NCBI RefSeq assembly: GCF_003334765.1
Contig: NZ_QOWT01000006.1
From: Escherichia coli
GTDB lineage: Bacteria; Pseudomonadota; Gammaproteobacteria; Enterobacterales; Enterobacteriaceae
DNA: 64,000 nt
Strand: one strand, 5' to 3'
Shown: positions 1 through 64,000 of the stretch, one piece after another
Layout: each line of letters opens with the position of its first letter
Numbering within the stretch: position 1 is the stretch's first letter
Position numbers and translations under genes: made by a program
The notes under the pieces: generated by a model
What the model was told of the DNA's origin: nothing
What the model saw: the letters and a program-made list of their open reading frames with translations, nothing else
Database searches by the model: none

Positions 1-890
1 TCTGCCATTTCCCGTTGCATCAGCGTCATTAATTCACCGTTGTTATCGGTGTAGATATGTGCTGGAAACAGCGTCGCACCAGCTTTATCACCACAAAAGC
101 TGACGTTCATAATCGACTGTTCGCGGATGTTGAGTGCAAATGACGTTTCCAGCCACAGAATGCCGCCGTTATGAAATTCAATGGTGCCAAACAGCGAATC
201 TTCGACGCTGTAAGTTGCCGGATCCCACTCACCAAATTGACCACAGCTCTTTTGCGTGCCGATCTTTTGAAAGCTATGCGCATTCACGCTTTTCACCGCC
301 GGAAAGCCCAGCACATACATCGCAGCATCCAGCATATGAATGCCGATGTCGATCAGCGGGCCACCACCCTGCAGTTCTTTATTGGTAAAGACACCCCAGC
401 CGGGAACGCCGCAGCGACGCAGGGCGCGGGCGGTGGTAACGTAAATCTCTCCCAAAACGCCGTTGGTCACCTGTTCACGCAGCTGTTGCGTATCGAGCGC
501 AAAACGATGGTGAAAGTCGTAGGCCAGCACCTTGCCCAGTTTGCGCGCGGTATCGCACATTTCCCGCGCCTGTTCTGGCGTCATGGCGGGCGGTTTTTCG
601 CACATCACATGGCAGCCCGCTTCCAGTGCCATCAGGGTATGTTCGTAATGAAAACGGTTAGGTGAGCAGACGCTAACCACATCAGGTTTCACCGCCAGCA
701 GCATGGCCTGCGGATCGTCCCACACGGATGCATTCCCGTATTTTTCTGCCAGCGCCTGCGCCTGGGAAAGGCGGCTGTCACAGACAGCCACCAGTTCCAG
801 ATCGTTGCGGGTGCAGTAGTACGAAGCATGAACCTTATCCGCCACCTGGCCTGCGCCTATTATCGCGACCCGCAGCGGAGAGCTTGTCAT
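1..890 (-). CDS. ycjS: Gfo/Idh/MocA-family NAD-dependent oxidoreductase, 5' part only (3' end lies beyond window start)
   Basis: Minus-strand ATG at 888-890 translates MTSSPLRVAIIGAGQVADKVH... (Rossmann GxGxxG); frame runs off position 1; sits upstream of ycjR as in the E. coli ycj cluster. Confidence 0.85.
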   Translation of the reverse strand, partial: MTSSPLRVAIIGAGQVADKVHASYYCTRNDLELVAVCDSRLSQAQALAEKYGNASVWDDPQAMLLAVKPDVVSVCSPNRFHYEHTLMALEAGCHVMCEKPPAMTPEQAREMCDTARKLGKVLAYDFHHRFALDTQQLREQVTNGVLGEIYVTTARALRRCGVPGWGVFTNKELQGGGPLIDIGIHMLDAAMYVLGFPAVKSVNAHSFQKIGTQKSCGQFGEWDPATYSVEDSLFGTIEFHNGGILWLETSFALNIREQSIMNVSFCGDKAGATLFPAHIYTDNNGELMTLMQREMA

Positions 891-911
891 TGCACTTTTC
901 ACAAAGACCTC

Positions 912-1700
912 TTAGCAGGTACGCAACCAGGCCAACGAATCACGGTACGCCTGGGCAGGATCTTCCGCCCGGATACGCCCTTCGTACACTACATAGCCCT
1001 GATAGTTATCCGCGCGCAGCTGTTCAAACAGCGCGTGGAAATCCAGGGTGCCGCTGCCCGGCTGGTAGCGATGGTTATCCGCAATATGCACATGACCGAG
1101 CAGGTCGCGGTTGTCATGCAGCGCCTGCGCCAGGTTATCTTCTTCGATATTCATGTGATAGAAATCGCCGATAATCTGTACATGTTTAAGATCGTTTTCG
1201 ACGATGTAACGGCGGGCATCGGCGAGGGTGTTGATCATATGATCCTGATAGCGGTTTAACGGTTCGAGATACACCACGGTTCCGGTACGCGCGGCGACCT
1301 GTTCCAGTACGCGCAGGGAATCACTCACCATTTTGCGGTCGCCGTCCAGGCTACGCGGCGAGGTCATCGGCGGTAAGCGGAAGGTAAACATGCCCCACGC
1401 AGCCGGAACGACGATGCCTTTACCGCCCACTTCTGCCAGCGCTTCGAGAATGCGCTCGATCTGCTTTAAGCCATTAAGACGACGCTCTTCGATAAAGTCG
1501 CCAATCCATCCGTCATAGCCACCGCAGGCGGTGGTCACCGGTAAACCGGTTTCTTTGATCGCCGCTTTGACTTCTTCGATGTTGTTAACCAGCAGTTTGC
1601 CGTCAATCTCAAAACCATCGAAGCCCATCTCTTTGATATAACGAAATTTCTCCAGAATGTTTTCCGGAAAGAACGCCTGATTCTGTGTGCCGATTTTCAT
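912..1700 (-). CDS. ycjR: sugar phosphate isomerase/epimerase (xylose-isomerase-like TIM barrel)
   Basis: ORF track 912..1709; start set at internal ATG (MKIGTQNQAFF...) giving 262 aa as recalled for YcjR; alternative start 1709. Confidence 0.9.
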   Translation of the reverse strand: MKIGTQNQAFFPENILEKFRYIKEMGFDGFEIDGKLLVNNIEEVKAAIKETGLPVTTACGGYDGWIGDFIEERRLNGLKQIERILEALAEVGGKGIVVPAAWGMFTFRLPPMTSPRSLDGDRKMVSDSLRVLEQVAARTGTVVYLEPLNRYQDHMINTLADARRYIVENDLKHVQIIGDFYHMNIEEDNLAQALHDNRDLLGHVHIADNHRYQPGSGTLDFHALFEQLRADNYQGYVVYEGRIRAEDPAQAYRDSLAWLRTC

Positions 1701-1718
1701 TTTTTTCATTCCTTTGAA

Positions 1719-2771
1719 TTAAAACGTAACGCCCATTTTGATGCTCTGTTCCGGATGCTGGTCGACATACTGCATATAGCTTTCCGGGCTATTGGCAAAG
1801 GTCACCACCGGGTCGATTAAATCTTCGCAATTGAGATAACCGTTCATCAGCAGTTCCCAACAGGTTTCTTCAATACGCTTGCGGCTCCAGCGCGGATAAT
1901 CCGGGTTCGGTTCGCTGCACGCGCGAGAGAAGACAATTTTGGCGTTATTGAAATGCGCTTCGCGTCCGAGGTTAAAACCTTCGGCAAACGGCTTGGCAAA
2001 CGCGACATAGGAGATGGTGCCGCCATAAGCCAGACCGCGGAGCGCCGATTGCAGCGCGTCGGCGTAGCCGCTGGTTTCGATAATCACATCGGCACCCTGC
2101 TTGCCGGTCAGCGTTTTGATCTCTTTACCTACATCAGTGCCGATGGGGTTAAGGCAGAAATCCGCGCCGTGGCGACGGGCAATATCACAGCGATGGGCGA
2201 TAGGATCGACGCCAATCACCACAGAAGCGCCAGCGCGTTTAGCCAGTTGGATGGCAATTTGACCGATTGCGCCAAGCCCTACCACCACCACAAAATCCCC
2301 TACGCGCACGTTGGCATCGCGCACGCCGCTCATGGCAAACTGCGCCGGGTCGTAGCAGACGGCGTTTTTCCAGGAGCTGCCTTGCGGCATTTTGCGCAGC
2401 TTGTAGTTATTCACTGCGTTAATGATGACCGTCTCGGAGAGCGGGCCGTAGCCGCATACGCTGTCGCCCACCGCGTAGTCGGTAACGTCGCTGCCGCACT
2501 CGATAATGTCGCCAACCACCATGTTGCCAAGCTGGAATTTGCCAAACTCAATGCCGCGCGGCGCATCTGCCGGACGCGGAGTGAACATCTGCCATTCGCC
2601 GTTAAAGTCTTCATCAATAAACGGGCTGGCGGCGCGGAAGTCGACCACTTCCGTTCCGTGTTTCGGTGCGCCGAAACGCACGCGGATCTTCACTTCATTA
2701 GCTAAAATCGCCCGATCTTCATACTCAACCAGCGCAGCAACACGCGGTGCTGTGGCTACTAACTTTTTCAT
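1719..2771 (-). CDS. ycjQ: Zn-dependent medium-chain dehydrogenase
   Basis: 350-aa ORF MKKLVATAPRVAALVEYEDRAILANEVK...; recognised as YcjQ. Confidence 0.92.
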   Translation of the reverse strand: MKKLVATAPRVAALVEYEDRAILANEVKIRVRFGAPKHGTEVVDFRAASPFIDEDFNGEWQMFTPRPADAPRGIEFGKFQLGNMVVGDIIECGSDVTDYAVGDSVCGYGPLSETVIINAVNNYKLRKMPQGSSWKNAVCYDPAQFAMSGVRDANVRVGDFVVVVGLGAIGQIAIQLAKRAGASVVIGVDPIAHRCDIARRHGADFCLNPIGTDVGKEIKTLTGKQGADVIIETSGYADALQSALRGLAYGGTISYVAFAKPFAEGFNLGREAHFNNAKIVFSRACSEPNPDYPRWSRKRIEETCWELLMNGYLNCEDLIDPVVTFANSPESYMQYVDQHPEQSIKMGVTF

Positions 2772-2801
2772 TTAAAACTCCTTGTAAAGAAACTGGCCGC
2801 T

Positions 2802-3644
2802 TTAGCCCTTCACGCCACCGGCGGTCAAACCACTCTTAATAAAACGTTCCGAAAGCGCATACATAATCACCACCGGCAATGCGGTCACCAGTGAGGCCGC
2901 CATCATCCGTCCCCAGATGTAATCTGGCGTACTGAACAGCGCGTTCAGGCCCACCGGTAAGGTGAAATTGCTGGCGCTGGAGAGGAAAATCGACGCAAAC
3001 AGATAGTCGTTCCACGCCACCATAAAGCAGTAGACGAACACGGATATCAGCCCGGACATCGCCAACGGCACGGTGATGCGGAAGATAATTTGCAGACGGT
3101 TGAGGCCATCCATCATCGCCGCTTCTTCGATCTCATCGGGGATGGTGTCGAAGTAGCTTTTCAGCATAAACACGGCGGTGGGCAGAGTTTGCGTCACCAT
3201 GGTGATGATCAGCGCCATCTCAGTGTCGTAAATGCCAAGCGCGGTGATGATTTTGAAAAGCGGCACCACCAGCAAAATGCCAGAGAACATATACACCGTG
3301 TAAAAGCTGGCGTTGATGGTCATCCGACCTTTAAAGCGCAGGCGGGAAAGCGCGTAAGCCCCAAGAATGCCGAGGAATACCGCCACCACGGATGAAACCA
3401 CAGACACCACCAGACTGTTACGGAAGTAGTCGACAAACGGGAAAATCATCGGGTTAAAAATGTCGACGTAATGCTCCAGCGTCCACTGCTGCGGCAGCAG
3501 CGTAGGATGCAGTGAGATCGCCTCTTTCGCGCCCTTGAACGAGGTCATCAGCATCACAAAAAATGGAAACAGCGTGATGATGAGAAACAGCGCCAGCTCG
3601 CAGTAAAAACCGATGCGACTGAGTGTGCGTTTATTTGTTGCCAT
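2802..3644 (-). CDS. ycjP: ABC sugar transporter permease (MalG-like)
   Basis: 280-aa hydrophobic ORF; 14-bp overlap with ycjO stop. Confidence 0.92.
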   Translation of the reverse strand: MATNKRTLSRIGFYCELALFLIITLFPFFVMLMTSFKGAKEAISLHPTLLPQQWTLEHYVDIFNPMIFPFVDYFRNSLVVSVVSSVVAVFLGILGAYALSRLRFKGRMTINASFYTVYMFSGILLVVPLFKIITALGIYDTEMALIITMVTQTLPTAVFMLKSYFDTIPDEIEEAAMMDGLNRLQIIFRITVPLAMSGLISVFVYCFMVAWNDYLFASIFLSSASNFTLPVGLNALFSTPDYIWGRMMAASLVTALPVVIMYALSERFIKSGLTAGGVKG

Positions 3645-4512
3645 TGAGGTTCACCCGTTTCCTGGTCAGCAGAATGACAGCGAAAATAATGATGAAGAGC
3701 ACCACCGAGATCGCCGCCGCTTTTCCTAAATCATTAAAGGCAAAGGCGGTTTTGTAGAGATATACACCGAGAATATCGACCTTGGTCGTCAGCAAATAAA
3801 CATCCGCGAACATGTAGAACATCCAGATGGTGCGCAGTGTCACCACCGTCGCCAGGACCGGCATAATTGCGGGCAGCGTGACGATACGAAACCGTTGCCA
3901 GGCATTAGCGCCATCCATCTCTGCCGCTTCGTACAGCGATTTGTCGATGGTCTGCAAAATCGCCAGAAACGAGATAAAGGCATACGGGAAGTAGCGCCAG
4001 ATGGCGAACAGCACCACCAGCACAAAGCTACTGCCCGGATTATCGAACCACAGCGGTGCCTGCTCATAGAGATGCAGAAGATCGACGCCGAGGTAGTTAA
4101 CAATGCCGTAGCCGTTGTTGAACATGTATTTCCAGGCGAACACCAGCGAAATGGACGGCGTTACGTAGGAGAGGATCACCAGCGAACGCGCGGTTTTGCG
4201 CAGGCGGAACTCGCGGTTGAAAAACATCGCCACCGCCAGCCCGAGCACGGTGCTGCCCGCCACCACCAGCGCGGTATACCAGACCGTCATCCACAGCGAA
4301 TGCCAGAAGCCGGGATCGGAGAGGATACGCACATAGTTGCTCACCCCAACAAACGTTGACTCGATGTTGGGATTGAGCGGCAGACGTAAAAAACTGATTT
4401 CGATATTCGACACCATCGGCCACGCCACCAGACCGCCCAGCAGTAATAAGCTGGGCGCGAGAAGCAGCAGCGCAAAGGGCATATCGGAACGACCTGAAAA
4501 AAGCCTGTTCAT
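3631..4512 (-). CDS. ycjO: ABC sugar transporter permease (MalF-like)
   Basis: 293-aa hydrophobic ORF. Confidence 0.92.
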   Translation of the reverse strand: MNRLFSGRSDMPFALLLLAPSLLLLGGLVAWPMVSNIEISFLRLPLNPNIESTFVGVSNYVRILSDPGFWHSLWMTVWYTALVVAGSTVLGLAVAMFFNREFRLRKTARSLVILSYVTPSISLVFAWKYMFNNGYGIVNYLGVDLLHLYEQAPLWFDNPGSSFVLVVLFAIWRYFPYAFISFLAILQTIDKSLYEAAEMDGANAWQRFRIVTLPAIMPVLATVVTLRTIWMFYMFADVYLLTTKVDILGVYLYKTAFAFNDLGKAAAISVVLFIIIFAVILLTRKRVNLNGNK

Positions 4513-4532
4513 TGCGGATTCCTGTCCTGGGT

Positions 4533-5825
4533 TTAGTGCTGTTCGATCAGTTCATCCAGTTTTTTCTGGCTCGCTTGCAGCGTAGTAGAGAGATCGGCTT
4601 TACCCACGGTGACGTTATGCACCATTGAACTCACCACGCCAGAACCCGTCACATCACCCATGCGGGTAAAGTTTTTATCCCCTACTGCGCCAAAAACCTG
4701 AATATTTGGCAGTTCACCGATTAGCTGATTCGGTAGTTCACCCAGCGCCTTAATAACGTCGTTGTCTTTCCAGGTGGCGGTAGTCACCACCGCTTTATTC
4801 ACCGGCAGCGCAGCACCTGGCGACATCATCACCCAGTCGGCAATGTTGTCTGCCTGCTCCATAAAGGTGACAAATTTTTCTGCTGCTTCCGTCTCTTCGG
4901 TCTTTTGCCCGGCGGTAATGGTCAGCGAGGTCAACATGCCGTAGACCGCAGAGTTTTTCTCGGTTGGCACCACGAAACCGACGTTTTTCGGGTCGCCTTC
5001 TTTAATCACAGCCGGAAGGATATAGGTGGAGTAAATCGCCATCGGCGCGGTGCCGTTCATAAAGGCGTCTTTCACTTCCATGATGTCGTTAGAACCCGGC
5101 ATAGTGTTGGCAGCAAGGTCGCGGTAATAGGTCAGTGCCTGCATCATCTCTGGTGTATCAAGGGTGATTTTGCCTTCGGCGTTAAAGACGTTAGCCTGGT
5201 TGGATAACGCAAACTGGGAGAAGGATTGTTCCGTCAACACGCTTTCTGCTGTAGGCAGCGCAATGCCGTATTTTTTATTCGCCGGGTCATTCAGTTTCTG
5301 TGCAACGTCCAGCAGCTGTTGCCAGTTTTTCGGCTCCTCAAGCCCCGCTTTTGCCAGCACATCTTTGCGATACCAGATACCGCCAATCCAGGCGCTGACA
5401 GGAACACCGGTCCATGCGCTACCATCTTCGGTACGCACAATACGCAGTACGCCATCGTAAAACGCGCCTTCACCAACGTTGCTGATGACTGTGGCAACCG
5501 CTTTGCGATCGATAAGCTGCTCTTTGTCCATCACTTTGGCGTAGTCATGGCTGGTTTCGATCACTTCCGGCAGCGAACCGCTACGTGAAAGAGTAATGAC
5601 TTTAGTGTTATAGGCATCTTCTTCCACGGGCACTTGCTTAACGGTGATGCCAGGGTTTTCTTTTTCAAAACGGGCAATCAATTTACTGATAACGGCCTGG
5701 CGCTCCTGCTCCACCGAAGAATGCATAAATTCGATGGATACATTCGTTTTATTTTCTTCTTTACAGCCTGAAATCAGGGCGCATGAAACCAGTGCTGATA
5801 ACAGCACGATTTTTGATTTAATCAT
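4533..5825 (-). CDS. ycjN: periplasmic sugar-binding lipoprotein of ABC transporter
   Basis: 430-aa ORF with lipoprotein-type signal (LSALVSCALISGC). Confidence 0.92.
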   Translation of the reverse strand: MIKSKIVLLSALVSCALISGCKEENKTNVSIEFMHSSVEQERQAVISKLIARFEKENPGITVKQVPVEEDAYNTKVITLSRSGSLPEVIETSHDYAKVMDKEQLIDRKAVATVISNVGEGAFYDGVLRIVRTEDGSAWTGVPVSAWIGGIWYRKDVLAKAGLEEPKNWQQLLDVAQKLNDPANKKYGIALPTAESVLTEQSFSQFALSNQANVFNAEGKITLDTPEMMQALTYYRDLAANTMPGSNDIMEVKDAFMNGTAPMAIYSTYILPAVIKEGDPKNVGFVVPTEKNSAVYGMLTSLTITAGQKTEETEAAEKFVTFMEQADNIADWVMMSPGAALPVNKAVVTTATWKDNDVIKALGELPNQLIGELPNIQVFGAVGDKNFTRMGDVTGSGVVSSMVHNVTVGKADLSTTLQASQKKLDELIEQH

Positions 5826-5838
5826 GAGATGTTCCTTT

Positions 5839-7518
5839 TTATTTAATCCACATAACCTGCCAGGGGCGCAGCGTTATTTCATTACCCAATATATCAACTT
5901 CACTAATCAGATCCCGACCATGCAGATTAGTAATATTTACATGCTGAATATTTTTACTGACATTAAACAATCCAGTCAGACAATTACCATCAGCGTTACT
6001 TCTTTGAATACGCATTACGGATGAATTAATCGTATCAATGGTAAAATTATTATCCGGATGAAACTCGTTATGGCTGCGACGAAGTGTAATTAAACGCGAC
6101 AACTCATGATATACCGCATGCCTTAATGTAGCTTCATCGTTCAGTTCTCGGGTTATCTCTTTACTGTGATATTTTTTACGGTTAATCGCACGGTTATATC
6201 CGATTTTTTCGACACCTGCGTAATCATTACGCGAGCCAAGAATACTTTGAATATATATCGCTGGCACACCGGGGAAACTTAACAAAATCGCATGGGCAAG
6301 GATAAACCTGGCGCAACGTTCTTCATCGCTACTCTCACGGCGGCTTAACGCATCCATATAGGTCACATTTATTTCATACGGACTGCGTGTACCGTCGGGA
6401 TTATTTTTCCAGTTTACTAATGCACCTTCCTGCTGTAACGCCTCGACCAGCTCTAATATTTCGCTTTCAGGCAACAAGCCCCGTAGCGGGTTTAGCCCGA
6501 TGCCATCGTGAGAGGCGAGGAAGTTAAACCAGGTGGTGTTGCTGGAAGGTAGTGTCAGGTTTTGCGCCCACGCACAAAGCGCCTCAACGTTCTGTTTTTG
6601 CACCGCATGCAGCACCAGTGGCGGCAGCGAGAACTGGTACACCATATGTGCTTCGTCATCGCCTGCGCCAAAGTAAGCAATGTTGTCTTTATGCGGAACA
6701 TTGGTCTCGGTAATGATCACTGTACCTGGCGCAACGTTATCAATAATCGACCGTAACAGTTTGATAATCAGATGTGTTTTTTCCAGATGGATGCAGCTTG
6801 TTCCCGGCTCTTTCCACATAAAGCCAACGGCATCCAGGCGGACATACTCAGCACCTTTCGCAAGGTAACAGAGTAAAACATCCACCATCGCCAGCAACAC
6901 TTCAGGGCTACGGTAATTCAGGTCAATTTGATCGTCACTAAAGGTGGTCCATAAATGGCGCGTTGAATGATCGCGCATCTGGAATGGCGTTAATAACGGT
7001 AACGCACGCGGGCGAGTGACGGCGCTGAGATCGGTTTGCGGGTCAACGGCAATAAAAAAATCTTCAAAACCTGGATGCTGTTGTAAATAGTTTTTAAACC
7101 ATTCACTTTTTGCCGACATATGGTTGCAGACAAAATCAAACATTAAATGACTGCATTCACCGAGTTGCTGAATATCCTGCCACTCCCCCGCTTCACTGGC
7201 GACCTGATGATAATCAATTACCGAAAAGCCATCATCAGATGACCATGGATAAAACGGCAACAAATGAACATGTGAAAAAATGCTTTGCAGCCATTGATGG
7301 TAAAACTGATTAAATGTGGGTAATGGTTTTAAATCATTGCTGTGAAATTGATCGGCATAGGTAATTAACACGACATCACTTTCATCCCAGTGTTTTTTAC
7401 GTCGCTGTGTAATTAATCGTTTCGCACTCTCAAGACGCGTTACAAGTTTCTGTAAATGAGTTGCGGTAAATGTTCCACCGTAGATTTCGTCCAGGTAATC
7501 CGTAATTTTCTGTTTCAT
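5839..7518 (-). CDS. ycjM: GH13 sucrose-phosphorylase-like glucosylglycerate phosphorylase
   Basis: ORF track 5839..7545; start set at internal ATG (MKQKITDYLDEIYGG) giving 559 aa as recalled for YcjM. Confidence 0.9.
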   Translation of the reverse strand: MKQKITDYLDEIYGGTFTATHLQKLVTRLESAKRLITQRRKKHWDESDVVLITYADQFHSNDLKPLPTFNQFYHQWLQSIFSHVHLLPFYPWSSDDGFSVIDYHQVASEAGEWQDIQQLGECSHLMFDFVCNHMSAKSEWFKNYLQQHPGFEDFFIAVDPQTDLSAVTRPRALPLLTPFQMRDHSTRHLWTTFSDDQIDLNYRSPEVLLAMVDVLLCYLAKGAEYVRLDAVGFMWKEPGTSCIHLEKTHLIIKLLRSIIDNVAPGTVIITETNVPHKDNIAYFGAGDDEAHMVYQFSLPPLVLHAVQKQNVEALCAWAQNLTLPSSNTTWFNFLASHDGIGLNPLRGLLPESEILELVEALQQEGALVNWKNNPDGTRSPYEINVTYMDALSRRESSDEERCARFILAHAILLSFPGVPAIYIQSILGSRNDYAGVEKIGYNRAINRKKYHSKEITRELNDEATLRHAVYHELSRLITLRRSHNEFHPDNNFTIDTINSSVMRIQRSNADGNCLTGLFNVSKNIQHVNITNLHGRDLISEVDILGNEITLRPWQVMWIK

Positions 7519-7688
7519 GTTGCCTTTCCGTGGTAGCGGTCCCATGAAACGAGAGACTACTCCGCAGAAAATAAACTGTCAATTGAGCACAAGGGTTTTA
7601 GTCACGCAGGAAATCATTTTTTACCAGGGAAAAAGCGTATTTGTGAGCTGACGCAAATAATCTATGGGGATGTAAATAAGGTGTGACA

Positions 7689-7716
7689 GAAAAAAAAACG
7701 GCGCATAAGCGCCGCT
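7689..7716 (-). terminator. rho-independent terminator downstream of pspE
   Basis: Hairpin cggcgc-ataa-gcgccg with a 9-nt A run on the plus strand (U run on minus-strand transcript). Confidence 0.6.
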
Positions 7717-7730
7717 CATGGTGAATTCTT

Positions 7731-8045
7731 TTAACCTTTGACCTTCGGCATTGCGATGTCTTTCAGGCCACCGGCGTTCTCAACGTGGGTATATCCCATC
7801 TCGCTAAGGATCTCTTTTGCTTGCCCTGACTGGCGTCCGGCATTGCAATACACTTTCACGGTGTCGTTTTTATCCGGAACGGCGGTGGCAATGCGCTCTT
7901 TCACTTCCTTCAGGGGAATATTGATGGCCCCCTGAACGTGCTCTTGCTGATACTGCTCTGGAACACGAACATCGATCCAGTGTTCAGCGGCGAAAACGGG
8001 CAGTGAAAACACCAGTGCCAGAGCAAGTAAGCCTTTTTTAAACAT
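7731..8045 (-). CDS. pspE: periplasmic rhodanese (thiosulfate sulfurtransferase)
   Basis: 104-aa ORF with signal peptide and rhodanese active-site region (VYCNAGRQSGQ). Confidence 0.93.
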   Translation of the reverse strand: MFKKGLLALALVFSLPVFAAEHWIDVRVPEQYQQEHVQGAINIPLKEVKERIATAVPDKNDTVKVYCNAGRQSGQAKEILSEMGYTHVENAGGLKDIAMPKVKG

Positions 8046-8119
8046 GTAAGCGTCCTTCTATGGATGAAAATTGCCATCCATTATACGCCTGAGATTTAAC
8101 AATTTTTGCGAAACTCCCC

Positions 8120-8341
8120 TCACCTTTTATAACGCTGTGCCAGTTTATTAGCAGCCCGACTTAACAGCGGTTCCAGCGCCACAGCCAGCAACATTTTCAG
8201 CGGTCGGCGAGCAACTGATTTTATCGCCCAGCCCGCCACACCCGCCGGGCCATAGCGCAGTGCGGTAAGAAGTACCAGCTTGCCTGCTAATTTGAAACCA
8301 GGCTTTACCTTTTGCCCGGCCTGTTGCCAGCGAGTATTCAT
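8120..8341 (-). CDS. pspD: phage shock protein D
   Basis: ORF track 8120..8353; internal ATG start [17 protein letters not shown]... (73 aa). Confidence 0.9.
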
Positions 8342-8349
8342 AACTTTCC

Positions 8350-8709
8350 TCACAGTTGACGGAAACGGCTACGTAACGTGAAAGTATCGGAAGTGACATA
8401 ACGTTCCATCTCGCGTAAACGCGTTTCACTTGCCGCCAGTTCACGGTCGACTTCATCCAGCAATTCGCTGCTGGAAGGTAGCTGCTCACCAAAGGCCATG
8501 TTGTCCGGCATTGGATCAAGCGCAAATGACAAAATGATGTAAGCAACCAGGGTAAACAGCGCCAGACCGAAGAAAATCGACAGCACCACCAGGATACGCA
8601 CCAGTTTTACCGGTACATCAAAATAGTTGGCAATCCCGGCGCAGACGCCGCGGACCATGCCCTGCTGTGGAATACGCCATAATTTTTTATTGAGATTAAT
8701 GCCCGCCAT
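8350..8709 (-). CDS. pspC: phage shock protein C
   Basis: 119-aa [33 protein letters not shown]... Confidence 0.93.
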
Positions 8710-8933
8710 TAGCGATCCCTCCAGTTCGGATGTTCTGCATCAAGAATAGATTCCAGCGCCTGAATACGTTCGCGCATCCGTTTTGCTTCATCAGCCAGTT
8801 GCGCTAATCGCTGCTGCTCACTTTGCGACAATTCACTGCGACCAGAACGATTGCTGTAATGCAGCCATAACCAGATCGGTAAAACAAACAGCACAAAAAT
8901 GGTTAACGGAATAGCCAGAAATAGCGCGCTCAT
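8709..8933 (-). CDS. pspB: phage shock protein B
   Basis: 74-aa ORF MSALFLAIPLTIFVLFVLPIWLWLHY...; 1-nt overlap with pspC start. Confidence 0.93.
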   Translation of the reverse strand: MSALFLAIPLTIFVLFVLPIWLWLHYSNRSGRSELSQSEQQRLAQLADEAKRMRERIQALESILDAEHPNWRDR

Positions 8934-8986
8934 AAGTACTCCTTAGACGATGAGCGGCGGCGCGTTCGGACGCCGCCTGGATGTTA

Positions 8987-9727
<741 letters not shown>

Positions 9728-9821
9728 TTATCTTTTTGATTTATAAAGATCTGATTGAAGAATCAACAGCAACATGCCAGGATGAGTTAGCGAATTACAC
9801 TAACAAGTGGCGAATTTCATC

Positions 9822-10799
9822 ATGGCAGAATACAAAGATAATTTACTTGGTGAGGCGAACAGCTTTCTCGAAGTGCTGGAACAGGTTTCGCATCTCGCAC
9901 CGCTGGACAAACCGGTGCTCATCATCGGCGAACGCGGCACCGGTAAAGAGCTGATTGCCAGCCGCCTGCATTATCTCTCCTCCCGTTGGCAAGGGCCGTT
10001 TATTTCCCTTAACTGCGCGGCGTTAAATGAAAATCTGCTGGATTCCGAACTGTTTGGTCACGAAGCGGGGGCGTTTACCGGTGCGCAAAAACGTCATCCA
10101 GGGAGATTTGAACGTGCCGACGGCGGTACGCTATTTCTTGATGAACTCGCTACGGCACCGATGATGGTGCAGGAGAAATTATTGCGCGTGATTGAGTACG
10201 GTGAACTGGAGCGCGTTGGCGGCAGCCAGCCATTGCAGGTGAATGTGCGGTTGGTATGCGCGACGAATGCCGATCTCCCGGCGATGGTCAATGAAGGCAC
10301 TTTTCGCGCTGACCTGCTCGACCGACTGGCTTTTGATGTTGTACAACTGCCACCACTGCGCGAGCGCGAAAGCGACATAATGTTGATGGCAGAATACTTT
10401 GCCATCCAGATGTGTCGGGAAATCAAGCTGCCTCTGTTCCCGGGGTTTACGGAGCGCGCCAGAGAAACATTGCTGAATTATCGTTGGCCGGGAAATATTC
10501 GTGAATTGAAAAACGTGGTGGAACGTTCAGTGTATCGCCACGGCACCAGCGATTATCCGCTTGATGACATCATTATTGATCCCTTTAAACGGCGTCCGCC
10601 TGAAGACGCTATCGCCGTTTCAGAAACCACCTCGCTTCCAACACTGCCGCTGGATTTACGTGAGTTTCAGATGCAGCAGGAAAAAGAGTTGCTGCAACTC
10701 AGTTTGCAACAAGGGAAATATAACCAGAAGCGCGCGGCTGAATTACTGGGGTTAACTTATCATCAGTTCCGCGCGTTGTTGAAAAAGCACCAGATTTAG
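9822..10799 (+). CDS. pspF: sigma-54-dependent transcriptional activator of the psp operon
   Basis: ORF track 9807..10799; internal ATG start MAEYKDNLLGEANSFLEVL...; AAA+ sigma-54 activator motifs (GERGTGKE, GAFTGA). Confidence 0.93.
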   Translation: MAEYKDNLLGEANSFLEVLEQVSHLAPLDKPVLIIGERGTGKELIASRLHYLSSRWQGPFISLNCAALNENLLDSELFGHEAGAFTGAQKRHPGRFERADGGTLFLDELATAPMMVQEKLLRVIEYGELERVGGSQPLQVNVRLVCATNADLPAMVNEGTFRADLLDRLAFDVVQLPPLRERESDIMLMAEYFAIQMCREIKLPLFPGFTERARETLLNYRWPGNIRELKNVVERSVYRHGTSDYPLDDIIIDPFKRRPPEDAIAVSETTSLPTLPLDLREFQMQQEKELLQLSLQQGKYNQKRAAELLGLTYHQFRALLKKHQI

Positions 10800-10820
10800 C
10801 GAAGTTGAGCAATACAACTT

Positions 10821-10900
10821 GCCGGATGCGGCGTGAATGCTTTATTCGGCATACATAATCAATACGTCGTTTGCAGGCCTGATAAGCGCAGCGCATCAGA
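10821..10900. repeat. REP/BIME palindromic element between convergent pspF and puuE
   Basis: gccggatgcggcgtgaatgctttattcggcatac plus a second inverted unit aggcctgataagcgcagcgcatcag, both matching the E. coli REP consensus. Confidence 0.7.
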
Positions 10901-10918
10901 CATTATTGCCTTGGGCTA

Positions 10919-12184
10919 TTAATCGCTCAGCGCATCCTGCAAAATTTTCATTGCCGCATCGAATTGCGCATCCGGGATGGTCAGCGGATACAGGAAGCGA
11001 ATCACGTTGCCGTATGCGCCACAGGTCAGCAGGAGCAGCCCCTGCGCCAGCGCGCGTTGCTGGATTTTCTGTGCAATCGCCGCTGACGGCTCGCCCGTTT
11101 GCGGATCGTTAAACTCTACCGCAATCATCGACCCCAGGCCGCGTACCGCAGCAATGGCCGGAACGCTTTCTTTGGCATCAATCAACGTGTTTTTGAGACG
11201 CTGGCCCAGTTGATTCGCGCGTTCGCAGAGTGATTCTTTGTCGATAATGTTGAGCACCGCGTGCGCGGCAGCCACCGCCAGCGGGTTACCGGCGTAGGTG
11301 CCGCCAAGCCCGCCCGGCGCGGGTGCGTCCATAATATTCGCGTTACCGACCACGCCCGAAAGCGGCATCCCGCCCGCGAGGCTTTTCGCCATCGTCATTA
11401 AATCCGGCTTATCGGAGTAATGATCCATGGCAAACAGCTTACCGGTACGCGCAAAGCCGCTTTGCACTTCATCAGCAATCATCACAATACCGTGCTCGTC
11501 GCACAGGCGGCGAATAGCGGCAACCAGCTCTTTTGGCGCAACGTTGAAACCGCCCTCGCCCTGCACCGGTTCGAAAATAATCGCCGCCACCTGCTTCGCT
11601 TCGATGTCTGATTTAAACAAGCGTTCGATGGCGTCGAGGGAGTCCTGTGTTGAAATGCCGTGTAAATCTGACGGATAAGGTACGTGATACACCGAACCAG
11701 GGAACGGGCCGAAGCCGATTTTGTACGGCGCAACTTTTCCGGTCAGCGCCATGGTCATATACGTACGACCGTGAAAGCCGCCGCTAAACGCAATCACGCC
11801 AGGGCGTCCGGTATGGGCGCGAGCAATTTTCACCGCGTTTTCCACCGCTTCCGCACCGGTGGTGAAGAACGCGGTTTTGGCCTGCCCGCTCACCGGGGCA
11901 AGGGCGTTGATTTTCTCCGCCAGGGTGACGTAGCTTTCATACGGCACAATCTGATACGCGGTGTGGGTAAACTGTTGCAGTTGCTGCTCCACCGCCGCGA
12001 CCAGATCAGGGTGGCGATGTCCGGTATTCAGCACCGCAATGCCTGCGGCGAAATCGATGTACTCGTTGCCCTCAACATCCTTCAGCGTGGCGTTTTCAGC
12101 CGACTGGGCGAAGAAGTTACACATCACGCCAACCCCGCGCGGAGTGGCAGAAAGACGACTCTGATGGAATTCATTGTTGCTCAT
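10919..12184 (-). CDS. puuE: 4-aminobutyrate aminotransferase (PLP-dependent)
   Basis: 421-aa ORF MSNNEFHQSRLSATPRGVGVMCNFFAQSAENATLKDVEGNEYIDF... Confidence 0.93.
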   Translation of the reverse strand: MSNNEFHQSRLSATPRGVGVMCNFFAQSAENATLKDVEGNEYIDFAAGIAVLNTGHRHPDLVAAVEQQLQQFTHTAYQIVPYESYVTLAEKINALAPVSGQAKTAFFTTGAEAVENAVKIARAHTGRPGVIAFSGGFHGRTYMTMALTGKVAPYKIGFGPFPGSVYHVPYPSDLHGISTQDSLDAIERLFKSDIEAKQVAAIIFEPVQGEGGFNVAPKELVAAIRRLCDEHGIVMIADEVQSGFARTGKLFAMDHYSDKPDLMTMAKSLAGGMPLSGVVGNANIMDAPAPGGLGGTYAGNPLAVAAAHAVLNIIDKESLCERANQLGQRLKNTLIDAKESVPAIAAVRGLGSMIAVEFNDPQTGEPSAAIAQKIQQRALAQGLLLLTCGAYGNVIRFLYPLTIPDAQFDAAMKILQDALSD

Positions 12185-12221
12185 GTTTCACACCTTTTGA
12201 CTCTTCACGGTTAATCGGAAA

Positions 12222-13502
12222 TTAAACGCCCAGACGATCGCGCAGGCTGTAATACGCCGCGCCCATCGCGGTAAACGGCACACGCAGCGTGCGCCCGCCG
12301 GGGAACGGGTAATGCGGCAGATTGGCGAAGGCATCGAAACGTTCGGCGTCGCCGCGCAGCAGTTCGGCAATCAAACGTCCGGCTAGATGAGTACAGGTCA
12401 CGCCGTGGCCGCTGTAGCCCTGCATGTAATAGATGTTGGTATCGAGGCGACCAAACTGCGGCATACGCGACAGGGTCAGCAGGAAGTTGCCCGTCCAGCG
12501 GTAATCAATTTTCACGCCCTTCAGCTGCGGGAAGGTTTTCAGCAGTTTCGGCACCACAAGGCGCTCAACGTCATCCGGGTCGCGCGCGCCGTAGACCACG
12601 CCGCCGCCGTACAGCAGGCGGTTGTCGGCGGTAAGACGGTAGTAATCAAGCAGATAGTTACAGTCTTCCACACAGTAGTTTTTCGGGATCAGCGAACGGG
12701 CTAAATCTTCCGACAGCCGTTCGGTGGTGATCACCTGCGTGCCGCACGGCATGCTGCGTTTCGCCAGTTCCGGCTCTACTTTATCGCCCAGATACGCATT
12801 CCCGGCGACAATCACATACTTCGCCGTCACCTGACCTTTGGCAGTTCGCACAACGGCTGGCGTGGTGTGCTGGATCTGCGTCACGGCAGAAAGTTCATAC
12901 ACGCGCCCGCCGTTGAGGCGGATGGCGTCCGCTTCGCCAATGGCAAGGTTTAGCGGATGAATATGCCCACCGCTGTGATCCAGCAGCGCACCGGTATAGC
13001 GATCGCTGGCTACTTCACGGCGAATGGCGTTGGCGTCCAGCAATTCCAGCTGTTTATTGCCGTAGCGTTCCCAGTTCTCTTTCTGCTCTTCAAGTGTGGC
13101 GAGCTGTTTATCATTCATCGCCACAAACAGGCCGCCGGGGCGGTAGTCGCAGTCAATCTGATAACGTTTGATACGTTCGCGGATGATCTCACCACCTTCG
13201 AACATCATGCTGCCGAGCATACGGGCGGTGTCCATGCCGTAGCTTTTTTCGATCACGTCGATGTCGCGGCTGTAGGAGTTCACAAGCTGTCCGCCATTGC
13301 GCCCGCTTGCGCCAAAGCCGATGCGTGAGGCTTCGAGAACCACTACGTCAAAGCCCGCTTCCGCCAGATGCAGCGCGGAGGAGAGCCCGGTATAGCCGCC
13401 GCCAACCACGCAAACGTCGCAGGTGATTGACTCATTCAGCGTGTCGAATGGTGCATATTTATTCGCACTGGCGGCGTAGTAACTGCTGGTATGTTCGGTC
13501 AT
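12222..13502 (-). CDS. puuB: gamma-glutamylputrescine oxidase (FAD)
   Basis: 426-aa ORF with N-terminal FAD motif (VCVVGGGYTGLSSA). Confidence 0.93.
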   Translation of the reverse strand: MTEHTSSYYAASANKYAPFDTLNESITCDVCVVGGGYTGLSSALHLAEAGFDVVVLEASRIGFGASGRNGGQLVNSYSRDIDVIEKSYGMDTARMLGSMMFEGGEIIRERIKRYQIDCDYRPGGLFVAMNDKQLATLEEQKENWERYGNKQLELLDANAIRREVASDRYTGALLDHSGGHIHPLNLAIGEADAIRLNGGRVYELSAVTQIQHTTPAVVRTAKGQVTAKYVIVAGNAYLGDKVEPELAKRSMPCGTQVITTERLSEDLARSLIPKNYCVEDCNYLLDYYRLTADNRLLYGGGVVYGARDPDDVERLVVPKLLKTFPQLKGVKIDYRWTGNFLLTLSRMPQFGRLDTNIYYMQGYSGHGVTCTHLAGRLIAELLRGDAERFDAFANLPHYPFPGGRTLRVPFTAMGAAYYSLRDRLGV

Positions 13503-13503
13503 T

Positions 13504-14991
13504 TCAGGCCTCCAGGCTTATCCAGATGGTTTTCAGTTCAGTGAATTTTTCAAGGGCATGCAGGGATTTGTCGCGACCGTTGCCGCTCTGCTTATAGCCG
13601 CCAAACGGCACGGTCATATCGCCGTCGTTGTAGTTATTGACGAAGACGGAACCGGCTTTCAGGCGTCGGCTCATGCGGTGCGCGCGGGAGAGGTCGCGCG
13701 TCCATACCGCCGCGCCAAGGCCGTACTGGCTGTCGTTGGCAAGCTGTAGCGCCTGTTCTTCTGATGTGAAACGCGTGACCACCAGCACCGGACCGAAAAT
13801 CTCTTCGCGACTTAAGGACGCATTCGGGTCCACATCCACAAAGATGGTCGGGCCGATGGCGGCAGCCAGCCCGGCGTTACGGCCATCCAACAACAGTTGC
13901 CCTTTGCTTTCGCCTTCCCGAATAAAGCTATGGACCGAGTCGGCGTGGGCGCAGTCGATTAAGGTGCCCATGGTGGTTGCGGGATCAAGTGGATGGCCCG
14001 GCTGCCAGTTTTGCGCCTGCTGTTTTAACAGGGCTAAGAATTCATCGGCGATGCTCTCTTCCAGCAACAGGCGCGTTCCGGCGATGCACACCTGTCCCTG
14101 GTTGTAGAAAATGCCTGCTGCGGTGGCGCTTGCCGCCTGTTGCAAATCCGGGCAGTCAGCGAAAACGATGTTGGCGCTTTTGCCGCCCGCTTCCAGCCAG
14201 ACGCGTTTCATGTTGCTGTCGCCCGCATCTTTCAGCAGCTGTTTCCCGGTACGGGTTGAACCGGTAAAGGCAATGGCGTCGATATCGTTATGACGCGACA
14301 GCGCCTGCCCGGCTTCATGACCAAAACCCGTCACCACGTTCAACACACCATCCGGCAAGCCTGCTTCTTTCGCCAGCCCCGCGAGACGAATCGCACTGAG
14401 CGGTGATTTTTCAGACGGTTTTAGAATCACGCTGTTTCCCGCCGCCAGCGCCGGGCCGAGTTTCCAGCAAGTCAGCAACAGCGGGAAGTTCCACGGCACG
14501 ATGGCGGCAATCACGCCGACCGGTTCACGCACGATCATCGCCAGCTCATGGCTACTGGTGGTCGCCACTTCGCCATACACTTTGTCGATCGCTTCGGCGT
14601 ACCAGCGAATGGCGCGCGCCGCGCCGGGAATATCATCACGCAGACTGTGACGAATCGGTTTGCCGGTGTCGAGAGTTTCCAGCAGTGCCAGCTCTTCGGC
14701 GTGGGCTTCCATTAAATCGGCGAGTTTATTCAGTACCGCTTTACGTTTAGCCGGAGAAGAGAGTGACCAGTCGCCGCGTTCAAATACGCCGCGTGCTGCG
14801 CTCATCGCACGGTCGATATCGACGCTCTTGCCGCGGGCAATTTTCGCCAGCGGTGCCTGGGTGACCGGATCAACGGTTTCAAAGGTTTCATTTTCCGCCG
14901 CAGCAGTATATTCACCGTTAATAAATAAGCGGTTTTCAATGGCGAGACTTAACGCTTTATCCTGCCAGTAAGCCAGATGATGAAAATTCAT
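13504..14991 (-). CDS. puuC: gamma-glutamyl-gamma-aminobutyraldehyde dehydrogenase (NAD(P)-aldehyde dehydrogenase)
   Basis: ORF track 13504..15087; internal ATG start MNFHHLAYWQDKALSLAIEN... giving 495 aa. Confidence 0.93.
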   Translation of the reverse strand: MNFHHLAYWQDKALSLAIENRLFINGEYTAAAENETFETVDPVTQAPLAKIARGKSVDIDRAMSAARGVFERGDWSLSSPAKRKAVLNKLADLMEAHAEELALLETLDTGKPIRHSLRDDIPGAARAIRWYAEAIDKVYGEVATTSSHELAMIVREPVGVIAAIVPWNFPLLLTCWKLGPALAAGNSVILKPSEKSPLSAIRLAGLAKEAGLPDGVLNVVTGFGHEAGQALSRHNDIDAIAFTGSTRTGKQLLKDAGDSNMKRVWLEAGGKSANIVFADCPDLQQAASATAAGIFYNQGQVCIAGTRLLLEESIADEFLALLKQQAQNWQPGHPLDPATTMGTLIDCAHADSVHSFIREGESKGQLLLDGRNAGLAAAIGPTIFVDVDPNASLSREEIFGPVLVVTRFTSEEQALQLANDSQYGLGAAVWTRDLSRAHRMSRRLKAGSVFVNNYNDGDMTVPFGGYKQSGNGRDKSLHALEKFTELKTIWISLEA

Positions 14992-15265
14992 TATGACTCC
15001 TGTTTCACGTCTATCAGATATATGCAGTTTGTGAACGTCAGGGCGCAGAGATCCCCGGGCCGTATGCCCGTTTATTTCTGGCGACATTCTTTATATACAC
15101 TTCATCCTTCAAGCCGCCTCTGCCTTGGCTGCGTTCGCTCCCCCGAATCACTTACCTGAGTAAGCTCATCGGGATTCGCTCACTTGCCGCCTTGATGCAA
15201 CTTGAATGATTTTGTGTATAGATTGCCGGGCGCATTGCGCTTACCCGGCTTACAGAACAAAAAGA

Positions 15266-15823
15266 TTAAAACGTGGTGGGCGTATGGGCGCTGATAATTC
15301 GGCAAATACCTGCCGACGTATTACTGAAACTGTGCGGGATGCCGGTATTAATGGCATAACTTTGCCCCGCGACGAGGTGGTAATCCTGACCATTAATCGT
15401 CAGAACAATTTCACCTTCCAGTACAGTGCCTATTTCCTCACCCTGATGCTTAATTCTTTCCCCAGTGGTTGTGCCCGGCTGGTACGTTTCAAAGATCATC
15501 GCCAGCGTGCGATTCGGGTTACCGTTATGAACCAGCTTCATTGACACACCCTGACTACCCATCTCAATTAAGTCGTCCTGATTAATGACGACCTGCGGCT
15601 CATCAGGTTTTTCCGGCTCGGAAAAGAATTCCGAGAGTGACAGACCATACACCTTCAGCAGCTTTTGCAGCGTACTGATGGCAGGGCTGACTTTATCTTG
15701 TTCTATCGTACTGATAGCACTGTGAGTCAGCCCGGAGAGTTCGGCGGCACGACGTTGTGAAAGCCCCTGCTGCTGGCGGATTTCCGACAAGCGTTTTCCT
15801 GGCGCCAGTCCCTCATCACTCAT
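15266..15823 (-). CDS. puuR: HTH/cupin transcriptional repressor of puu genes
   Basis: 185-aa ORF MSDEGLAPGKRLSEIRQQQGLSQRRAAELSGLTHSAISTIEQDK... Confidence 0.93.
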   Translation of the reverse strand: MSDEGLAPGKRLSEIRQQQGLSQRRAAELSGLTHSAISTIEQDKVSPAISTLQKLLKVYGLSLSEFFSEPEKPDEPQVVINQDDLIEMGSQGVSMKLVHNGNPNRTLAMIFETYQPGTTTGERIKHQGEEIGTVLEGEIVLTINGQDYHLVAGQSYAINTGIPHSFSNTSAGICRIISAHTPTTF

Positions 15824-15849
15824 ATTTGCATTTCCTTAAACTGTAGTGG

Positions 15850-16614
15850 TCAGAGTCGCTGTTTTTCAGCGATATGGTGCTGACAAGCGGTGATAAAGCC
15901 CTCGAACAATATACGCGAAAGCGCGTACTCGCTACTGTTCCATTCCGGGTGCCACTGTACGCCCAGCGCAAAAGGATGATTGATGACGCTAACCGCCTCA
16001 ACTAAGCCATCCGGCGAGCGAGCTTCAACACGCAACCGTGGGCTAACGACCTTCGCCCCTTGTCCATGTAGAGAGTTTACCCAAAAGTTGCTACATTCAG
16101 GTAACAACGCAGACAGTAATCCCCCCTCTTCAACCTGAACTTCATGCGACGGTGCATATTGCTGTTCCACCGGCAGTTCGGGATCTTCCCGATGTTCCAG
16201 CAATTCAGGCTGTTCGCACAGCTTGCGATGCAACGAACCACCGGTTGCCACCACCAGTTCTTGTAAACCCCGGCAGATGGCGAAAATGGGGATGCGCCTT
16301 TCGAGTGCGGCATTAATTATCGCCATGCTCAGAAGATCACGCCCGGGATCGGCGTCAGGCTCATCGCCGTTTTCACCATATAGGTGCGGCTGCACATTGC
16401 TGGGACTACCAGGAAGATAAATGCCATCGAGTTTCGGCAAAAGTTGTTCAAGTAATGACGGTTCCGCCAGCGCATGTGGTAGCGCAATAGGCAAGCCGCC
16501 TGCATGGATGATGGCATTCAGGTACTTTTCTTGCAGAGTCTGGGTCGCATGACCCTTAAGCCTGTTCCTGCACATTACGACACCGATAACCGGATTGTTC
16601 ATTATATTTTCCAT
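15850..16614 (-). CDS. puuD: gamma-glutamyl-GABA hydrolase (class I glutamine amidotransferase-like)
   Basis: ORF track 15850..16626; internal ATG start MENIMNNPVIGVVMCRNRL... (254 aa). Confidence 0.93.
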   Translation of the reverse strand: MENIMNNPVIGVVMCRNRLKGHATQTLQEKYLNAIIHAGGLPIALPHALAEPSLLEQLLPKLDGIYLPGSPSNVQPHLYGENGDEPDADPGRDLLSMAIINAALERRIPIFAICRGLQELVVATGGSLHRKLCEQPELLEHREDPELPVEQQYAPSHEVQVEEGGLLSALLPECSNFWVNSLHGQGAKVVSPRLRVEARSPDGLVEAVSVINHPFALGVQWHPEWNSSEYALSRILFEGFITACQHHIAEKQRL

Positions 16615-16825
16615 GCTCAATCTCACAAAGTGGACTAAATTATCGCCATTACTGCGCTTTAAATGACCTTTATGTTCAATATTTTTTCAATCTAGCAGTG
16701 GGTTTTCATTTTTGCAAACTCAATTTAACATTTGACAAACATTTAGTTTGCATACAGATTCGAATGGTGGTCATTATATTTTACGCTTTGATAACGAGCG
16801 GAAAACAAACCAAAGGCGAAGAATC

Positions 16826-18244
16826 ATGGAAACCAATATCGTTGAAGTAGAGAACTTTGTTCAGCAGTCAGAAGAGAGGCGGGGTAGCGCCTTTACGCAG
16901 GAAGTGAAACGCTACCTGGAGCGCTACCCGAATACGCAATATGTTGATGTTTTACTTACCGATTTAAATGGTTGCTTCCGTGGAAAGCGTATTCCTGTTT
17001 CAAGCCTGAAGAAGCTCGAGAAAGGGTGTTATTTCCCGGCCTCGGTATTTGCAATGGATATTCTGGGCAACGTAGTAGAAGAAGCAGGTCTGGGTCAGGA
17101 AATGGGCGAGCCGGATCGTACCTGTGTTCCTGTTCTCGGTTCCTTAACTCCTTCTGCCGCCGATCCAGAGTTTATCGGTCAGATGCTCCTGACCATGGTC
17201 GATGAAGATGGCGCTCCCTTTGACGTTGAGCCGCGGAACGTTCTTAACCGCCTGTGGCAGCAGCTGCGCCAGCGCGGATTGTTCCCGGTCGTAGCGGTAG
17301 AGCTGGAGTTCTATTTACTGGATCGCCAGCGCGACGCTGAAGGGTATCTGCAACCGCCCTGCGCGCCTGGCACCGATGACCGCAATACACAAAGCCAGGT
17401 TTACTCCGTTGATAACCTCAACCACTTCGCCGACGTGCTCAATGATATTGATGAACTGGCGCAGTTACAGCTGATTCCGGCAGATGGCGCGGTCGCTGAG
17501 GCCTCGCCGGGTCAGTTTGAAATCAACCTTTACCATACTGATAACGTGCTGGAAGCCTGCGATGATGCGCTGGCACTAAAACGCCTGGTGCGTCTGATGG
17601 CAGAAAAGCATAAGATGCACGCCACTTTTATGGCGAAGCCGTATGAAGAGCACGCGGGCAGCGGAATGCATATCCATATCAGTATGCAAAATAATCGTGG
17701 CGAGAACGTGCTTTCTGACGCGGAAGGCGAAGATTCGCCGCTGCTGAAAAAGATGCTCGCCGGGATGATTGACCTGATGCCGTCGTCGATGGCGTTGCTG
17801 GCACCAAACGTGAACTCGTATCGCCGCTTCCAGCCGGGAATGTATGTGCCGACGCAGGCGTCGTGGGGCCATAACAACCGCACCGTCGCCCTGCGTATTC
17901 CGTGCGGCGACCGTCATAATCACCGCGTGGAATATCGCGTGGCGGGTGCCGATGCCAACCCATATCTGGTGATGGCAGCGATTTTTGCCGGTATTTTGCA
18001 TGGCCTTGATAACGAGCTGCCGTTGCAGGAAGAAGTCGAAGGCAACGGGCTGGAACAGGAAGGCTTACCCTTTCCGATTCGCCAGAGCGATGCCCTGGGT
18101 GAGTTTATCGAGAATGATCACCTGCGCCGCTATTTAGGCGAACGCTTCTGCCATGTCTATCACGCCTGTAAAAATGATGAGCTGTTGCAGTTTGAGCGCC
18201 TCATCACAGAAACAGAAATTGAGTGGATGTTGAAAAACGCGTAA
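16826..18244 (+). CDS. puuA: glutamate-putrescine ligase (glutamine synthetase family)
   Basis: ORF track 16748..18244; internal ATG start METNIVEVENFVQQSEERRG... (472 aa). Confidence 0.93.
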   Translation: METNIVEVENFVQQSEERRGSAFTQEVKRYLERYPNTQYVDVLLTDLNGCFRGKRIPVSSLKKLEKGCYFPASVFAMDILGNVVEEAGLGQEMGEPDRTCVPVLGSLTPSAADPEFIGQMLLTMVDEDGAPFDVEPRNVLNRLWQQLRQRGLFPVVAVELEFYLLDRQRDAEGYLQPPCAPGTDDRNTQSQVYSVDNLNHFADVLNDIDELAQLQLIPADGAVAEASPGQFEINLYHTDNVLEACDDALALKRLVRLMAEKHKMHATFMAKPYEEHAGSGMHIHISMQNNRGENVLSDAEGEDSPLLKKMLAGMIDLMPSSMALLAPNVNSYRRFQPGMYVPTQASWGHNNRTVALRIPCGDRHNHRVEYRVAGADANPYLVMAAIFAGILHGLDNELPLQEEVEGNGLEQEGLPFPIRQSDALGEFIENDHLRRYLGERFCHVYHACKNDELLQFERLITETEIEWMLKNA

Positions 18245-18245
18245 T

Positions 18246-18267
18246 ACCCCTTGCGGGGTTGTTTCAT
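18246..18267 (+). terminator. candidate rho-independent terminator after puuA
   Basis: ccccttgcgggg hairpin followed by ttgtttcat. Confidence 0.45.
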
Positions 18268-18546
18268 CGGCCTGAGCGGAGCCAGGCCTGACATTTGCTG
18301 GTAATCCAGACATTTCCCGGATGTCGCGTTATGGAGCGCGGGCGGCAACGGGCTTCCGTTAACGATTAAGACTGTGACGAGGAAATGAGATGATGCCGAT
18401 GATTAAATCCCCGCATGGCGAGGGAGGCTGCGTATGCGCCCCTCCTGCTACTGACTGGACTCCGCCCCCTTTGCTTCCCTTGCTAAACAGGTTTGATTTC
18501 AGGTCGACACGACCGCAAACCTTATTACGCAGGGGAGGCAGCAATT

Positions 18547-19932
18547 ATGGCTATTAATTCACCACTGAATATTGCTGCGCAACCCGGCAAAACCCGTCTG
18601 CGAAAATCACTGAAATTGTGGCAGGTGGTGATGATGGGTCTGGCCTATCTCACGCCGATGACCGTATTTGATACTTTTGGTATTGTCTCCGGCATTAGCG
18701 ACGGTCACGTTCCGGCGTCCTATTTGCTGGCGCTGGCGGGTGTGCTGTTTACCGCTATCAGCTACGGCAAACTGGTTCGCCAGTTTCCGGAGGCCGGTTC
18801 GGCCTATACCTACGCGCAAAAGTCGATTAACCCGCACGTCGGATTTATGGTCGGCTGGTCATCGCTGCTGGATTATCTCTTTTTGCCGATGATTAACGTC
18901 TTGTTGGCGAAAATCTATCTCTCCGCCCTCTTCCCGGAAGTGCCGCCGTGGGTGTGGGTGGTAACCTTCGTCGCCATTTTAACCGCCGCGAATCTGAAGA
19001 GCGTCAACCTGGTCGCTAACTTCAATACCCTGTTTGTACTGGTGCAAATCTCCATCATGGTGGTGTTTATCTTCCTGGTAGTTCAGGGACTGCATAAAGG
19101 AGAAGGCGTTGGCACCGTCTGGTCACTTCAGCCGTTTATCAGCGAGAACGCGCACCTGATCCCGATTATTACCGGGGCGACGATTGTCTGTTTCTCCTTC
19201 CTCGGTTTCGATGCGGTGACCACGCTTTCGGAAGAGACGCCGGACGCCGCACGCGTGATCCCGAAAGCCATCTTCCTGACGGCGGTCTACGGTGGCGTTA
19301 TCTTTATCGCGGCGTCGTTCTTTATGCAGCTGTTCTTTCCCGATATCAGCCGCTTTAAAGATCCGGATGCCGCACTGCCTGAAATTGCGCTGTACGTCGG
19401 CGGCAAGCTCTTCCAGTCGATTTTCCTCTGCACCACGTTTGTGAACACGTTAGCCTCTGGCCTGGCTTCACATGCCAGCGTGTCGCGTCTGCTGTATGTG
19501 ATGGGGCGTGACAATGTGTTTCCGGAGCGCGTGTTTGGCTATGTGCACCCAAAATGGCGGACTCCGGCACTCAACGTCATTATGGTCGGGATTGTCGCGT
19601 TGTCGGCGCTGTTCTTCGATTTAGTTACCGCCACAGCGTTAATTAACTTCGGTGCTCTGGTGGCGTTTACCTTCGTGAATCTGTCGGTGTTTAATCATTT
19701 CTGGCGGCGTAAAGGAATGAATAAAAGCTGGAAGGATCACTTCCACTATTTGCTGATGCCGCTGGTTGGCGCGCTGACGGTGGGTGTGCTGTGGGTTAAC
19801 CTCGAGTCAACGTCACTGACACTCGGTCTGGTATGGGCTTCGTTAGGCGGCGCATATTTATGGTATCTGATCCGCCGCTATCGCAAAGTGCCGTTGTATG
19901 ATGGTGACAGAACGCCGGTGAGTGAAACGTAA
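18547..19932 (+). CDS. puuP: putrescine importer (APC-family permease)
   Basis: ORF track 18493..19932; internal ATG start [20 protein letters not shown]... (461 aa). Confidence 0.93.
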
Positions 19933-19938
19933 TAGTCG

Positions 19939-19980
19939 GATGCGCGGCGCATTATCCTGCCTGAGGGTAACGCGCCGCGC
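19939..19980. repeat. REP-like GC-rich palindrome downstream of puuP
   Basis: gcgcggcgc ... gcgccgcgc 9-bp inverted arms around a 24-nt loop. Confidence 0.4.
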
Positions 19981-20065
19981 CATTAACTATAAAAAGATGT
20001 ATGACCCGGATCACGAGTGCTATCATCCGCCCTTATGCTTAGCGCATTAACCCCAGGGGCAAATA

Positions 20066-20311
20066 ATGAACCACGATATCCCGCTAAAATATTTTGATAT
20101 TGCCGATGAGTACGCGACCGAATGCGCAGAGCCTGTCGCAGAGGCTGAACGCACACCGCTGGCCCACTACTTCCAGTTACTGCTCACCCGTTTGATGAAC
20201 AATGAAGAGATCAGCGAAGAAGCCCAACATGAAATGGCTGCTGAAGCGGGGATTAATCCCGTACGCATTGATGAGATCGCAGAGTTTTTGAATCAATGGG
20301 GTAATGAGTAA
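20066..20311 (+). CDS. ymjA: DUF2543 family small protein
   Basis: 81-aa [84 protein letters not shown]. Confidence 0.85.
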
Positions 20312-20340
20312 TGATTTAATTGCAGACGATCGGTCAGTAT

Positions 20341-20375
20341 CGTTGTCCGGATAAAGCGTTCACGCCGCATCTGGC
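20341..20375. repeat. REP element
   Basis: gttgtccggataaagcgttcacgccgcatctggc, close to the reverse complement of the REP consensus. Confidence 0.6.
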
Positions 20376-20623
20376 TAACAATGACACGCACTGCAGCGTG
20401 CTTTAATGGGTTTCTCACGATCGTACCGCTCTGCTCCTCGCTAAGTTGTTCTGTGAGTTATAGTTATAGAGAAATCACGGGTACGAATGTTGAACAGATG
20501 GCGACGTCACCTGTTCAACGACCAACCACACGGCCCTCATTACGACCCCTGAACACAAACGGTAATGGCAAATGTCATTAAATATTAGTAAGATAGCCTC
20601 TTTACATAAAATCCCTTAATATT

Positions 20624-22267
20624 ATGCGCCAGGTATTATCGTCTCTTTTGGTGATTGCTGGACTTGTGAGTGGTCAGGCAATCGCCGCGCCTGAATCTCC
20701 CCCGCATGCTGATATCCGCGACAGCGGTTTTGTCTATTGCGTCAGCGGGCAAGTCAACACCTTTAACCCATCCAAAGCGAGCAGTGGGTTAATTGTCGAT
20801 ACCCTTGCCGCCCAGTTTTATGATCGACTGCTGGATGTCGATCCCTATACCTATCGCCTGATGCCGGAACTTGCCGAAAGCTGGGAAGTACTCGACAACG
20901 GCGCGACCTATCGCTTCCACCTGCGTCGCGATGTTCCGTTTCAAAAAACCGACTGGTTTACTCCCACTCGTAAAATGAATGCCGACGATGTGGTGTTTAC
21001 CTTCCAGCGAATTTTTGACCGCAACAACCCGTGGCATAACGTCAACGGCAGCAACTTCCCCTACTTCGACAGCCTGCAATTTGCCGATAACGTGAAAAGC
21101 GTCCGCAAACTGGATAATCATACCGTTGAGTTCCGACTCGCCCAGCCGGATGCTTCTTTTTTGTGGCACCTCGCAACCCATTATGCTTCGGTCATGTCGG
21201 CAGAATATGCCCGGAAGTTAGAGAAAGAAGATCGCCAGGAGCAACTCGACCGTCAACCGGTCGGCACCGGTCCGTATCAGTTGTCGGAATACCGCGCCGG
21301 GCAATTTATTCGCCTACAACGTCATGATGACTTCTGGCGCGGTAAACCGTTAATGCCGCAGGTAGTGGTGGATTTAGGCTCCGGCGGCACCGGACGTCTG
21401 TCGAAACTCCTGACCGGGGAATGCGACGTTCTGGCCTGGCCTGCTGCCAGCCAGCTATCCATTTTGCGTGACGACCCGCGCTTGCGTTTAACGCTGCGTC
21501 CTGGGATGAACGTCGCCTATCTGGCATTTAACACCGCCAAACCGCCGCTAAATAATCCCGCTGTCCGCCATGCGCTGGCACTGGCGATTAATAACCAGCG
21601 CCTGATGCAATCCATCTATTATGGTACGGCTGAAACGGCGGCCTCTATTTTACCGCGCGCCTCGTGGGCCTATGACAACGAGGCTAAAATTACTGAATAC
21701 AATCCGGCGAAATCGCGCGAACAGTTGAAGTCGTTGGGGCTGGAAAATTTAACGCTGAAACTGTGGGTGCCCACACGTTCGCAGGCGTGGAACCCCAGTC
21801 CACTGAAAACTGCCGAACTGATTCAGGCGGATATGGCGCAGGTTGGCGTAAAAGTGGTGATTGTGCCGGTAGAAGGTCGCTTTCAGGAGGCGCGGTTGAT
21901 GGATATGAGCCATGATCTGACGTTATCCGGTTGGGCGACGGACAGTAACGACCCGGACAGTTTCTTCCGTCCGTTACTGAGCTGCGCGGCAATTCATTCG
22001 CAGACCAACCTCGCCCACTGGTGCGATCCGAAATTCGACAGCGTATTGCGTAAGGCGCTCTCTTCGCAGCAGCTGGCGGCGCGTATTGAAGCCTATGACG
22101 AAGCGCAGAGTATTCTGGCGCAGGAATTGCCCATTTTGCCGCTGGCGTCGTCATTGCGTTTGCAGGCCTATCGGTACGATATCAAAGGTCTGGTACTTAG
22201 CCCGTTTGGTAACGCCTCCTTTGCTGGGGTGTATCGCGAGAAACAGGATGAGGTGAAAAAACCATGA
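20624..22267 (+). CDS. sapA: periplasmic substrate-binding protein of SapABCDF ABC transporter
   Basis: 547-aa ORF with signal peptide; first gene of a five-gene ABC operon. Confidence 0.95.
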
Positions 22268-23229
22268 TTATCTTCACCTTACGCCGCATTTTGTTATTGA
22301 TTGTCACCTTGTTCCTGCTGACCTTCGTTGGCTTCAGCTTGAGCTATTTCACCCCTCATGCGCCGTTACAAGGCGCGTCACTGTGGAATGCCTGGGTGTT
22401 CTGGTTTAACGGCCTGATCCACTGGGATTTTGGTGTTTCCAGCATTAACGGTCAACCGATTGCCGAACAGTTAAAAGAGGTCTTCCCGGCGACGATGGAA
22501 CTGTGCATCCTCGCCTTCGGTTTTGCGCTGATTGTTGGCATCCCCGTGGGGATGATTGCCGGGATTACGCGCCATAAGTGGCAGGATAACTTGATCAACG
22601 CCATCGCCTTACTGGGCTTTTCAATCCCGGTGTTCTGGCTGGCGCTTCTGTTGACGCTGTTTTGTTCACTCACGCTAGGTTGGTTGCCCGTTTCAGGGCG
22701 TTTCGATCTGCTCTACGAAGTGAAACCGATTACCGGTTTTGCGTTGATTGATGCCTGGCTTTCGGACTCACCATGGCGGGATGAAATGATCATGAGCGCA
22801 ATCCGCCATATGATATTGCCCGTGATCACCCTGTCGGTTGCGCCAACAACTGAAGTGATCCGCCTGATGCGTATCAGCACTATCGAAGTGTATGACCAGA
22901 ACTATGTAAAAGCGGCGGCGACCCGCGGTTTGTCGCGCTTTACTATTTTGCGTCGCCACGTTCTGCATAACGCGTTACCGCCGGTTATTCCTCGCCTGGG
23001 CTTACAGTTTTCCACCATGCTGACGCTGGCGATGATCACCGAAATGGTTTTTAGCTGGCCGGGTTTAGGGCGCTGGTTAATTAACGCCATCCGCCAGCAG
23101 GATTACGCAGCCATTTCCGCCGGAGTGATGGTGTGTGGCTCACTGGTCATTATTGTTAACGTGATTTCTGATATTTTGGGTGCCATGGCTAACCCTCTGA
23201 AACATAAGGAATGGTATGCCTTACGATAG
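22264..23229 (+). CDS. sapB: ABC transporter permease
   Basis: 321-aa membrane ORF; 4-bp overlap with sapA. Confidence 0.95.
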
Positions 23230-24106
23230 CGTATACAGCGAAAAGCGCCCGCCGGGCACGCTGCGTACCGCCTGGCGCAAATTTTATAGTGACGCCTCTG
23301 CGATGGTCGGCCTGTACGGCTGCGCGGGGCTGGCTGTACTGTGTATTTTTGGCGGCTGGTTTGCGCCTTACGGCATCGACCAGCAATTTCTCGGTTATCA
23401 ATTATTGCCGCCGTCATGGTCGCGCTATGGCGAAGTTTCTTTCTTCCTGGGGACTGACGACCTCGGACGCGATGTTTTAAGCCGTTTACTGAGCGGAGCT
23501 GCGCCAACCGTGGGTGGCGCATTTGTGGTGACGCTTGCCGCGACGATCTGTGGCCTGGTACTGGGCACCTTCGCCGGGGCGACACACGGCCTCCGCTCAG
23601 CGGTGCTTAACCATATTCTGGATACCTTACTGGCGATCCCTTCGCTGCTGTTGGCAATTATCGTTGTAGCGTTTGCCGGACCGAGTTTGTCCCACGCTAT
23701 GTTTGCTGTCTGGCTGGCATTGCTGCCGCGTATGGTACGTTCGATTTACAGCATGGTGCATGACGAACTGGAAAAAGAGTACGTTATCGCCGCCCGTCTG
23801 GATGGCGCATCAACGCTGAATATTCTCTGGTTTGCTGTGATGCCAAACATCACCGCCGGGCTGGTCACCGAGATCACCCGCGCACTGTCGATGGCAATTC
23901 TCGATATCGCCGCGCTGGGCTTTCTCGATCTCGGCGCACAACTCCCCTCGCCTGAATGGGGAGCGATGCTCGGTGATGCGCTGGAACTGATTTATGTCGC
24001 CCCGTGGACTGTCATGCTGCCAGGTGCGGCAATTATGATTAGCGTGTTGTTGGTTAACCTCCTTGGCGATGGCGTTCGTCGTGCGATTATTGCGGGGGTG
24101 GAATAA
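23216..24106 (+). CDS. sapC: ABC transporter permease
   Basis: 296-aa membrane ORF; 14-bp overlap with sapB. Confidence 0.95.
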
Positions 24107-25098
24107 TGCCATTACTCGATATTCGTAACCTGACCATTGAATTTAAAACCGGTGATGAGTGGGTTAAAGCCGTCGACCGGGTAAGTATGACCTTAACCGA
24201 AGGTGAAATCCGCGGTCTTGTTGGTGAATCCGGTTCCGGCAAGAGTTTGATTGCGAAAGCGATTTGTGGGGTGAATAAAGATAACTGGCGTGTTACTGCT
24301 GACCGTATGCGTTTTGATGATATCGATTTGCTGCGTCTCTCCGCACGCGAACGGCGCAAACTGGTTGGCCATAACGTGTCGATGATTTTCCAGGAACCGC
24401 AGTCGTGTCTTGACCCTTCAGAACGTGTGGGCCGCCAGTTGATGCAAAACATCCCAGCCTGGACCTATAAAGGCCGTTGGTGGCAGCGTTTTGGCTGGCG
24501 CAAACGCCGTGCCATTGAACTGCTGCACCGCGTGGGGATTAAAGATCACAAAGATGCGATGCGCAGTTTTCCCTATGAGTTGACCGAAGGTGAATGTCAG
24601 AAAGTGATGATAGCCATTGCACTGGCGAATCAACCGCGTCTGCTGATTGCTGACGAACCGACCAACTCAATGGAGCCAACAACCCAGGCGCAAATCTTTC
24701 GCCTGCTGACGCGTCTCAACCAAAACAGCAATACCACTATTTTGCTTATCAGCCATGACTTACAAATGCTTAGCCAATGGGCGGATAAAATTAACGTGCT
24801 TTACTGCGGTCAAACAGTGGAAACCGCGCCGAGTAAGGAGTTGGTGACGATGCCACATCATCCTTATACCCAGGCGCTGATCCGCGCGATACCAGACTTC
24901 GGCAGCGCGATGCCGCATAAAAGTCGCCTCAATACGCTGCCCGGCGCTATCCCACTGCTGGAACAGTTACCGATTGGTTGTCGTCTGGGGCCACGTTGCC
25001 CGTATGCACAACGAGAATGCATTGTGACGCCACGTTTGACGGGGGCGAAAAATCATCTCTATGCCTGTCATTTCCCGCTGAACATGGAGAAAGAGTGA
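24106..25098 (+). CDS. sapD: ABC transporter ATP-binding protein
   Basis: 330-aa ORF with Walker A (GESGSGKS). Confidence 0.95.
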
Positions 25099-25099
25099 G

Positions 25100-25906
25100 A
25101 TGATCGAAACGCTGCTTGAAGTGCGTAATTTAAGTAAAACGTTCCGCTACCGGACCGGCTGGTTTCGTCGTCAGACCGTAGAAGCGGTAAAACCCTTGAG
25201 CTTTACGCTACGTGAAGGCCAGACACTGGCGATTATTGGCGAGAATGGTTCGGGTAAATCCACGCTGGCAAAAATGCTGGCGGGAATGATAGAGCCTACC
25301 AGCGGCGAGTTATTGATTGACGATCATCCACTGCATTTTGGCGATTATTCCTTCCGCAGTCAGCGTATTCGCATGATTTTTCAGGATCCTTCGACCTCGT
25401 TGAATCCCCGTCAACGTATCTCGCAAATTCTGGATTTTCCACTGCGCCTGAACACCGACCTGGAACCGGAACAGCGTCGCAAACAGATTATTGAAACGAT
25501 GCGTATGGTTGGGCTGCTACCGGATCACGTCAGTTACTATCCGCATATGTTGGCACCCGGACAAAAACAGCGTCTGGGTCTGGCGCGCGCGCTGATATTG
25601 CGCCCAAAAGTCATTATTGCCGATGAAGCCCTCGCTTCACTGGATATGTCGATGCGTTCGCAGTTGATTAATCTGATGCTGGAATTACAGGAAAAACAGG
25701 GCATTTCGTATATTTATGTTACCCAGCATATCGGAATGATGAAGCACATTAGCGACCAGGTGCTGGTGATGCATCAGGGCGAGGTTGTCGAGCGAGGCAG
25801 CACCGCGGATGTGCTGGCATCGCCGCTGCATGAACTCACCAAACGGCTGATTGCCGGTCATTTTGGCGAGGCATTGACGGCGGATGCGTGGCGTAAAGAT
25901 CGCTAA
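25100..25906 (+). CDS. sapF: ABC transporter ATP-binding protein
   Basis: 268-aa ORF with Walker A (GENGSGKST). Confidence 0.95.
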   Translation: MIETLLEVRNLSKTFRYRTGWFRRQTVEAVKPLSFTLREGQTLAIIGENGSGKSTLAKMLAGMIEPTSGELLIDDHPLHFGDYSFRSQRIRMIFQDPSTSLNPRQRISQILDFPLRLNTDLEPEQRRKQIIETMRMVGLLPDHVSYYPHMLAPGQKQRLGLARALILRPKVIIADEALASLDMSMRSQLINLMLELQEKQGISYIYVTQHIGMMKHISDQVLVMHQGEVVERGSTADVLASPLHELTKRLIAGHFGEALTADAWRKDR

Positions 25907-25932
25907 TTTTCTGAATCCTCCTTCCAGATTAT

Positions 25933-25977
25933 TCACCTCATTCTGACAAAAGATTAAATCTTGTCAGAATGAGGTGA
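25933..25977. repeat. 17-bp perfect inverted repeat (tcacctcattctgacaa / ttgtcagaatgaggtga) with 11-nt spacer
   Basis: Read directly from sequence; right arm overlaps the GTG start of ycjD. Confidence 0.8.
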
Positions 25978-26327
25978 TAGATAAAATTAAATCAAATGCG
26001 CGTGATTTAAGACGCAATCTCACTTTGCAGGAACGAAAGCTCTGGCGATATCTTCGCAGCCGACGTTTTAGTGATTTCAAATTTCGCCGTCAACATCCAG
26101 TGGGGAGCTACATTCTCGATTTTGCTTGCTGCTCGGCGCGTGTAGTCGTTGAGCTGGATGGTGGGCAGCATGATTTAGCAGTTGCCTATGATTCCAGGCG
26201 CACTAGCTGGCTTGAGTCGCAGGGCTGGACCGTGCTGCGTTTCTGGAATAACGAGATTGATTGTAATGAGGAGACGGTGCTGGAGAATATTCTGCAGGAA
26301 CTGAACCGCCGGTCACCCTCTCCCTGA
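25974..26327 (+). CDS. ycjD: DUF559 family protein (Vsr-like endonuclease fold)
   Basis: 117-aa ORF MIDKIKSNARDLRRNLTLQERKLWRYLRSRRFSDFKFRRQHPVGSYILDF...; start is GTG. Confidence 0.85.
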   Translation: MIDKIKSNARDLRRNLTLQERKLWRYLRSRRFSDFKFRRQHPVGSYILDFACCSARVVVELDGGQHDLAVAYDSRRTSWLESQGWTVLRFWNNEIDCNEETVLENILQELNRRSPSP

Positions 26328-26376
26328 AAGAGCGAGGGGGCAGACCGAGCCGAATAGCTGTTGTGGTGAAAACATG

Positions 26377-26450
26377 GAGACGGTGCTGGAGAATATTCGG
26401 CAAGGTCTGAACCGTCCCAGCCATCGCCATGAAAGGGTTAGGGGCTGTAT
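26377..26450 (+). repeat. degenerate tandem copy of the ycjD 3' end
   Basis: gagacggtgctggagaatattc... recurs about 106 bp downstream of its first occurrence at 26271 and aligns to the ycjD tail at roughly 75% identity. Confidence 0.6.
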
Positions 26451-26694
26451 GAGCCTGTTTGTTGCTGGGGTAACAATATTTGCACAATACGGTCCCCTCG
26501 CCCCTCTGGGGAGAGGGTTAGGGTGAGGGGAAAAGCGCCCCCCCTGCCGCAGCCTGCTCCGGTCGGACCTGGCAACTATAGCTACTCACAGCCAGGTTGA
26601 TTATAATAACCGTTTATCTGTTCGTACTGTTTACTAAAACGACGAATCGCCTGATTTTCAGGCACAACAAGCATCAACAATAAGGATTAAAGCT

Positions 26695-27483
26695 ATGGGT
26701 TTTCTTTCCGGTAAGCGCATTCTGGTAACCGGTGTTGCCAGCAAACTATCCATCGCCTACGGTATCGCTCAGGCGATGCACCGCGAAGGAGCTGAACTGG
26801 CATTCACCTACCAGAACGACAAACTGAAAGGCCGCGTAGAAGAATTTGCCGCTCAATTGGGTTCTGACATCGTTCTGCAGTGCGATGTTGCAGAAGATGC
26901 CAGCATCGACACCATGTTCGCTGAACTGGGGAAAGTTTGGCCGAAATTTGACGGTTTCGTACACTCTATTGGTTTTGCACCTGGCGATCAGCTGGATGGT
27001 GACTATGTTAACGCCGTTACCCGTGAAGGCTTCAAAATTGCCCACGACATCAGCTCCTACAGCTTCGTTGCAATGGCAAAAGCTTGCCGCTCCATGCTGA
27101 ATCCGGGTTCTGCCCTGCTGACCCTTTCCTACCTTGGCGCTGAGCGCGCTATCCCGAACTACAACGTTATGGGTCTGGCAAAAGCGTCTCTGGAAGCGAA
27201 CGTGCGCTATATGGCGAACGCGATGGGTCCGGAAGGTGTGCGTGTTAACGCCATCTCTGCTGGTCCGATCCGTACTCTGGCGGCCTCCGGTATCAAAGAC
27301 TTCCGCAAAATGCTGGCTCATTGCGAAGCCGTTACCCCGATTCGCCGTACCGTTACTATTGAAGATGTGGGTAACTCTGCGGCATTCCTGTGCTCCGATC
27401 TCTCTGCCGGTATCTCCGGTGAAGTGGTCCACGTTGACGGCGGTTTCAGCATTGCTGCAATGAACGAACTCGAACTGAAATAA
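26695..27483 (+). CDS. fabI: enoyl-[acyl-carrier-protein] reductase (NADH)
   Basis: 262-aa [54 protein letters not shown]...; SD aagga upstream. Confidence 0.97.
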
Positions 27484-27503
27484 TCGTTCTGTTGGTAAAG
27501 ATG

Positions 27504-27530
27504 GGCGGCGTTCTGCCGCCCGTTATCTCT
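27504..27530 (+). terminator. candidate terminator after fabI
   Basis: gggcggc-gttc-tgccgccc hairpin followed by a T-containing tract. Confidence 0.5.
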
Positions 27531-27626
27531 GTTATACCTTTCTGATATTTGTTATCGCCGATCCGTCTTTCTCCCCTTCCCGCCTTGCGTCAGGATAACG
27601 ATTTCCTTTACGACCAAGGAGCGCCC

Positions 27627-28754
27627 ATGGAACAACGCCACATCACCGGCAAAAGCCACTGGTATCATGAAACGCAATCCAGTACTACGGAGTATGACGT
27701 TCTGCCTCTGGTCCCGGAAGCCGCAAAGGTCAGCGATCCCTTTCTACTCGACGTGATCCTTGAAAAAGAAACGCTGGCCCCCTTCCTTTCATGGCTGGAC
27801 CCTGCGCGTGTTCTTGCAGTGGATTTGTTCCCTGACCAGCTTACCGTGACCCGTTCACAGACCTTCACCGCTTATGAACGCTTGTCGACGGCCCTGACGG
27901 TTGCTCAGGTTTGCGGCGTCCAGCGGTTATGTAACTACTATTCGGCGCGACTTACGCCGCTCCCCGGGCCTGATTCCACCAGGGAAAGTAATCATCGGTT
28001 GGCACAAATCACGCAATATGCCCGCCAACTGGCTAGCTCGCCTTCTATTATCGACAACCGATCGCGCCAGCATCTGAATGACGTCGGTCTTACTGCCTGG
28101 GACTGTGTGATCATTAGCCAAATCATTGGTTTTATTGGCTTTCAGGCGCGGACAATTGCGACATTTCAGGCTTATCTCGGGCATCCGGTACGCTGGTTAC
28201 CCGGGCTGGAGATACAAAACTACGCCGACGCGTCACTGTTTGCTGATGAATCATTACGCTGGCGAAGCAGCTATGAGGTGGAAAAACTACCTGAAGAGCA
28301 CACAAAAAGTTCAACTGCAGAACTTTGCCAACTGGCCGAAATACTCTCTCTCCACCCTATTTCACTTTCCCTTCTCGAAAAGTTGTTAAACAGCACACGG
28401 GGCAATACACAGCCGGATAATCAGCTTGCGGCGTTGTTATGCGCGCGTATAAATGGCAGTCCTGCTTGTTTTGCCACCTGTATGGATTCATCAAATGAAT
28501 ATAAAAAAATCAGCACCCTTATGCGCAAGGGCGAAAATGAAATTAACCAATGGGCTGACCGTCATTCTGTTGAGCGCGCTACCGTTCAGGCGATACAATG
28601 GCTGACCCGAGCACCCGATCGCTTTAGCGCCGCCCAGTTCAGCCCTTTACTCGAACACGAAAAATCATCAACGCAGATTATTAATCTGCTGGTATGGAGC
28701 GGGCTGTGTGGCTGGATAAATCGCTTAAAAATCGCGTTGGGTGAGACATATTAA
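27627..28754 (+). CDS. yciW: CMD-domain (carboxymuconolactone-decarboxylase-like) protein of unknown function
   Basis: ORF track 27549..28754; internal ATG start [19 protein letters not shown]... with SD aagga (375 aa). Confidence 0.88.
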
Positions 28755-28821
28755 CCTTGCCGCGTCAGACAGATTCGCGTAAAACTGTCAGCCGCTCTAA
28801 TGGCCACCAAAATAGACAATT

Positions 28822-30756
28822 ATGTTTCAGGACAACCCGCTGCTAGCGCAGCTTAAACAGCAACTGCATTCCCAGACGCCACGCGCTGAAGGGGTGGTAA
28901 AAGCCACAGAAAAAGGCTTTGGCTTCCTGGAAGTCGACGCGCAAAAAAGTTATTTCATTCCGCCGCCGCAGATGAAAAAAGTCATGCATGGCGACCGAAT
29001 TATCGCGGTGATCCACAGTGAAAAAGAACGTGAATCCGCAGAGCCAGAAGAACTGGTTGAACCGTTCCTGACTCGTTTCGTGGGTAAGGTTCAGGGCAAA
29101 AATGACCGTCTGGCCATCGTTCCTGATCATCCACTCTTAAAAGACGCCATTCCTTGCCGCGCAGCCCGTGGCCTGAACCACGAGTTTAAAGAAGGCGACT
29201 GGGCGGTTGCCGAAATGCGCCGTCATCCGCTGAAAGGCGATCGTTCTTTCTATGCAGAACTGACACAATACATCACTTTTGGTGACGATCACTTTGTACC
29301 GTGGTGGGTTACCCTTGCACGCCATAATCTGGAAAAAGAAGCACCAGACGGCGTCGCTACCGAAATGCTCGATGAAGGTCTGGTTCGTGAAGATCTGACC
29401 GCGCTGGATTTTGTCACCATCGACAGTGCCAGCACAGAAGATATGGATGACGCCCTTTTCGCTAAGGCGTTGCCGGATGACAAACTTCAGCTGATTGTGG
29501 CGATTGCCGATCCAACCGCGTGGATTGCTGAAGGCAGCAAGCTGGACAAAGCCGCGAAAATTCGCGCATTCACCAACTATCTGCCTGGCTTCAACATCCC
29601 TATGCTGCCTCGCGAGCTTTCTGACGATCTCTGCTCACTGCGCGCCAATGAAGTCCGCCCGGTACTGGCATGCCGCATGACGCTCTCCGCTGATGGCACC
29701 ATTGAAGATAATATCGAATTCTTTGCCGCCACCATCGAATCCAAAGCAAAGCTGGTGTATGACCAGGTTTCTGACTGGCTGGAAAATACCGGTGACTGGC
29801 AGCCTGAAAGTGAAGCAATTGCCGAACAAGTCCGTTTGCTAGCGCAAATTTGCCAACGCCGCGGCGAGTGGCGTCATAACCACGCACTGGTGTTTAAAGA
29901 TCGCCCGGATTACCGCTTTATTCTCGGTGAAAAAGGTGAAGTGCTGGATATCGTCGCCGAGCCTCGTCGCATTGCCAACCGTATCGTCGAAGAAGCGATG
30001 ATTGCCGCTAACATTTGTGCGGCCCGCGTACTGCGCGATAAGCTCGGTTTTGGCATCTATAACGTGCATATGGGCTTTGATCCGGCGAATGCCGACGCGC
30101 TGGCAGCGTTGCTGAAAACGCACGGTCTGCATGTCGATGCCGAAGAAGTGCTCACGCTGGACGGTTTCTGCAAACTGCGTCGTGAACTGGACGCGCAACC
30201 AACTGGTTTCCTCGACAGCCGCATTCGTCGCTTCCAGTCATTTGCTGAAATTAGCACTGAACCCGGTCCTCACTTTGGCCTCGGTCTGGAAGCATACGCC
30301 ACCTGGACTTCGCCGATCCGTAAATATGGCGACATGATCAACCACCGTCTGCTGAAAGCGGTTATCAAAGGCGAAACTGCGACGCGCCCACAGGATGAAA
30401 TCACTGTCCAAATGGCCGAGCGTCGCCGTCTCAACCGGATGGCAGAACGTGATGTTGGTGACTGGTTATACGCACGCTTCCTGAAAGACAAAGCCGGGAC
30501 CGACACCCGTTTCGCAGCGGAAATTGTCGATATCAGCCGTGGCGGCATGCGTGTTCGTTTGGTTGATAACGGCGCTATCGCCTTTATTCCGGCACCTTTC
30601 TTACACGCTGTGCGCGATGAACTGGTTTGCAGCCAGGAAAACGGCACTGTACAAATTAAAGGTGAAACGGTTTACAAAGTGACTGACGTTATTGACGTCA
30701 CTATTGCCGAAGTCCGCATGGAAACCCGCAGCATTATTGCGCGCCCGGTCGCGTAA
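28822..30756 (+). CDS. rnb: exoribonuclease II
   Basis: 644-aa [41 protein letters not shown]... Confidence 0.95.
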
Positions 30757-30765
30757 TCTCCTTTC

Positions 30766-30798
30766 ACGGCCCATTCCTCATGGATGGGCCGTTTATTT
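30766..30798 (+). terminator. rho-independent terminator after rnb
   Basis: cggcccat-tcctca-tggatgggccg hairpin followed by tttattt. Confidence 0.65.
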
Positions 30799-30991
30799 CC
30801 CCGCTCTACCTTCGTTATATCCAGGCAGATTTTTTAACTGACTTTCGTTTGAAAACTGGCGTTTTTCCAAAACTGGATTACAAATAAATATATAAAAAAA
30901 ACAATGCGTTTAGCCGCCGTTAATTTCATGTAAGTCATGTTGTTCCTTTTATTTAACCGCGGACTCCGCTGTTAACCGGAGGATATGCATC

Positions 30992-32977
30992 ATGAAAACC
31001 GTTAGGGAGTCCACAACGTTGTACAACTTTCTCGGATCGCACAATCCATACTGGCGGTTGACGGAAAGCAGCGATGTTTTGCGCTTTTCTACCACCGAAA
31101 CCACAGAACCTGATCGTACATTGCAGTTATCTGCCGAACAGGCTGCTCGCATCAGGGAAATGACGGTCATCACCTCCAGCCTGATGATGAGTCTGACCGT
31201 CGATGAAAGCGATCTTTCTGTGCATCTGGTAGGACGAAAAATCAATAAACGGGAATGGGCTGGCAACGCGTCTGCATGGCATGACACACCGGCGGTTGCT
31301 CGTGATTTATCACACGGGCTTTCCTTTGCTGAGCAGGTAGTTTCTGAAGCACATTCCGCAATAGTGATTCTCGACAGCCGGGGGAATATCCAACGCTTCA
31401 ATCGGTTATGTGAAGATTACACAGGGTTGAAAGAACACGACGTCATTGGGCAAAGCGTGTTTAAACTGTTTATGAGCCGTCGTGAAGCTGCGGCATCCAG
31501 GCGCAATAACCGTGTATTTTTTCGAAGCGGCAATGCATATGAAGTCGAACTGTGGATACCAACATGTAAAGGCCAGCGGCTGTTTCTGTTTCGCAATAAA
31601 TTTGTCCACAGCGGCAGTGGCAAAAACGAGATTTTTTTAATCTGTTCCGGCACCGACATTACCGAAGAGCGCCGCGCTCAGGAGCGACTGCGTATTCTGG
31701 CAAATACCGACAGTATCACCGGACTGCCGAATCGTAACGCAATGCAGGATTTAATCGATCACGCTATTAATCATGCAGATAACAATAAAGTTGGGGTTGT
31801 GTATCTTGATTTGGATAATTTCAAAAAGGTCAACGACGCCTATGGGCATTTGTTTGGTGACCAGTTATTACGCGACGTGTCATTGGCTATTTTAAGCTGT
31901 CTCGAACATGACCAGGTGTTGGCGCGTCCAGGTGGGGATGAGTTTCTGGTACTGGCATCCAACACCTCACAAAGCGCGCTGGAAGCAATGGCATCACGAA
32001 TTTTGACCCGCTTACGGCTCCCCTTTCGCATTGGTTTAATTGAAGTTTATACCAGCTGTTCAGTAGGTATTGCACTCTCTCCCGAACATGGTTCAGACAG
32101 CACGGCTATTATTCGTCACGCCGACACAGCAATGTACACAGCGAAGGAAGGCGGACGAGGACAATTTTGCGTTTTTACCCCAGAAATGAATCAACGGGTA
32201 TTTGAATATCTCTGGCTGGATACCAACTTGCGTAAAGCACTGGAAAACGATCAGTTGGTTATTCACTATCAACCGAAAATCACCTGGCGTGGCGAAGTGC
32301 GCAGTCTGGAAGCACTAGTACGTTGGCAGTCACCTGAACGTGGGTTGATTCCACCGTTGGACTTCATTTCCTACGCCGAAGAGTCAGGGCTAATTGTGCC
32401 TTTAGGCCGTTGGGTGATTCTCGATGTCGTACGCCAGGTGGCAAAGTGGCGGGATAAAGGCATAAACCTGCGAGTGGCGGTAAATATTTCTGCACGTCAG
32501 CTCGCCGATCAAACCATTTTCACCGCCCTGAAACAGGTTCTCCAGGAACTCAATTTTGAATACTGCCCTATAGATGTTGAACTGACAGAGAGTTGTCTGA
32601 TTGAGAATGATGAACTGGCACTGTCTGTTATTCAACAATTTAGCCAACTAGGTGCGCAAGTGCATCTGGATGATTTTGGTACCGGCTACTCTTCACTTTC
32701 GCAACTGGCGCGCTTTCCGATCGATGCCATCAAACTTGACCAGGTTTTTGTTCGAGATATTCACAAACAACCTGTCTCGCAGTCACTGGTCCGGGCGATC
32801 GTCGCTGTGGCCCAGGCATTGAATCTTCAGGTGATCGCCGAAGGTGTAGAGAGTGCAAAGGAAGATGCTTTTTTAACCAAGAACGGGATCAATGAGCGGC
32901 AAGGATTTTTGTTTGCCAAACCGATGCCCGCCGTCGCCTTCGAACGCTGGTATAAACGCTATCTGAAGCGCGCATAA
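30992..32977 (+). CDS. pdeR: GGDEF-EAL cyclic-di-GMP phosphodiesterase (PAS-GGDEF-EAL)
   Basis: 661-aa ORF with GGDEF-type (GGDEF variant) and EAL regions; recognised as YciR/PdeR. Confidence 0.93.
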   Translation: MKTVRESTTLYNFLGSHNPYWRLTESSDVLRFSTTETTEPDRTLQLSAEQAARIREMTVITSSLMMSLTVDESDLSVHLVGRKINKREWAGNASAWHDTPAVARDLSHGLSFAEQVVSEAHSAIVILDSRGNIQRFNRLCEDYTGLKEHDVIGQSVFKLFMSRREAAASRRNNRVFFRSGNAYEVELWIPTCKGQRLFLFRNKFVHSGSGKNEIFLICSGTDITEERRAQERLRILANTDSITGLPNRNAMQDLIDHAINHADNNKVGVVYLDLDNFKKVNDAYGHLFGDQLLRDVSLAILSCLEHDQVLARPGGDEFLVLASNTSQSALEAMASRILTRLRLPFRIGLIEVYTSCSVGIALSPEHGSDSTAIIRHADTAMYTAKEGGRGQFCVFTPEMNQRVFEYLWLDTNLRKALENDQLVIHYQPKITWRGEVRSLEALVRWQSPERGLIPPLDFISYAEESGLIVPLGRWVILDVVRQVAKWRDKGINLRVAVNISARQLADQTIFTALKQVLQELNFEYCPIDVELTESCLIENDELALSVIQQFSQLGAQVHLDDFGTGYSSLSQLARFPIDAIKLDQVFVRDIHKQPVSQSLVRAIVAVAQALNLQVIAEGVESAKEDAFLTKNGINERQGFLFAKPMPAVAFERWYKRYLKRA

Positions 32978-33124
32978 GTAGATGAATATATATACTTAGC
33001 GCTATATCCCGTCATTATATATCGTATTCCTGGATGATAATTAGCCGTTGCTGTTAAACACTTCTCTTTTAGCGGCAATTTTTGCATTATTCATTTTCCC
33101 CCTTTTGCTATAAGGATGTCCTTG

Positions 33125-33298
33125 ATGTCTGAATTTGATGCCCAGCGCGTTGCCGAACGTATTGATATTGTGTTAGATATCCTTGTGGCAGGCGATTACC
33201 ACTCTGCGATCCATAATCTCGAGATACTTAAAGCAGAACTCTTGCGCCAGGTTGCTGAATCTACGCCAGACATCCCGAAGGCACCGTGGGAGATTTAA
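33125..33298 (+). CDS. yciZ: UPF0509 small protein
   Basis: ORF track 33116..33298; start placed at second ATG ([57 protein letters not shown], 57 aa), which has proper SD spacing. Confidence 0.75.
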
Positions 33299-33387
33299 CA
33301 ATCGTGCCTTCAGGTTTTCCTATTTGAGGATGCCCGGCGCGTCAGTATTTTTTTATTAAGTATTATAACGTTATAAGAATTACAGCG

Positions 33388-34137
33388 ATGAATTCCCGAC
33401 AACAAACTATTCTACAGATGGTCATTGACCAGGGTCAGGTTAGCGTAACCGATCTGGCAAAAGCCACTGGAGTTTCTGAAGTTACCATTCGCCAGGATCT
33501 CAACACACTCGAAAAACTGAGTTACCTCCGCCGTGCACATGGCTTTGCTGTTTCGCTTGATAGTGATGACGTCGAAACCCGTATGATGAGCAACTATACG
33601 CTGAAGCGTGAACTCGCCGAGTTTGCCGCGTCGCTGGTTCAACCGGGCGAAACCATCTTTATCGAAAATGGCAGCAGCAATGCCCTACTCGCCCGGACTC
33701 TGGGCGAGCAGAAGAAAAATGTCACTATCATCACGGTCAGCAGCTACATCGCGCATTTGCTGAAAGACGCGCCTTGTGAAGTTATTTTGCTCGGTGGCGT
33801 GTATCAGAAAAAAAGCGAAAGTATGGTTGGCCCTTTGACACGCCAGTGCATCCAACAGGTGCATTTCAGCAAAGCATTTATTGGTATTGATGGCTGGCAA
33901 CCTGAAACTGGATTTACCGGTCGCGATATGATGCGTACCGATGTGGTCAATGCCGTGCTGGAAAAAGAGTGCGAAGCGATAGTCCTGACTGACAGCTCGA
34001 AATTTGGTGCTGTACATTCATACTCCATCGGTCCCGTTGAGCGATTCAATCGCGTGATTACCGATTCGAAAATACGCGCCAGCGATCTGATGCATCTTGA
34101 GCACAGTAAACTCACCGTTCACGTCGTTGACATTTAA
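33388..34137 (+). CDS. yciT: DeoR-family transcriptional regulator
   Basis: 249-aa ORF with N-terminal HTH. Confidence 0.9.
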
Positions 34138-34153
34138 CCATTTCCCTTCTCTA

Positions 34154-34183
34154 CGGATGATTTGCAGTTTGGCAAATCATCCG
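34154..34183. other. 12-bp perfect palindrome (cggatgatttgc / gcaaatcatccg) downstream of yciT
   Basis: Read from sequence; no adjacent T run. Confidence 0.5.
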
Positions 34184-34405
34184 CTCTAAGATGATTCCTG
34201 GTTGATAATTAAGACTATTTACCTGTTATTAACACTCTCAAGATATAAAATTATTATCAGCGATATAACAGGAAGTCATTATCACCTGCGTGATATAACC
34301 CTGCGCGCGAGCAGATTTCACGGAATAATTTCACCAGGCTTATTCTTAGCTATTATAGTTATAGAGAGCTTACTTCCGTGAATCATAAATTCAGGAGAGA
34401 GTATT

Positions 34406-34624
34406 ATGTTTGTAACGAGCAAAAAAATGACCGCGGCTGTTCTGGCAATTACTTTGGCAATGTCTCTGAGTGCCTGTTCTAACTGGTCTAAACGGGACCG
34501 CAACACCGCAATCGGCGCGGGTGCAGGGGCATTAGGCGGTGCAGTACTGACCGATGGCAGTACGTTGGGTACATTAGGTGGTGCAGCTGTCGGTGGTGTT
34601 ATTGGTCACCAGGTCGGTAAATAA
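34406..34624 (+). CDS. osmB: osmotically inducible lipoprotein B
   Basis: 72-aa ORF MFVTSKKMTAAVLAITLAMSLSACSNWSKRDR... with lipobox and Gly-rich body. Confidence 0.93.
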   Translation: MFVTSKKMTAAVLAITLAMSLSACSNWSKRDRNTAIGAGAGALGGAVLTDGSTLGTLGGAAVGGVIGHQVGK

Positions 34625-34719
34625 TCGTAAATAAATGTCGATTATCGACTCGCAATTATAATACGCTTGATTCTGTTCAGTACGAAATAACTGAATAATA
34701 CGCACAGTAAAATATTCGA

Positions 34720-34746
34720 AAGCCACGGATATATCCGTGGCTTTTT
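34720..34746 (+). terminator. rho-independent terminator between osmB and yciH
   Basis: agccacggatatatccgtggc hairpin followed by ttttt. Confidence 0.65.
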
Positions 34747-34749
34747 ATG

Positions 34750-35076
34750 TTAACCGCCTGCGAGTTTTACCTTCATCCCTTTCGCTTCAAGTAGTGATTT
34801 TAATAAATCACGCTTATCGCCCTGGATTTCAATAACTCCATCTTTAACTGCTCCGCCGCAGCCGCATTTTTTCTTCAGTTCCGCTGCAAGTTTTGTCAGT
34901 TCGGCATCATCGAGATCGACACCGGTAATCAGGCAAACGCCCTTACCTTTACGTCCACTGGTCTGACGCTGAATACGCACCACACCGTCGCCTTTAGGGC
35001 GTACAGGGGCCGCTTTGGGCTCATCAATACGTCCGGTTTCCGTTGAGTAGACCAGACGGCTGTTGGAATCACTCAT
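34750..35076 (-). CDS. yciH: SUI1/eIF1-family translation factor homologue
   Basis: ORF track 34750..35079; [20 protein letters not shown]... (108 aa from second ATG). Confidence 0.9.
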   Translation of the reverse strand: MSDSNSRLVYSTETGRIDEPKAAPVRPKGDGVVRIQRQTSGRKGKGVCLITGVDLDDAELTKLAAELKKKCGCGGAVKDGVIEIQGDKRDLLKSLLEAKGMKVKLAGG

Positions 35077-35813
35077 CATGCACTCCGCTGTAAAGAGGCG
35101 TTGATCGCTTTCAGCGTCTGCGCTGGATCTACCGATTGCGTTACCGGGCGACCAATCACCATATAATCAACACCAGCCGACAACGCCTGTTCTGGCGTCA
35201 TAATGCGGCGCTGGTCACCAGCTTCACTCCCCTGCGGACGAATGCCCGGCGTAACCAGTTTGAACTCCTGACCGAATACCTGTTTAAAGCGCACAGCTTC
35301 CTGAGCAGAACACACCACACCATCAAGGCCACATTTTTGCGTCAGTGCCGCCAGACGTTCTGCATAATCTGCAGGTGACAGTGTCATGCCAAGATCGACC
35401 AGGTCGCTGGCTTCCATGCTGGTCAACACTGTCACAGCAATCAAAAGCGGTGCATCTTTGCCAAACGGAACCAGTGCCTCACGCGCTGCGGTCATCATAC
35501 GCGCCCCACCAGAGGCATGAACATTCACCATCCACACGCCTAAGTCAGCTGCAGCAGCGACAGCGTGCGCTGCAGTGTTGGGGATATCGTGGAATTTCAG
35601 GTCAAGAAAGATATCAAAACCACGCTGTTGAAGTTCGCGCACAAACTGTGGCCCAAACAATGTAAACATCTCTTTGCCGACCTTCAGACGACAATCGCGT
35701 GGGTCGATCTTGTCGACAAAGGCCAGCGCGTCATCACGATTATGATAATCAAGGGCAACAACCACAGGAGAATTCGTAACAGCGCGGGAAGAAGATGAAG
35801 CAGTTAACGTCAT
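35076..35813 (-). CDS. pyrF: orotidine-5'-phosphate decarboxylase
   Basis: ORF track 35076..35873; internal ATG start [36 protein letters not shown]... (245 aa); stop overlaps yciH start. Confidence 0.95.
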
Positions 35814-36006
35814 GACCAGACCTTCTTGATGATGGGCACCGGAAGTGGCGCGAAACAGGTAAACGGCGAGCATTCTACCCGTGGAAATAAAAAATTAACA
35901 GTTGCGATTTCTCCCCTGGCAGGCTTTTTCTGCGCCGTCGTTGCCGGAGCACAATGGAACATTAATAATTAGTATGTTGTAACTAAAGTCGGATTTTTTT
36001 TAAAAA

Positions 36007-37176
36007 TTACAGGCCATCAAGACCGCGAATCGGTTTAATGGTTGACCAGGCCCGACAAGACGGACAATGCCAGTAGAGGGTGTATGCGGTAAAACCACAT
36101 TTCTGGCAACGATAACGAGGCTTACTACGTACCTTCTCGCCAACCATGTCACGCAGCACCATCAGGCTCTCTTTGGCACGCCCTTCTTCCGCTTCATTTA
36201 AGTGGTAATCCATTAACTTATGGAACACACGCATGGTCGGATGACGCTGAAGCTGGCGCGTAATATAGACCTGTGCGGCCTCACTACCGTCGCGCGCTTC
36301 GATGATATCAGCAAGCATCAATTCAGCATCGGCACCGGTGTTCTCTTCCACCGCACGCTGCAGGAATTCTGCCCATTCGGCAGTTTTACCCAACTGCTGA
36401 TAGCAGGTTTGCAACATTTCCAGCGTTTCGCTGACCAGTTCTCTGTCCTGGGATATCACGCGTTGCAGACTTTCGACGGCTTTGGCGTATTCTCCTTTCG
36501 CCATAAACACGCGTCCCATCATTATGGATACGCGGGCGCTGTTTTTATCTGCCGCCGCCCCTTTTTTTAGCAAGGTCATGGCACGATCGAGATCGTCGCT
36601 GGCCATATGCTGCAGGGCTAACTCACAGTAGAAATGGGCAATTTCGACGCGCTGTTTATCTTTACCCAGCTTCACCAGGCGTTCGGCAACATCAATTGCT
36701 TTCTGCCACTCACTGGTAGCCTGGTAGATTTGTAGCAACTGTTGCAGCGCGCCAATGCGGAAGTCAGTTTCATCGGTCAGCTGATTGAACATGTCTTCCG
36801 CGCGGTCATATAACCCGGCGGCCATGTAATCACGCCCCAGTTGTTGAATCGCCAACAGACGCTGTTCATAGGTCAGCGAGGCGCTTTCCATTAGGGTCTG
36901 ATGGATGCGAATAGCGCGATCAACTTCGCCACGCGAACGGAACAGGTTTCCGAGCGTAAGGTGGGCTTCAACGGTGCCTGTATCCTCTTTAAGCATATCG
37001 AGAAACAGGTCTACCGCTTTATCCTGTTGATTACTAAGCAGGAAGTTAACCCCCGCTACGTAATCACGCGACAAGCGGTTGGCTTCATCTTGCTTGTTTT
37101 GTTGCGCACTTCTGCGGCCCATATACCAGCCATAGGCAGCGGCTACAGGCAAAAGCAGAAACAACAACTCCAGCAT
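36007..37176 (-). CDS. lapB: LPS assembly protein B (TPR plus rubredoxin-like C-terminus)
   Basis: 389-aa ORF MLELLFLLLPVAAAYGWYMGRRSAQQNKQDEANRLSRDYVAGVNFLL... ending in CxxC...CxxC. Confidence 0.93.
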   Translation of the reverse strand: MLELLFLLLPVAAAYGWYMGRRSAQQNKQDEANRLSRDYVAGVNFLLSNQQDKAVDLFLDMLKEDTGTVEAHLTLGNLFRSRGEVDRAIRIHQTLMESASLTYEQRLLAIQQLGRDYMAAGLYDRAEDMFNQLTDETDFRIGALQQLLQIYQATSEWQKAIDVAERLVKLGKDKQRVEIAHFYCELALQHMASDDLDRAMTLLKKGAAADKNSARVSIMMGRVFMAKGEYAKAVESLQRVISQDRELVSETLEMLQTCYQQLGKTAEWAEFLQRAVEENTGADAELMLADIIEARDGSEAAQVYITRQLQRHPTMRVFHKLMDYHLNEAEEGRAKESLMVLRDMVGEKVRSKPRYRCQKCGFTAYTLYWHCPSCRAWSTIKPIRGLDGL

Positions 37177-37182
37177 AGAAAG

Positions 37183-37491
37183 TTATTCCTTCGCCGCTGA
37201 CGAGTGCGGCACTACAGCCACGTCAGTCGCGGGTGAAAGCTGGTTTTCCAGTCGCTTTATTTTACGTTCAGCGCGCGCCAGGGAAACACGAACTCGCAGC
37301 CAGAACAGGCCACAAATCAACCAACCGATAGCAAACCCCGCAGCAAACAATACCGCCAGCAATGTGGAAATACGGTACTCCCCTTGCGCTAACAGATAAT
37401 TAAACGTCACCTGTTGATCGTTCTGCGCACCCAACGTGACCGAAATCACGAAGATCGCTAACACCAGTAAGAAAATGAGTAAATATTTCAC
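37183..37491 (-). CDS. lapA: LPS assembly protein A (inner-membrane)
   Basis: 102-aa ORF MKYLLIFLLVLAIFVISVTLGAQNDQQ...; start is GTG. Confidence 0.9.
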   Translation of the reverse strand: MKYLLIFLLVLAIFVISVTLGAQNDQQVTFNYLLAQGEYRISTLLAVLFAAGFAIGWLICGLFWLRVRVSLARAERKIKRLENQLSPATDVAVVPHSSAAKE

Positions 37492-37639
37492 ATTACTTCC
37501 CGTTATGTGGTTAGAGCGAATAAATTATGGTCAACTTACCGCAATAGCCCTTTAAAGTACCATTTTCGCGCCGTCTGCGAAATGGCATCCACACGCATTG
37601 TTGATGATTTAAGGGCTAAATTCGGAAAATCAACCAGCG

Positions 37640-38404
37640 TTAACTTTCTTGTTCTCGTTGCGCTATTTCGCGATTTTCTTCCGCAGGTGGTGTTAATGGC
37701 CCACAAATTCGTTGCGCAAGCCACGTTGCCACCGCCACCAGCGCCCACGAAATCAACGTAGCTACTACCAGATCGCGTGGCCAATGCATCCCGAGCAGCA
37801 GGCGGCTTCCCATGACTCCCGTTGCCCAGACCAGCAAGATAGCAATGGTTAACGTTCGCCGACGCGGCCACAGCAAACCAACGGCCAGCAGTGCCCAACT
37901 GGCAGCAAACATCGTGTGACCGGAAGGAAAGGCAAACCCCGTCTCTTTCTGCCAGTGTGAACGCAAATATTGTGGGATATTTTTCTCTTCAGCCAACTGT
38001 TCTTTCACTAGATTTCCGCGTTCTGCTCGCTTTAAAGTGTAGAACTCATCAACCGGAATATGATGTGTTTTTTCCAGCCAGATAACAAAAGGTCGTGGTT
38101 CCTGGACTTTGTCTTTGATCCAGGATTTAACGCCTTGTCCCACAAGGATTGCGGCCGCCAGAATGGCAAATAATACAAAGGCAGCCTTAATGCGAAAACG
38201 CAGACACCAGAGAAACCAGCCGAATAAAATCAAATGTGTAATGACGCCCCAGGGCTGGGTGACAGTTTCAGTAACCCAAAAAGCCGCTTTTAGTAGCCAA
38301 CTTTGTTCTCCAGGTTGCCAACGCCAGCCAGAAATCCATACGGCTACTGGCATGACAAGCAATAGTGCAGCTCCCACTGCGGTACGTCTGGCAATCGAAC
38401 GCAT
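37640..38404 (-). CDS. pgpB: phosphatidylglycerophosphatase B (PAP2 family)
   Basis: 254-aa membrane ORF MRSIARRTAVGAALLLVMPVAVWISGW... Confidence 0.93.
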   Translation of the reverse strand: MRSIARRTAVGAALLLVMPVAVWISGWRWQPGEQSWLLKAAFWVTETVTQPWGVITHLILFGWFLWCLRFRIKAAFVLFAILAAAILVGQGVKSWIKDKVQEPRPFVIWLEKTHHIPVDEFYTLKRAERGNLVKEQLAEEKNIPQYLRSHWQKETGFAFPSGHTMFAASWALLAVGLLWPRRRTLTIAILLVWATGVMGSRLLLGMHWPRDLVVATLISWALVAVATWLAQRICGPLTPPAEENREIAQREQES

Positions 38405-38573
38405 GGCCTCTCCTTTTTGATAAGTCCCACAATCATAACTGAAAACGCCAGTTCCAGGAAAAATTGACAGATTTGTGCCATTCCGTGAACGATCGACGCG
38501 TCGTGATTAGGTGAACCCCTTCTCGTTATGGCAAAATAAGCCAATACAGAACCAGCATTATCTGGAGAATTTC

Positions 38574-39164
38574 ATGCAGCTTAAACGTGTGGCAGAAGCC
38601 AAACTGCCAACCCCATGGGGCGATTTCCTGATGGTGGGATTTGAAGAACTGGCAACCGGACACGATCATGTCGCGCTAGTCTATGGCGATATTTCCGGGC
38701 ATACCCCGGTACTTGCGCGCGTCCATTCCGAATGTCTGACCGGTGACGCCCTGTTCAGCTTGCGCTGCGATTGTGGCTTCCAGCTCGAAGCGGCATTGAC
38801 GCAAATTGCCGAGGAAGGCCGTGGTATTTTGCTGTATCACCGTCAGGAAGGTCGTAACATTGGTCTGCTGAATAAAATCCGCGCTTACGCACTGCAGGAT
38901 CAAGGTTACGATACCGTAGAGGCTAACCACCAGTTAGGCTTCGCCGCTGATGAGCGCGACTTCACTCTTTGCGCTGATATGTTCAAACTCCTTGGCGTCA
39001 ATGAAGTCCGCTTGTTAACCAATAACCCGAAAAAAGTCGAAATTCTGACCGAAGCAGGGATTAATATTGTTGAACGCGTACCATTGATTGTAGGTCGTAA
39101 CCCCAATAACGAACATTATCTCGATACCAAAGCCGAGAAAATGGGCCATTTGCTGAACAAATAA
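38574..39164 (+). CDS. ribA: GTP cyclohydrolase II
   Basis: ORF track 38511..39164; internal ATG start [40 protein letters not shown]... with SD ggaga (196 aa). Confidence 0.95.
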
Positions 39165-39185
39165 CCCTCTTGCATTGTGTAATTC

Positions 39186-39222
39186 ATTTGCTTGCCGGAA
39201 GCAAAATAACCGGCAAGCAAAT
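39186..39222. terminator. bidirectional terminator-like inverted repeat between convergent ribA and acnA
   Basis: atttgcttgccgg ... ccggcaagcaaat, 13-bp arms. Confidence 0.6.
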
Positions 39223-39227
39223 AGTTG

Positions 39228-41903
39228 TTACTTCAACATATTACGAATGACATAATGCAAAATGCCGTCGTTCTGGTAGTAGGTCAACTCCGTCGCGGTG
39301 TCGATACGACAACGGCAGGGTACGACTTCCTGGCTACCATCCGCGCGCGTAAGCGTCACCGGAACCGTCGCGCCGGGTTGTAGGTTTTGCAGATCGCCAA
39401 TATCAATCTTCTCTTCCCCGGTTAGCCCTAACGTTTTACGCGTTACGCCTTGCGGAAATTCCAGCGGCAGGATGCCCATGCCAATTAAATTCGAACGGTG
39501 AATTCGTTCAAACGATTCGGCAATCACCACACGAATACCAAGCAGACGCGGACCTTTTGCCGCCCAGTCACGACTGGAGCCTGATCCATACTCTTTCCCG
39601 GCAATCACCGCCAGCGGCGTTTGCTCCTGCTTATAGCGCATCGCAGCATCATAAATAGAGACTACGTCGCTGTCAGGTAAATGCCGCGTCATCCCCCCTT
39701 CAACGCCAGGCACCATTTCATTACGGATGCGAATATTGGCGAAGGTGCCGCGCATCATCACTTCATGGTTACCACGCCGCGAACCGTAGGAGTTAAAGTC
39801 TTTTCGCTCAACACCCCGACCTTGTAGATATCGACCCGCTGGGCTGTCGGGCTTAATACTGCCCGCCGGAGAGATATGGTCAGTGGTGACTGAATCCCCC
39901 AGCATTGCGAGGATCCGCGCACCGTGAATATCTTCCACTGGTGCTGGTGTTGCCTGCATTTCATCAAAGAAAGGCGATAAGCGAATATAGGTTGAGTCCT
40001 CCTGCCAACCGTAGGTATCGGATCGTGTGACGTTAATTCCCTTCCACTCTGCTGTGCCTTCAAAAACTTCTGCGTACTCTTTGCGGAACATTTCTGTGGA
40101 GACTTGTTCTACCGCACGGGCAATTTCTTGTGCCGATGGCCAGATATCTTTCAGATAAACCGGATCGCCTTTGCGATCATGGCCGATAGGCTCAGAAGCC
40201 AGGTTGATATTCATATTTCCCGCCAGCGCATAGGCAACCACCAGCGGCGGCGAGGCCAGCCAGTTAGTTTTAACCAGCGGATGGATACGGCCTTCAAAGT
40301 TACGGTTGCCGGACAGCACCGCACCGACGGTTAAATCGCCTTTTTTGATTGCCGTTTCGATAGGATCGGGCAGCGGCCCAGAGTTACCAATACAGGTGGT
40401 ACAACCGTATCCCACAAGGTTAAACCCCAGTTCGTCGAGATACGGTGTCAGTTTCGCTTTTGCCAGATAATCAGAAACGACTTTCGAACCCGGTGCCAGC
40501 GACGCTTTGACCCATGGTTGCCGCTTGAGGCCCAGAGTTACGGCTTTTTTCGCCAGCAAGCCTGCGGCCATCAGCACACTTGGGTTAGAGGTGTTGGTGC
40601 ACGAGGTTATCGCAGCAATGACCACAGCGCCATCAGGTAACTGATACTGATGTCCGTTCATAACATAATCGACCGGCTGGCGATCTTTATGCGTGGCATT
40701 CACTTCCAGTTCGTTACTGGCGGCAAATGCTTTTGGTACATCGGGCAGTGCAACGCGATCCTGTGGGCGTTTAGGCCCTGCCAGGCTCGCTTCAACGTCA
40801 TTCATATCCAGTTCTAACGTACTGGTAAAAATTGGTTCATCGCCCGGGTTACGCCACATGCCCTGCGCTTTGGCATATTTTTCGACCAACTCGACCTGAT
40901 CTTCGCTGCGCCCGCTTAAACGCATGTAATCGAGGGTTACAGCATCGATTGGGAAGAAGCCACAGGTGGCACCATATTCTGGCGACATATTGGCAATGGT
41001 GGCGCGATCCGCCAACGGTAGTGAATCCAGACCATCACCATAAAATTCGACGAATTTCCCCACCACGCCATGTTTGCGCAGCATTTGGGTAACAGTGAGA
41101 ACCAGGTCTGTGGCGGTAATACCTTCACGTAATTTTCCGGTAAGTTTGAAGCCCACTACATCCGGGATAAGCATGGAAACCGGCTGGCCTAACATTGCGG
41201 CTTCTGCTTCGATCCCACCAACGCCCCACCCCAGCACGCCAAGGCCGTTGATCATGGTGGTGTGCGAGTCAGTACCAACGAGTGTATCCGGATAAGCAAT
41301 CCATTCACCGTCCTGCAATTCACTCCACACTGCTTTGCCGAGATATTCGAGGTTAACCTGATGGCAAATGCCTGTGCCTGGCGGCACGACGCTAAACCGA
41401 CTGAACGCTTGCTTTCCCCATTTCAGGAACACATAACGTTCGTGGTTGCGCTCCATTTCCAGGCGTACGTTTTCTTCAAATGCCTCATCATCACCAAAAC
41501 GATCGACGGTCACCGAGTGGTCAATGACCAGGTCGACCGGTGAGAGCGGGTTAACCTTTGCAGTATCGCCGCCGAGGCGTTTAACCGCTTCGCGCATTGC
41601 CGCCAGATCAACAACGGCAGGTACGCCGGTAAAGTCCTGCATCAGCACCCTTGCCGGGCGGTAGGCAATTTCACGGTCAGCATGGGCATTTTTCAGCCAT
41701 CCTGCCAGCGCGTGGATATCCTCTTCGGTAACCGAGTTACCATCCTGCCAGCGCAGCAGGTTTTCGAGCAAAACTTTGAGTGACTTGGGTAGACGGGTGA
41801 TATCGCCCAGTGATTTAGCAGCAAGCGGCAGGCTGTAGTAGTGGTAAGTTTTATCTTTGGCCTGCAACGTGTCCTTACTGGCTTCTCGTAGGGTTGACGA
41901 CAT
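39228..41903 (-). CDS. acnA: aconitate hydratase A
   Basis: 891-aa [54 protein letters not shown]... Confidence 0.96.
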
Positions 41904-42066
41904 AGCTCCTCCTTAATGACAGGGTTGCGAAGCCCTGATTCTCTTCAGGGTGAATATTAAAGATAACACAAACATCGCGTAACGATTTGATAACAACCCA
42001 AATTGATAAAAGAGGAGAAACCTTGTGGCAAAGCAAATGACAACCCCGCCGCAGCGGGGTCAAGGA

Positions 42067-42162
42067 TCAGTGAGTAATGATCCAGAGGAGTTCGGCCCAG
42101 AAGAGCATCGACAGAGAAAACGCGCCCATCCAGGACCAATATTTCATATTTGTGTTGATCAT
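42067..42162 (-). CDS. candidate 31-aa hydrophobic small protein (MINTNMKYWSWMGAFSLSMLFWAELLWIITH)
   Basis: Hand-translated codon by codon; ATG start, TGA stop, followed within about 10 nt by a ccccgc-tgcg-gcgggg hairpin on the coding strand; below the ORF-track size cutoff. Confidence 0.4.
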   Translation of the reverse strand: MINTNMKYWSWMGAFSLSMLFWAELLWIITH

Positions 42163-42275
42163 AGGCTACACCCTTAACGGTTATTATTTTGTGTTGAGAT
42201 AACTCAAGCTGTTATTGCTGCGGTGTATTAAAAGCCCTTTAATTCATTAAAAATGGGTAATAAGAATGATGATAA

Positions 42276-42443
42276 TTATTGTTTCGGCTGATCATCTTCA
42301 GCAAACAGTTCTATAAAGGCTTGCTGCTGCGATGTTAGTTGCCAGTCGTCTGGAATAACGACGGAACATTCCCGTTTCGTTTCTGTTTCATTGTCACTAT
42401 GCTGGCATAATGGTGACGACTCCAGTTGCTCCTGACCGACCAT
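42276..42443 (-). CDS. yciX: small protein YciX
   Basis: ORF track 42276..42464; internal ATG start MVGQEQLESSPLCQHSDNETETKRECSVVIPDDWQLTSQQQAFIELFAEDDQPKQ (55 aa). Confidence 0.7.
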   Translation of the reverse strand: MVGQEQLESSPLCQHSDNETETKRECSVVIPDDWQLTSQQQAFIELFAEDDQPKQ

Positions 42444-42445
42444 AG

Positions 42446-42574
42446 TTATCCCCACACTTTCCAAATCAGCAGTGCGACAACCACCCAGAAAAGTGCAGAA
42501 CCAAGAAAAACCGCCAGCCAGGCTTTACGTTTTAATTCAGGATCGCGGCGGGGTTCCTGATTTCCAGAAGGCAT
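42446..42574 (-). CDS. ymiA: small single-TM protein (MPSGNQEPRRDPELKRKAWLAVFLGSALFWVVVALLIWKVWG)
   Basis: Hand-translated; SD gagg 8 nt upstream of ATG; stop lies 2 nt before the yciX ATG; alternative in-frame ATG at 42586. Confidence 0.6.
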   Translation of the reverse strand: MPSGNQEPRRDPELKRKAWLAVFLGSALFWVVVALLIWKVWG

Positions 42575-42904
42575 TGCTAACCTCATATAATCGCCATCAC
42601 TTATCAGCAAGACGTTGAACGATTGGTGTAATTAATCATACGATGAGACAAATCCTAAAGAAACTTTAGTCAAAAATCCAGCGAATTTACGAATCGTCTC
42701 CAGTGAATAATTCAATCTTTTGACCTGAAATAGATATTTGAAAACTGGAGTTTGCGAGGCGGGTAATTAGACACTACTTTACAGGTAATTTACCCTATAA
42801 ATATGAGGGATAAAAATATTGTGCACGGTATAGAAATAAGTAACAAAAGAGAATATATTCCGGCACCTTCGCTACATAAAAGGTGCCGAAAATAACGCAA
42901 GAAA

Positions 42905-43903
<999 letters not shown>

Positions 43904-44034
43904 TCAGAACATCGTTTTTTCGTCACACCTGGCGGGTGACTAATACGATTTAATAATAAAAAAGGTGCTAACTATAACCACTATATCATTTATAGCCTTA
44001 GTGTATAGGTGTGAAGAAAAAATAATATGCAATA

Positions 44035-44065
44035 AAAAAGGGCCGCTTTCGCGACCCTTTGTTTA
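44035..44065 (-). terminator. candidate rho-independent terminator after topA
   Basis: Imperfect hairpin gggtcgcg-aaa-gcggccc followed on the minus strand by a U run (plus-strand aataaaaaag). Confidence 0.5.
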
Positions 44066-44088
44066 TAAAAACCTGACAGAATTAAAGG

Positions 44089-46686
44089 TTATTTTTTTCC
44101 TTCAACCCATTTGCCATCAACATAAAATGCTGACCAGCCAGTCGCCTTTCCGTCTTTTTCCGAAGAGACATATTGCTGTTTGGTTTTACGGCTAAAGCGA
44201 ACCATGGTCTTATTACCTTCCGGATCCTGCTGTGGCGCATCGGCCAGATAACGCAGTTTTTCCGGCAGACGGTCGCGGAAGCGATAAAGCTCTTCCACCA
44301 GTGGCGCACGCGTTTCACGCGATTTCGGGAAAGTGTTGGCAGCCAGGAACACACCGGCAGCACCGTCACGCAGCACGAAATAAGCATCTGATTTTTCGCA
44401 CGGCAGCTCAGGTAATGGCACCGGATCTTCTTTCGGTGGTGCCACTTCGCCGTTACGTAAAATCTTACGTGTGTTTTTACACTCTTCGTTGGTGCAGGCC
44501 ATGTATTTACCGAAACGCCCCATTTTCAGGTGCATTTCAGAGCCACATTTTTCACACTCAACGATCGGGCCGTCATAACCTTTAATGCGGAATTCGCCCT
44601 CTTCGATCTCGTAACCGTCGCAGGTTGGGTTATTACCACAGACATGCAACTTACGTTTCGGATCGATGAGATAGCTGTCCATCGCCGTGCCGCATTTCGG
44701 GCAACGACGTTTTGCGCGCAGCGCGTTGGTTTCAGCATCTTCGCCTTCCAGCACGTTCAGCACTTCGTTTTCCGGCACCAGGTTAATGGTGGTTTTGCAA
44801 CGCTCTTTCGGCGGCAGCGCATAGCCAGAACAGCCAAGGAATACCCCGGTGCTCGCTGTGCGAATCCCCATTTTGCGACCACAAGTCGGGCAGTCAATGC
44901 TGGTCAGAACCATCTGGTTCGGGCGCATACCACCCTCTTCCGGATCTTTTTCAGCTTTATCTAACTGCTGGGTGAAATCCGAGAAGAAGTGATCCAGTAC
45001 AGCTTTCCACTCTGCTTCGTGATTTGCCACCTGGTCGAGGCTGTTTTCCATCTGCGCGGTAAAGTCGTAGTTCATTAACTCGCGGAAATTTTCTTCAAGG
45101 CGATCGGTGACGATTTCGCCCATTTTTTCCGCATAGAAACGACGATTTTCTACTCGCACGTAGCCACGATCCTGAATGGTCGAAATGATCGACGCATAGG
45201 TAGACGGACGACCGATACCGCGTTTTTCCAGCTCTTTAACCAGCGATGCTTCACTGAAACGGGCTGGCGGCTTGGTAAAGTGCTGGGCTGGTGTAAGTTC
45301 AACGAGCGTCAGAGCATCGCCTTTATTAACTGCTGGTAAGATGCGATCTTCATCGCCTTTACGCAACGCAGGCATCACTTTTGTCCAGCCATCAAAACGC
45401 AAAATACGACCGCGTGCTTTCAGGCGGAAATCGCCCGCACCAACGGTCAGCGTCGTGGAGTCATATTTCGCTGGGGTCATCTGGCAGGCAACGAACTGAC
45501 GCCAGATTAACTGGTACAGTTTCTGCGCATCTGCTTCCATATCCTTCAGCGATTCCGCCATCACATTGACGTCAGAAGGACGAATCGCTTCGTGCGCTTC
45601 CTGTGAGTTTTCTTTGCTGGCGTACTGATTCGGACTTTCCGGCAGATATTTCTTACCAAAATTATCGCTGATATAACCGCGAACCATATTTACCGCGTCC
45701 TGACTCAGGTTAGTGGAGTCGGTACGCATGTAAGTGATATAGCCTGCTTCATACAAACGCTGCGCCATCATCATGGTTTTTTTCACGCCAAATCCAAGAC
45801 GGGTGCTGGCAGCTTGTTGCAGCGTAGAGGTAATAAAAGGAGCGCCAGGTTTACTGGTTGTCGGTTTGTCTTCACGTTCCAGCACGCTGTAGCGCGCTTT
45901 TTCCAGCAGACTTACCGCAGCCTGAGTTTGTTCTTTGTTGACCGGACGGAACGGTTTGTCGTTCTGATGAGTCACCTGTAACGCCAACGCTTCACCAGAT
46001 GGCGTGGTCGTGCTGGCATCGACTTCCCAGAACTCTTCCGGCACGAACGCTTTAATTTCACGCTCACGCTCGACCACCAGGCGAACCGCCACCGACTGCA
46101 CACGACCGGCAGACAGACCACGAGCGATCTTTTTCCATAGCAGCGGCGAAACCATATACCCCACCACGCGGTCCATAAAGCGACGCGCCTGCTGGGCATT
46201 AACACGATCAATATTCAGCTCACCCGGTTTGTTAAATGCCTGGCGGATCGCGTTTTTAGTAATTTCGTTAAACACCACTCGGCTATAGCGCGCATCATCA
46301 CCCCCAATCACTTCCCGCAGGTGCCATGCAATGGCTTCCCCTTCGCGGTCAAGGTCGGTTGCGAGATAGATGTGGTCGGCTTTTTCAGCCAGTTGTTTCA
46401 GTTCAGAGACGACCTTCTCTTTACCAGGCAACACTTCATAGTGCGCCTCCCAATTGTGCCACGGGTCAACCCCCATACGGTTGACGAGAGCGCCACGTTC
46501 ATCCTTTTTAGGCTTTTTAGCCGTCTTGGTGGAGGTAGAGTCGGCACTCTTTTTGGCAGCTGAGCCACTGGTCGGCAAATCGCGGATGTGACCGACGCTG
46601 GATTTCACCACGTAGTCACTACCCAGATACTTGTTGATCGTTTTGGCTTTTGCCGGGGACTCAACGATGACAAGAGCTTTACCCAT
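44089..46686 (-). CDS. topA: DNA topoisomerase I
   Basis: ORF track 44089..46728; internal ATG start [38 protein letters not shown]... (865 aa); C-terminal zinc ribbons. Confidence 0.96.
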
Positions 46687-47065
46687 ATTCACCTTACCTA
46701 ATTTGATTCTTCCAGGAATGCGTCGCACGTTGATAAACCTTCCACTGGCAACGAGTTACCGATATGGACTCGCTCTCTGCGGATATCAACCCCTTGTCGT
46801 GACTCTGTTCACGAAAATTCAGGTGACTGAGTTAACAGGTCTTGGCCTACAGGCGCTATAGCACGACGGAATTTTGGTCGAATGTCAAGCAAATCTATTG
46901 CCAGATTGACGAAAGCGTCACACTGTACCTGATAAAATCCGATACGCAACTTTATTAGCATGCAAAATCCAAAGTTGCCAGTAAGGCGCTCTTGCCACCA
47001 GCGTGGTATATTTGTCTGCAAGCCATGCCTGGCGTAGACTAATGTCCTTGTTTAAGGAGTAAATA

Positions 47066-47317
47066 ATGAACAAAGAGACACAACCCATCGACCGCGAAAC
47101 GCTGTTGAAAGAGGCCAACAAAATCATTCGTGAGCATGAGGATACGCTCGCAGGGATTGAAGCCACCGGCGTCACGCAGCGTAATGGCGTGCTGGTATTT
47201 ACCGGCGACTACTTTTTAGATGAACAAGGATTGCCAACAGCCAAAAGCACCGCGGTGTTTAATATGTTCAAACACCTGGCCCATGTGCTTTCAGAAAAAT
47301 ATCATCTGGTTGATTAA
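47066..47317 (+). CDS. yciN: DUF2498 small protein
   Basis: 83-aa [53 protein letters not shown]... Confidence 0.9.
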
Positions 47318-47320
47318 AGC

Positions 47321-47354
47321 AAAACGCGAGGTCTTAGCCTCGCGTTTGTCTTTT
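47321..47354. terminator. bidirectional terminator between convergent yciN and sohB
   Basis: aaaacgcgagg-tctta-gcctcgcgtttgtctttt. Confidence 0.6.
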
Positions 47355-48402
47355 ACATCAATGGCTTTTGACCCCGCTGCCACCAGCGTAGCAACAATCG
47401 ATCGGCGCTCTCTGCCGCGCTGCCGGTGAATCGGTCAATGAGTCGTTTACGCTGCATATAGCGTACATTGACCACTTCACGGCCTTCCATCAGGCTAAGA
47501 ATAACTTCATCACTGGTGTTGATTTCATCAACCAGGCCTTTCTCTACCGCCTGTTGTCCGTACCAGTGTTCACCCGTTGCCACCTGTTCAATATCCAGAG
47601 AAGGACGCATACGCTTCACAAAATCTTTAAACAACTGATGCGTTTCGTTCAACTCTTCGCGGAATTTCTCCCGCCCTTCTTCGGTATTTTCACCCAGCAA
47701 CGTCAGCGTGCGCTTATACTGCCCGGCAGTGTGCAGTTCGATATCAATATCTTTGCTTTTCAGGAAGCGGTTAAAGTTGGGCATTTGCGCCACCACGCCA
47801 ATGGAACCCACAATAGCAAACGGTGCGGAAACAATTTTGTCCGCCACACAGGCCATCATGTAACCGCCGCTGGCAGCGACTTTGTCTACCGTAACAGTTA
47901 AAGGAATGTTTTTATCGCGCAGACGCTGCAGTTGCGAAGCCGCCAGCCCGTAACCATGCACCATGCCACCAGGGCTTTCCAGACGGAGCACAACCTGATC
48001 CTGCGGTTTGAATGCTGCGAGTACAGCCGTTATCTCTTCACGTAGCGAGTTCACTTCATGGGCGTCCATGCTGCCTTTAAAATCCAGCACCCAGACGCGG
48101 GGTTTACTGTCAGTTGCCACCTCGCCCAGTTTGGCTTTCGCTTTTGCTGCTTTCGCTTCTTGCTTATGCTTTTTCTTCTGCGCTTTGTGCCACTGTTTTT
48201 GCTGATGTGAGTCCATCAGCGCCGCGGCCAGTTCTTCTTTCATCTCCTTATACTGTTCGCTGAGATTGTTGACCCGTAACTCGCCACGCTGGCGTTTATT
48301 ACGTTGAGCAACATTGACAATAATGGCGGCAATCGCCGCAATCGCTAGCACAACGGTAACGATTTTCGCCAAAAACAAACCATATTCAGACAACAATTCC
48401 AC
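47353..48402 (-). CDS. sohB: S49-family inner-membrane peptidase
   Basis: 349-aa ORF MELLSEYGLFLAKIVTVVLAIAAIAAIIVNVAQ...; start is GTG. Confidence 0.93.
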   Translation of the reverse strand: MELLSEYGLFLAKIVTVVLAIAAIAAIIVNVAQRNKRQRGELRVNNLSEQYKEMKEELAAALMDSHQQKQWHKAQKKKHKQEAKAAKAKAKLGEVATDSKPRVWVLDFKGSMDAHEVNSLREEITAVLAAFKPQDQVVLRLESPGGMVHGYGLAASQLQRLRDKNIPLTVTVDKVAASGGYMMACVADKIVSAPFAIVGSIGVVAQMPNFNRFLKSKDIDIELHTAGQYKRTLTLLGENTEEGREKFREELNETHQLFKDFVKRMRPSLDIEQVATGEHWYGQQAVEKGLVDEINTSDEVILSLMEGREVVNVRYMQRKRLIDRFTGSAAESADRLLLRWWQRGQKPLM

Positions 48403-48621
48403 GAGTCCCCACCTTGGTTAAACAACGCTTTGGCTCACAGTTTACAACAGGCATGTTAAGCCGTCTCGCAGAGATGTTATTGCAGCGAAAGTATGACAAA
48501 GTATCCATTTTGCGGTGTTATCGCCCCAGGCTGATTGAAATGCCCTTCTGTTTCAGGCATAAAGCCCCAAAGTCATAAAGTACACTGGCAGCGCGACAGA
48601 CAACGTCGTTGAGGAGTAGCC

Positions 48622-49380
48622 ATGCATTACCAGCCAAAACAAGATTTACTCAATGATCGCATTATCCTGGTGACGGGAGCCAGCGATGGTATTGGTCGTG
48701 AAGCCGCGATGACGTATGCACGCTATGGTGCGACAGTGATTCTGTTGGGCCGTAATGAAGAAAAATTACGTCAGGTAGCCAGCCACATAAACGAAGAAAC
48801 TGGGCGTCAGCCACAGTGGTTTATTCTCGATTTGCTGACCTGCACGTCCGAAAATTGCCAACAACTGGCACAGCGCATTGCCGTTAATTATCCGCGTCTG
48901 GATGGTGTTTTGCATAATGCCGGATTGCTCGGCGATGTTTGCCCAATGAGCGAACAAAATCCGCAGGTCTGGCAGGACGTCATGCAGGTCAACGTTAATG
49001 CCACCTTTATGCTCACCCAGGCACTGCTTCCTTTATTACTCAAATCGGACGCCGGTTCACTGGTCTTTACTTCATCAAGCGTTGGACGTCAGGGACGAGC
49101 CAACTGGGGTGCATATGCAGCGTCGAAATTTGCCACCGAAGGGATGATGCAGGTACTGGCCGATGAATATCAGCAGCGCCTGCGTGTCAACTGCATTAAC
49201 CCAGGCGGTACGCGCACCGCAATGCGTGCCAGCGCCTTCCCGACCGAAGATCCACAGAAACTTAAAACACCCGCTGATATCATGCCGCTCTACCTCTGGC
49301 TGATGGGCGATGACAGCCGCCGTAAAACCGGCATGACCTTTGACGCCCAACCGGGCCGTAAACCAGGAATTTCCCAATGA
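48622..49380 (+). CDS. yciK: short-chain dehydrogenase/reductase
   Basis: 252-aa ORF with TGASDGIG NAD(P)-binding motif. Confidence 0.9.
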   Translation: MHYQPKQDLLNDRIILVTGASDGIGREAAMTYARYGATVILLGRNEEKLRQVASHINEETGRQPQWFILDLLTCTSENCQQLAQRIAVNYPRLDGVLHNAGLLGDVCPMSEQNPQVWQDVMQVNVNATFMLTQALLPLLLKSDAGSLVFTSSSVGRQGRANWGAYAASKFATEGMMQVLADEYQQRLRVNCINPGGTRTAMRASAFPTEDPQKLKTPADIMPLYLWLMGDDSRRKTGMTFDAQPGRKPGISQ

Positions 49381-49967
49381 GTGATGAACGCTACCAACAG
49401 CGTCAGCAGCGAGTGAAAGAAAAAGTAGATGCTCGTGTGGCCCAGGCCCAGGATGAACGCGGTATTATCATCGTCTTTACCGGCAATGGAAAAGGCAAAA
49501 CCACCGCGGCATTTGGTACGGCAACACGCGCAGTTGGTCACGGAAAAAAAGTAGGCGTCGTGCAGTTTATTAAAGGCACCTGGCCTAATGGCGAACGCAA
49601 TCTGCTGGAGCCACATGGCGTTGAGTTTCAGGTGATGGCAACGGGCTTTACCTGGGATACACAAAACCGCGAGTCTGATACCGCCGCCTGCCGCGAAGTC
49701 TGGCAACATGCAAAGCGGATGCTTGCTGATTCCTCACTGGATATGGTTTTGCTTGATGAACTGACGTATATGGTGGCGTATGACTATTTGCCACTGGAAG
49801 AAGTGGTGCAGGCGTTAAATGAACGTCCACATCAACAGACGGTGATTATCACGGGTCGTGGTTGTCATCGGGATATTCTTGAACTGGCAGATACGGTAAG
49901 TGAATTACGCCCCGTCAAACATGCGTTTGATGCCGGTGTAAAAGCGCAGATAGGGATCGATTATTAA
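49377..49967 (+). CDS. cobO: corrinoid (cob(I)yrinic acid a,c-diamide) adenosyltransferase
   Basis: 196-aa ORF with P-loop (GNGKGKTTAAFG); 4-bp overlap with yciK. Confidence 0.93.
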   Translation: MSDERYQQRQQRVKEKVDARVAQAQDERGIIIVFTGNGKGKTTAAFGTATRAVGHGKKVGVVQFIKGTWPNGERNLLEPHGVEFQVMATGFTWDTQNRESDTAACREVWQHAKRMLADSSLDMVLLDELTYMVAYDYLPLEEVVQALNERPHQQTVIITGRGCHRDILELADTVSELRPVKHAFDAGVKAQIGIDY

Positions 49968-49977
49968 TCTGTAAAAA

Positions 49978-49998
49978 TGCCGGATATGACGTCCGGCA
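49978..49998. terminator. hairpin between convergent cobO and rluB
   Basis: tgccgga-tatgacg-tccggca. Confidence 0.45.
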
Positions 49999-50006
49999 TA
50001 CTTTGA

Positions 50007-50882
50007 TTAACCGTTATTATTACGTCCGCCAGAACGACGACCGCCGCTCACCTGACTGTGACGTTTCACCGCACGACGAATCTGATTCGCCTTCATGCGA
50101 CGACGGTCTTTTTCTACAGCGACTTTAGAGCTGGTTTCTGGCGGTAGCTCCACCAGTTCGCGCAGATAGTTAGTCTGGGCGAGGTCCAGCTCCGTCCAGC
50201 CACCGCGTGGCAGACCTTTTGGCAGTGGGATATCACCGTAACGAACACGGATCAGGCGGCTCACCTGCACACCAACCGCTTCCCACAGACGACGAACTTC
50301 ACGGTTACGGCCTTCGGTCAGAGTCACGTTGTACCACTGGTTGATCCCTTCGCCGCCGCTGAACTTGATGGTTTTAAAAGCTGCCGGACCATCTTCCAAC
50401 TGCACGCCACGACTCAAATCACGCAGTTTCGCGTCGTCAACCTGACCAAATACACGCACGGCATATTCACGTTCAACTTCACGGCTTGGGTGCATTAAAC
50501 GGTTTGCCAGTTCACCATCGGTGGTGAACAGCAGCAGACCACAGGTATTAACGTCCAAGCGACCCACGGCAATCCAGCGTGCGCCACGCAGTTTTGGCAG
50601 ACGGTCAAACACCGTTGGACGTCCTTCCGGATCGTTACGGGTACACAACTCACCTTCCGGTTTGTAATAGGCCAGAACGCGACAAATTTGTTCAGCGGAC
50701 TCACGTACCGAAATCAGGTGACCATCGATACGGATTTTCAATCCAGGGGTAACTTCAACACGATCGCCGAGTTTAGCAATTTTGCCATCAACACTCACAC
50801 GACCGGCTTCAATAATAGATTCGATTTCACGGCGAGAACCGTGGCCGGCACGCGCCAGCACTTTCTGTAGCTTTTCGCTCAT
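50007..50882 (-). CDS. rluB: 23S rRNA pseudouridine synthase (RsuA family)
   Basis: 291-aa [45 protein letters not shown]...; Arg/Gly-rich C-terminus. Confidence 0.93.
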
Positions 50883-51092
50883 AGAGCTTCCTTTTGGTGT
50901 CGCCTTCCCAGGCGTCTGATATGCTTTTGTGCAACAGTGAGTCAGAACTTACATCTGACTCACTGATAGTAAAGTCTGTTTGAACTCTTCAGGCCTTAAG
51001 TAAACGACTCGACGTTTATCGGCCTGGCTTTGAGGCGCAACATACTACACTATCTTTATGGTTAAAGCTTGTTTCGATTAACATCAGCTTAA

Positions 51093-52988
51093 TTACCAGC
51101 CACCACCGCCTCCGCCACCCGCGCCGCCGCCAGCACCACCACCGGAATAACTTCGCCCCAACAAACTGGTATTGGCCCCGCAACTTAGGTGCGTCTGTAA
51201 TGAGAATAAAACGCCGTTACGGGCAATCTCTGGAGCGCGAATCGCCGAAGAAAGCGAAGGGGCAATGCGTAACGCCCATTCCCTCCCCAAATTTGCCGAT
51301 ATAGCCCAACCTAGCAACGCGTAATCCAGTTTCCGTGTTTCCCCTTTCCGCCGACGTCCACTGTGTGTTGCTGCCTCTTTACGCGCAAGATAGTTAACGA
51401 TAGCTTCACCGTGGGCATAACGTTGCTGTCCAGTTTGGGTAAACTTTGGCAGAAAAATATACCCCATGCCAGTGAGATAACCGGTCAGGCAAACAGCGGT
51501 AAAATAACCCGCTGGCATATACCAGTAAAAGAATACATCTCCGACATTGATGTAGAGAGAATAGAAGGCCACGCCTGAACAAATCAGTGGTAAAAACAAA
51601 GTGATGATTACACGATTAACGCAAGGCTTGTCATCATCGCGGGCAAACAAAAGCTCAAGGGAACAAAATAAAAAAGGAATAATCCAGCAGATCATAATAA
51701 ACATATCGCCCACCAGACTCATTCCTGCCCAGCCTACAGGACTCAAGTTACCGTAAAGAATGACCGCCAATATTGCCAGTCCACCCCATTGCAAAAAAGT
51801 ATCAGACCGGTAAAACGAAGACTTTTTACGCGGCAGATAAAATTTCTGCATCCGTAAAAATGCCCTGCGTAAGACTCTGTTGCGTCTCCCCGTAAGAACG
51901 ACCTTATCGCCTTTACGAAATAACGCTTCCAGTAATAACTGCTCTGCGGGCAGTAATACCGCATTATTTCTGGTCGCGCCTTCATTAACACGAATCAGGA
52001 TTTGCTGGTTCTTGTCAGACTGATCTTCCAGATGAATTTTTCCTTTCACAATCAGATTTACGATATCGGCACAAAAACCTTTATCGTCGTAAACTAGCTT
52101 CGCATCGAGACGTAACATGCCGGGCGTGTAATCTGGCGGAATGACATCGGTTTCAATCACATCTACCGGCGTAAATTGCGGCCTGCGCTTCCAGAGATAT
52201 AACCATCCACAAACCAGGAACAGACACGGAAACCAAATTAACAACGATGACGTGGAGGGTAAAAGAAGATGGCTGAAAATATTCGTCGTTTGCGGAGCCG
52301 AGGCATTGCTAAGTAAAGCGTGAGGCCAGCGGTAGAGGACCGTGAAATCTTCACGATAAAACGGATCGCGGGATTCAATTCTTCCGTCCTCAAGGATGCG
52401 GCCATTACGATATGTGTCGCCCTCTTCTCCGGTAAAGAGATCGATTTCGCTAAATGGATTACCCGCAATATTAGAGAACTGGAGAGAAAAACGGGTCTTA
52501 TAAATTTCAAACGGCCAGTGGTTACCGGTCACGTTCCAGATTAGCAGATCAGAATCCCCCTCACGCAGGAAAGCATTTTTAACCTGATAATGAATTTGAT
52601 AATGATAGTCGCCTTGAGGCAAGAAACGTTGTTTATCGCCCACGACAATACTCATTAACCCGATATGCCAGTCAAGATGCCAGGGTTCAGGAATACCATC
52701 ACGGGTGACGCCAACAATATGATAGTTCAGCAGTGCAGCGTCCCCATCAGGCTGCATCCATAGTCGTGGTAAATCACGATAAAAGCCGTGCTTAATCTGC
52801 TGATTTCGCGCCTGAAAATGAATATTTTCTTTGATGTCGAGCACCCCATCTGGTTGCAGAGTGGCTTCAACATCAAAGAGCGAGATCCCTTCTTCATAAG
52901 AAGGGATCTCCGTGTTTTCTGCATAACTTAGAGATGATACAAACAGCCCTGCTATCAACAGCAAAATGCAGCGAAACTTCCCTGCCAT
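51093..52988 (-). CDS. yciQ: DUF2207 family membrane protein
   Basis: 631-aa ORF with signal peptide, several TM segments and Gly-rich C-terminus (GGGAGGGAGGGGGGGW). Confidence 0.88.
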   Translation of the reverse strand: MAGKFRCILLLIAGLFVSSLSYAENTEIPSYEEGISLFDVEATLQPDGVLDIKENIHFQARNQQIKHGFYRDLPRLWMQPDGDAALLNYHIVGVTRDGIPEPWHLDWHIGLMSIVVGDKQRFLPQGDYHYQIHYQVKNAFLREGDSDLLIWNVTGNHWPFEIYKTRFSLQFSNIAGNPFSEIDLFTGEEGDTYRNGRILEDGRIESRDPFYREDFTVLYRWPHALLSNASAPQTTNIFSHLLLPSTSSLLIWFPCLFLVCGWLYLWKRRPQFTPVDVIETDVIPPDYTPGMLRLDAKLVYDDKGFCADIVNLIVKGKIHLEDQSDKNQQILIRVNEGATRNNAVLLPAEQLLLEALFRKGDKVVLTGRRNRVLRRAFLRMQKFYLPRKKSSFYRSDTFLQWGGLAILAVILYGNLSPVGWAGMSLVGDMFIMICWIIPFLFCSLELLFARDDDKPCVNRVIITLFLPLICSGVAFYSLYINVGDVFFYWYMPAGYFTAVCLTGYLTGMGYIFLPKFTQTGQQRYAHGEAIVNYLARKEAATHSGRRRKGETRKLDYALLGWAISANLGREWALRIAPSLSSAIRAPEIARNGVLFSLQTHLSCGANTSLLGRSYSGGGAGGGAGGGGGGGW

Positions 52989-53015
52989 AGTCTTCCATCC
53001 GTGGAACGCAATTTG

Positions 53016-53636
53016 TTATAAGAAAGGCTTCACATCACCTACGCCTTCACGCACCACGACCGGCGTATCATCGGTAAGATCAATAACCGTTGTCGGTTTC
53101 TGCCCGAGATAGCCGCCGTGAATAATCAAATCTACCTGTTTTTCCAGACGATCTTTAATTTCTTCCGGGTCCGATTCGGTAAATTCGCTGCCTGGCAGCA
53201 TTAGCGAAGTGGAAAGCATCGGTTCGCCCAATGCTTCAAGTAACGCCTGAGCGATAGGGTTAGAAGGCACACGCATACCGATGGTTTTGCGTTTTTCCTG
53301 CAACAGACGGCGTGGCACTTCCTTCGTCCCCTTCAGGATGAAGGTATAGTTGCCCGGCGTGTTGTTTTTCATTAAACGAAACGCAACGTTATCAACAAAT
53401 GAATAGGTCGAGAGTTCAGAAAGATCGCGACACATCAGGGTAAAGTTGTGACCGTCCGGCAGCTGGCGAATACGACAAATACGCTCCATCGCGTTTTTAT
53501 CTTCAATTTTACAGCCGAGCGCATAGCCGGAATCAGTTGGATAAACAATCACCCCGCCTTTACGCACGATCTCCACCGCCTGGTTGATCAGACGTTGCTG
53601 TGGGTTATCAGGATGAATATAAAAAAACTGGCTCAT
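53016..53636 (-). CDS. yciO: YrdC/Sua5-family L-threonylcarbamoyladenylate synthase-like protein
   Basis: ORF track 53016..53672; internal ATG start MSQFFYIHPDNPQQRLINQAVEIVRKGGVIVYPTDSGYALGC... (206 aa). Confidence 0.9.
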   Translation of the reverse strand: MSQFFYIHPDNPQQRLINQAVEIVRKGGVIVYPTDSGYALGCKIEDKNAMERICRIRQLPDGHNFTLMCRDLSELSTYSFVDNVAFRLMKNNTPGNYTFILKGTKEVPRRLLQEKRKTIGMRVPSNPIAQALLEALGEPMLSTSLMLPGSEFTESDPEEIKDRLEKQVDLIIHGGYLGQKPTTVIDLTDDTPVVVREGVGDVKPFL

Positions 53637-54514
53637 AATTCCCTCTCTGTGGTGTTCTGCGGCTGTTCCCATAGCTGCCAGACGCCTTCAACGCCTGCGG
53701 GCAGCCAGAGTTTACGACCCAGTTCGATCCACGGGCATGGCTGATGAAAATCAGATCCTTGTGATGCCCATAAATGATGCTGACGCGCAAGGGCCGCCAG
53801 CTGGGTACGTTCATTGGGCGATTGCTGGCACTGCGCGACTTCCATCGCGTCACCGTGGTGTTCGGCAAAATGCGCAACCAATCTTTTCAGCCATTTAGCA
53901 CTAAGATTGTACCGCCCAGGATGAGCTAGCACCGCCTTACCGCCAGAATGATGAATGACATCAATAGCTTGTTCTATTGTACACCACTGTGGCGGAACGT
54001 ATCCGGTTTTCCCGCGCGCCAGATACTTTTTAAAGACATCCGCCATTGAACTGGCTTTGCCGCACTCAACAAGGAAACGCGCAAAATGACCGCGCGTCAC
54101 TGCGCCGCCCTGCGCCAGTCGTTGTGCGCCTTCCAGCGCCCCAGGTATTTGCGCTTTTTCAAGTCTTTCGGCAATCAGCTGCGCCCGCTGATTGCGCCGT
54201 TCTGTCTGCTGCGCGAGGAACTCACACATTAGCGGATGAGTAATATCAATATTCAGCCCGACAATATGAATTTCATGATTTTCCCAGACCGTGGAAATTT
54301 CCACGCCGGGAATAAGATTCAACGCCAGTCCCGAACGTGAAATTTCCTCTCTTGCTGGCGCGATTGCAGCTGTGGTGTCATGGTCGGTGATCGCCAGGGT
54401 GCCGACGCGCATCTCGACTGCACGGTGCACCAATGCTTCTGGCGTCAGGCAGCCATCGGAAGCTGTGGTATGGCTGTGCAGGTCGTAAATCACTGCATAA
54501 TTCGTGTCGCTCAA
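53633..54514 (-). CDS. trpH: PHP-domain phosphoesterase (5'-3' exoribonuclease RNase AM)
   Basis: 293-aa ORF MSDTNYAVIYDLHSHTTASDGCLTPEALVHRAVEMRVGTLAITDHD...; start appears to be TTG; 4-bp overlap with yciO. Confidence 0.9.
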   Translation of the reverse strand: MSDTNYAVIYDLHSHTTASDGCLTPEALVHRAVEMRVGTLAITDHDTTAAIAPAREEISRSGLALNLIPGVEISTVWENHEIHIVGLNIDITHPLMCEFLAQQTERRNQRAQLIAERLEKAQIPGALEGAQRLAQGGAVTRGHFARFLVECGKASSMADVFKKYLARGKTGYVPPQWCTIEQAIDVIHHSGGKAVLAHPGRYNLSAKWLKRLVAHFAEHHGDAMEVAQCQQSPNERTQLAALARQHHLWASQGSDFHQPCPWIELGRKLWLPAGVEGVWQLWEQPQNTTEREL

Positions 54515-54589
54515 GGCGCACTCCCGTTCTGGATAATGTTTTTTGCGCCGACATCATAACGGTTCTGGCAAATATTCTGAAATGAGCTG

Positions 54590-54625
54590 TTGACAATTAA
54601 TCATCGAACTAGTTAACTAGTACGC
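54590..54625 (+). promoter_or_regulatory. trp promoter and TrpR operator
   Basis: -35 TTGACA (54590-54595), -10 TTAACT (54613-54618), with the palindromic operator cgaactagttaactagtacg spanning the -10. Confidence 0.85.
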
Positions 54626-54651
54626 AAGTTCACGTAAAAAGGGTATCGACA

Positions 54652-54696
54652 ATGAAAGCAATTTTCGTACTGAAAGGTTGGTGGCGCACTTCCTGA
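54652..54696 (+). CDS. trpL: trp operon leader peptide ([14 protein letters not shown])
   Basis: 14-codon ORF with tandem Trp codons at 54679-54684. Confidence 0.9.
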
Positions 54697-54737
54697 AACG
54701 GGCAGTGTATTCACCATGCGTAAAGCAATCAGATACC

Positions 54738-54767
54738 CAGCCCGCCTAATGAGCGGGCTTTTTTTTG
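54738..54767 (+). terminator. trp attenuator (3:4 terminator hairpin)
   Basis: cagcccgcc-taatga-gcgggc followed by an 8-nt T run, 21 nt upstream of trpE. Confidence 0.9.
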
Positions 54768-54787
54768 AACAAAATTAGAGAATAACA

Positions 54788-56350
54788 ATGCAAACACAAA
54801 AACCGACTCTCGAACTGCTAACCTGCGAAGGCGCTTATCGCGACAATCCCACCGCGCTTTTTCACCAGTTGTGTGGGGATCGTCCGGCAACGCTGCTGCT
54901 GGAATCCGCAGATATCGACAGCAAAGATGATTTAAAAAGCCTGCTGCTGGTAGACAGTGCGCTGCGCATTACAGCTTTAGGTGACACTGTCACAATCCAG
55001 GCACTTTCCGGCAACGGCGAAGCCCTGCTGGCACTACTGGATAACGCCCTGCCTGCGGGTGTGGAAAGTGAACAATCACCAAACTGCCGTGTGCTGCGCT
55101 TCCCCCCTGTCAGTCCACTGCTGGATGAAGACGCCCGCTTATGCTCCCTTTCGGTTTTTGACGCTTTCCGTTTATTGCAGAATCTGTTGAATGTACCGAA
55201 GGAAGAACGAGAAGCCATGTTCTTCGGCGGCCTGTTCTCTTATGACCTTGTGGCGGGATTTGAAGATTTACCGCAACTGTCAGCGGAAAATAACTGCCCT
55301 GATTTCTGTTTTTATCTCGCTGAAACGCTGATGGTGATTGACCATCAGAAAAAAAGCACCCGTATTCAGGCCAGCCTGTTTGCTCCGAATGAAGAAGAAA
55401 AACAACGTCTCACTGCTCGCCTGAACGAACTACGTCAGCAACTGACCGAAGCCGCGCCGCCGCTGCCAGTGGTTTCCGTGCCGCATATGCGTTGTGAATG
55501 TAATCAGAGCGATGAAGAGTTCGGTGGCGTAGTGCGTTTGTTGCAAAAAGCGATTCGCGCTGGAGAAATTTTCCAGGTGGTGCCATCTCGCCGTTTCTCT
55601 CTGCCCTGCCCGTCACCGCTGGCGGCCTATTACGTGCTGAAAAAGAGTAATCCCAGCCCGTACATGTTTTTTATGCAGGATAATGATTTCACCCTATTTG
55701 GCGCGTCGCCGGAAAGCTCGCTCAAGTATGATGCCACCAGCCGCCAGATTGAGATCTACCCGATTGCCGGAACACGCCCACGCGGTCGTCGCGCCGATGG
55801 TTCACTGGACAGAGATCTCGACAGCCGTATTGAACTGGAAATGCGTACCGATCATAAAGAGCTGTCTGAACATCTGATGCTGGTTGATCTCGCCCGTAAT
55901 GATCTGGCACGCATTTGCACCCCCGGCAGCCGCTACGTCGCCGATCTCACCAAAGTTGACCGTTATTCCTATGTGATGCACCTCGTCTCTCGCGTAGTCG
56001 GCGAACTGCGTCACGATCTTGACGCCCTGCACGCTTATCGCGCCTGTATGAATATGGGGACGTTAAGCGGTGCGCCGAAAGTACGCGCTATGCAGTTAAT
56101 TGCCGAGGCGGAAGGTCGTCGCCGCGGCAGCTACGGCGGCGCGGTAGGTTATTTCACCGCGCATGGCGATCTCGACACCTGCATTGTGATCCGCTCGGCG
56201 CTGGTGGAAAACGGTATCGCCACCGTGCAAGCGGGTGCTGGTGTAGTCCTTGATTCTGTTCCGCAGTCGGAAGCCGACGAAACCCGTAACAAAGCCCGCG
56301 CTGTACTGCGCGCTATTGCCACCGCGCATCATGCACAGGAGACTTTCTGA
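54788..56350 (+). CDS. trpE: anthranilate synthase component I
   Basis: 520-aa [53 protein letters not shown]... Confidence 0.97.
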
Positions 56351-57945
56351 TGGCTGACATTCTGCTGCTCGATAATATCGACTCTTTTACGTACAACCTG
56401 GCAGATCAGTTGCGCAGCAATGGGCATAACGTGGTGATTTACCGCAACCATATTCCGGCGCAAACCTTAATTGAACGCCTGGCGACCATGAGCAATCCGG
56501 TGCTGATGCTTTCTCCTGGCCCCGGTGTGCCGAGCGAAGCCGGTTGTATGCCGGAACTCCTCACCCGCTTGCGTGGCAAGCTGCCCATTATTGGCATTTG
56601 CCTCGGACATCAGGCGATTGTCGAAGCTTACGGGGGCTATGTCGGTCAGGCGGGCGAAATTCTCCACGGTAAAGCCTCCAGCATTGAACATGACGGTCAG
56701 GCGATGTTTGCCGGATTAACAAACCCGCTGCCGGTGGCGCGTTATCACTCGCTGGTTGGCAGTAACATTCCGGCCGGTTTAACCATCAACGCCCATTTTA
56801 ATGGCATGGTGATGGCAGTACGTCACGATGCGGATCGCGTTTGTGGATTCCAGTTCCATCCGGAATCCATTCTCACCACCCAGGGCGCTCGCCTGCTGGA
56901 ACAAACGCTGGCCTGGGCGCAGCAGAAACTAGAGCCAGCCAACACGCTGCAACCGATTCTGGAAAAACTGTATCAGGCGCAGACGCTTAGCCAACAAGAA
57001 AGCCACCTGCTGTTTTCAGCGGTGGTGCGTGGCGAGCTGAAGCCGGAACAACTGGCGGCGGCGCTGGTGAGCATGAAAATTCGCGGTGAGCACCCGAACG
57101 AGATCGCCGGGGCAGCAACCGCGCTACTGGAAAACGCAGCGCCGTTCCCGCGCCCGGATTATCTGTTTGCTGATATCGTCGGTACTGGCGGTGACGGCAG
57201 CAACAGTATCAATATTTCTACCGCCAGTGCGTTTGTCGCCGCGGCCTGTGGGCTGAAAGTGGCGAAACACGGCAACCGTAGCGTCTCCAGTAAATCTGGT
57301 TCGTCCGATCTGCTGGCGGCGTTCGGTATTAATCTTGATATGAACGCCGATAAATCGCGCCAGGCGCTGGATGAGTTAGGTGTATGTTTCCTCTTTGCGC
57401 CGAAGTATCACACCGGATTCCGCCACGCGATGCCGGTTCGCCAGCAACTGAAAACCCGCACCCTGTTCAATGTGCTGGGGCCATTGATTAACCCGGCGCA
57501 TCCGCCGCTGGCGTTAATTGGTGTTTATAGTCCGGAACTGGTGCTGCCGATTGCCGAAACCTTGCGCGTGCTGGGGTATCAACGCGCGGCGGTGGTGCAC
57601 AGCGGCGGGATGGATGAAGTTTCATTACACGCGCCGACAATCGTTGCCGAACTGCATGACGGCGAAATTAAAAGCTATCAGCTCACCGCAGAAGACTTTG
57701 GCCTGACACCCTACCACCAGGAGCAACTGGCAGGCGGAACACCGGAAGAAAACCGTGACATTTTAACACGTTTGTTACAAGGTAAAGGCGACGCCGCCCA
57801 TGAAGCAGCCGTCGCTGCGAACGTCGCCATGTTAATGCGCCTGCATGGCCATGAAGATCTGCAAGCCAATGCGCAAACCGTTCTTGAGGTACTGCGCAGT
57901 GGTTCCGCTTACGACAGAGTCACCGCACTGGCGGCACGAGGGTAA
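56350..57945 (+). CDS. trpD: bifunctional anthranilate synthase component II / anthranilate phosphoribosyltransferase
   Basis: 531-aa [37 protein letters not shown]...; 1-nt overlap with trpE stop. Confidence 0.97.
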
Positions 57946-59307
57946 ATGATGCAAACCGTTTTAGCGAAAATCGTCGCAGACAAGGCGATTTGGGTAGAAG
58001 CCCGCAAACAGCAGCAACCGCTGGCCAGTTTTCAGAATGAGGTTCAGCCGAGCACGCGACATTTTTATGATGCGCTACAGGGTGCGCGCACGGCGTTTAT
58101 TCTGGAGTGCAAGAAAGCGTCGCCGTCAAAAGGCGTGATCCGTGATGATTTCGATCCAGCACGCATTGCCGCCATTTATAAACATTACGCTTCGGCAATT
58201 TCGGTGCTGACTGATGAGAAATATTTTCAGGGGAGCTTTAATTTCCTCCCCATCGTCAGCCAAATCGCCCCGCAGCCGATTTTATGTAAAGACTTCATTA
58301 TCGACCCTTACCAGATCTATCTGGCGCGCTATTACCAGGCCGATGCCTGCTTATTAATGCTTTCAGTACTGGATGACGACCAATATCGCCAGCTTGCCGC
58401 CGTCGCTCACAGTCTGGAGATGGGGGTGCTGACCGAAGTCAGTAATGAAGAGGAACAGGAGCGCGCCATTGCATTGGGAGCAAAGGTCGTTGGCATCAAC
58501 AACCGCGATCTGCGTGATTTGTCGATTGATCTCAACCGTACCCGCGAGCTTGCGCCGAAACTGGGGCACAACGTGACGGTAATCAGCGAATCCGGCATCA
58601 ATACTTACGCTCAGGTGCGCGAGTTAAGCCACTTCGCTAACGGTTTTCTGATTGGTTCGGCGTTGATGGCCCATGACGATTTGCACGCCGCCGTGCGCCG
58701 GGTGTTGCTGGGTGAGAATAAAGTATGTGGCCTGACGCGTGGGCAAGATGCTAAAGCAGCTTATGACGCGGGCGCGATTTACGGTGGGTTGATTTTTGTT
58801 GCGACATCACCGCGTTGCGTCAACGTTGAACAGGCGCAGGAAGTGATGGCTGCGGCACCGTTGCAGTATGTTGGCGTGTTCCGCAATCACGATATTGCCG
58901 ATGTGGTGGACAAAGCTAAGGTGTTATCGCTGGCGGCAGTGCAACTGCATGGTAATGAAGAACAGCTGTATATCGATACGCTGCGTGAAGCTCTGCCAGC
59001 ACATGTTGCCATCTGGAAAGCATTAAGCGTCGGTGAAACCCTGCCCGCCCGCGAGTTTCAGCACGTTGATAAATATGTTTTAGACAACGGCCAGGGTGGA
59101 AGCGGGCAACGTTTTGACTGGTCACTATTAAATGGTCAATCGCTTGGCAACGTTCTGCTGGCGGGGGGCTTAGGCGCAGATAACTGCGTGGAAGCGGCAC
59201 AAACCGGCTGCGCCGGACTTGATTTTAATTCTGCTGTAGAGTCGCAACCGGGCATCAAAGACGCACGTCTTTTGGCCTCGGTTTTCCAGACGCTGCGCGC
59301 ATATTAA
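57946..59307 (+). CDS. trpC: bifunctional indole-3-glycerol-phosphate synthase / phosphoribosylanthranilate isomerase
   Basis: 453-aa [36 protein letters not shown]... Confidence 0.97.
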
Positions 59308-59318
59308 GGAAAGGAACA

Positions 59319-60512
59319 ATGACAACATTACTTAACCCCTATTTTGGTGAGTTTGGCGGCATGTACGTGCCACAAATCCTGATGCCTGCTCTGCGCCAGC
59401 TGGAAGAAGCTTTTGTCAGTGCGCAAAAAGATCCTGAATTTCAGGCTCAGTTCAACGACCTGCTGAAAAACTATGCCGGGCGTCCAACCGCGCTGACCAA
59501 ATGCCAGAACATTACAGCCGGGACGAACACCACGCTGTATCTCAAGCGTGAAGATTTGCTGCACGGCGGCGCGCATAAAACTAACCAGGTGCTGGGGCAG
59601 GCGTTGCTGGCGAAGCGGATGGGTAAAACCGAAATCATCGCCGAAACCGGTGCCGGTCAGCATGGCGTGGCGTCGGCCCTTGCCAGCGCCCTGCTCGGCC
59701 TGAAATGCCGTATTTATATGGGTGCCAAAGACGTTGAACGCCAGTCGCCTAACGTTTTTCGTATGCGCTTAATGGGTGCGGAAGTGATCCCGGTGCATAG
59801 CGGTTCCGCGACGCTGAAAGATGCCTGTAACGAGGCGCTGCGCGACTGGTCCGGTAGTTACGAAACCGCGCACTATATGCTGGGCACCGCAGCTGGCCCG
59901 CATCCTTATCCGACCATTGTGCGTGAGTTTCAGCGGATGATTGGCGAAGAAACCAAAGCGCAGATTCTGGAAAGAGAAGGTCGCCTGCCGGATGCCGTTA
60001 TCGCCTGTGTTGGCGGCGGTTCGAATGCCATCGGCATGTTTGCTGATTTCATCAATGAAACCAACGTCGGCCTGATTGGTGTGGAGCCAGGTGGTCACGG
60101 TATCGAAACTGGCGAGCACGGCGCACCGCTAAAACATGGTCGCGTGGGTATCTATTTCGGTATGAAAGCGCCGATGATGCAAACCGAAGACGGGCAGATT
60201 GAAGAATCTTACTCCATCTCCGCCGGACTGGATTTCCCGTCTGTCGGCCCACAACACGCGTATCTTAACAGCACTGGACGCGCTGATTACGTGTCTATTA
60301 CCGATGATGAAGCCCTTGAAGCCTTCAAAACGCTGTGCCTGCACGAAGGGATCATCCCGGCGCTGGAATCCTCCCACGCCCTGGCCCATGCGTTGAAAAT
60401 GATGCGCGAAAACCCGGATAAAGAGCAGCTACTGGTGGTTAACCTTTCCGGTCGCGGCGATAAAGACATCTTCACCGTTCACGATATTTTGAAAGCACGA
60501 GGGGAAATCTGA
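59319..60512 (+). CDS. trpB: tryptophan synthase beta chain
   Basis: 397-aa [35 protein letters not shown]... Confidence 0.97.
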
Positions 60513-61318
60513 TGGAACGCTACGAATCTCTGTTTGCCCAGTTGAAGGAGCGCAAAGAAGGCGCATTCGTTCCTTTCGTCACGCTCGGTGATCCGGGCAT
60601 TGAGCAGTCATTGAAAATTATCGATACGCTAATTGAAGCCGGTGCTGACGCGCTGGAGTTAGGTATCCCCTTCTCCGACCCACTGGCGGATGGCCCGACG
60701 ATTCAAAACGCCACTCTGCGCGCCTTTGCGGCAGGTGTGACTCCGGCACAATGTTTTGAAATGCTGGCACTGATTCGCCAGAAACACCCGACCATTCCCA
60801 TTGGCCTGTTGATGTATGCCAATCTGGTGTTTAACAAAGGCATTGATGAGTTTTATGCCCAGTGCGAAAAAGTCGGCGTCGATTCGGTGCTGGTTGCCGA
60901 TGTGCCAGTTGAAGAGTCCGCGCCCTTCCGCCAGGCCGCGTTGCGTCATAATGTCGCACCTATCTTCATCTGCCCGCCAAATGCCGATGACGACCTGCTG
61001 CGCCAGATAGCCTCTTACGGTCGTGGTTACACCTATTTGCTGTCACGAGCAGGCGTGACCGGCGCAGAAAACCGCGCCGCGTTACCCCTCAATCATCTGG
61101 TTGCGAAGCTGAAAGAGTACAACGCTGCACCTCCATTGCAGGGATTTGGTATTTCCGCCCCGGATCAGGTAAAAGCAGCGATTGATGCAGGAGCTGCGGG
61201 CGCGATTTCTGGTTCGGCCATTGTTAAAATCATCGAGCAACATATTAATGAGCCAGAGAAAATGCTGGCGGCACTGAAAGTTTTTGTACAACCGATGAAA
61301 GCGGCGACGCGCAGTTAA
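60512..61318 (+). CDS. trpA: tryptophan synthase alpha chain
   Basis: 268-aa [43 protein letters not shown]...; 1-nt overlap with trpB stop. Confidence 0.97.
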
Positions 61319-61323
61319 TCCCA

Positions 61324-61351
61324 CAGCCGCCAGTTCCGCTGGCGGCATTTT
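61324..61351 (+). terminator. trp operon terminator (trp t)
   Basis: cagccgccag-ttc-cgctggcggc hairpin followed by atttt, 6 nt after the trpA stop. Confidence 0.8.
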
Positions 61352-61698
61352 AACTTTCTTTAATGAAGCCGGAAAAATCCTAAATTCATTTAATATTTAT
61401 CTTTTTACCGTTTCGCTTACCCCGGTCGAACGTCAACTTACGTCATTTTTCCGCCCAACAGTAATATAATCAAACAAATTAATCCCGCAACATAACACCA
61501 GTAAAATCAATAATTTTCTCTAAGTCACTTATTCCTCAGGTAATTGTTAATATATCCAGAATGTTCCTCAAAATATATTTTCCCTCTATCTTCTCGTTGC
61601 GCTTAATTTGACTAATTCTCATTAGCGACTAATTTTAATGAGTGTCGACACACAACACTCATATTAATGAAACAATGCAACGCAACGGGAGAAATAAC

Positions 61699-61878
61699 AT
61701 GGCCGAACATCGTGGTGGTTCAGGAAATTTCGCCGAAGACCGTGAGAAGGCATCCGACGCAGGCCGTAAAGGCGGTCAGCATAGCGGCGGTAATTTTAAA
61801 AATGATCCGCAACGCGCATCTGAAGCGGGTAAAAAAGGCGGTCAACAAAGCGGTGGTAATAAATCAGGCAAATCCTGA
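61699..61878 (+). CDS. yciG: KGG-repeat stress-induced small protein
   Basis: ORF track 61642..61878; internal ATG start MAEHRGGSGNFAEDREKASDAGRKGGQHSGGNFKNDPQRASEAGKKGGQQSGGNKSGKS (59 aa). Confidence 0.85.
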   Translation: MAEHRGGSGNFAEDREKASDAGRKGGQHSGGNFKNDPQRASEAGKKGGQQSGGNKSGKS

Positions 61879-61963
61879 TTCACCGTTAATTATTAATATC
61901 AGCTGATAAAGATAATTGCATCTGCGGGCCGTATGGCTCGCAGTGATTTCACTGGAGAAAAAT

Positions 61964-62464
61964 ATGAATATGAAGACCATTGAAGATGTATTTATTCACC
62001 TGCTTTCAGATACCTACAGCGCAGAAAAACAATTAACCCGGGCACTGGCAAAACTCGCAAGAGCAACATCAAATGAAAAATTAAGTCAGGCTTTTCATGC
62101 GCACCTCGAGGAAACTCATGGACAGATTGAACGTATTGATCAAGTTGTGGAGTCCGAATCGAACCTGAAAATTAAGCGCATGAAATGTGTGGCAATGGAA
62201 GGTCTTATTGAAGAAGCTAATGAGGTCATCGAAAGTACCGAGAAAAACGAAGTGCGTGATGCCGCACTGATTGCCGCAGCACAGAAAGTCGAGCATTATG
62301 AGATTGCCAGTTACGGGACATTAGCGACGCTGGCTGAACAATTAGGTTACCGTAAAGCAGCGAAGCTTCTGAAAGAAACCCTGGAAGAAGAAAAGGCCAC
62401 CGACATCAAACTGACTGATCTGGCCATTAATAACGTAAATAAGAAAGCCGAAAATAAAGCCTGA
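61964..62464 (+). CDS. yciF: DUF892 ferritin-like stress protein
   Basis: ORF track 61916..62464; internal ATG start MNMKTIEDVFIHLLSDTYSAEKQLTRALAKLA... (166 aa). Confidence 0.9.
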   Translation: MNMKTIEDVFIHLLSDTYSAEKQLTRALAKLARATSNEKLSQAFHAHLEETHGQIERIDQVVESESNLKIKRMKCVAMEGLIEEANEVIESTEKNEVRDAALIAAAQKVEHYEIASYGTLATLAEQLGYRKAAKLLKETLEEEKATDIKLTDLAINNVNKKAENKA

Positions 62465-62509
62465 AATATGAATTTTAACTTTTAGTCATTTTATAAAGAG
62501 GACATTTTC

Positions 62510-63016
62510 ATGAATCGTATTGAACATTATCATGACTGGTTACGTGACGCCCACGCAATGGAAAAGCAAGCCGAATCTATGCTTGAATCCATGGCCAGCC
62601 GTATAGATAATTATCCTGAACTACGCGCTCGTATTGAACAACATCTTAGTGAAACCAAAAACCAGATTGTTCAACTGGAAACTATTCTTGATCGTAATGA
62701 CATTTCACGTTCAGTCATTAAAGATTCCATGAGTAAAATGGCTGCGCTTGGGCAGTCAATCGGTGGTATATTCCCTTCTGATGAAATAGTCAAAGGCTCT
62801 ATTAGCGGATATGTCTTCGAGCAATTTGAAATCGCCTGTTACACCTCACTATTAGCAGCAGCAAAAAATGCCGGTGATACAGCTTCAATTCCAACCATCG
62901 AAGCGATTTTAAATGAGGAAAAGCAAATGGCCGACTGGCTGATTCAGAATATTCCGCAAACAACTGAGAAATTTTTAATTCGCTCTGAAACTGATGGCGT
63001 AGAAGCGAAGAAATAA
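62510..63016 (+). CDS. yciE: DUF892 ferritin-like stress protein
   Basis: 168-aa ORF MNRIEHYHDWLRDAHAMEKQAESMLESMASRIDNYPELRARIEQHLSETK... Confidence 0.9.
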   Translation: MNRIEHYHDWLRDAHAMEKQAESMLESMASRIDNYPELRARIEQHLSETKNQIVQLETILDRNDISRSVIKDSMSKMAALGQSIGGIFPSDEIVKGSISGYVFEQFEIACYTSLLAAAKNAGDTASIPTIEAILNEEKQMADWLIQNIPQTTEKFLIRSETDGVEAKK

Positions 63017-63040
63017 TACCCTTTATACCATGTCCTTATT

Positions 63041-63068
63041 GACCCCGTATATTACGGGGTCGTTTTTG
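63041..63068 (+). terminator. rho-independent terminator after yciE (shared with convergent ompW remnant)
   Basis: gaccccgta-tat-tacggggtc hairpin followed by gtttttgtg. Confidence 0.7.
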
Positions 63069-63075
63069 TGCGGAA

Positions 63076-63195
63076 TTAAAAACGATATCCTGCTGAGAAC
63101 ATAAACACCCACGGATCGAGGCGTACGCTATCGTGTTGCTGTGCACCGCCCAGCTTATAATTGGCGGTGGTATCGATATCCATGTACCACACTGG
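63076..63195 (-). pseudogene. ompW: displaced 3' fragment of ompW (last 39 codons only, no start)
   Basis: Minus strand encodes PVWYMDIDTTANYKLGGAQQHDSVRLDPWVFMFSAGYRF* (OmpW C-terminus); an in-frame TGA lies immediately 5' and the upstream sequence is unrelated AT-rich DNA. Confidence 0.75.
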
Positions 63196-63504
63196 TAGGT
63201 TTCAAAAAACACAATAACCAATTGTATTTGAAGCAAAAAACAAGACTTTGAGATGTTTTTTTTGTACCTTTTTTTATGCTTTTAACTGTCTGATTTTATT
63301 GAAATCTTTTTTAGTTTTGCAGAAGGAATTTTTTACTTGATTGTAACTTTTTCGTTTTTTTGGGGCTAATTGACGCGCAATGCTGGGCGGGGAGCGCACA
63401 GCCAAAAAAACCGAAATTGACCGCTAATTACTGCCAATCATCATCGCTCTGATTGAGCGTAAATCATTCAGGTTATTCAGTTCTTCCTTCTGCTCTCGCT
63501 GACG

Positions 63505-63675
63505 TCAATAAATCCCATCATTGCGATCAACCTCATCCTTAACCATTGATGCGAGCAGTTCTTCCAGTTTCTGCGCTGACAGCTTTACCTGGTGATCTTC
63601 AGCATCTTCCCGGGCTATTGTGGTTCGCGCAGTGGCTGATTTTGCTGACATCACCACAGGGGGCAGACGGACCAT
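63505..63675 (-). CDS. hypothetical 56-aa protein within the prophage arm (MVRLPPVVMSAKSATARTTIAREDAEDHQVKLSAQKLEELLASMVKDEVDRNDGIY)
   Basis: Internal ATG of the 93-aa track ORF 63505..63786, whose own start is TTG; ggagg SD about 10 nt upstream; same strand as the tfa-like gene; no family recognised. Confidence 0.3.
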   Translation of the reverse strand: MVRLPPVVMSAKSATARTTIAREDAEDHQVKLSAQKLEELLASMVKDEVDRNDGIY

Positions 63676-63789
63676 TGAACCATGGCCTCCGGAACAAATA
63701 AGGGCAAAAATAACAACCACTATCGAAAGCTCACAAACTAACCGCAGCACGTTCCTGCATACGACGTGTCTGCGGCATAATCCCAATGA

Positions 63790-64000
63790 TTACTCCCTGA
63801 CAGGATTTGCAGGCCACTCAATATCAGGTGCAGTTGATGTATCAACACGATTCAACAATACCCGATATTTATTCCATGCCTCCAGCAACGATCTTTCTTC
63901 CTCCGTTGCGATTTCCAGATCTACAGCATCCTGCAGTGGCGCAATATACTCACTGAATTCCTGGATGTAGAACTGTGTGGTGACGGTCTTCCAGCCATTC
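63790..64000 (-). CDS. phage tail fibre assembly protein, C-terminal part (N-terminus beyond window end)
   Basis: Hand-translated: ...[69 protein letters not shown]; the W-x-K/R-YR-x-x-L-x-RVD-x-S-x-APDI-x-WP signature matches what I recall of lambdoid/P2 Tfa C-termini. Confidence 0.6.

Follow-up and report, generated by a model that had tools for sequence, protein, structure and literature searches.

The rnm–yciO–yciQ locus is known from Escherichia coli K-12, where rnm is also called yciV or trpH, where RefSeq annotates all three genes, and where databases give the unit as yciVOQ. RNase AM, the product of rnm, matures the 5′ ends of 5S, 16S, and 23S rRNA (PMC7261194). One study has reported that yciO and rnm lie together in many species and that YciO has a role related to rRNA (PMC12506659), so the pairing of these two genes is already published. 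The same study gives rnm adjacency as a signature that separates YciO from TsaC, and it disputes the database name "threonylcarbamoyladenylate synthase" for YciO.

Other systems resemble the third gene. In diverse bacteria, genes for DUF2207 proteins form two-gene modules with lemA, and these proteins have the same Pfam domains, predicted architecture, and poly-Gly-Trp end as YciQ. LemA-like domains are reported to be four-helix bundles linked to membrane remodeling. In the literature searched, we found no function for LemA–DUF2207 pairs, and deletion phenotypes for the DUF2207 family were found only for SMU.243 of Streptococcus mutans (PMC10457818). This protein is related to YciQ only at the family level; its host is Gram-positive and its gene adjoins uppP. 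When SMU.243 is deleted, S. mutans tolerates acid and oxidative stress less well and forms less biofilm (PMC10457818).

The rnm–yciO pair and the yciQ cassette

The locus analyzed here lies in a 64-kb stretch of E. coli DNA (the window), and its genes are all on the minus strand. The first, rnm (53633–54514; 293 aa, TTG start), encodes the PHP-domain 5′–3′ exoribonuclease RNase AM, and its product matches the NCBIfam model for RNase RNM (NF047791) over residues 9–282 with 505.9 bits (cut-off 375). The second, yciO (53016–53636; 206 aa), encodes a TsaC/YrdC paralog that scores 265 bits against TIGR00057 (cut-off 123.2) but only 71.9 bits against the TsaC model (cut-off 175), and its adjacency to rnm is the signature of the YciO subfamily. 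The third, yciQ (51093–52988; 631 aa), encodes an inner-membrane protein with matches to DUF2207 (PF09972; residues 35–175, E = 2.1e-21) and DUF2207_C (PF20990; residues 284–535, E = 5.6e-9). An NCBIfam search returned no family for YciQ. Downstream is the conserved neighbor rluB (50007–50882, minus strand), a 23S rRNA pseudouridine synthase gene that is included for context only. The rnm–yciO–yciQ stretch shows no sequence difference from the K-12 locus and is 100% identical to many E. coli chromosomes in which the genes are annotated under these names. They are ordinary, already known E. coli genes.

A preliminary description of this DNA had placed three co-directional genes at these limits, leaving the strand unstated. 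The open reading frame list and the sequence agree with it, and its gene identities hold against the family models and the identical annotated chromosomes. It had given junctions of 4 and 28 bp. The rnm TGA and the yciO ATG do overlap by 4 bp, as ATGA, whereas the second value is a coordinate difference: the spacer between yciO and yciQ (52989–53015, minus strand) measures 27 nt and holds the yciQ ribosome-binding site. The tight packing that was described is real, and a consensus scan found no terminator-like site between the three genes.

Three smaller features were noted nearby. A candidate sigma-70-like promoter 5′ of rnm (54553–54581, minus strand; TTCAGA-17-TATGAT), divergent from the trp promoter, comes from a consensus scan only, and its 9 of 12 consensus matches are no proof of function. 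A palindrome with a perfect 13-bp stem in yciQ codons 27–36 (52882–52910, no strand assigned) is kept in Escherichia alleles and absent in Klebsiella. When positions 49900–54900 were scanned by E-value against Rfam, the trp leader was the sole match.

Pairing of rnm with yciO is highly conserved. The two genes are adjacent and on one strand in 79 of the 80 species-level Enterobacteriaceae genomes sampled; the remaining species falls outside the count with a truncated Rnm match. YciO itself is identical across all seven E. coli alleles compared. Counting the species with ATGA where yciO begins proved uninformative and was dropped, since a second codon for serine (AGC) produces ATGA without any overlap. 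The rnm and yciO genes are thus a conserved, translationally coupled pair.

The distribution of yciQ is very different. Megablast matches to yciQ are present in 3977 of 5426 complete E. coli genomes and lacking in 1449 (∼27%), whereas the flanks are found in 5423; the gene is full length in ∼73% of complete genomes. Among the 73 Enterobacteriaceae species that could be evaluated, only three have a full yciQ, and all 70 that do not still keep rnm–yciO. The order rnm–yciO–yciQ, whose conservation would mark a conserved functional operon, is therefore not maintained across the species that keep the pair.

In the yciQ-less E. coli strains sampled, yciO is followed by 100 nt and then rluB. Conservation of this compact spacer extends to at least six genera: the E. 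coli version can be aligned with its counterparts in E. albertii, Citrobacter, Enterobacter, Buttiauxella, and Franconibacter, all of which have a TATACT element and a hairpin. By comparing junctions with a yciQ-less E. coli strain and aligning spacers across genera, we mapped a segment of ∼2.1 kb (50917–53015, minus strand), composed of 27 nt, yciQ, and ∼176 nt, that replaces ∼65 nt of the compact spacer and so displaces the TATACT element. The 210-nt yciQ–rluB spacer (50883–51092, minus strand) shares only its last ∼34 nt with the compact allele; it folds as a structured RNA at −65.9 kcal/mol (z = −4.4) and has no Rfam match. Local GC content is 0.42–0.47, versus about 0.52–0.55 in rnm and rluB. 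Other inserts occupy the yciO–rluB junction in 33 of 67 species, including TssD/Hcp, a LysE-type exporter, an HNH protein, a hydrolase, AraC and LysR regulators, ttdA, and a serine recombinase. Decay of yciQ can be seen directly in a 420-nt remnant in Escherichia sp. E1V33, in an in-frame deletion that removes residues 278–377 of the E. coli O157:H7 protein, and in IS1, IS3, and IS26 insertions. The variable spot between yciO and rluB thus houses yciQ as an accessory cassette.

The history of this cassette can be read in two ways, with the indel as an insertion or as a loss. It lies at the same site in three genera, the gene order being shared with some Klebsiella and with GCA_001484765.1, and its 5′ spacer is conserved, with the core TTCCACGGA(T/A)GGAA kept in the E. 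coli, Klebsiella, and GCA_001484765.1 cassettes. YciQ identities of 57%, 41%, and 42% correspond to YciO identities of 95%, 91%, and 90%. Divergence therefore tracks that of the flanks, which indicates long residence at the site and would be equally in line with selection on co-expression. Conservation of the compact spacer favors an ancestral compact state; an old cassette residence, as indicated by the scaling of divergence, pulls against that reading.

Across E. coli alleles, yciQ has a dN/dS of 0.10–0.18 at dS values up to 0.20. These values show sustained purifying selection, and on them a pseudogene reading was rejected. YciQ identity is 94–97% within E. coli and 57% between E. coli and Klebsiella, and the protein evolves 5–10 times faster than its neighbors. 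Judged by these comparisons, yciQ is a working gene, yet a fast-evolving one. Overexpression of YciQ is reported to affect the accumulation of membrane-integrated receptors (PMC3120638). Engineered strains routinely use yciQ as an integration site.

Architecture of YciQ and its relation to LemA-linked proteins

The large DUF2207 membrane protein seen in the preliminary description is borne out by both Pfam domains and by the predicted topology. YciQ, whose AlphaFold2 model has a mean pLDDT of 85 and a pTM of 0.75, is predicted to have a signal peptide (residues 1–23), a periplasmic beta-sandwich (residues 34–222; 52323–52889, minus strand, as for the features that follow), one membrane helix, and a cytoplasmic alpha/beta domain (residues 289–391; 51816–52124). 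These are predicted to be followed by a four-helix membrane bundle (residues 396–512; 51453–51803), a cytoplasmic helical region, a disordered Ser/Gly tether of ∼35 residues, and the poly-Gly-Trp end (residues 617–631; 51096–51140), which is expected to be cytoplasmic. The periplasmic domain resembles the N-terminal beta-domain of M1 aminopeptidases and LTA4H and the luminal domain of ribophorin I (OST1), at 5%–13% identity. Unlike M1 aminopeptidases, YciQ has no catalytic zinc domain, and the likeness is one of structure rather than of family membership. A PDB sequence search with the family profile was also tried, and gave only Gly-linker artefacts such as scFv linkers.

The C-terminus of YciQ reads GGGAGGGAGGGGGGGW, with the final residues ...SYSGGGAGGGAGGGGGGGW and the end GGGGGGGW. 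The preliminary description had pointed to a Gly-rich tail. The tail is real, but it is not special to YciQ and marks the DUF2207 family as a whole. A tryptophan after a glycine run terminates 106 of 117 full-length family representatives; in the family alignment G624 and G627 never vary, and conservation of W631 reaches at least 90%. The yciQ gene retains the family-invariant residues and the Gly7-Trp end. The poly-Gly-Trp end is therefore a family hallmark. In the model, the tail has pLDDT values of 89–95 and forms a strand at residues 627–630 after the disordered linker (residues 580–616). A model of a second DUF2207 homolog (P0045) has the same tail pattern and the same predicted architecture. 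Both models, which were built on largely the same alignment, show the tail strand together with isolated beta-bridge residues at the junctions before TM2 and after TM5 (positions 392 and 516 in YciQ, 397 and 520 in P0045).

The DUF2207 family comprises 4368 representative clusters at E ≤ 0.001. Among nine distant yciQ homologs, seven have lemA directly upstream, overlapping or no more than 27 nt away, and none lies behind rnm or yciO. In contrast to these modules, lemA is missing from the sampled loci of the E. coli, Klebsiella, and Serratia copies, which follow yciO or metK; the Serratia fonticola homolog stands alone after metK. The gene directly upstream of yciQ is yciO rather than a coupled lemA. 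When five LemA proteins were used as tblastn queries, the window yielded nothing credible (best E = 0.72), and six enterobacterial yciQ loci yielded nothing. YciQ is a DUF2207 member that has lost its usual partner gene. LemA is presumably also a partner of tail-anchored bacterial TPM proteins (DUF477, Psb32-like/YgcG), whose extracytoplasmic fold is unrelated to that of YciQ and which have one membrane helix versus five.

Alternative explanations for the locus

Consensus scans at the yciO–yciQ junction gave neither a promoter nor a terminator match, but such scans are uninformative there, at the yciQ–rluB junction, and in the compact spacer. The promoter scans miss even the conserved TATACT element, since they demand a −35 hexamer. 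Among the promoters listed in a genomic SELEX study is an internal sigma-70 one that lies between yciO and yciQ (PMC3946193). Taking this listing with the gene arrangement, we infer that yciQ probably rides on read-through from rnm–yciO and may use its own promoter in addition. The preliminary description had tied yciQ to rnm–yciO transcription and had named independent transcription in advance as evidence to the contrary, which is the type of evidence that the listed promoter provides.

The explanation that we consider likely is that a conserved rnm–yciO pair stands beside an accessory yciQ cassette in a variable spot, and that the genes are adjacent without a shared pathway. The position of yciQ would then reflect where the cassette resides rather than joint action with RNase AM or YciO. 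A true functional operon, in which YciQ works with these two proteins, for example by membrane tethering or regulation of late rRNA maturation, would fit the 4-bp overlap, the 27-nt spacer without a terminator-like site, the listing as yciVOQ, the arrangement and conserved spacer found also in some Klebsiella and in GCA_001484765.1, and the fact that the next gene, rluB, likewise acts on rRNA. We nevertheless regard it as quite improbable. The rnm–yciO pair is kept where yciQ is missing, in 27% of E. coli genomes and 70 of 73 species, unrelated cargo occupies the same spot elsewhere, distant DUF2207 relatives are coupled to lemA and not to RNA enzymes, and YciQ evolves much faster than its neighbors. 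These observations speak against the functional link between RNA processing and YciQ that the preliminary description had implied, and yciQ can be explained without any link to RNA metabolism.

The losses of yciQ could also mean that the E. coli gene, orphaned of LemA, is a functionless leftover that is kept by drift only and is heading for loss. Its clean absence from 27% of genomes, the IS insertions, the O157 deletion, the E1V33 remnant, its routine use as an integration site, and the lack of a nearby lemA all agree with this idea. It is unlikely given the sustained purifying selection, the full-length gene in ∼73% of genomes, the retained invariant residues and Gly7-Trp end, and the effect of overexpression on receptor accumulation. 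Diversifying selection, for instance through phage or toxin targeting of YciQ, might instead underlie both the polymorphism and the fast evolution. It would account for the presence/absence pattern, for variation in YciQ where YciO is identical, for the 57% identity with Klebsiella, and for the T6SS cargo that occupies this spot in other genera. Yet the gene-wide dN/dS is far under 1, YciQ is predicted to reside in the inner membrane and not at the cell surface, and YciQ has no significant match in defense or phage family libraries (best PADLOC E-value 0.052; no PHROGs match). We consider this explanation very improbable.

Implications for YciQ and the DUF2207 family

The most likely mechanism, proposed with low confidence, is that YciQ serves as an envelope-associated sensor or scaffold. 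Its periplasmic domain might bind a peptide or glycan ligand, and the tethered Gly7-Trp end might dock like a latch where the bundle opens to the cytoplasm, beside a conserved P-T-x-x-G motif. Docking of the tail is suggested, again with low confidence, by pLDDT values and DSSP strings only. In relatives, the four-helix protein LemA would act at the tail docking site. A tentative and rather doubtful generalization is that the Ser/Gly tether and a Gly7–11-Trp latch form the functional core of a widespread DUF2207 membrane module that gates or reports the state of the periplasmic ligand domain. Such a module would usually occur with LemA, and tail-anchored TPM proteins may have it as well. If this proposal is true, then E. 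coli YciQ would offer a tractable form of the module that lacks LemA.

What these findings add to the known K-12 locus is that its third gene is accessory and sits within a variable spot, and they flag the yciO–rluB junction as a site of variable content in Enterobacteriaceae. They also remove a false lead: tight packing with rnm–yciO is no ground for linking YciQ to RNA metabolism, and yciQ is unfit as context for working out the function of YciO. For the large DUF2207 family there is now a description that comprises a predicted topology, fold relatives, lemA as the usual partner, and a near-universal poly-Gly-Trp end whose role is open to testing in E. coli.

Identity and arrangement of the three genes

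In the trp neighborhood of E. coli that makes up this region, three co-directional genes occupy positions 51093-54514, as the preliminary description had proposed; all lie on the minus strand. The first, rnm (trpH; 54514..53633), has a TTG start and encodes 293 aa. Its TGA stop codon overlaps the ATG of yciO (53636..53016; 206 aa) as ATGA, which agrees with the 4-bp junction claimed earlier. Next comes yciQ (52988..51093; 631 aa), preceded by a spacer with a GGAAG ribosome-binding site. The packing at this second junction is indeed tight, but the spacer measures 27 nt rather than 28 nt, which was the sole slip. A 210-nt spacer then separates yciQ from rluB (50882..50007, same strand). The trp operon leader (Rfam RF00513, 93 bits; window 54673-54766) is divergent from rnm, as expected at such a locus.

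Many E. coli chromosomes with rnm, yciO, and yciQ annotated match the stretch at 100% identity. Rnm scores 505.9 bits against the RNase RNM equivalog model (cut-off 375), YciO scores 265 bits against TIGR00057, and YciQ matches Pfam DUF2207 and DUF2207_C. These matches concur with the existing annotation of all three, which makes them known, ordinary genes. The link between rnm and yciO is genuine and has been published before. RNase AM, the product of rnm, carries out 5′-end maturation of all three rRNAs (PMC7261194). YciO does not substitute for TsaC in vivo and is thought to act on rRNA, in part because of its colocalization with rnm (PMC12506659).

yciQ as an occupant of a variable spot

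The rnm-yciO-yciQ trio is not a conserved unit. Among 5426 complete E. coli genomes, the flanks are matched in 5423 and yciQ in only 3977. In yciQ-less E. coli, sampled at the bottom of the match ranking, yciO is followed cleanly by 100 nt and then rluB. Homology between the window and such a strain breaks off right at the yciO stop codon and resumes ∼34 nt ahead of rluB. In the window, ∼2.1 kb (50917-53015) occupies the place of ∼65 nt of the compact spacer. We also surveyed 80 species-level Enterobacteriaceae genomes with YciO at ≥92% identity. Rnm adjoins YciO in 79 of them, and a full yciQ is present in only three of the 73 loci with sufficient downstream sequence (Escherichia sp., K. spallanzanii, and K. 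grimontii). Of 67 species, 34 have yciO and rluB 86-105 nt apart, and the other 33 have a longer gap. Because the larger gaps carry unrelated genes (TssD/Hcp, a PAAR-like toxin candidate, a LysE-type exporter, an HNH protein, an alpha/beta hydrolase, AraC and LysR regulators, tartrate dehydratase, and a serine recombinase), this junction is a variable-content spot with yciQ as one of several alternative occupants.

Type VI secretion cargo is found there in several genera (loci L049, L066, L079, and L092). Some of these loci have an Hcp/TssD gene; others encode proteins of 460-475 aa, Cys-rich at the N-terminus and hydrophobic and Gly/Ala-rich at the C-terminus, with a gene for a small membrane protein next in line, a candidate toxin and immunity pair. 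L066 carries a serine recombinase as well.

Where present, yciQ is a living gene. Six E. coli alleles give pairwise dN/dS values of 0.10-0.18 and dS values reaching 0.20. The dS values resemble those of neighboring genes, and dN is 5-10 times higher than theirs; YciO is identical in all compared alleles. Between E. coli and Klebsiella, identity is 57% for YciQ, 79% for Rnm, 95% for YciO, and 94% for RluB. At this site, a third lineage (GCA_001484765.1) carries a copy with 41% identity, and the spacer core TTCCACGGA(T/A)GGAA is common to all three.

Because YciQ divergence scales with flank divergence, these sequences suggest long residence at the present site. The cassette may have been inserted once and then lost repeatedly, or it may move by recombination via the conserved flanks. 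Losses are directly visible in a remnant, an in-frame deletion, and IS insertions. In Escherichia sp. E1V33 (6622-7041 of its locus), a 420-nt remnant with the 5′ spacer, start codon, and downstream spacer terminates ...GGTGGTTGGTAA, retaining the GGW-stop end; this is direct evidence for yciQ decay through internal deletion. The O157:H7 allele (1379-2962 of its locus) lacks residues 278-377 in frame, which is the entire predicted cytoplasmic alpha/beta domain, as well as four tail residues; the frame is open and the Gly7-Trp end is kept. IS1, IS3, or IS26 interrupts yciQ in several E. coli strains (H1, H2, H9, and H49). Separately, one 3.9-kb Logan contig (P0013) encodes a 399-aa chimera of the SohB N-terminus (peptidase S49 domains) and the final quarter of YciQ, the latter 100% identical; it looks like a deletion fusion from sohB to yciQ in one assembly.

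Predicted structure, tail, and family partners

An AlphaFold2 model of YciQ (mean pLDDT 85, pTM 0.75), together with hydropathy and charge counts read by the positive-inside rule, predicts a signal peptide (residues 1-23), a periplasmic beta-sandwich (34-222), TM1 (246-267), a cytoplasmic alpha/beta domain (289-391), four membrane helices (396-512), cytoplasmic helices (518-579), a disordered stretch (580-616), and a confidently placed terminal strand (627-630). The model of a LemA-linked homolog (pLDDT 89.6) has the same plan. In both, the terminal strand accompanies isolated beta-bridge residues at the junctions before TM2 and after TM5, the latter adjoining a near-invariant T-x-x-G motif. 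The alignments behind the two models overlap, and this co-occurrence is a lead rather than a result.

The Gly-rich tail noted earlier is real and ends ...GGGAGGGAGGGGGGGW. With no word index, a DUF2207 search found 4368 representative clusters at E ≤ 0.001. The Trp after the poly-Gly run is the terminus in 106 of 117 full-length representatives, and an alignment of 118 sequences shows no variation at G624 or G627 and at least 90% conservation of W631. E. coli alleles have a fixed Gly7-Trp end, preceded by a Gly/Ala/Ser stretch that varies via short indels. Being near-universal among representatives, the tail is a family hallmark and no quirk of yciQ.

Gene context was obtained for nine distant homologs (∼25-33% identity). 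Seven have lemA directly upstream, either with a 4-nt overlap or at most 27 nt away, and two do not; a Serratia fonticola copy (38% identity) is solitary, after metK. No PHP nuclease or YciO-like gene was found beside any of these, and no encoded LemA was found in the window or six enterobacterial yciQ loci. From these contexts, the enterobacterial clade is a LemA-orphaned branch of a family with LemA as its usual partner. LemA is described in the literature as a membrane-anchored four-helix-bundle protein, with related domains tied to membrane remodeling.

Transcription and the meaning of the adjacency

A sequence scan found no terminator-like site between yciO and yciQ or after yciQ, which makes read-through from the rnm promoter into yciQ plausible. 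In a genomic SELEX study, a sigma-70 promoter internal to yciVOQ, the rnm-yciO-yciQ unit, is listed between yciO and yciQ (PMC3946193). Read-through and this promoter may both serve yciQ.

Without yciQ, E. coli has a 100-nt spacer that can be aligned with those of E. albertii, Citrobacter, Enterobacter, Buttiauxella, and Franconibacter; all contain a TATACT element along with a hairpin and the block GACGCCTGTGAAGGCGACAC. TATACT is kept in eight genomes of six genera (L001, 1367-1466, and the L015, L023, L045, L048, L070, L071, and L088 spacers), preceded by TG in three and followed by the hairpin; it is a likely rluB promoter. The cassette displaces it. The 210-nt yciQ-rluB spacer (50883-51092, minus strand) is unusually structured (−65.9 kcal/mol, z = −4.4 versus shuffles), with a 12-bp hairpin (CAGUGAGUCAGA...UCUGACUCACUG), no U-tract, and no Rfam match. 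Within yciQ codons 27-36 (52882-52910) lies a perfect palindrome with a 13-bp stem and 3-nt loop (GAGATCCCTTCTTATGAAGAAGGGATCTC), whose 70-nt RNA context folds at ∼−22 kcal/mol. Escherichia alleles keep it (two with one G-U change or one mismatch), and Klebsiella is without it.

YciQ overexpression is reported to have increased the accumulation of membrane-integrated receptors in one selection (PMC3120638). Engineered strains repeatedly use yciQ as an integration site. When a DUF2207 gene is deleted in Streptococcus mutans, the cells tolerate acid and oxidative stress less well and form less biofilm (PMC10457818).

Open reading frames and family models bear out the gene identities and tight packing of the preliminary description, but not its functional link between RNA metabolism and the membrane protein, as yciQ is accessory and its relatives have other partners. 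The adjacency of yciQ to rnm-yciO is best explained as the place where an accessory cassette sits.

What the first reader, a model, noticed from the sequence alone, without database searches (positions are those of the whole stretch)
63076..64000. Prophage-like insertion in ompW at the window edge
Next to yciE, where I recall the intact ompW gene in K-12, only the last 39 codons of ompW remain (PVWYMDIDTT...SAGYRF*), with an in-frame stop directly upstream. From about 63196 the DNA becomes AT-rich and then encodes a phage tail-fibre-assembly-type C-terminus on the minus strand, reading towards the junction. That is what the tail-fibre end of an integrated tailed phage looks like, with the displaced native ompW 3' end marking the att site. 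Everything else in the window is core genome, so the accessory cargo of interest lies beyond position 64000.
Basis: partly seen in the sequence, partly recalled or inferred. Interest (0 to 1): 0.8.

Follow-up and report, generated by a model that had tools for sequence, protein, structure and literature searches.

The report
Lambda-like prophage end in ompW
The last 800 bases of the window are the tail-fibre end of a lambda-like prophage inserted in the 3' end of the outer-membrane gene ompW, an insertion hotspot already described and occupied in about a third of complete E. coli genomes, so the finding is correct but ordinary.

Summary
Window 63076-63194 (minus strand) is the native ompW 3' end and matches K-12 base for base. 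Identity to K-12 stops after 63194. From 63195 the DNA is phage: an AT-rich attachment-site arm, a tail-fibre C-terminal pseudogene (63424-63693), and a tail-fibre-assembly-like C-terminal ORF (63790 to past the window end; Pfam PF02413, E = 3e-25).

A four-way comparison shows the textbook recombination pattern. It used K-12 attB, the contiguous attP of Escherichia phage 204576, the far junction in a genome 100 % identical to the window's last 2143 bases, and the window. The four share a 28-bp identical core (63167-63194) inside a 121-bp imperfect att. That length matches the 121-bp att published for 'PPompW' lambda-like prophages (PMC8112680).

In three near-identical genomes the element runs 29 to more than 49 kb. 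In the two where the far end was reached it ends with xis, a lambda-type integrase and a full-length ompW rebuilt from a phage-borne 3' end. ompW is therefore not destroyed.

In 5426 complete E. coli genomes the int-ompW junction occurs in 1715, the empty site in 3440, and this exact right end in 598.

The tfa-like frame is only a C-terminal remnant or short 89-aa ORF; the working tfa lies beyond 64000. Whether this strain's prophage is intact cannot be told from the window.

Verdict: already known, low interest.

The parts
63040..63069 (+). Native chromosomal hairpin plus T-run between yciE and ompW (intrinsic-terminator-like). It stays with the displaced ompW 3' end and is not part of the phage.
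   Evidence: Terminator scan: 10-pair stem TGACCCCGTATATTACGGGGTCG followed by TTTTTGTGCG. Identical in K-12.
63076..63194 (-). Displaced native 3' end of ompW: stop codon, 38 codons (Val175-Phe212) and 2 bases of the Ser174 codon. It has no start codon or promoter and is a gene fragment (the B' side of attR).
   Evidence: 119 of 119 identical to K-12 ompW. Translation. RefSeq annotates it as 'OmpW family outer membrane protein, incomplete, missing N-terminus' in identical genomes.
63074..63194 (.). 121-bp imperfect att homology: the stretch that is present both in the chromosome (ompW 3' end) and in the phage (substitute ompW 3' end).
   Evidence: 95 of 121 identical between the window copy and the attP copy of phage 204576. 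Alignment A1. The length equals the 121-bp attL/R reported for PPompW (PMC8112680).
63167..63194 (.). 28-bp core GTGGTATCGATATCCATGTACCACACTG, identical in attB, attP, attL and attR. Strand exchange must have taken place within it.
   Evidence: Invariant columns of the four-way alignment. One copy in the window, one in K-12, one in the phage record, and two in each lysogen whose far end was fetched.
63195..63423 (.). Phage-derived, AT-rich, non-coding arm of the attachment site (the P arm in the lambda convention).
   Evidence: Diverges from K-12 at 63195 and continues colinear and near-identical (a few mismatches in the T-runs, net length unchanged) with the attP region of phage 204576. GC 0.32. 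No ORF with a family match and no Rfam hit.
63314..63325 (+). Candidate arm-type integrase binding site GTTTTGCAGAAG, 120-131 bp from the core.
   Evidence: Same motif and orientation as three tandem exact copies of TTTTGCAGAG lying between the int stop codon and the substitute ompW stop codon (L001 48903-48936; L005 3843-3883). That it binds integrase is inferred, not shown.
63424..63693 (-). Pseudogene: C-terminal part of a tail-fibre (DUF4376-type) gene with an internal stop at 63505-63507. The 93-aa ORF 63505-63786 is a run-on of this remnant.
   Evidence: PHROG phrog_1141 'tail fiber protein', positions 106-191 of 194, E = 3e-21, and phrog_7703, E = 3e-25. RefSeq: 'DUF4376 domain-containing protein; internal stop; missing N-terminus'.
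63790..64000 (-). Tail-fibre-assembly-like C-terminal ORF, cut by the window end. In identical genomes it is an 89-aa ORF whose ATG lies at the position equivalent to 64057-64059.
   Evidence: Pfam PF02413, E = 3e-25, model 75-130 of 131. The full 89-aa ORF covers phrog_2341 positions 1-88 of 88, E = 4e-61. 81 % identical to residues 132-194 of the adjacent full Tfa. Annotated as a partial pseudogene, and frameshifted in strain B-1109.

Best explanation
Window 63195-64000 is the right (tail-fibre) end of a lambda-like temperate prophage of the published 'PPompW' kind, and 63074-63194 is its attR junction in the 3' end of ompW. Shown: the window is chromosome-like (K-12) up to 63194 and phage-like from 63195. 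A phage record carries the unrecombined attP in the order int, three TTTTGCAGAG repeats, a diverged copy of the last 121 bp of ompW, then this arm. Lysogens carry the reciprocal junction at the far end. All four sites share a 28-bp identical core. Inferred mechanism: a lambda-type tyrosine integrase with an N-terminal arm-binding domain bridges the arm repeats and the core sites. It exchanges strands within the 28-bp core of attP and ompW. Because the phage brings its own ompW 3' end, a full-length 212-aa ompW is rebuilt beside int. The native last 38 codons, together with the yciE/ompW terminator, are pushed 29 to more than 49 kb away and remain as the dead fragment seen in the window. The space between attR and the working tail-fibre genes is the usual variable 'moron' end of lambdoid phages. 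Here it holds decayed tail-fibre and tfa duplicates and, just past the window, a SAM-dependent methyltransferase gene. Whether this strain's prophage is complete or defective cannot be decided from the window.
For: Breakpoint and K-12 identity. Contiguous attP in Escherichia phage 204576 (CP025907.1) and the four-way att pattern. Two cores per lysogen, 47,722 bp apart in EC24 and 28,844 bp apart in B-1109. Prophage gene content beyond the position equivalent to 64000 in genomes identical to the window over its last 1.2-2.1 kb, or near-identical over its last 25 kb. Integrase has PF09003 (lambda Int arm-binding domain, 1.6e-21) and PF00589 (2.4e-16). Excisionase phrog_629. Rebuilt OmpW is 212 aa and scores 361 bits against the NCBIfam OmpW equivalog (cut-off 287) even for the 186-aa part fetched. 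tfa and tail-fibre remnants. Arm repeats. Population counts: same right end in 598, int-ompW junction in 1715 and empty attB in 3440 of 5426 complete genomes. Literature: ompW is a known hotspot; PPompW has a 121-bp att and was found in 44 % of 767 complete genomes.
Against: The window ends 806 bp into the element, so the integrase, the second att copy and the body of the phage are not seen in this genome itself. They are inferred from other genomes with the identical junction. The interiors of those relatives differ: one looks complete, one has lost the head and tail genes, and one is broken by two IS66 elements. Integrase binding to the TTTTGCAGAG repeats is inferred by analogy with lambda. 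No exact IHF consensus was found in the arm.
Confidence: 0.95

Rival explanations
1. Only a relic is left. The prophage has been largely or wholly deleted in this strain, so the window shows an orphan attR with a few dead tail-fibre fragments and little or no cargo beyond 64000.
For: Both phage reading frames inside the window are remnants. The genome closest over the last 25 kb (B-1109) carries a deleted, 28.8-kb version in which a tail-fibre fragment is fused to a terminase fragment.
Against: All three relatives examined still carry at least 28.8 kb of phage DNA. The two whose far end was reached also retain xis, int and a rebuilt ompW; in 23CRST047 the fetched 49.9 kb ended before that end. 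The two genomes examined that are 100 % identical to the window's last 1.2-2.1 kb have near-full-length elements.
Confidence: 0.04
2. The element beyond 64000 is not a single prophage. It is a tandem or nested cluster (a prophage integrated in a prophage), as described for some PPompW loci in STEC.
For: Nested and tandem prophages at ompW are documented (PMC8112680). In 23CRST047 the element exceeds 49.5 kb within the stretch fetched.
Against: The 21-bp secondary attB (attB-in-PP_1) that receives the nested phages is absent from the window and from EC24's prophage, even with 3 mismatches allowed. No T3SS effector locus is present at this end. The extra length in 23CRST047 is at least partly accounted for by two IS66 insertions.
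Confidence: 0.05
3. Not an insertion at all: this is an ancestral or alternative native arrangement of the yciE-ompW region, or an assembly chimera at the contig end.
For: None beyond the fact that the window stops before any integrase.
Against: 3440 genomes have the uninterrupted site. A phage record has the unrecombined attP. 598 independent complete assemblies have the same junction. The sequence from 63195 on matches phage families.
Confidence: 0.01

Closest known systems
PPompW: lambda-like prophages integrated in ompW of E. coli (Nakamura et al. 2021, PMC8112680; the site was first described by Creuzburg et al. 2011, as cited in PMC3603311)
   Same: Same target gene and same 121-bp imperfect att (63074-63194 here). 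Lambda-like gene order with the tail-fibre end at this junction and int at the other. Very wide distribution: 44 % of 767 genomes in the paper, 1715 of 5426 here.
   Different: The STEC/EPEC PPompWs described there carry an exchangeable effector locus (nleA, nleH, nleF, espM, nleG) and a 21-bp secondary attB at this very end. Here that end has no effector genes and no 21-bp site. It holds only tail-fibre and tfa remnants and a SAM-methyltransferase gene.
Escherichia phage 204576 (GenBank CP025907.1)
   Same: 97.5 % identical over 63195-64000. It holds the contiguous attP whose right arm is colinear and near-identical with the window's phage arm and whose left arm equals the far junction of the lysogens.
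   Different: It is an unannotated 31.5-kb record. The match to the window is split in two pieces, so the region around the tfa remnant and the methyltransferase is arranged somewhat differently.
Phage 21 and e14 at icd (Wang et al. 1997, as cited in PMC3603311)
   Same: Same strategy: integration inside the 3' end of a protein-coding gene, with the phage carrying a diverged substitute 3' end. The gene keeps its length and the native end is left as a displaced fragment.
   Different: Different target gene and core sequence. The relationship of the integrases was not tested here.
Bacteriophage lambda Int/attP system
   Same: Integrase with the lambda arm-binding domain (PF09003) and a tyrosine-recombinase catalytic domain, with an excisionase next to it. 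Three tandem repeats on the int side of attP and one about 125 bp out on the other arm, which resembles lambda's P'1-P'3 and P1/P2 layout (own knowledge of lambda).
   Different: Different core and arm sequences. attB is intragenic rather than between gal and bio. The int-side repeats lie 90-130 bp from the core because the substitute ompW end sits in between. Binding was not tested.

Membership tests
PPompW-type prophage junction (attR in ompW) | Chromosomal ompW sequence is interrupted within its 3' end; the native sequence continues to a defined breakpoint and then is replaced by foreign DNA | tested here: met
   Identical to K-12 to base 63194 and divergent from 63195.
PPompW-type prophage junction (attR in ompW) | 121-bp att sequence shared (imperfectly) between the phage and ompW | tested here: met
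   63074-63194 is 121 bp and 95 of 121 identical to the attP copy in phage 204576. This equals the length published in PMC8112680.
PPompW-type prophage junction (attR in ompW) | Reciprocal junction (int, phage-borne ompW 3' end, core, ompW 5' part) at the other end of the element | not testable with these tools
   It lies beyond the window. It is present in the relatives with the identical attR whose far end was reached (EC24 and B-1109), and the int-ompW junction is present in 1715 genomes.
PPompW-type prophage junction (attR in ompW) | An unrecombined attP exists that joins the two phage-side arms | tested here: met
   CP025907.1 (L005 about 3840-4270) carries int, repeats, substitute ompW end, core and arm in one piece.
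PPompW-type prophage junction (attR in ompW) | Tyrosine integrase of the PPompW type (more than 90 % identity to EC112648_1574 in the paper's definition) | not tested
   The integrase of the relatives has PF09003 and PF00589, but it was not compared with the O145:H28 reference gene. It is not in the window.
PPompW-type prophage junction (attR in ompW) | Exchangeable effector locus and 21-bp attB-in-PP_1 at the attR-proximal end (a feature of the STEC/EPEC subset, not of all PPompWs) | tested here: not met
   No match to GTCATGCAGTTAAAGTGGCGG with up to 3 mismatches in the window or in L001. No effector genes are annotated in the relatives.
Tail fibre assembly protein (Pfam PF02413 Caudo_TAP; lambda Tfa) | Significant match to the family profile | tested here: met
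   E = 3e-25. PHROG tail-fibre-assembly families at 1e-18 to 1e-22.
Tail fibre assembly protein (Pfam PF02413 Caudo_TAP; lambda Tfa) | Full-length domain (about 190-aa protein covering the whole profile) | tested here: not met
   Only model positions 75-130 of 131 are matched. The ORF is 89 aa in identical genomes, against 194 aa for the neighbouring Tfa. It is annotated as a partial pseudogene. It does cover the whole of the 88-aa phrog_2341, of unknown function.
OmpW outer membrane protein gene | Complete coding sequence (212 aa with signal peptide) | tested here: not met
   The window holds only codons 175-212 plus the stop, preceded by an in-frame TGA. The complete gene sits at the far end of the element in the relatives.
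Lambda-type attP architecture | Arm-type integrase sites on both arms, bound by the N-terminal domain of Int | tested here: inconclusive
   The motif GTTTTGCAGAG occurs three times next to int and once (1 mismatch) at 63314-63325, all in the same orientation. The 10-mer with 1 mismatch is not rare across the whole 49.5-kb locus (10 found, 4.6 expected). The argument therefore rests on the position of the copies, and binding is untested.

The most novel reading that the evidence does not exclude
The phage-borne ompW 3' end may be more than a neutral patch. In lysogens the rebuilt OmpW differs from the native protein only at seven clustered residues, 185-194 (N185K, L188S, G190V, A191T, Q192T, Q193V, H194K). 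These lie between the last two beta-strands, which by the eight-strand OmpW-family topology is extracellular loop L4 (PMC2993939). OmpW is the colicin S4 receptor (PMC2649078) and a phage receptor in another enterobacterium (PMC10132071). Integration could therefore act as a lysogenic conversion that re-surfaces a receptor loop in about a third of E. coli strains. My evidence does not exclude this, but nothing here supports a functional effect. The divergence is equally explained by the substitute end having been captured long ago from a different ompW allele: almost every third codon position from 183 to 199 also differs.
Probability: 0.1. Interest if true: 0.45.

Novelty: already known. Interest (0 to 1): 0.08.

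Why it matters
It matters little as a discovery. ompW is a textbook-level prophage integration hotspot in E. coli, and this junction recurs in hundreds of complete genomes. The practical value is in annotation. The 38-codon ompW piece, the 93-aa and 116-aa ORFs, and the tfa-like frame at the window edge should not be called as genes. ompW should not be scored as inactivated in such strains, because a full-length copy with a phage-supplied 3' end is expected at the other end of the element. Any strain-specific cargo (defence candidates, methyltransferases, kinase/phosphatase pairs) differs between otherwise near-identical backbones, so it has to be read from this strain's own sequence beyond 64000.

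Tried and rejected
- Rfam at gathering thresholds over the whole window gave nothing in 63000-64000. An RNA element in the AT-rich arm was dropped.
- The 93-aa ORF 63505-63786 (minus) and the 116-aa ORF 63620-63970 (plus) were considered as possible cargo genes. The first is a run-on of the tail-fibre pseudogene: only its residues 34-93 match phrog_1141/7703. The second is antisense to the remnants and has no support.
- A DinI-family gene annotated under the match in some genomes is a short partial pseudogene at or past the window end (B-1109, locus 1557-1637). It was not pursued.
- The exact IHF consensus WATCAANNNNTTR was not found on either strand of the arm 63195-63440.
- The 21-bp secondary attB of STEC PPompWs is absent.
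- NCBIfam gave no hit above cut-off for the integrase, the excisionase or the methyltransferase. PADLOC gave no hit for the methyltransferase.
- I tried to pin down the source genome. B-1109 is best over the last 25 kb but differs over the last 1.1 kb (99.7 %) and has 57 mismatches in the first 39.4 kb. EC24 and 23CRST047/049 are 100 % identical over the last 1.1 kb. No single record was shown to be the source, so the content beyond 64000 remains inferred.

Full report
**What is in the sequence**

Upstream of the finding the window carries trpA, yciG, yciF and yciE on the plus strand. A hairpin plus T-run follows yciE at 63040-63069.

On the minus strand, 63076-63210 translates as VF*NLPVWYMDIDTTANYKLGGAQQHDSVRLDPWVFMFSAGYRF*. 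Against K-12 MG1655 (locus L002), bases 63076-63194 are identical to the ompW 3' end, 119 of 119. The first mismatch is base 63195.

So 38 native codons (Val175-Phe212) and the stop survive. The 'P' codon is a junction hybrid, and an in-frame TGA lies at 63202-63204.

From 63195 the GC content drops to 0.32. The minus-strand frame from 63999 to 63790 ends in ...[31 protein letters not shown]. It matches Pfam Caudo_TAP (PF02413) at 3e-25.

**Proof that it is an attachment-site junction**

A megablast of 63195-64000 against phage records found Escherichia phage 204576 (CP025907.1) at 97.5 % over the full length. In that record an integrase ORF is followed by:
- three tandem TTTTGCAGAG repeats;
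- a diverged copy of the last 121 bp of ompW;
- a sequence colinear and near-identical with window 63195 onwards.

I aligned the window, this phage, the far junction of strain EC24 and K-12 (alignment A1). The result is the classical pattern:
- the window equals K-12 left of the core and the phage right of it;
- EC24's far junction equals the phage left of the core and K-12 right of it;
- all four share GTGGTATCGATATCCATGTACCACACTG (window 63167-63194).

The wider homology, 63074-63194, is 121 bp and 95 of 121 identical between the chromosomal and phage copies. The window copy is purely chromosomal up to 63166 and the far junction is purely phage-like. Strand exchange therefore took place inside the 28-bp core. 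The core occurs once in the window, K-12 and the phage, and twice in the lysogens.

**What lies beyond 64000**

The window itself cannot say. EC24 is identical to the window over all 2143 bases compared (window 61858-64000). 23CRST047 is identical over window 62802-64000. B-1109 is the best match over the last 25 kb.

In all three, a lambda-like prophage follows the position equivalent to 64000:
- a SAM-dependent methyltransferase gene;
- a full 194-aa tfa, a tail-fibre gene, lom and J;
- tail and head genes and terminase;
- lysis genes, tRNAs and Q/RusA;
- replication and immunity genes, and dicB.

In EC24 and B-1109, whose far end was reached, this is followed by exo, xis, int and then a full-length ompW. 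In 23CRST047 the fetched stretch ended within the immunity region.

Core-to-core sizes are 47,722 bp in EC24 and 28,844 bp in B-1109. In B-1109 the head and tail genes are deleted. In 23CRST047 the element exceeds 49.5 kb and two IS66 elements break J and the large terminase gene.

The interiors are mosaic and differ between these backbones. The cargo of this particular strain is therefore unknown, and so is whether its prophage is intact.

**Mechanism**

The relatives' integrase has the lambda Int arm-binding domain (PF09003, 1.6e-21) and the tyrosine-recombinase catalytic domain (PF00589, 2.4e-16). An excisionase (phrog_629) lies next to it.

The motif GTTTTGCAGAG occurs three times in tandem between the int stop codon and the substitute ompW stop codon. 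It occurs once more, with one mismatch and in the same orientation, at window 63314-63325, which is 120-131 bp from the core. From my own knowledge of lambda, this resembles the P'1-P'3 and P1/P2 arm sites. I infer, but have not shown, that these are the arm-type Int sites.

Integration leaves ompW intact:
- The rebuilt gene encodes 212 aa and passes the NCBIfam OmpW equivalog cut-off.
- It differs from K-12 OmpW only at seven residues, 185-194. There are 26 nucleotide differences, confined to positions 549-621.
- The native last 38 codons and the terminator are displaced to the yciE side. That displaced piece is what the window shows.

**The phage DNA inside the window**

Apart from the non-coding arm (63195-63423), it consists of remnants.
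- 63424-63693 is the C-terminal part of a tail-fibre/DUF4376 gene with an internal stop (phrog_1141 positions 106-191 of 194, 3e-21).
- The tfa-like frame matches only the last 56 positions of the Pfam model. It is 81 % identical to residues 132-194 of the neighbouring full Tfa.
- In identical genomes that frame is an 89-aa ORF with its ATG at the position equivalent to 64057-64059. It covers the whole of the 88-aa phrog_2341, of unknown function.
- RefSeq annotates both as pseudogenes, and the tfa-like one is frameshifted in B-1109.

**How common and how well known**

Counts among 5426 complete E. coli genomes:

| Feature | Genomes |
|---|---|
| Uninterrupted K-12-type site | 3440 |
| int-ompW junction | 1715 |
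| Same right end as the window | 598 |

The literature already describes this. ompW is listed among the most occupied integration hotspots (PMC3603311). Nakamura et al. 2021 define 'PPompW' lambda-like prophages with a 121-bp attL/R and found them in 44 % of 767 complete genomes (PMC8112680).

There is one difference from the STEC/EPEC PPompWs studied there. This end has no effector locus and lacks the 21-bp secondary attB.

**The rest of the window**

It is colinear, without gaps, with B-1109. There are 57 mismatches in the first 39.4 kb and a single 100 % piece over the last 25 kb. It carries named core genes from ycjS to yciE.

**Verdict**

The feature is a known and very common prophage junction.

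One idea is not excluded. The phage-supplied ompW end rewrites the loop between the last two strands. By the eight-strand OmpW-family topology this is extracellular L4 (PMC2993939). OmpW serves as the colicin S4 receptor (PMC2649078). I give a functional effect about a 10 % chance, because the pattern also fits an old capture of a foreign ompW allele.

Noticed in passing
L003 29516-30154 (strain B-1109, far end of the element); corresponds to the gene whose displaced end is window 63076-63194: The ompW rebuilt by integration is full length (212 aa). It differs from K-12 OmpW only at seven clustered residues, 185-194 (N185K, L188S, G190V, A191T, Q192T, Q193V, H194K). These lie at the tip of the last hairpin, presumably extracellular loop L4. 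Nearly every third codon position from 183 to 199 differs as well.
   Followed up: partly
L001 48903-48936 and L005 3843-3883; window 63314-63325: Three tandem exact copies of TTTTGCAGAG fill the 45 bp between the integrase stop codon and the substitute ompW stop codon. A fourth copy, with one mismatch, sits in the window's phage arm. They are candidate arm-type integrase sites. A 12-nt perfect palindrome (AAAACTGGTCAT/ATGACCAGTTTT) spans the int stop codon.
   Followed up: partly
L003 5061-6690 (B-1109 prophage); L001 34698-35888 (EC24 prophage); L004 38363-39867 (23CRST047 prophage): Prophages at the same site in near-identical backbones carry different accessory genes. B-1109 has a pair matching PADLOC PD-Lambda-2_C/'beta' and 'cll' models, plus a SMEK-domain protein with a weak match to an Argonaute-associated model. 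EC24 has an AbiL-like ATPase. 23CRST047 has a Ser/Thr kinase plus PP2C phosphatase pair and QueH.
   Followed up: partly
window 63790-64000 and just beyond (L001 1933-2927): A SAM-dependent methyltransferase gene (phrog_2132, no PADLOC or NCBIfam match) on the opposite strand is sandwiched between the full tfa and the 89-aa tfa-like ORF (phrog_2341). The same trio occurs in phages ev243 and 2G7b. It looks like a moron inserted into a duplicated tfa 3' end.
   Followed up: partly
window 42033-42235 (-) and 54673-54766 (+): Rfam gathering-level hits: the enterobacterial sRNA STnc180 (198 bits) and the trp operon leader (93 bits). Both are expected core-genome features.
   Followed up: no
L003 30393-30482 (B-1109, chromosome between ompW and yciC, outside the window): A partial 'YkgJ family cysteine cluster protein' pseudogene is annotated in the ompW-yciC intergenic region. 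PMC8112680 notes that another secondary attB in prophages resembles the ykgJ/ecpE intergenic region. No link was examined.
   Followed up: no
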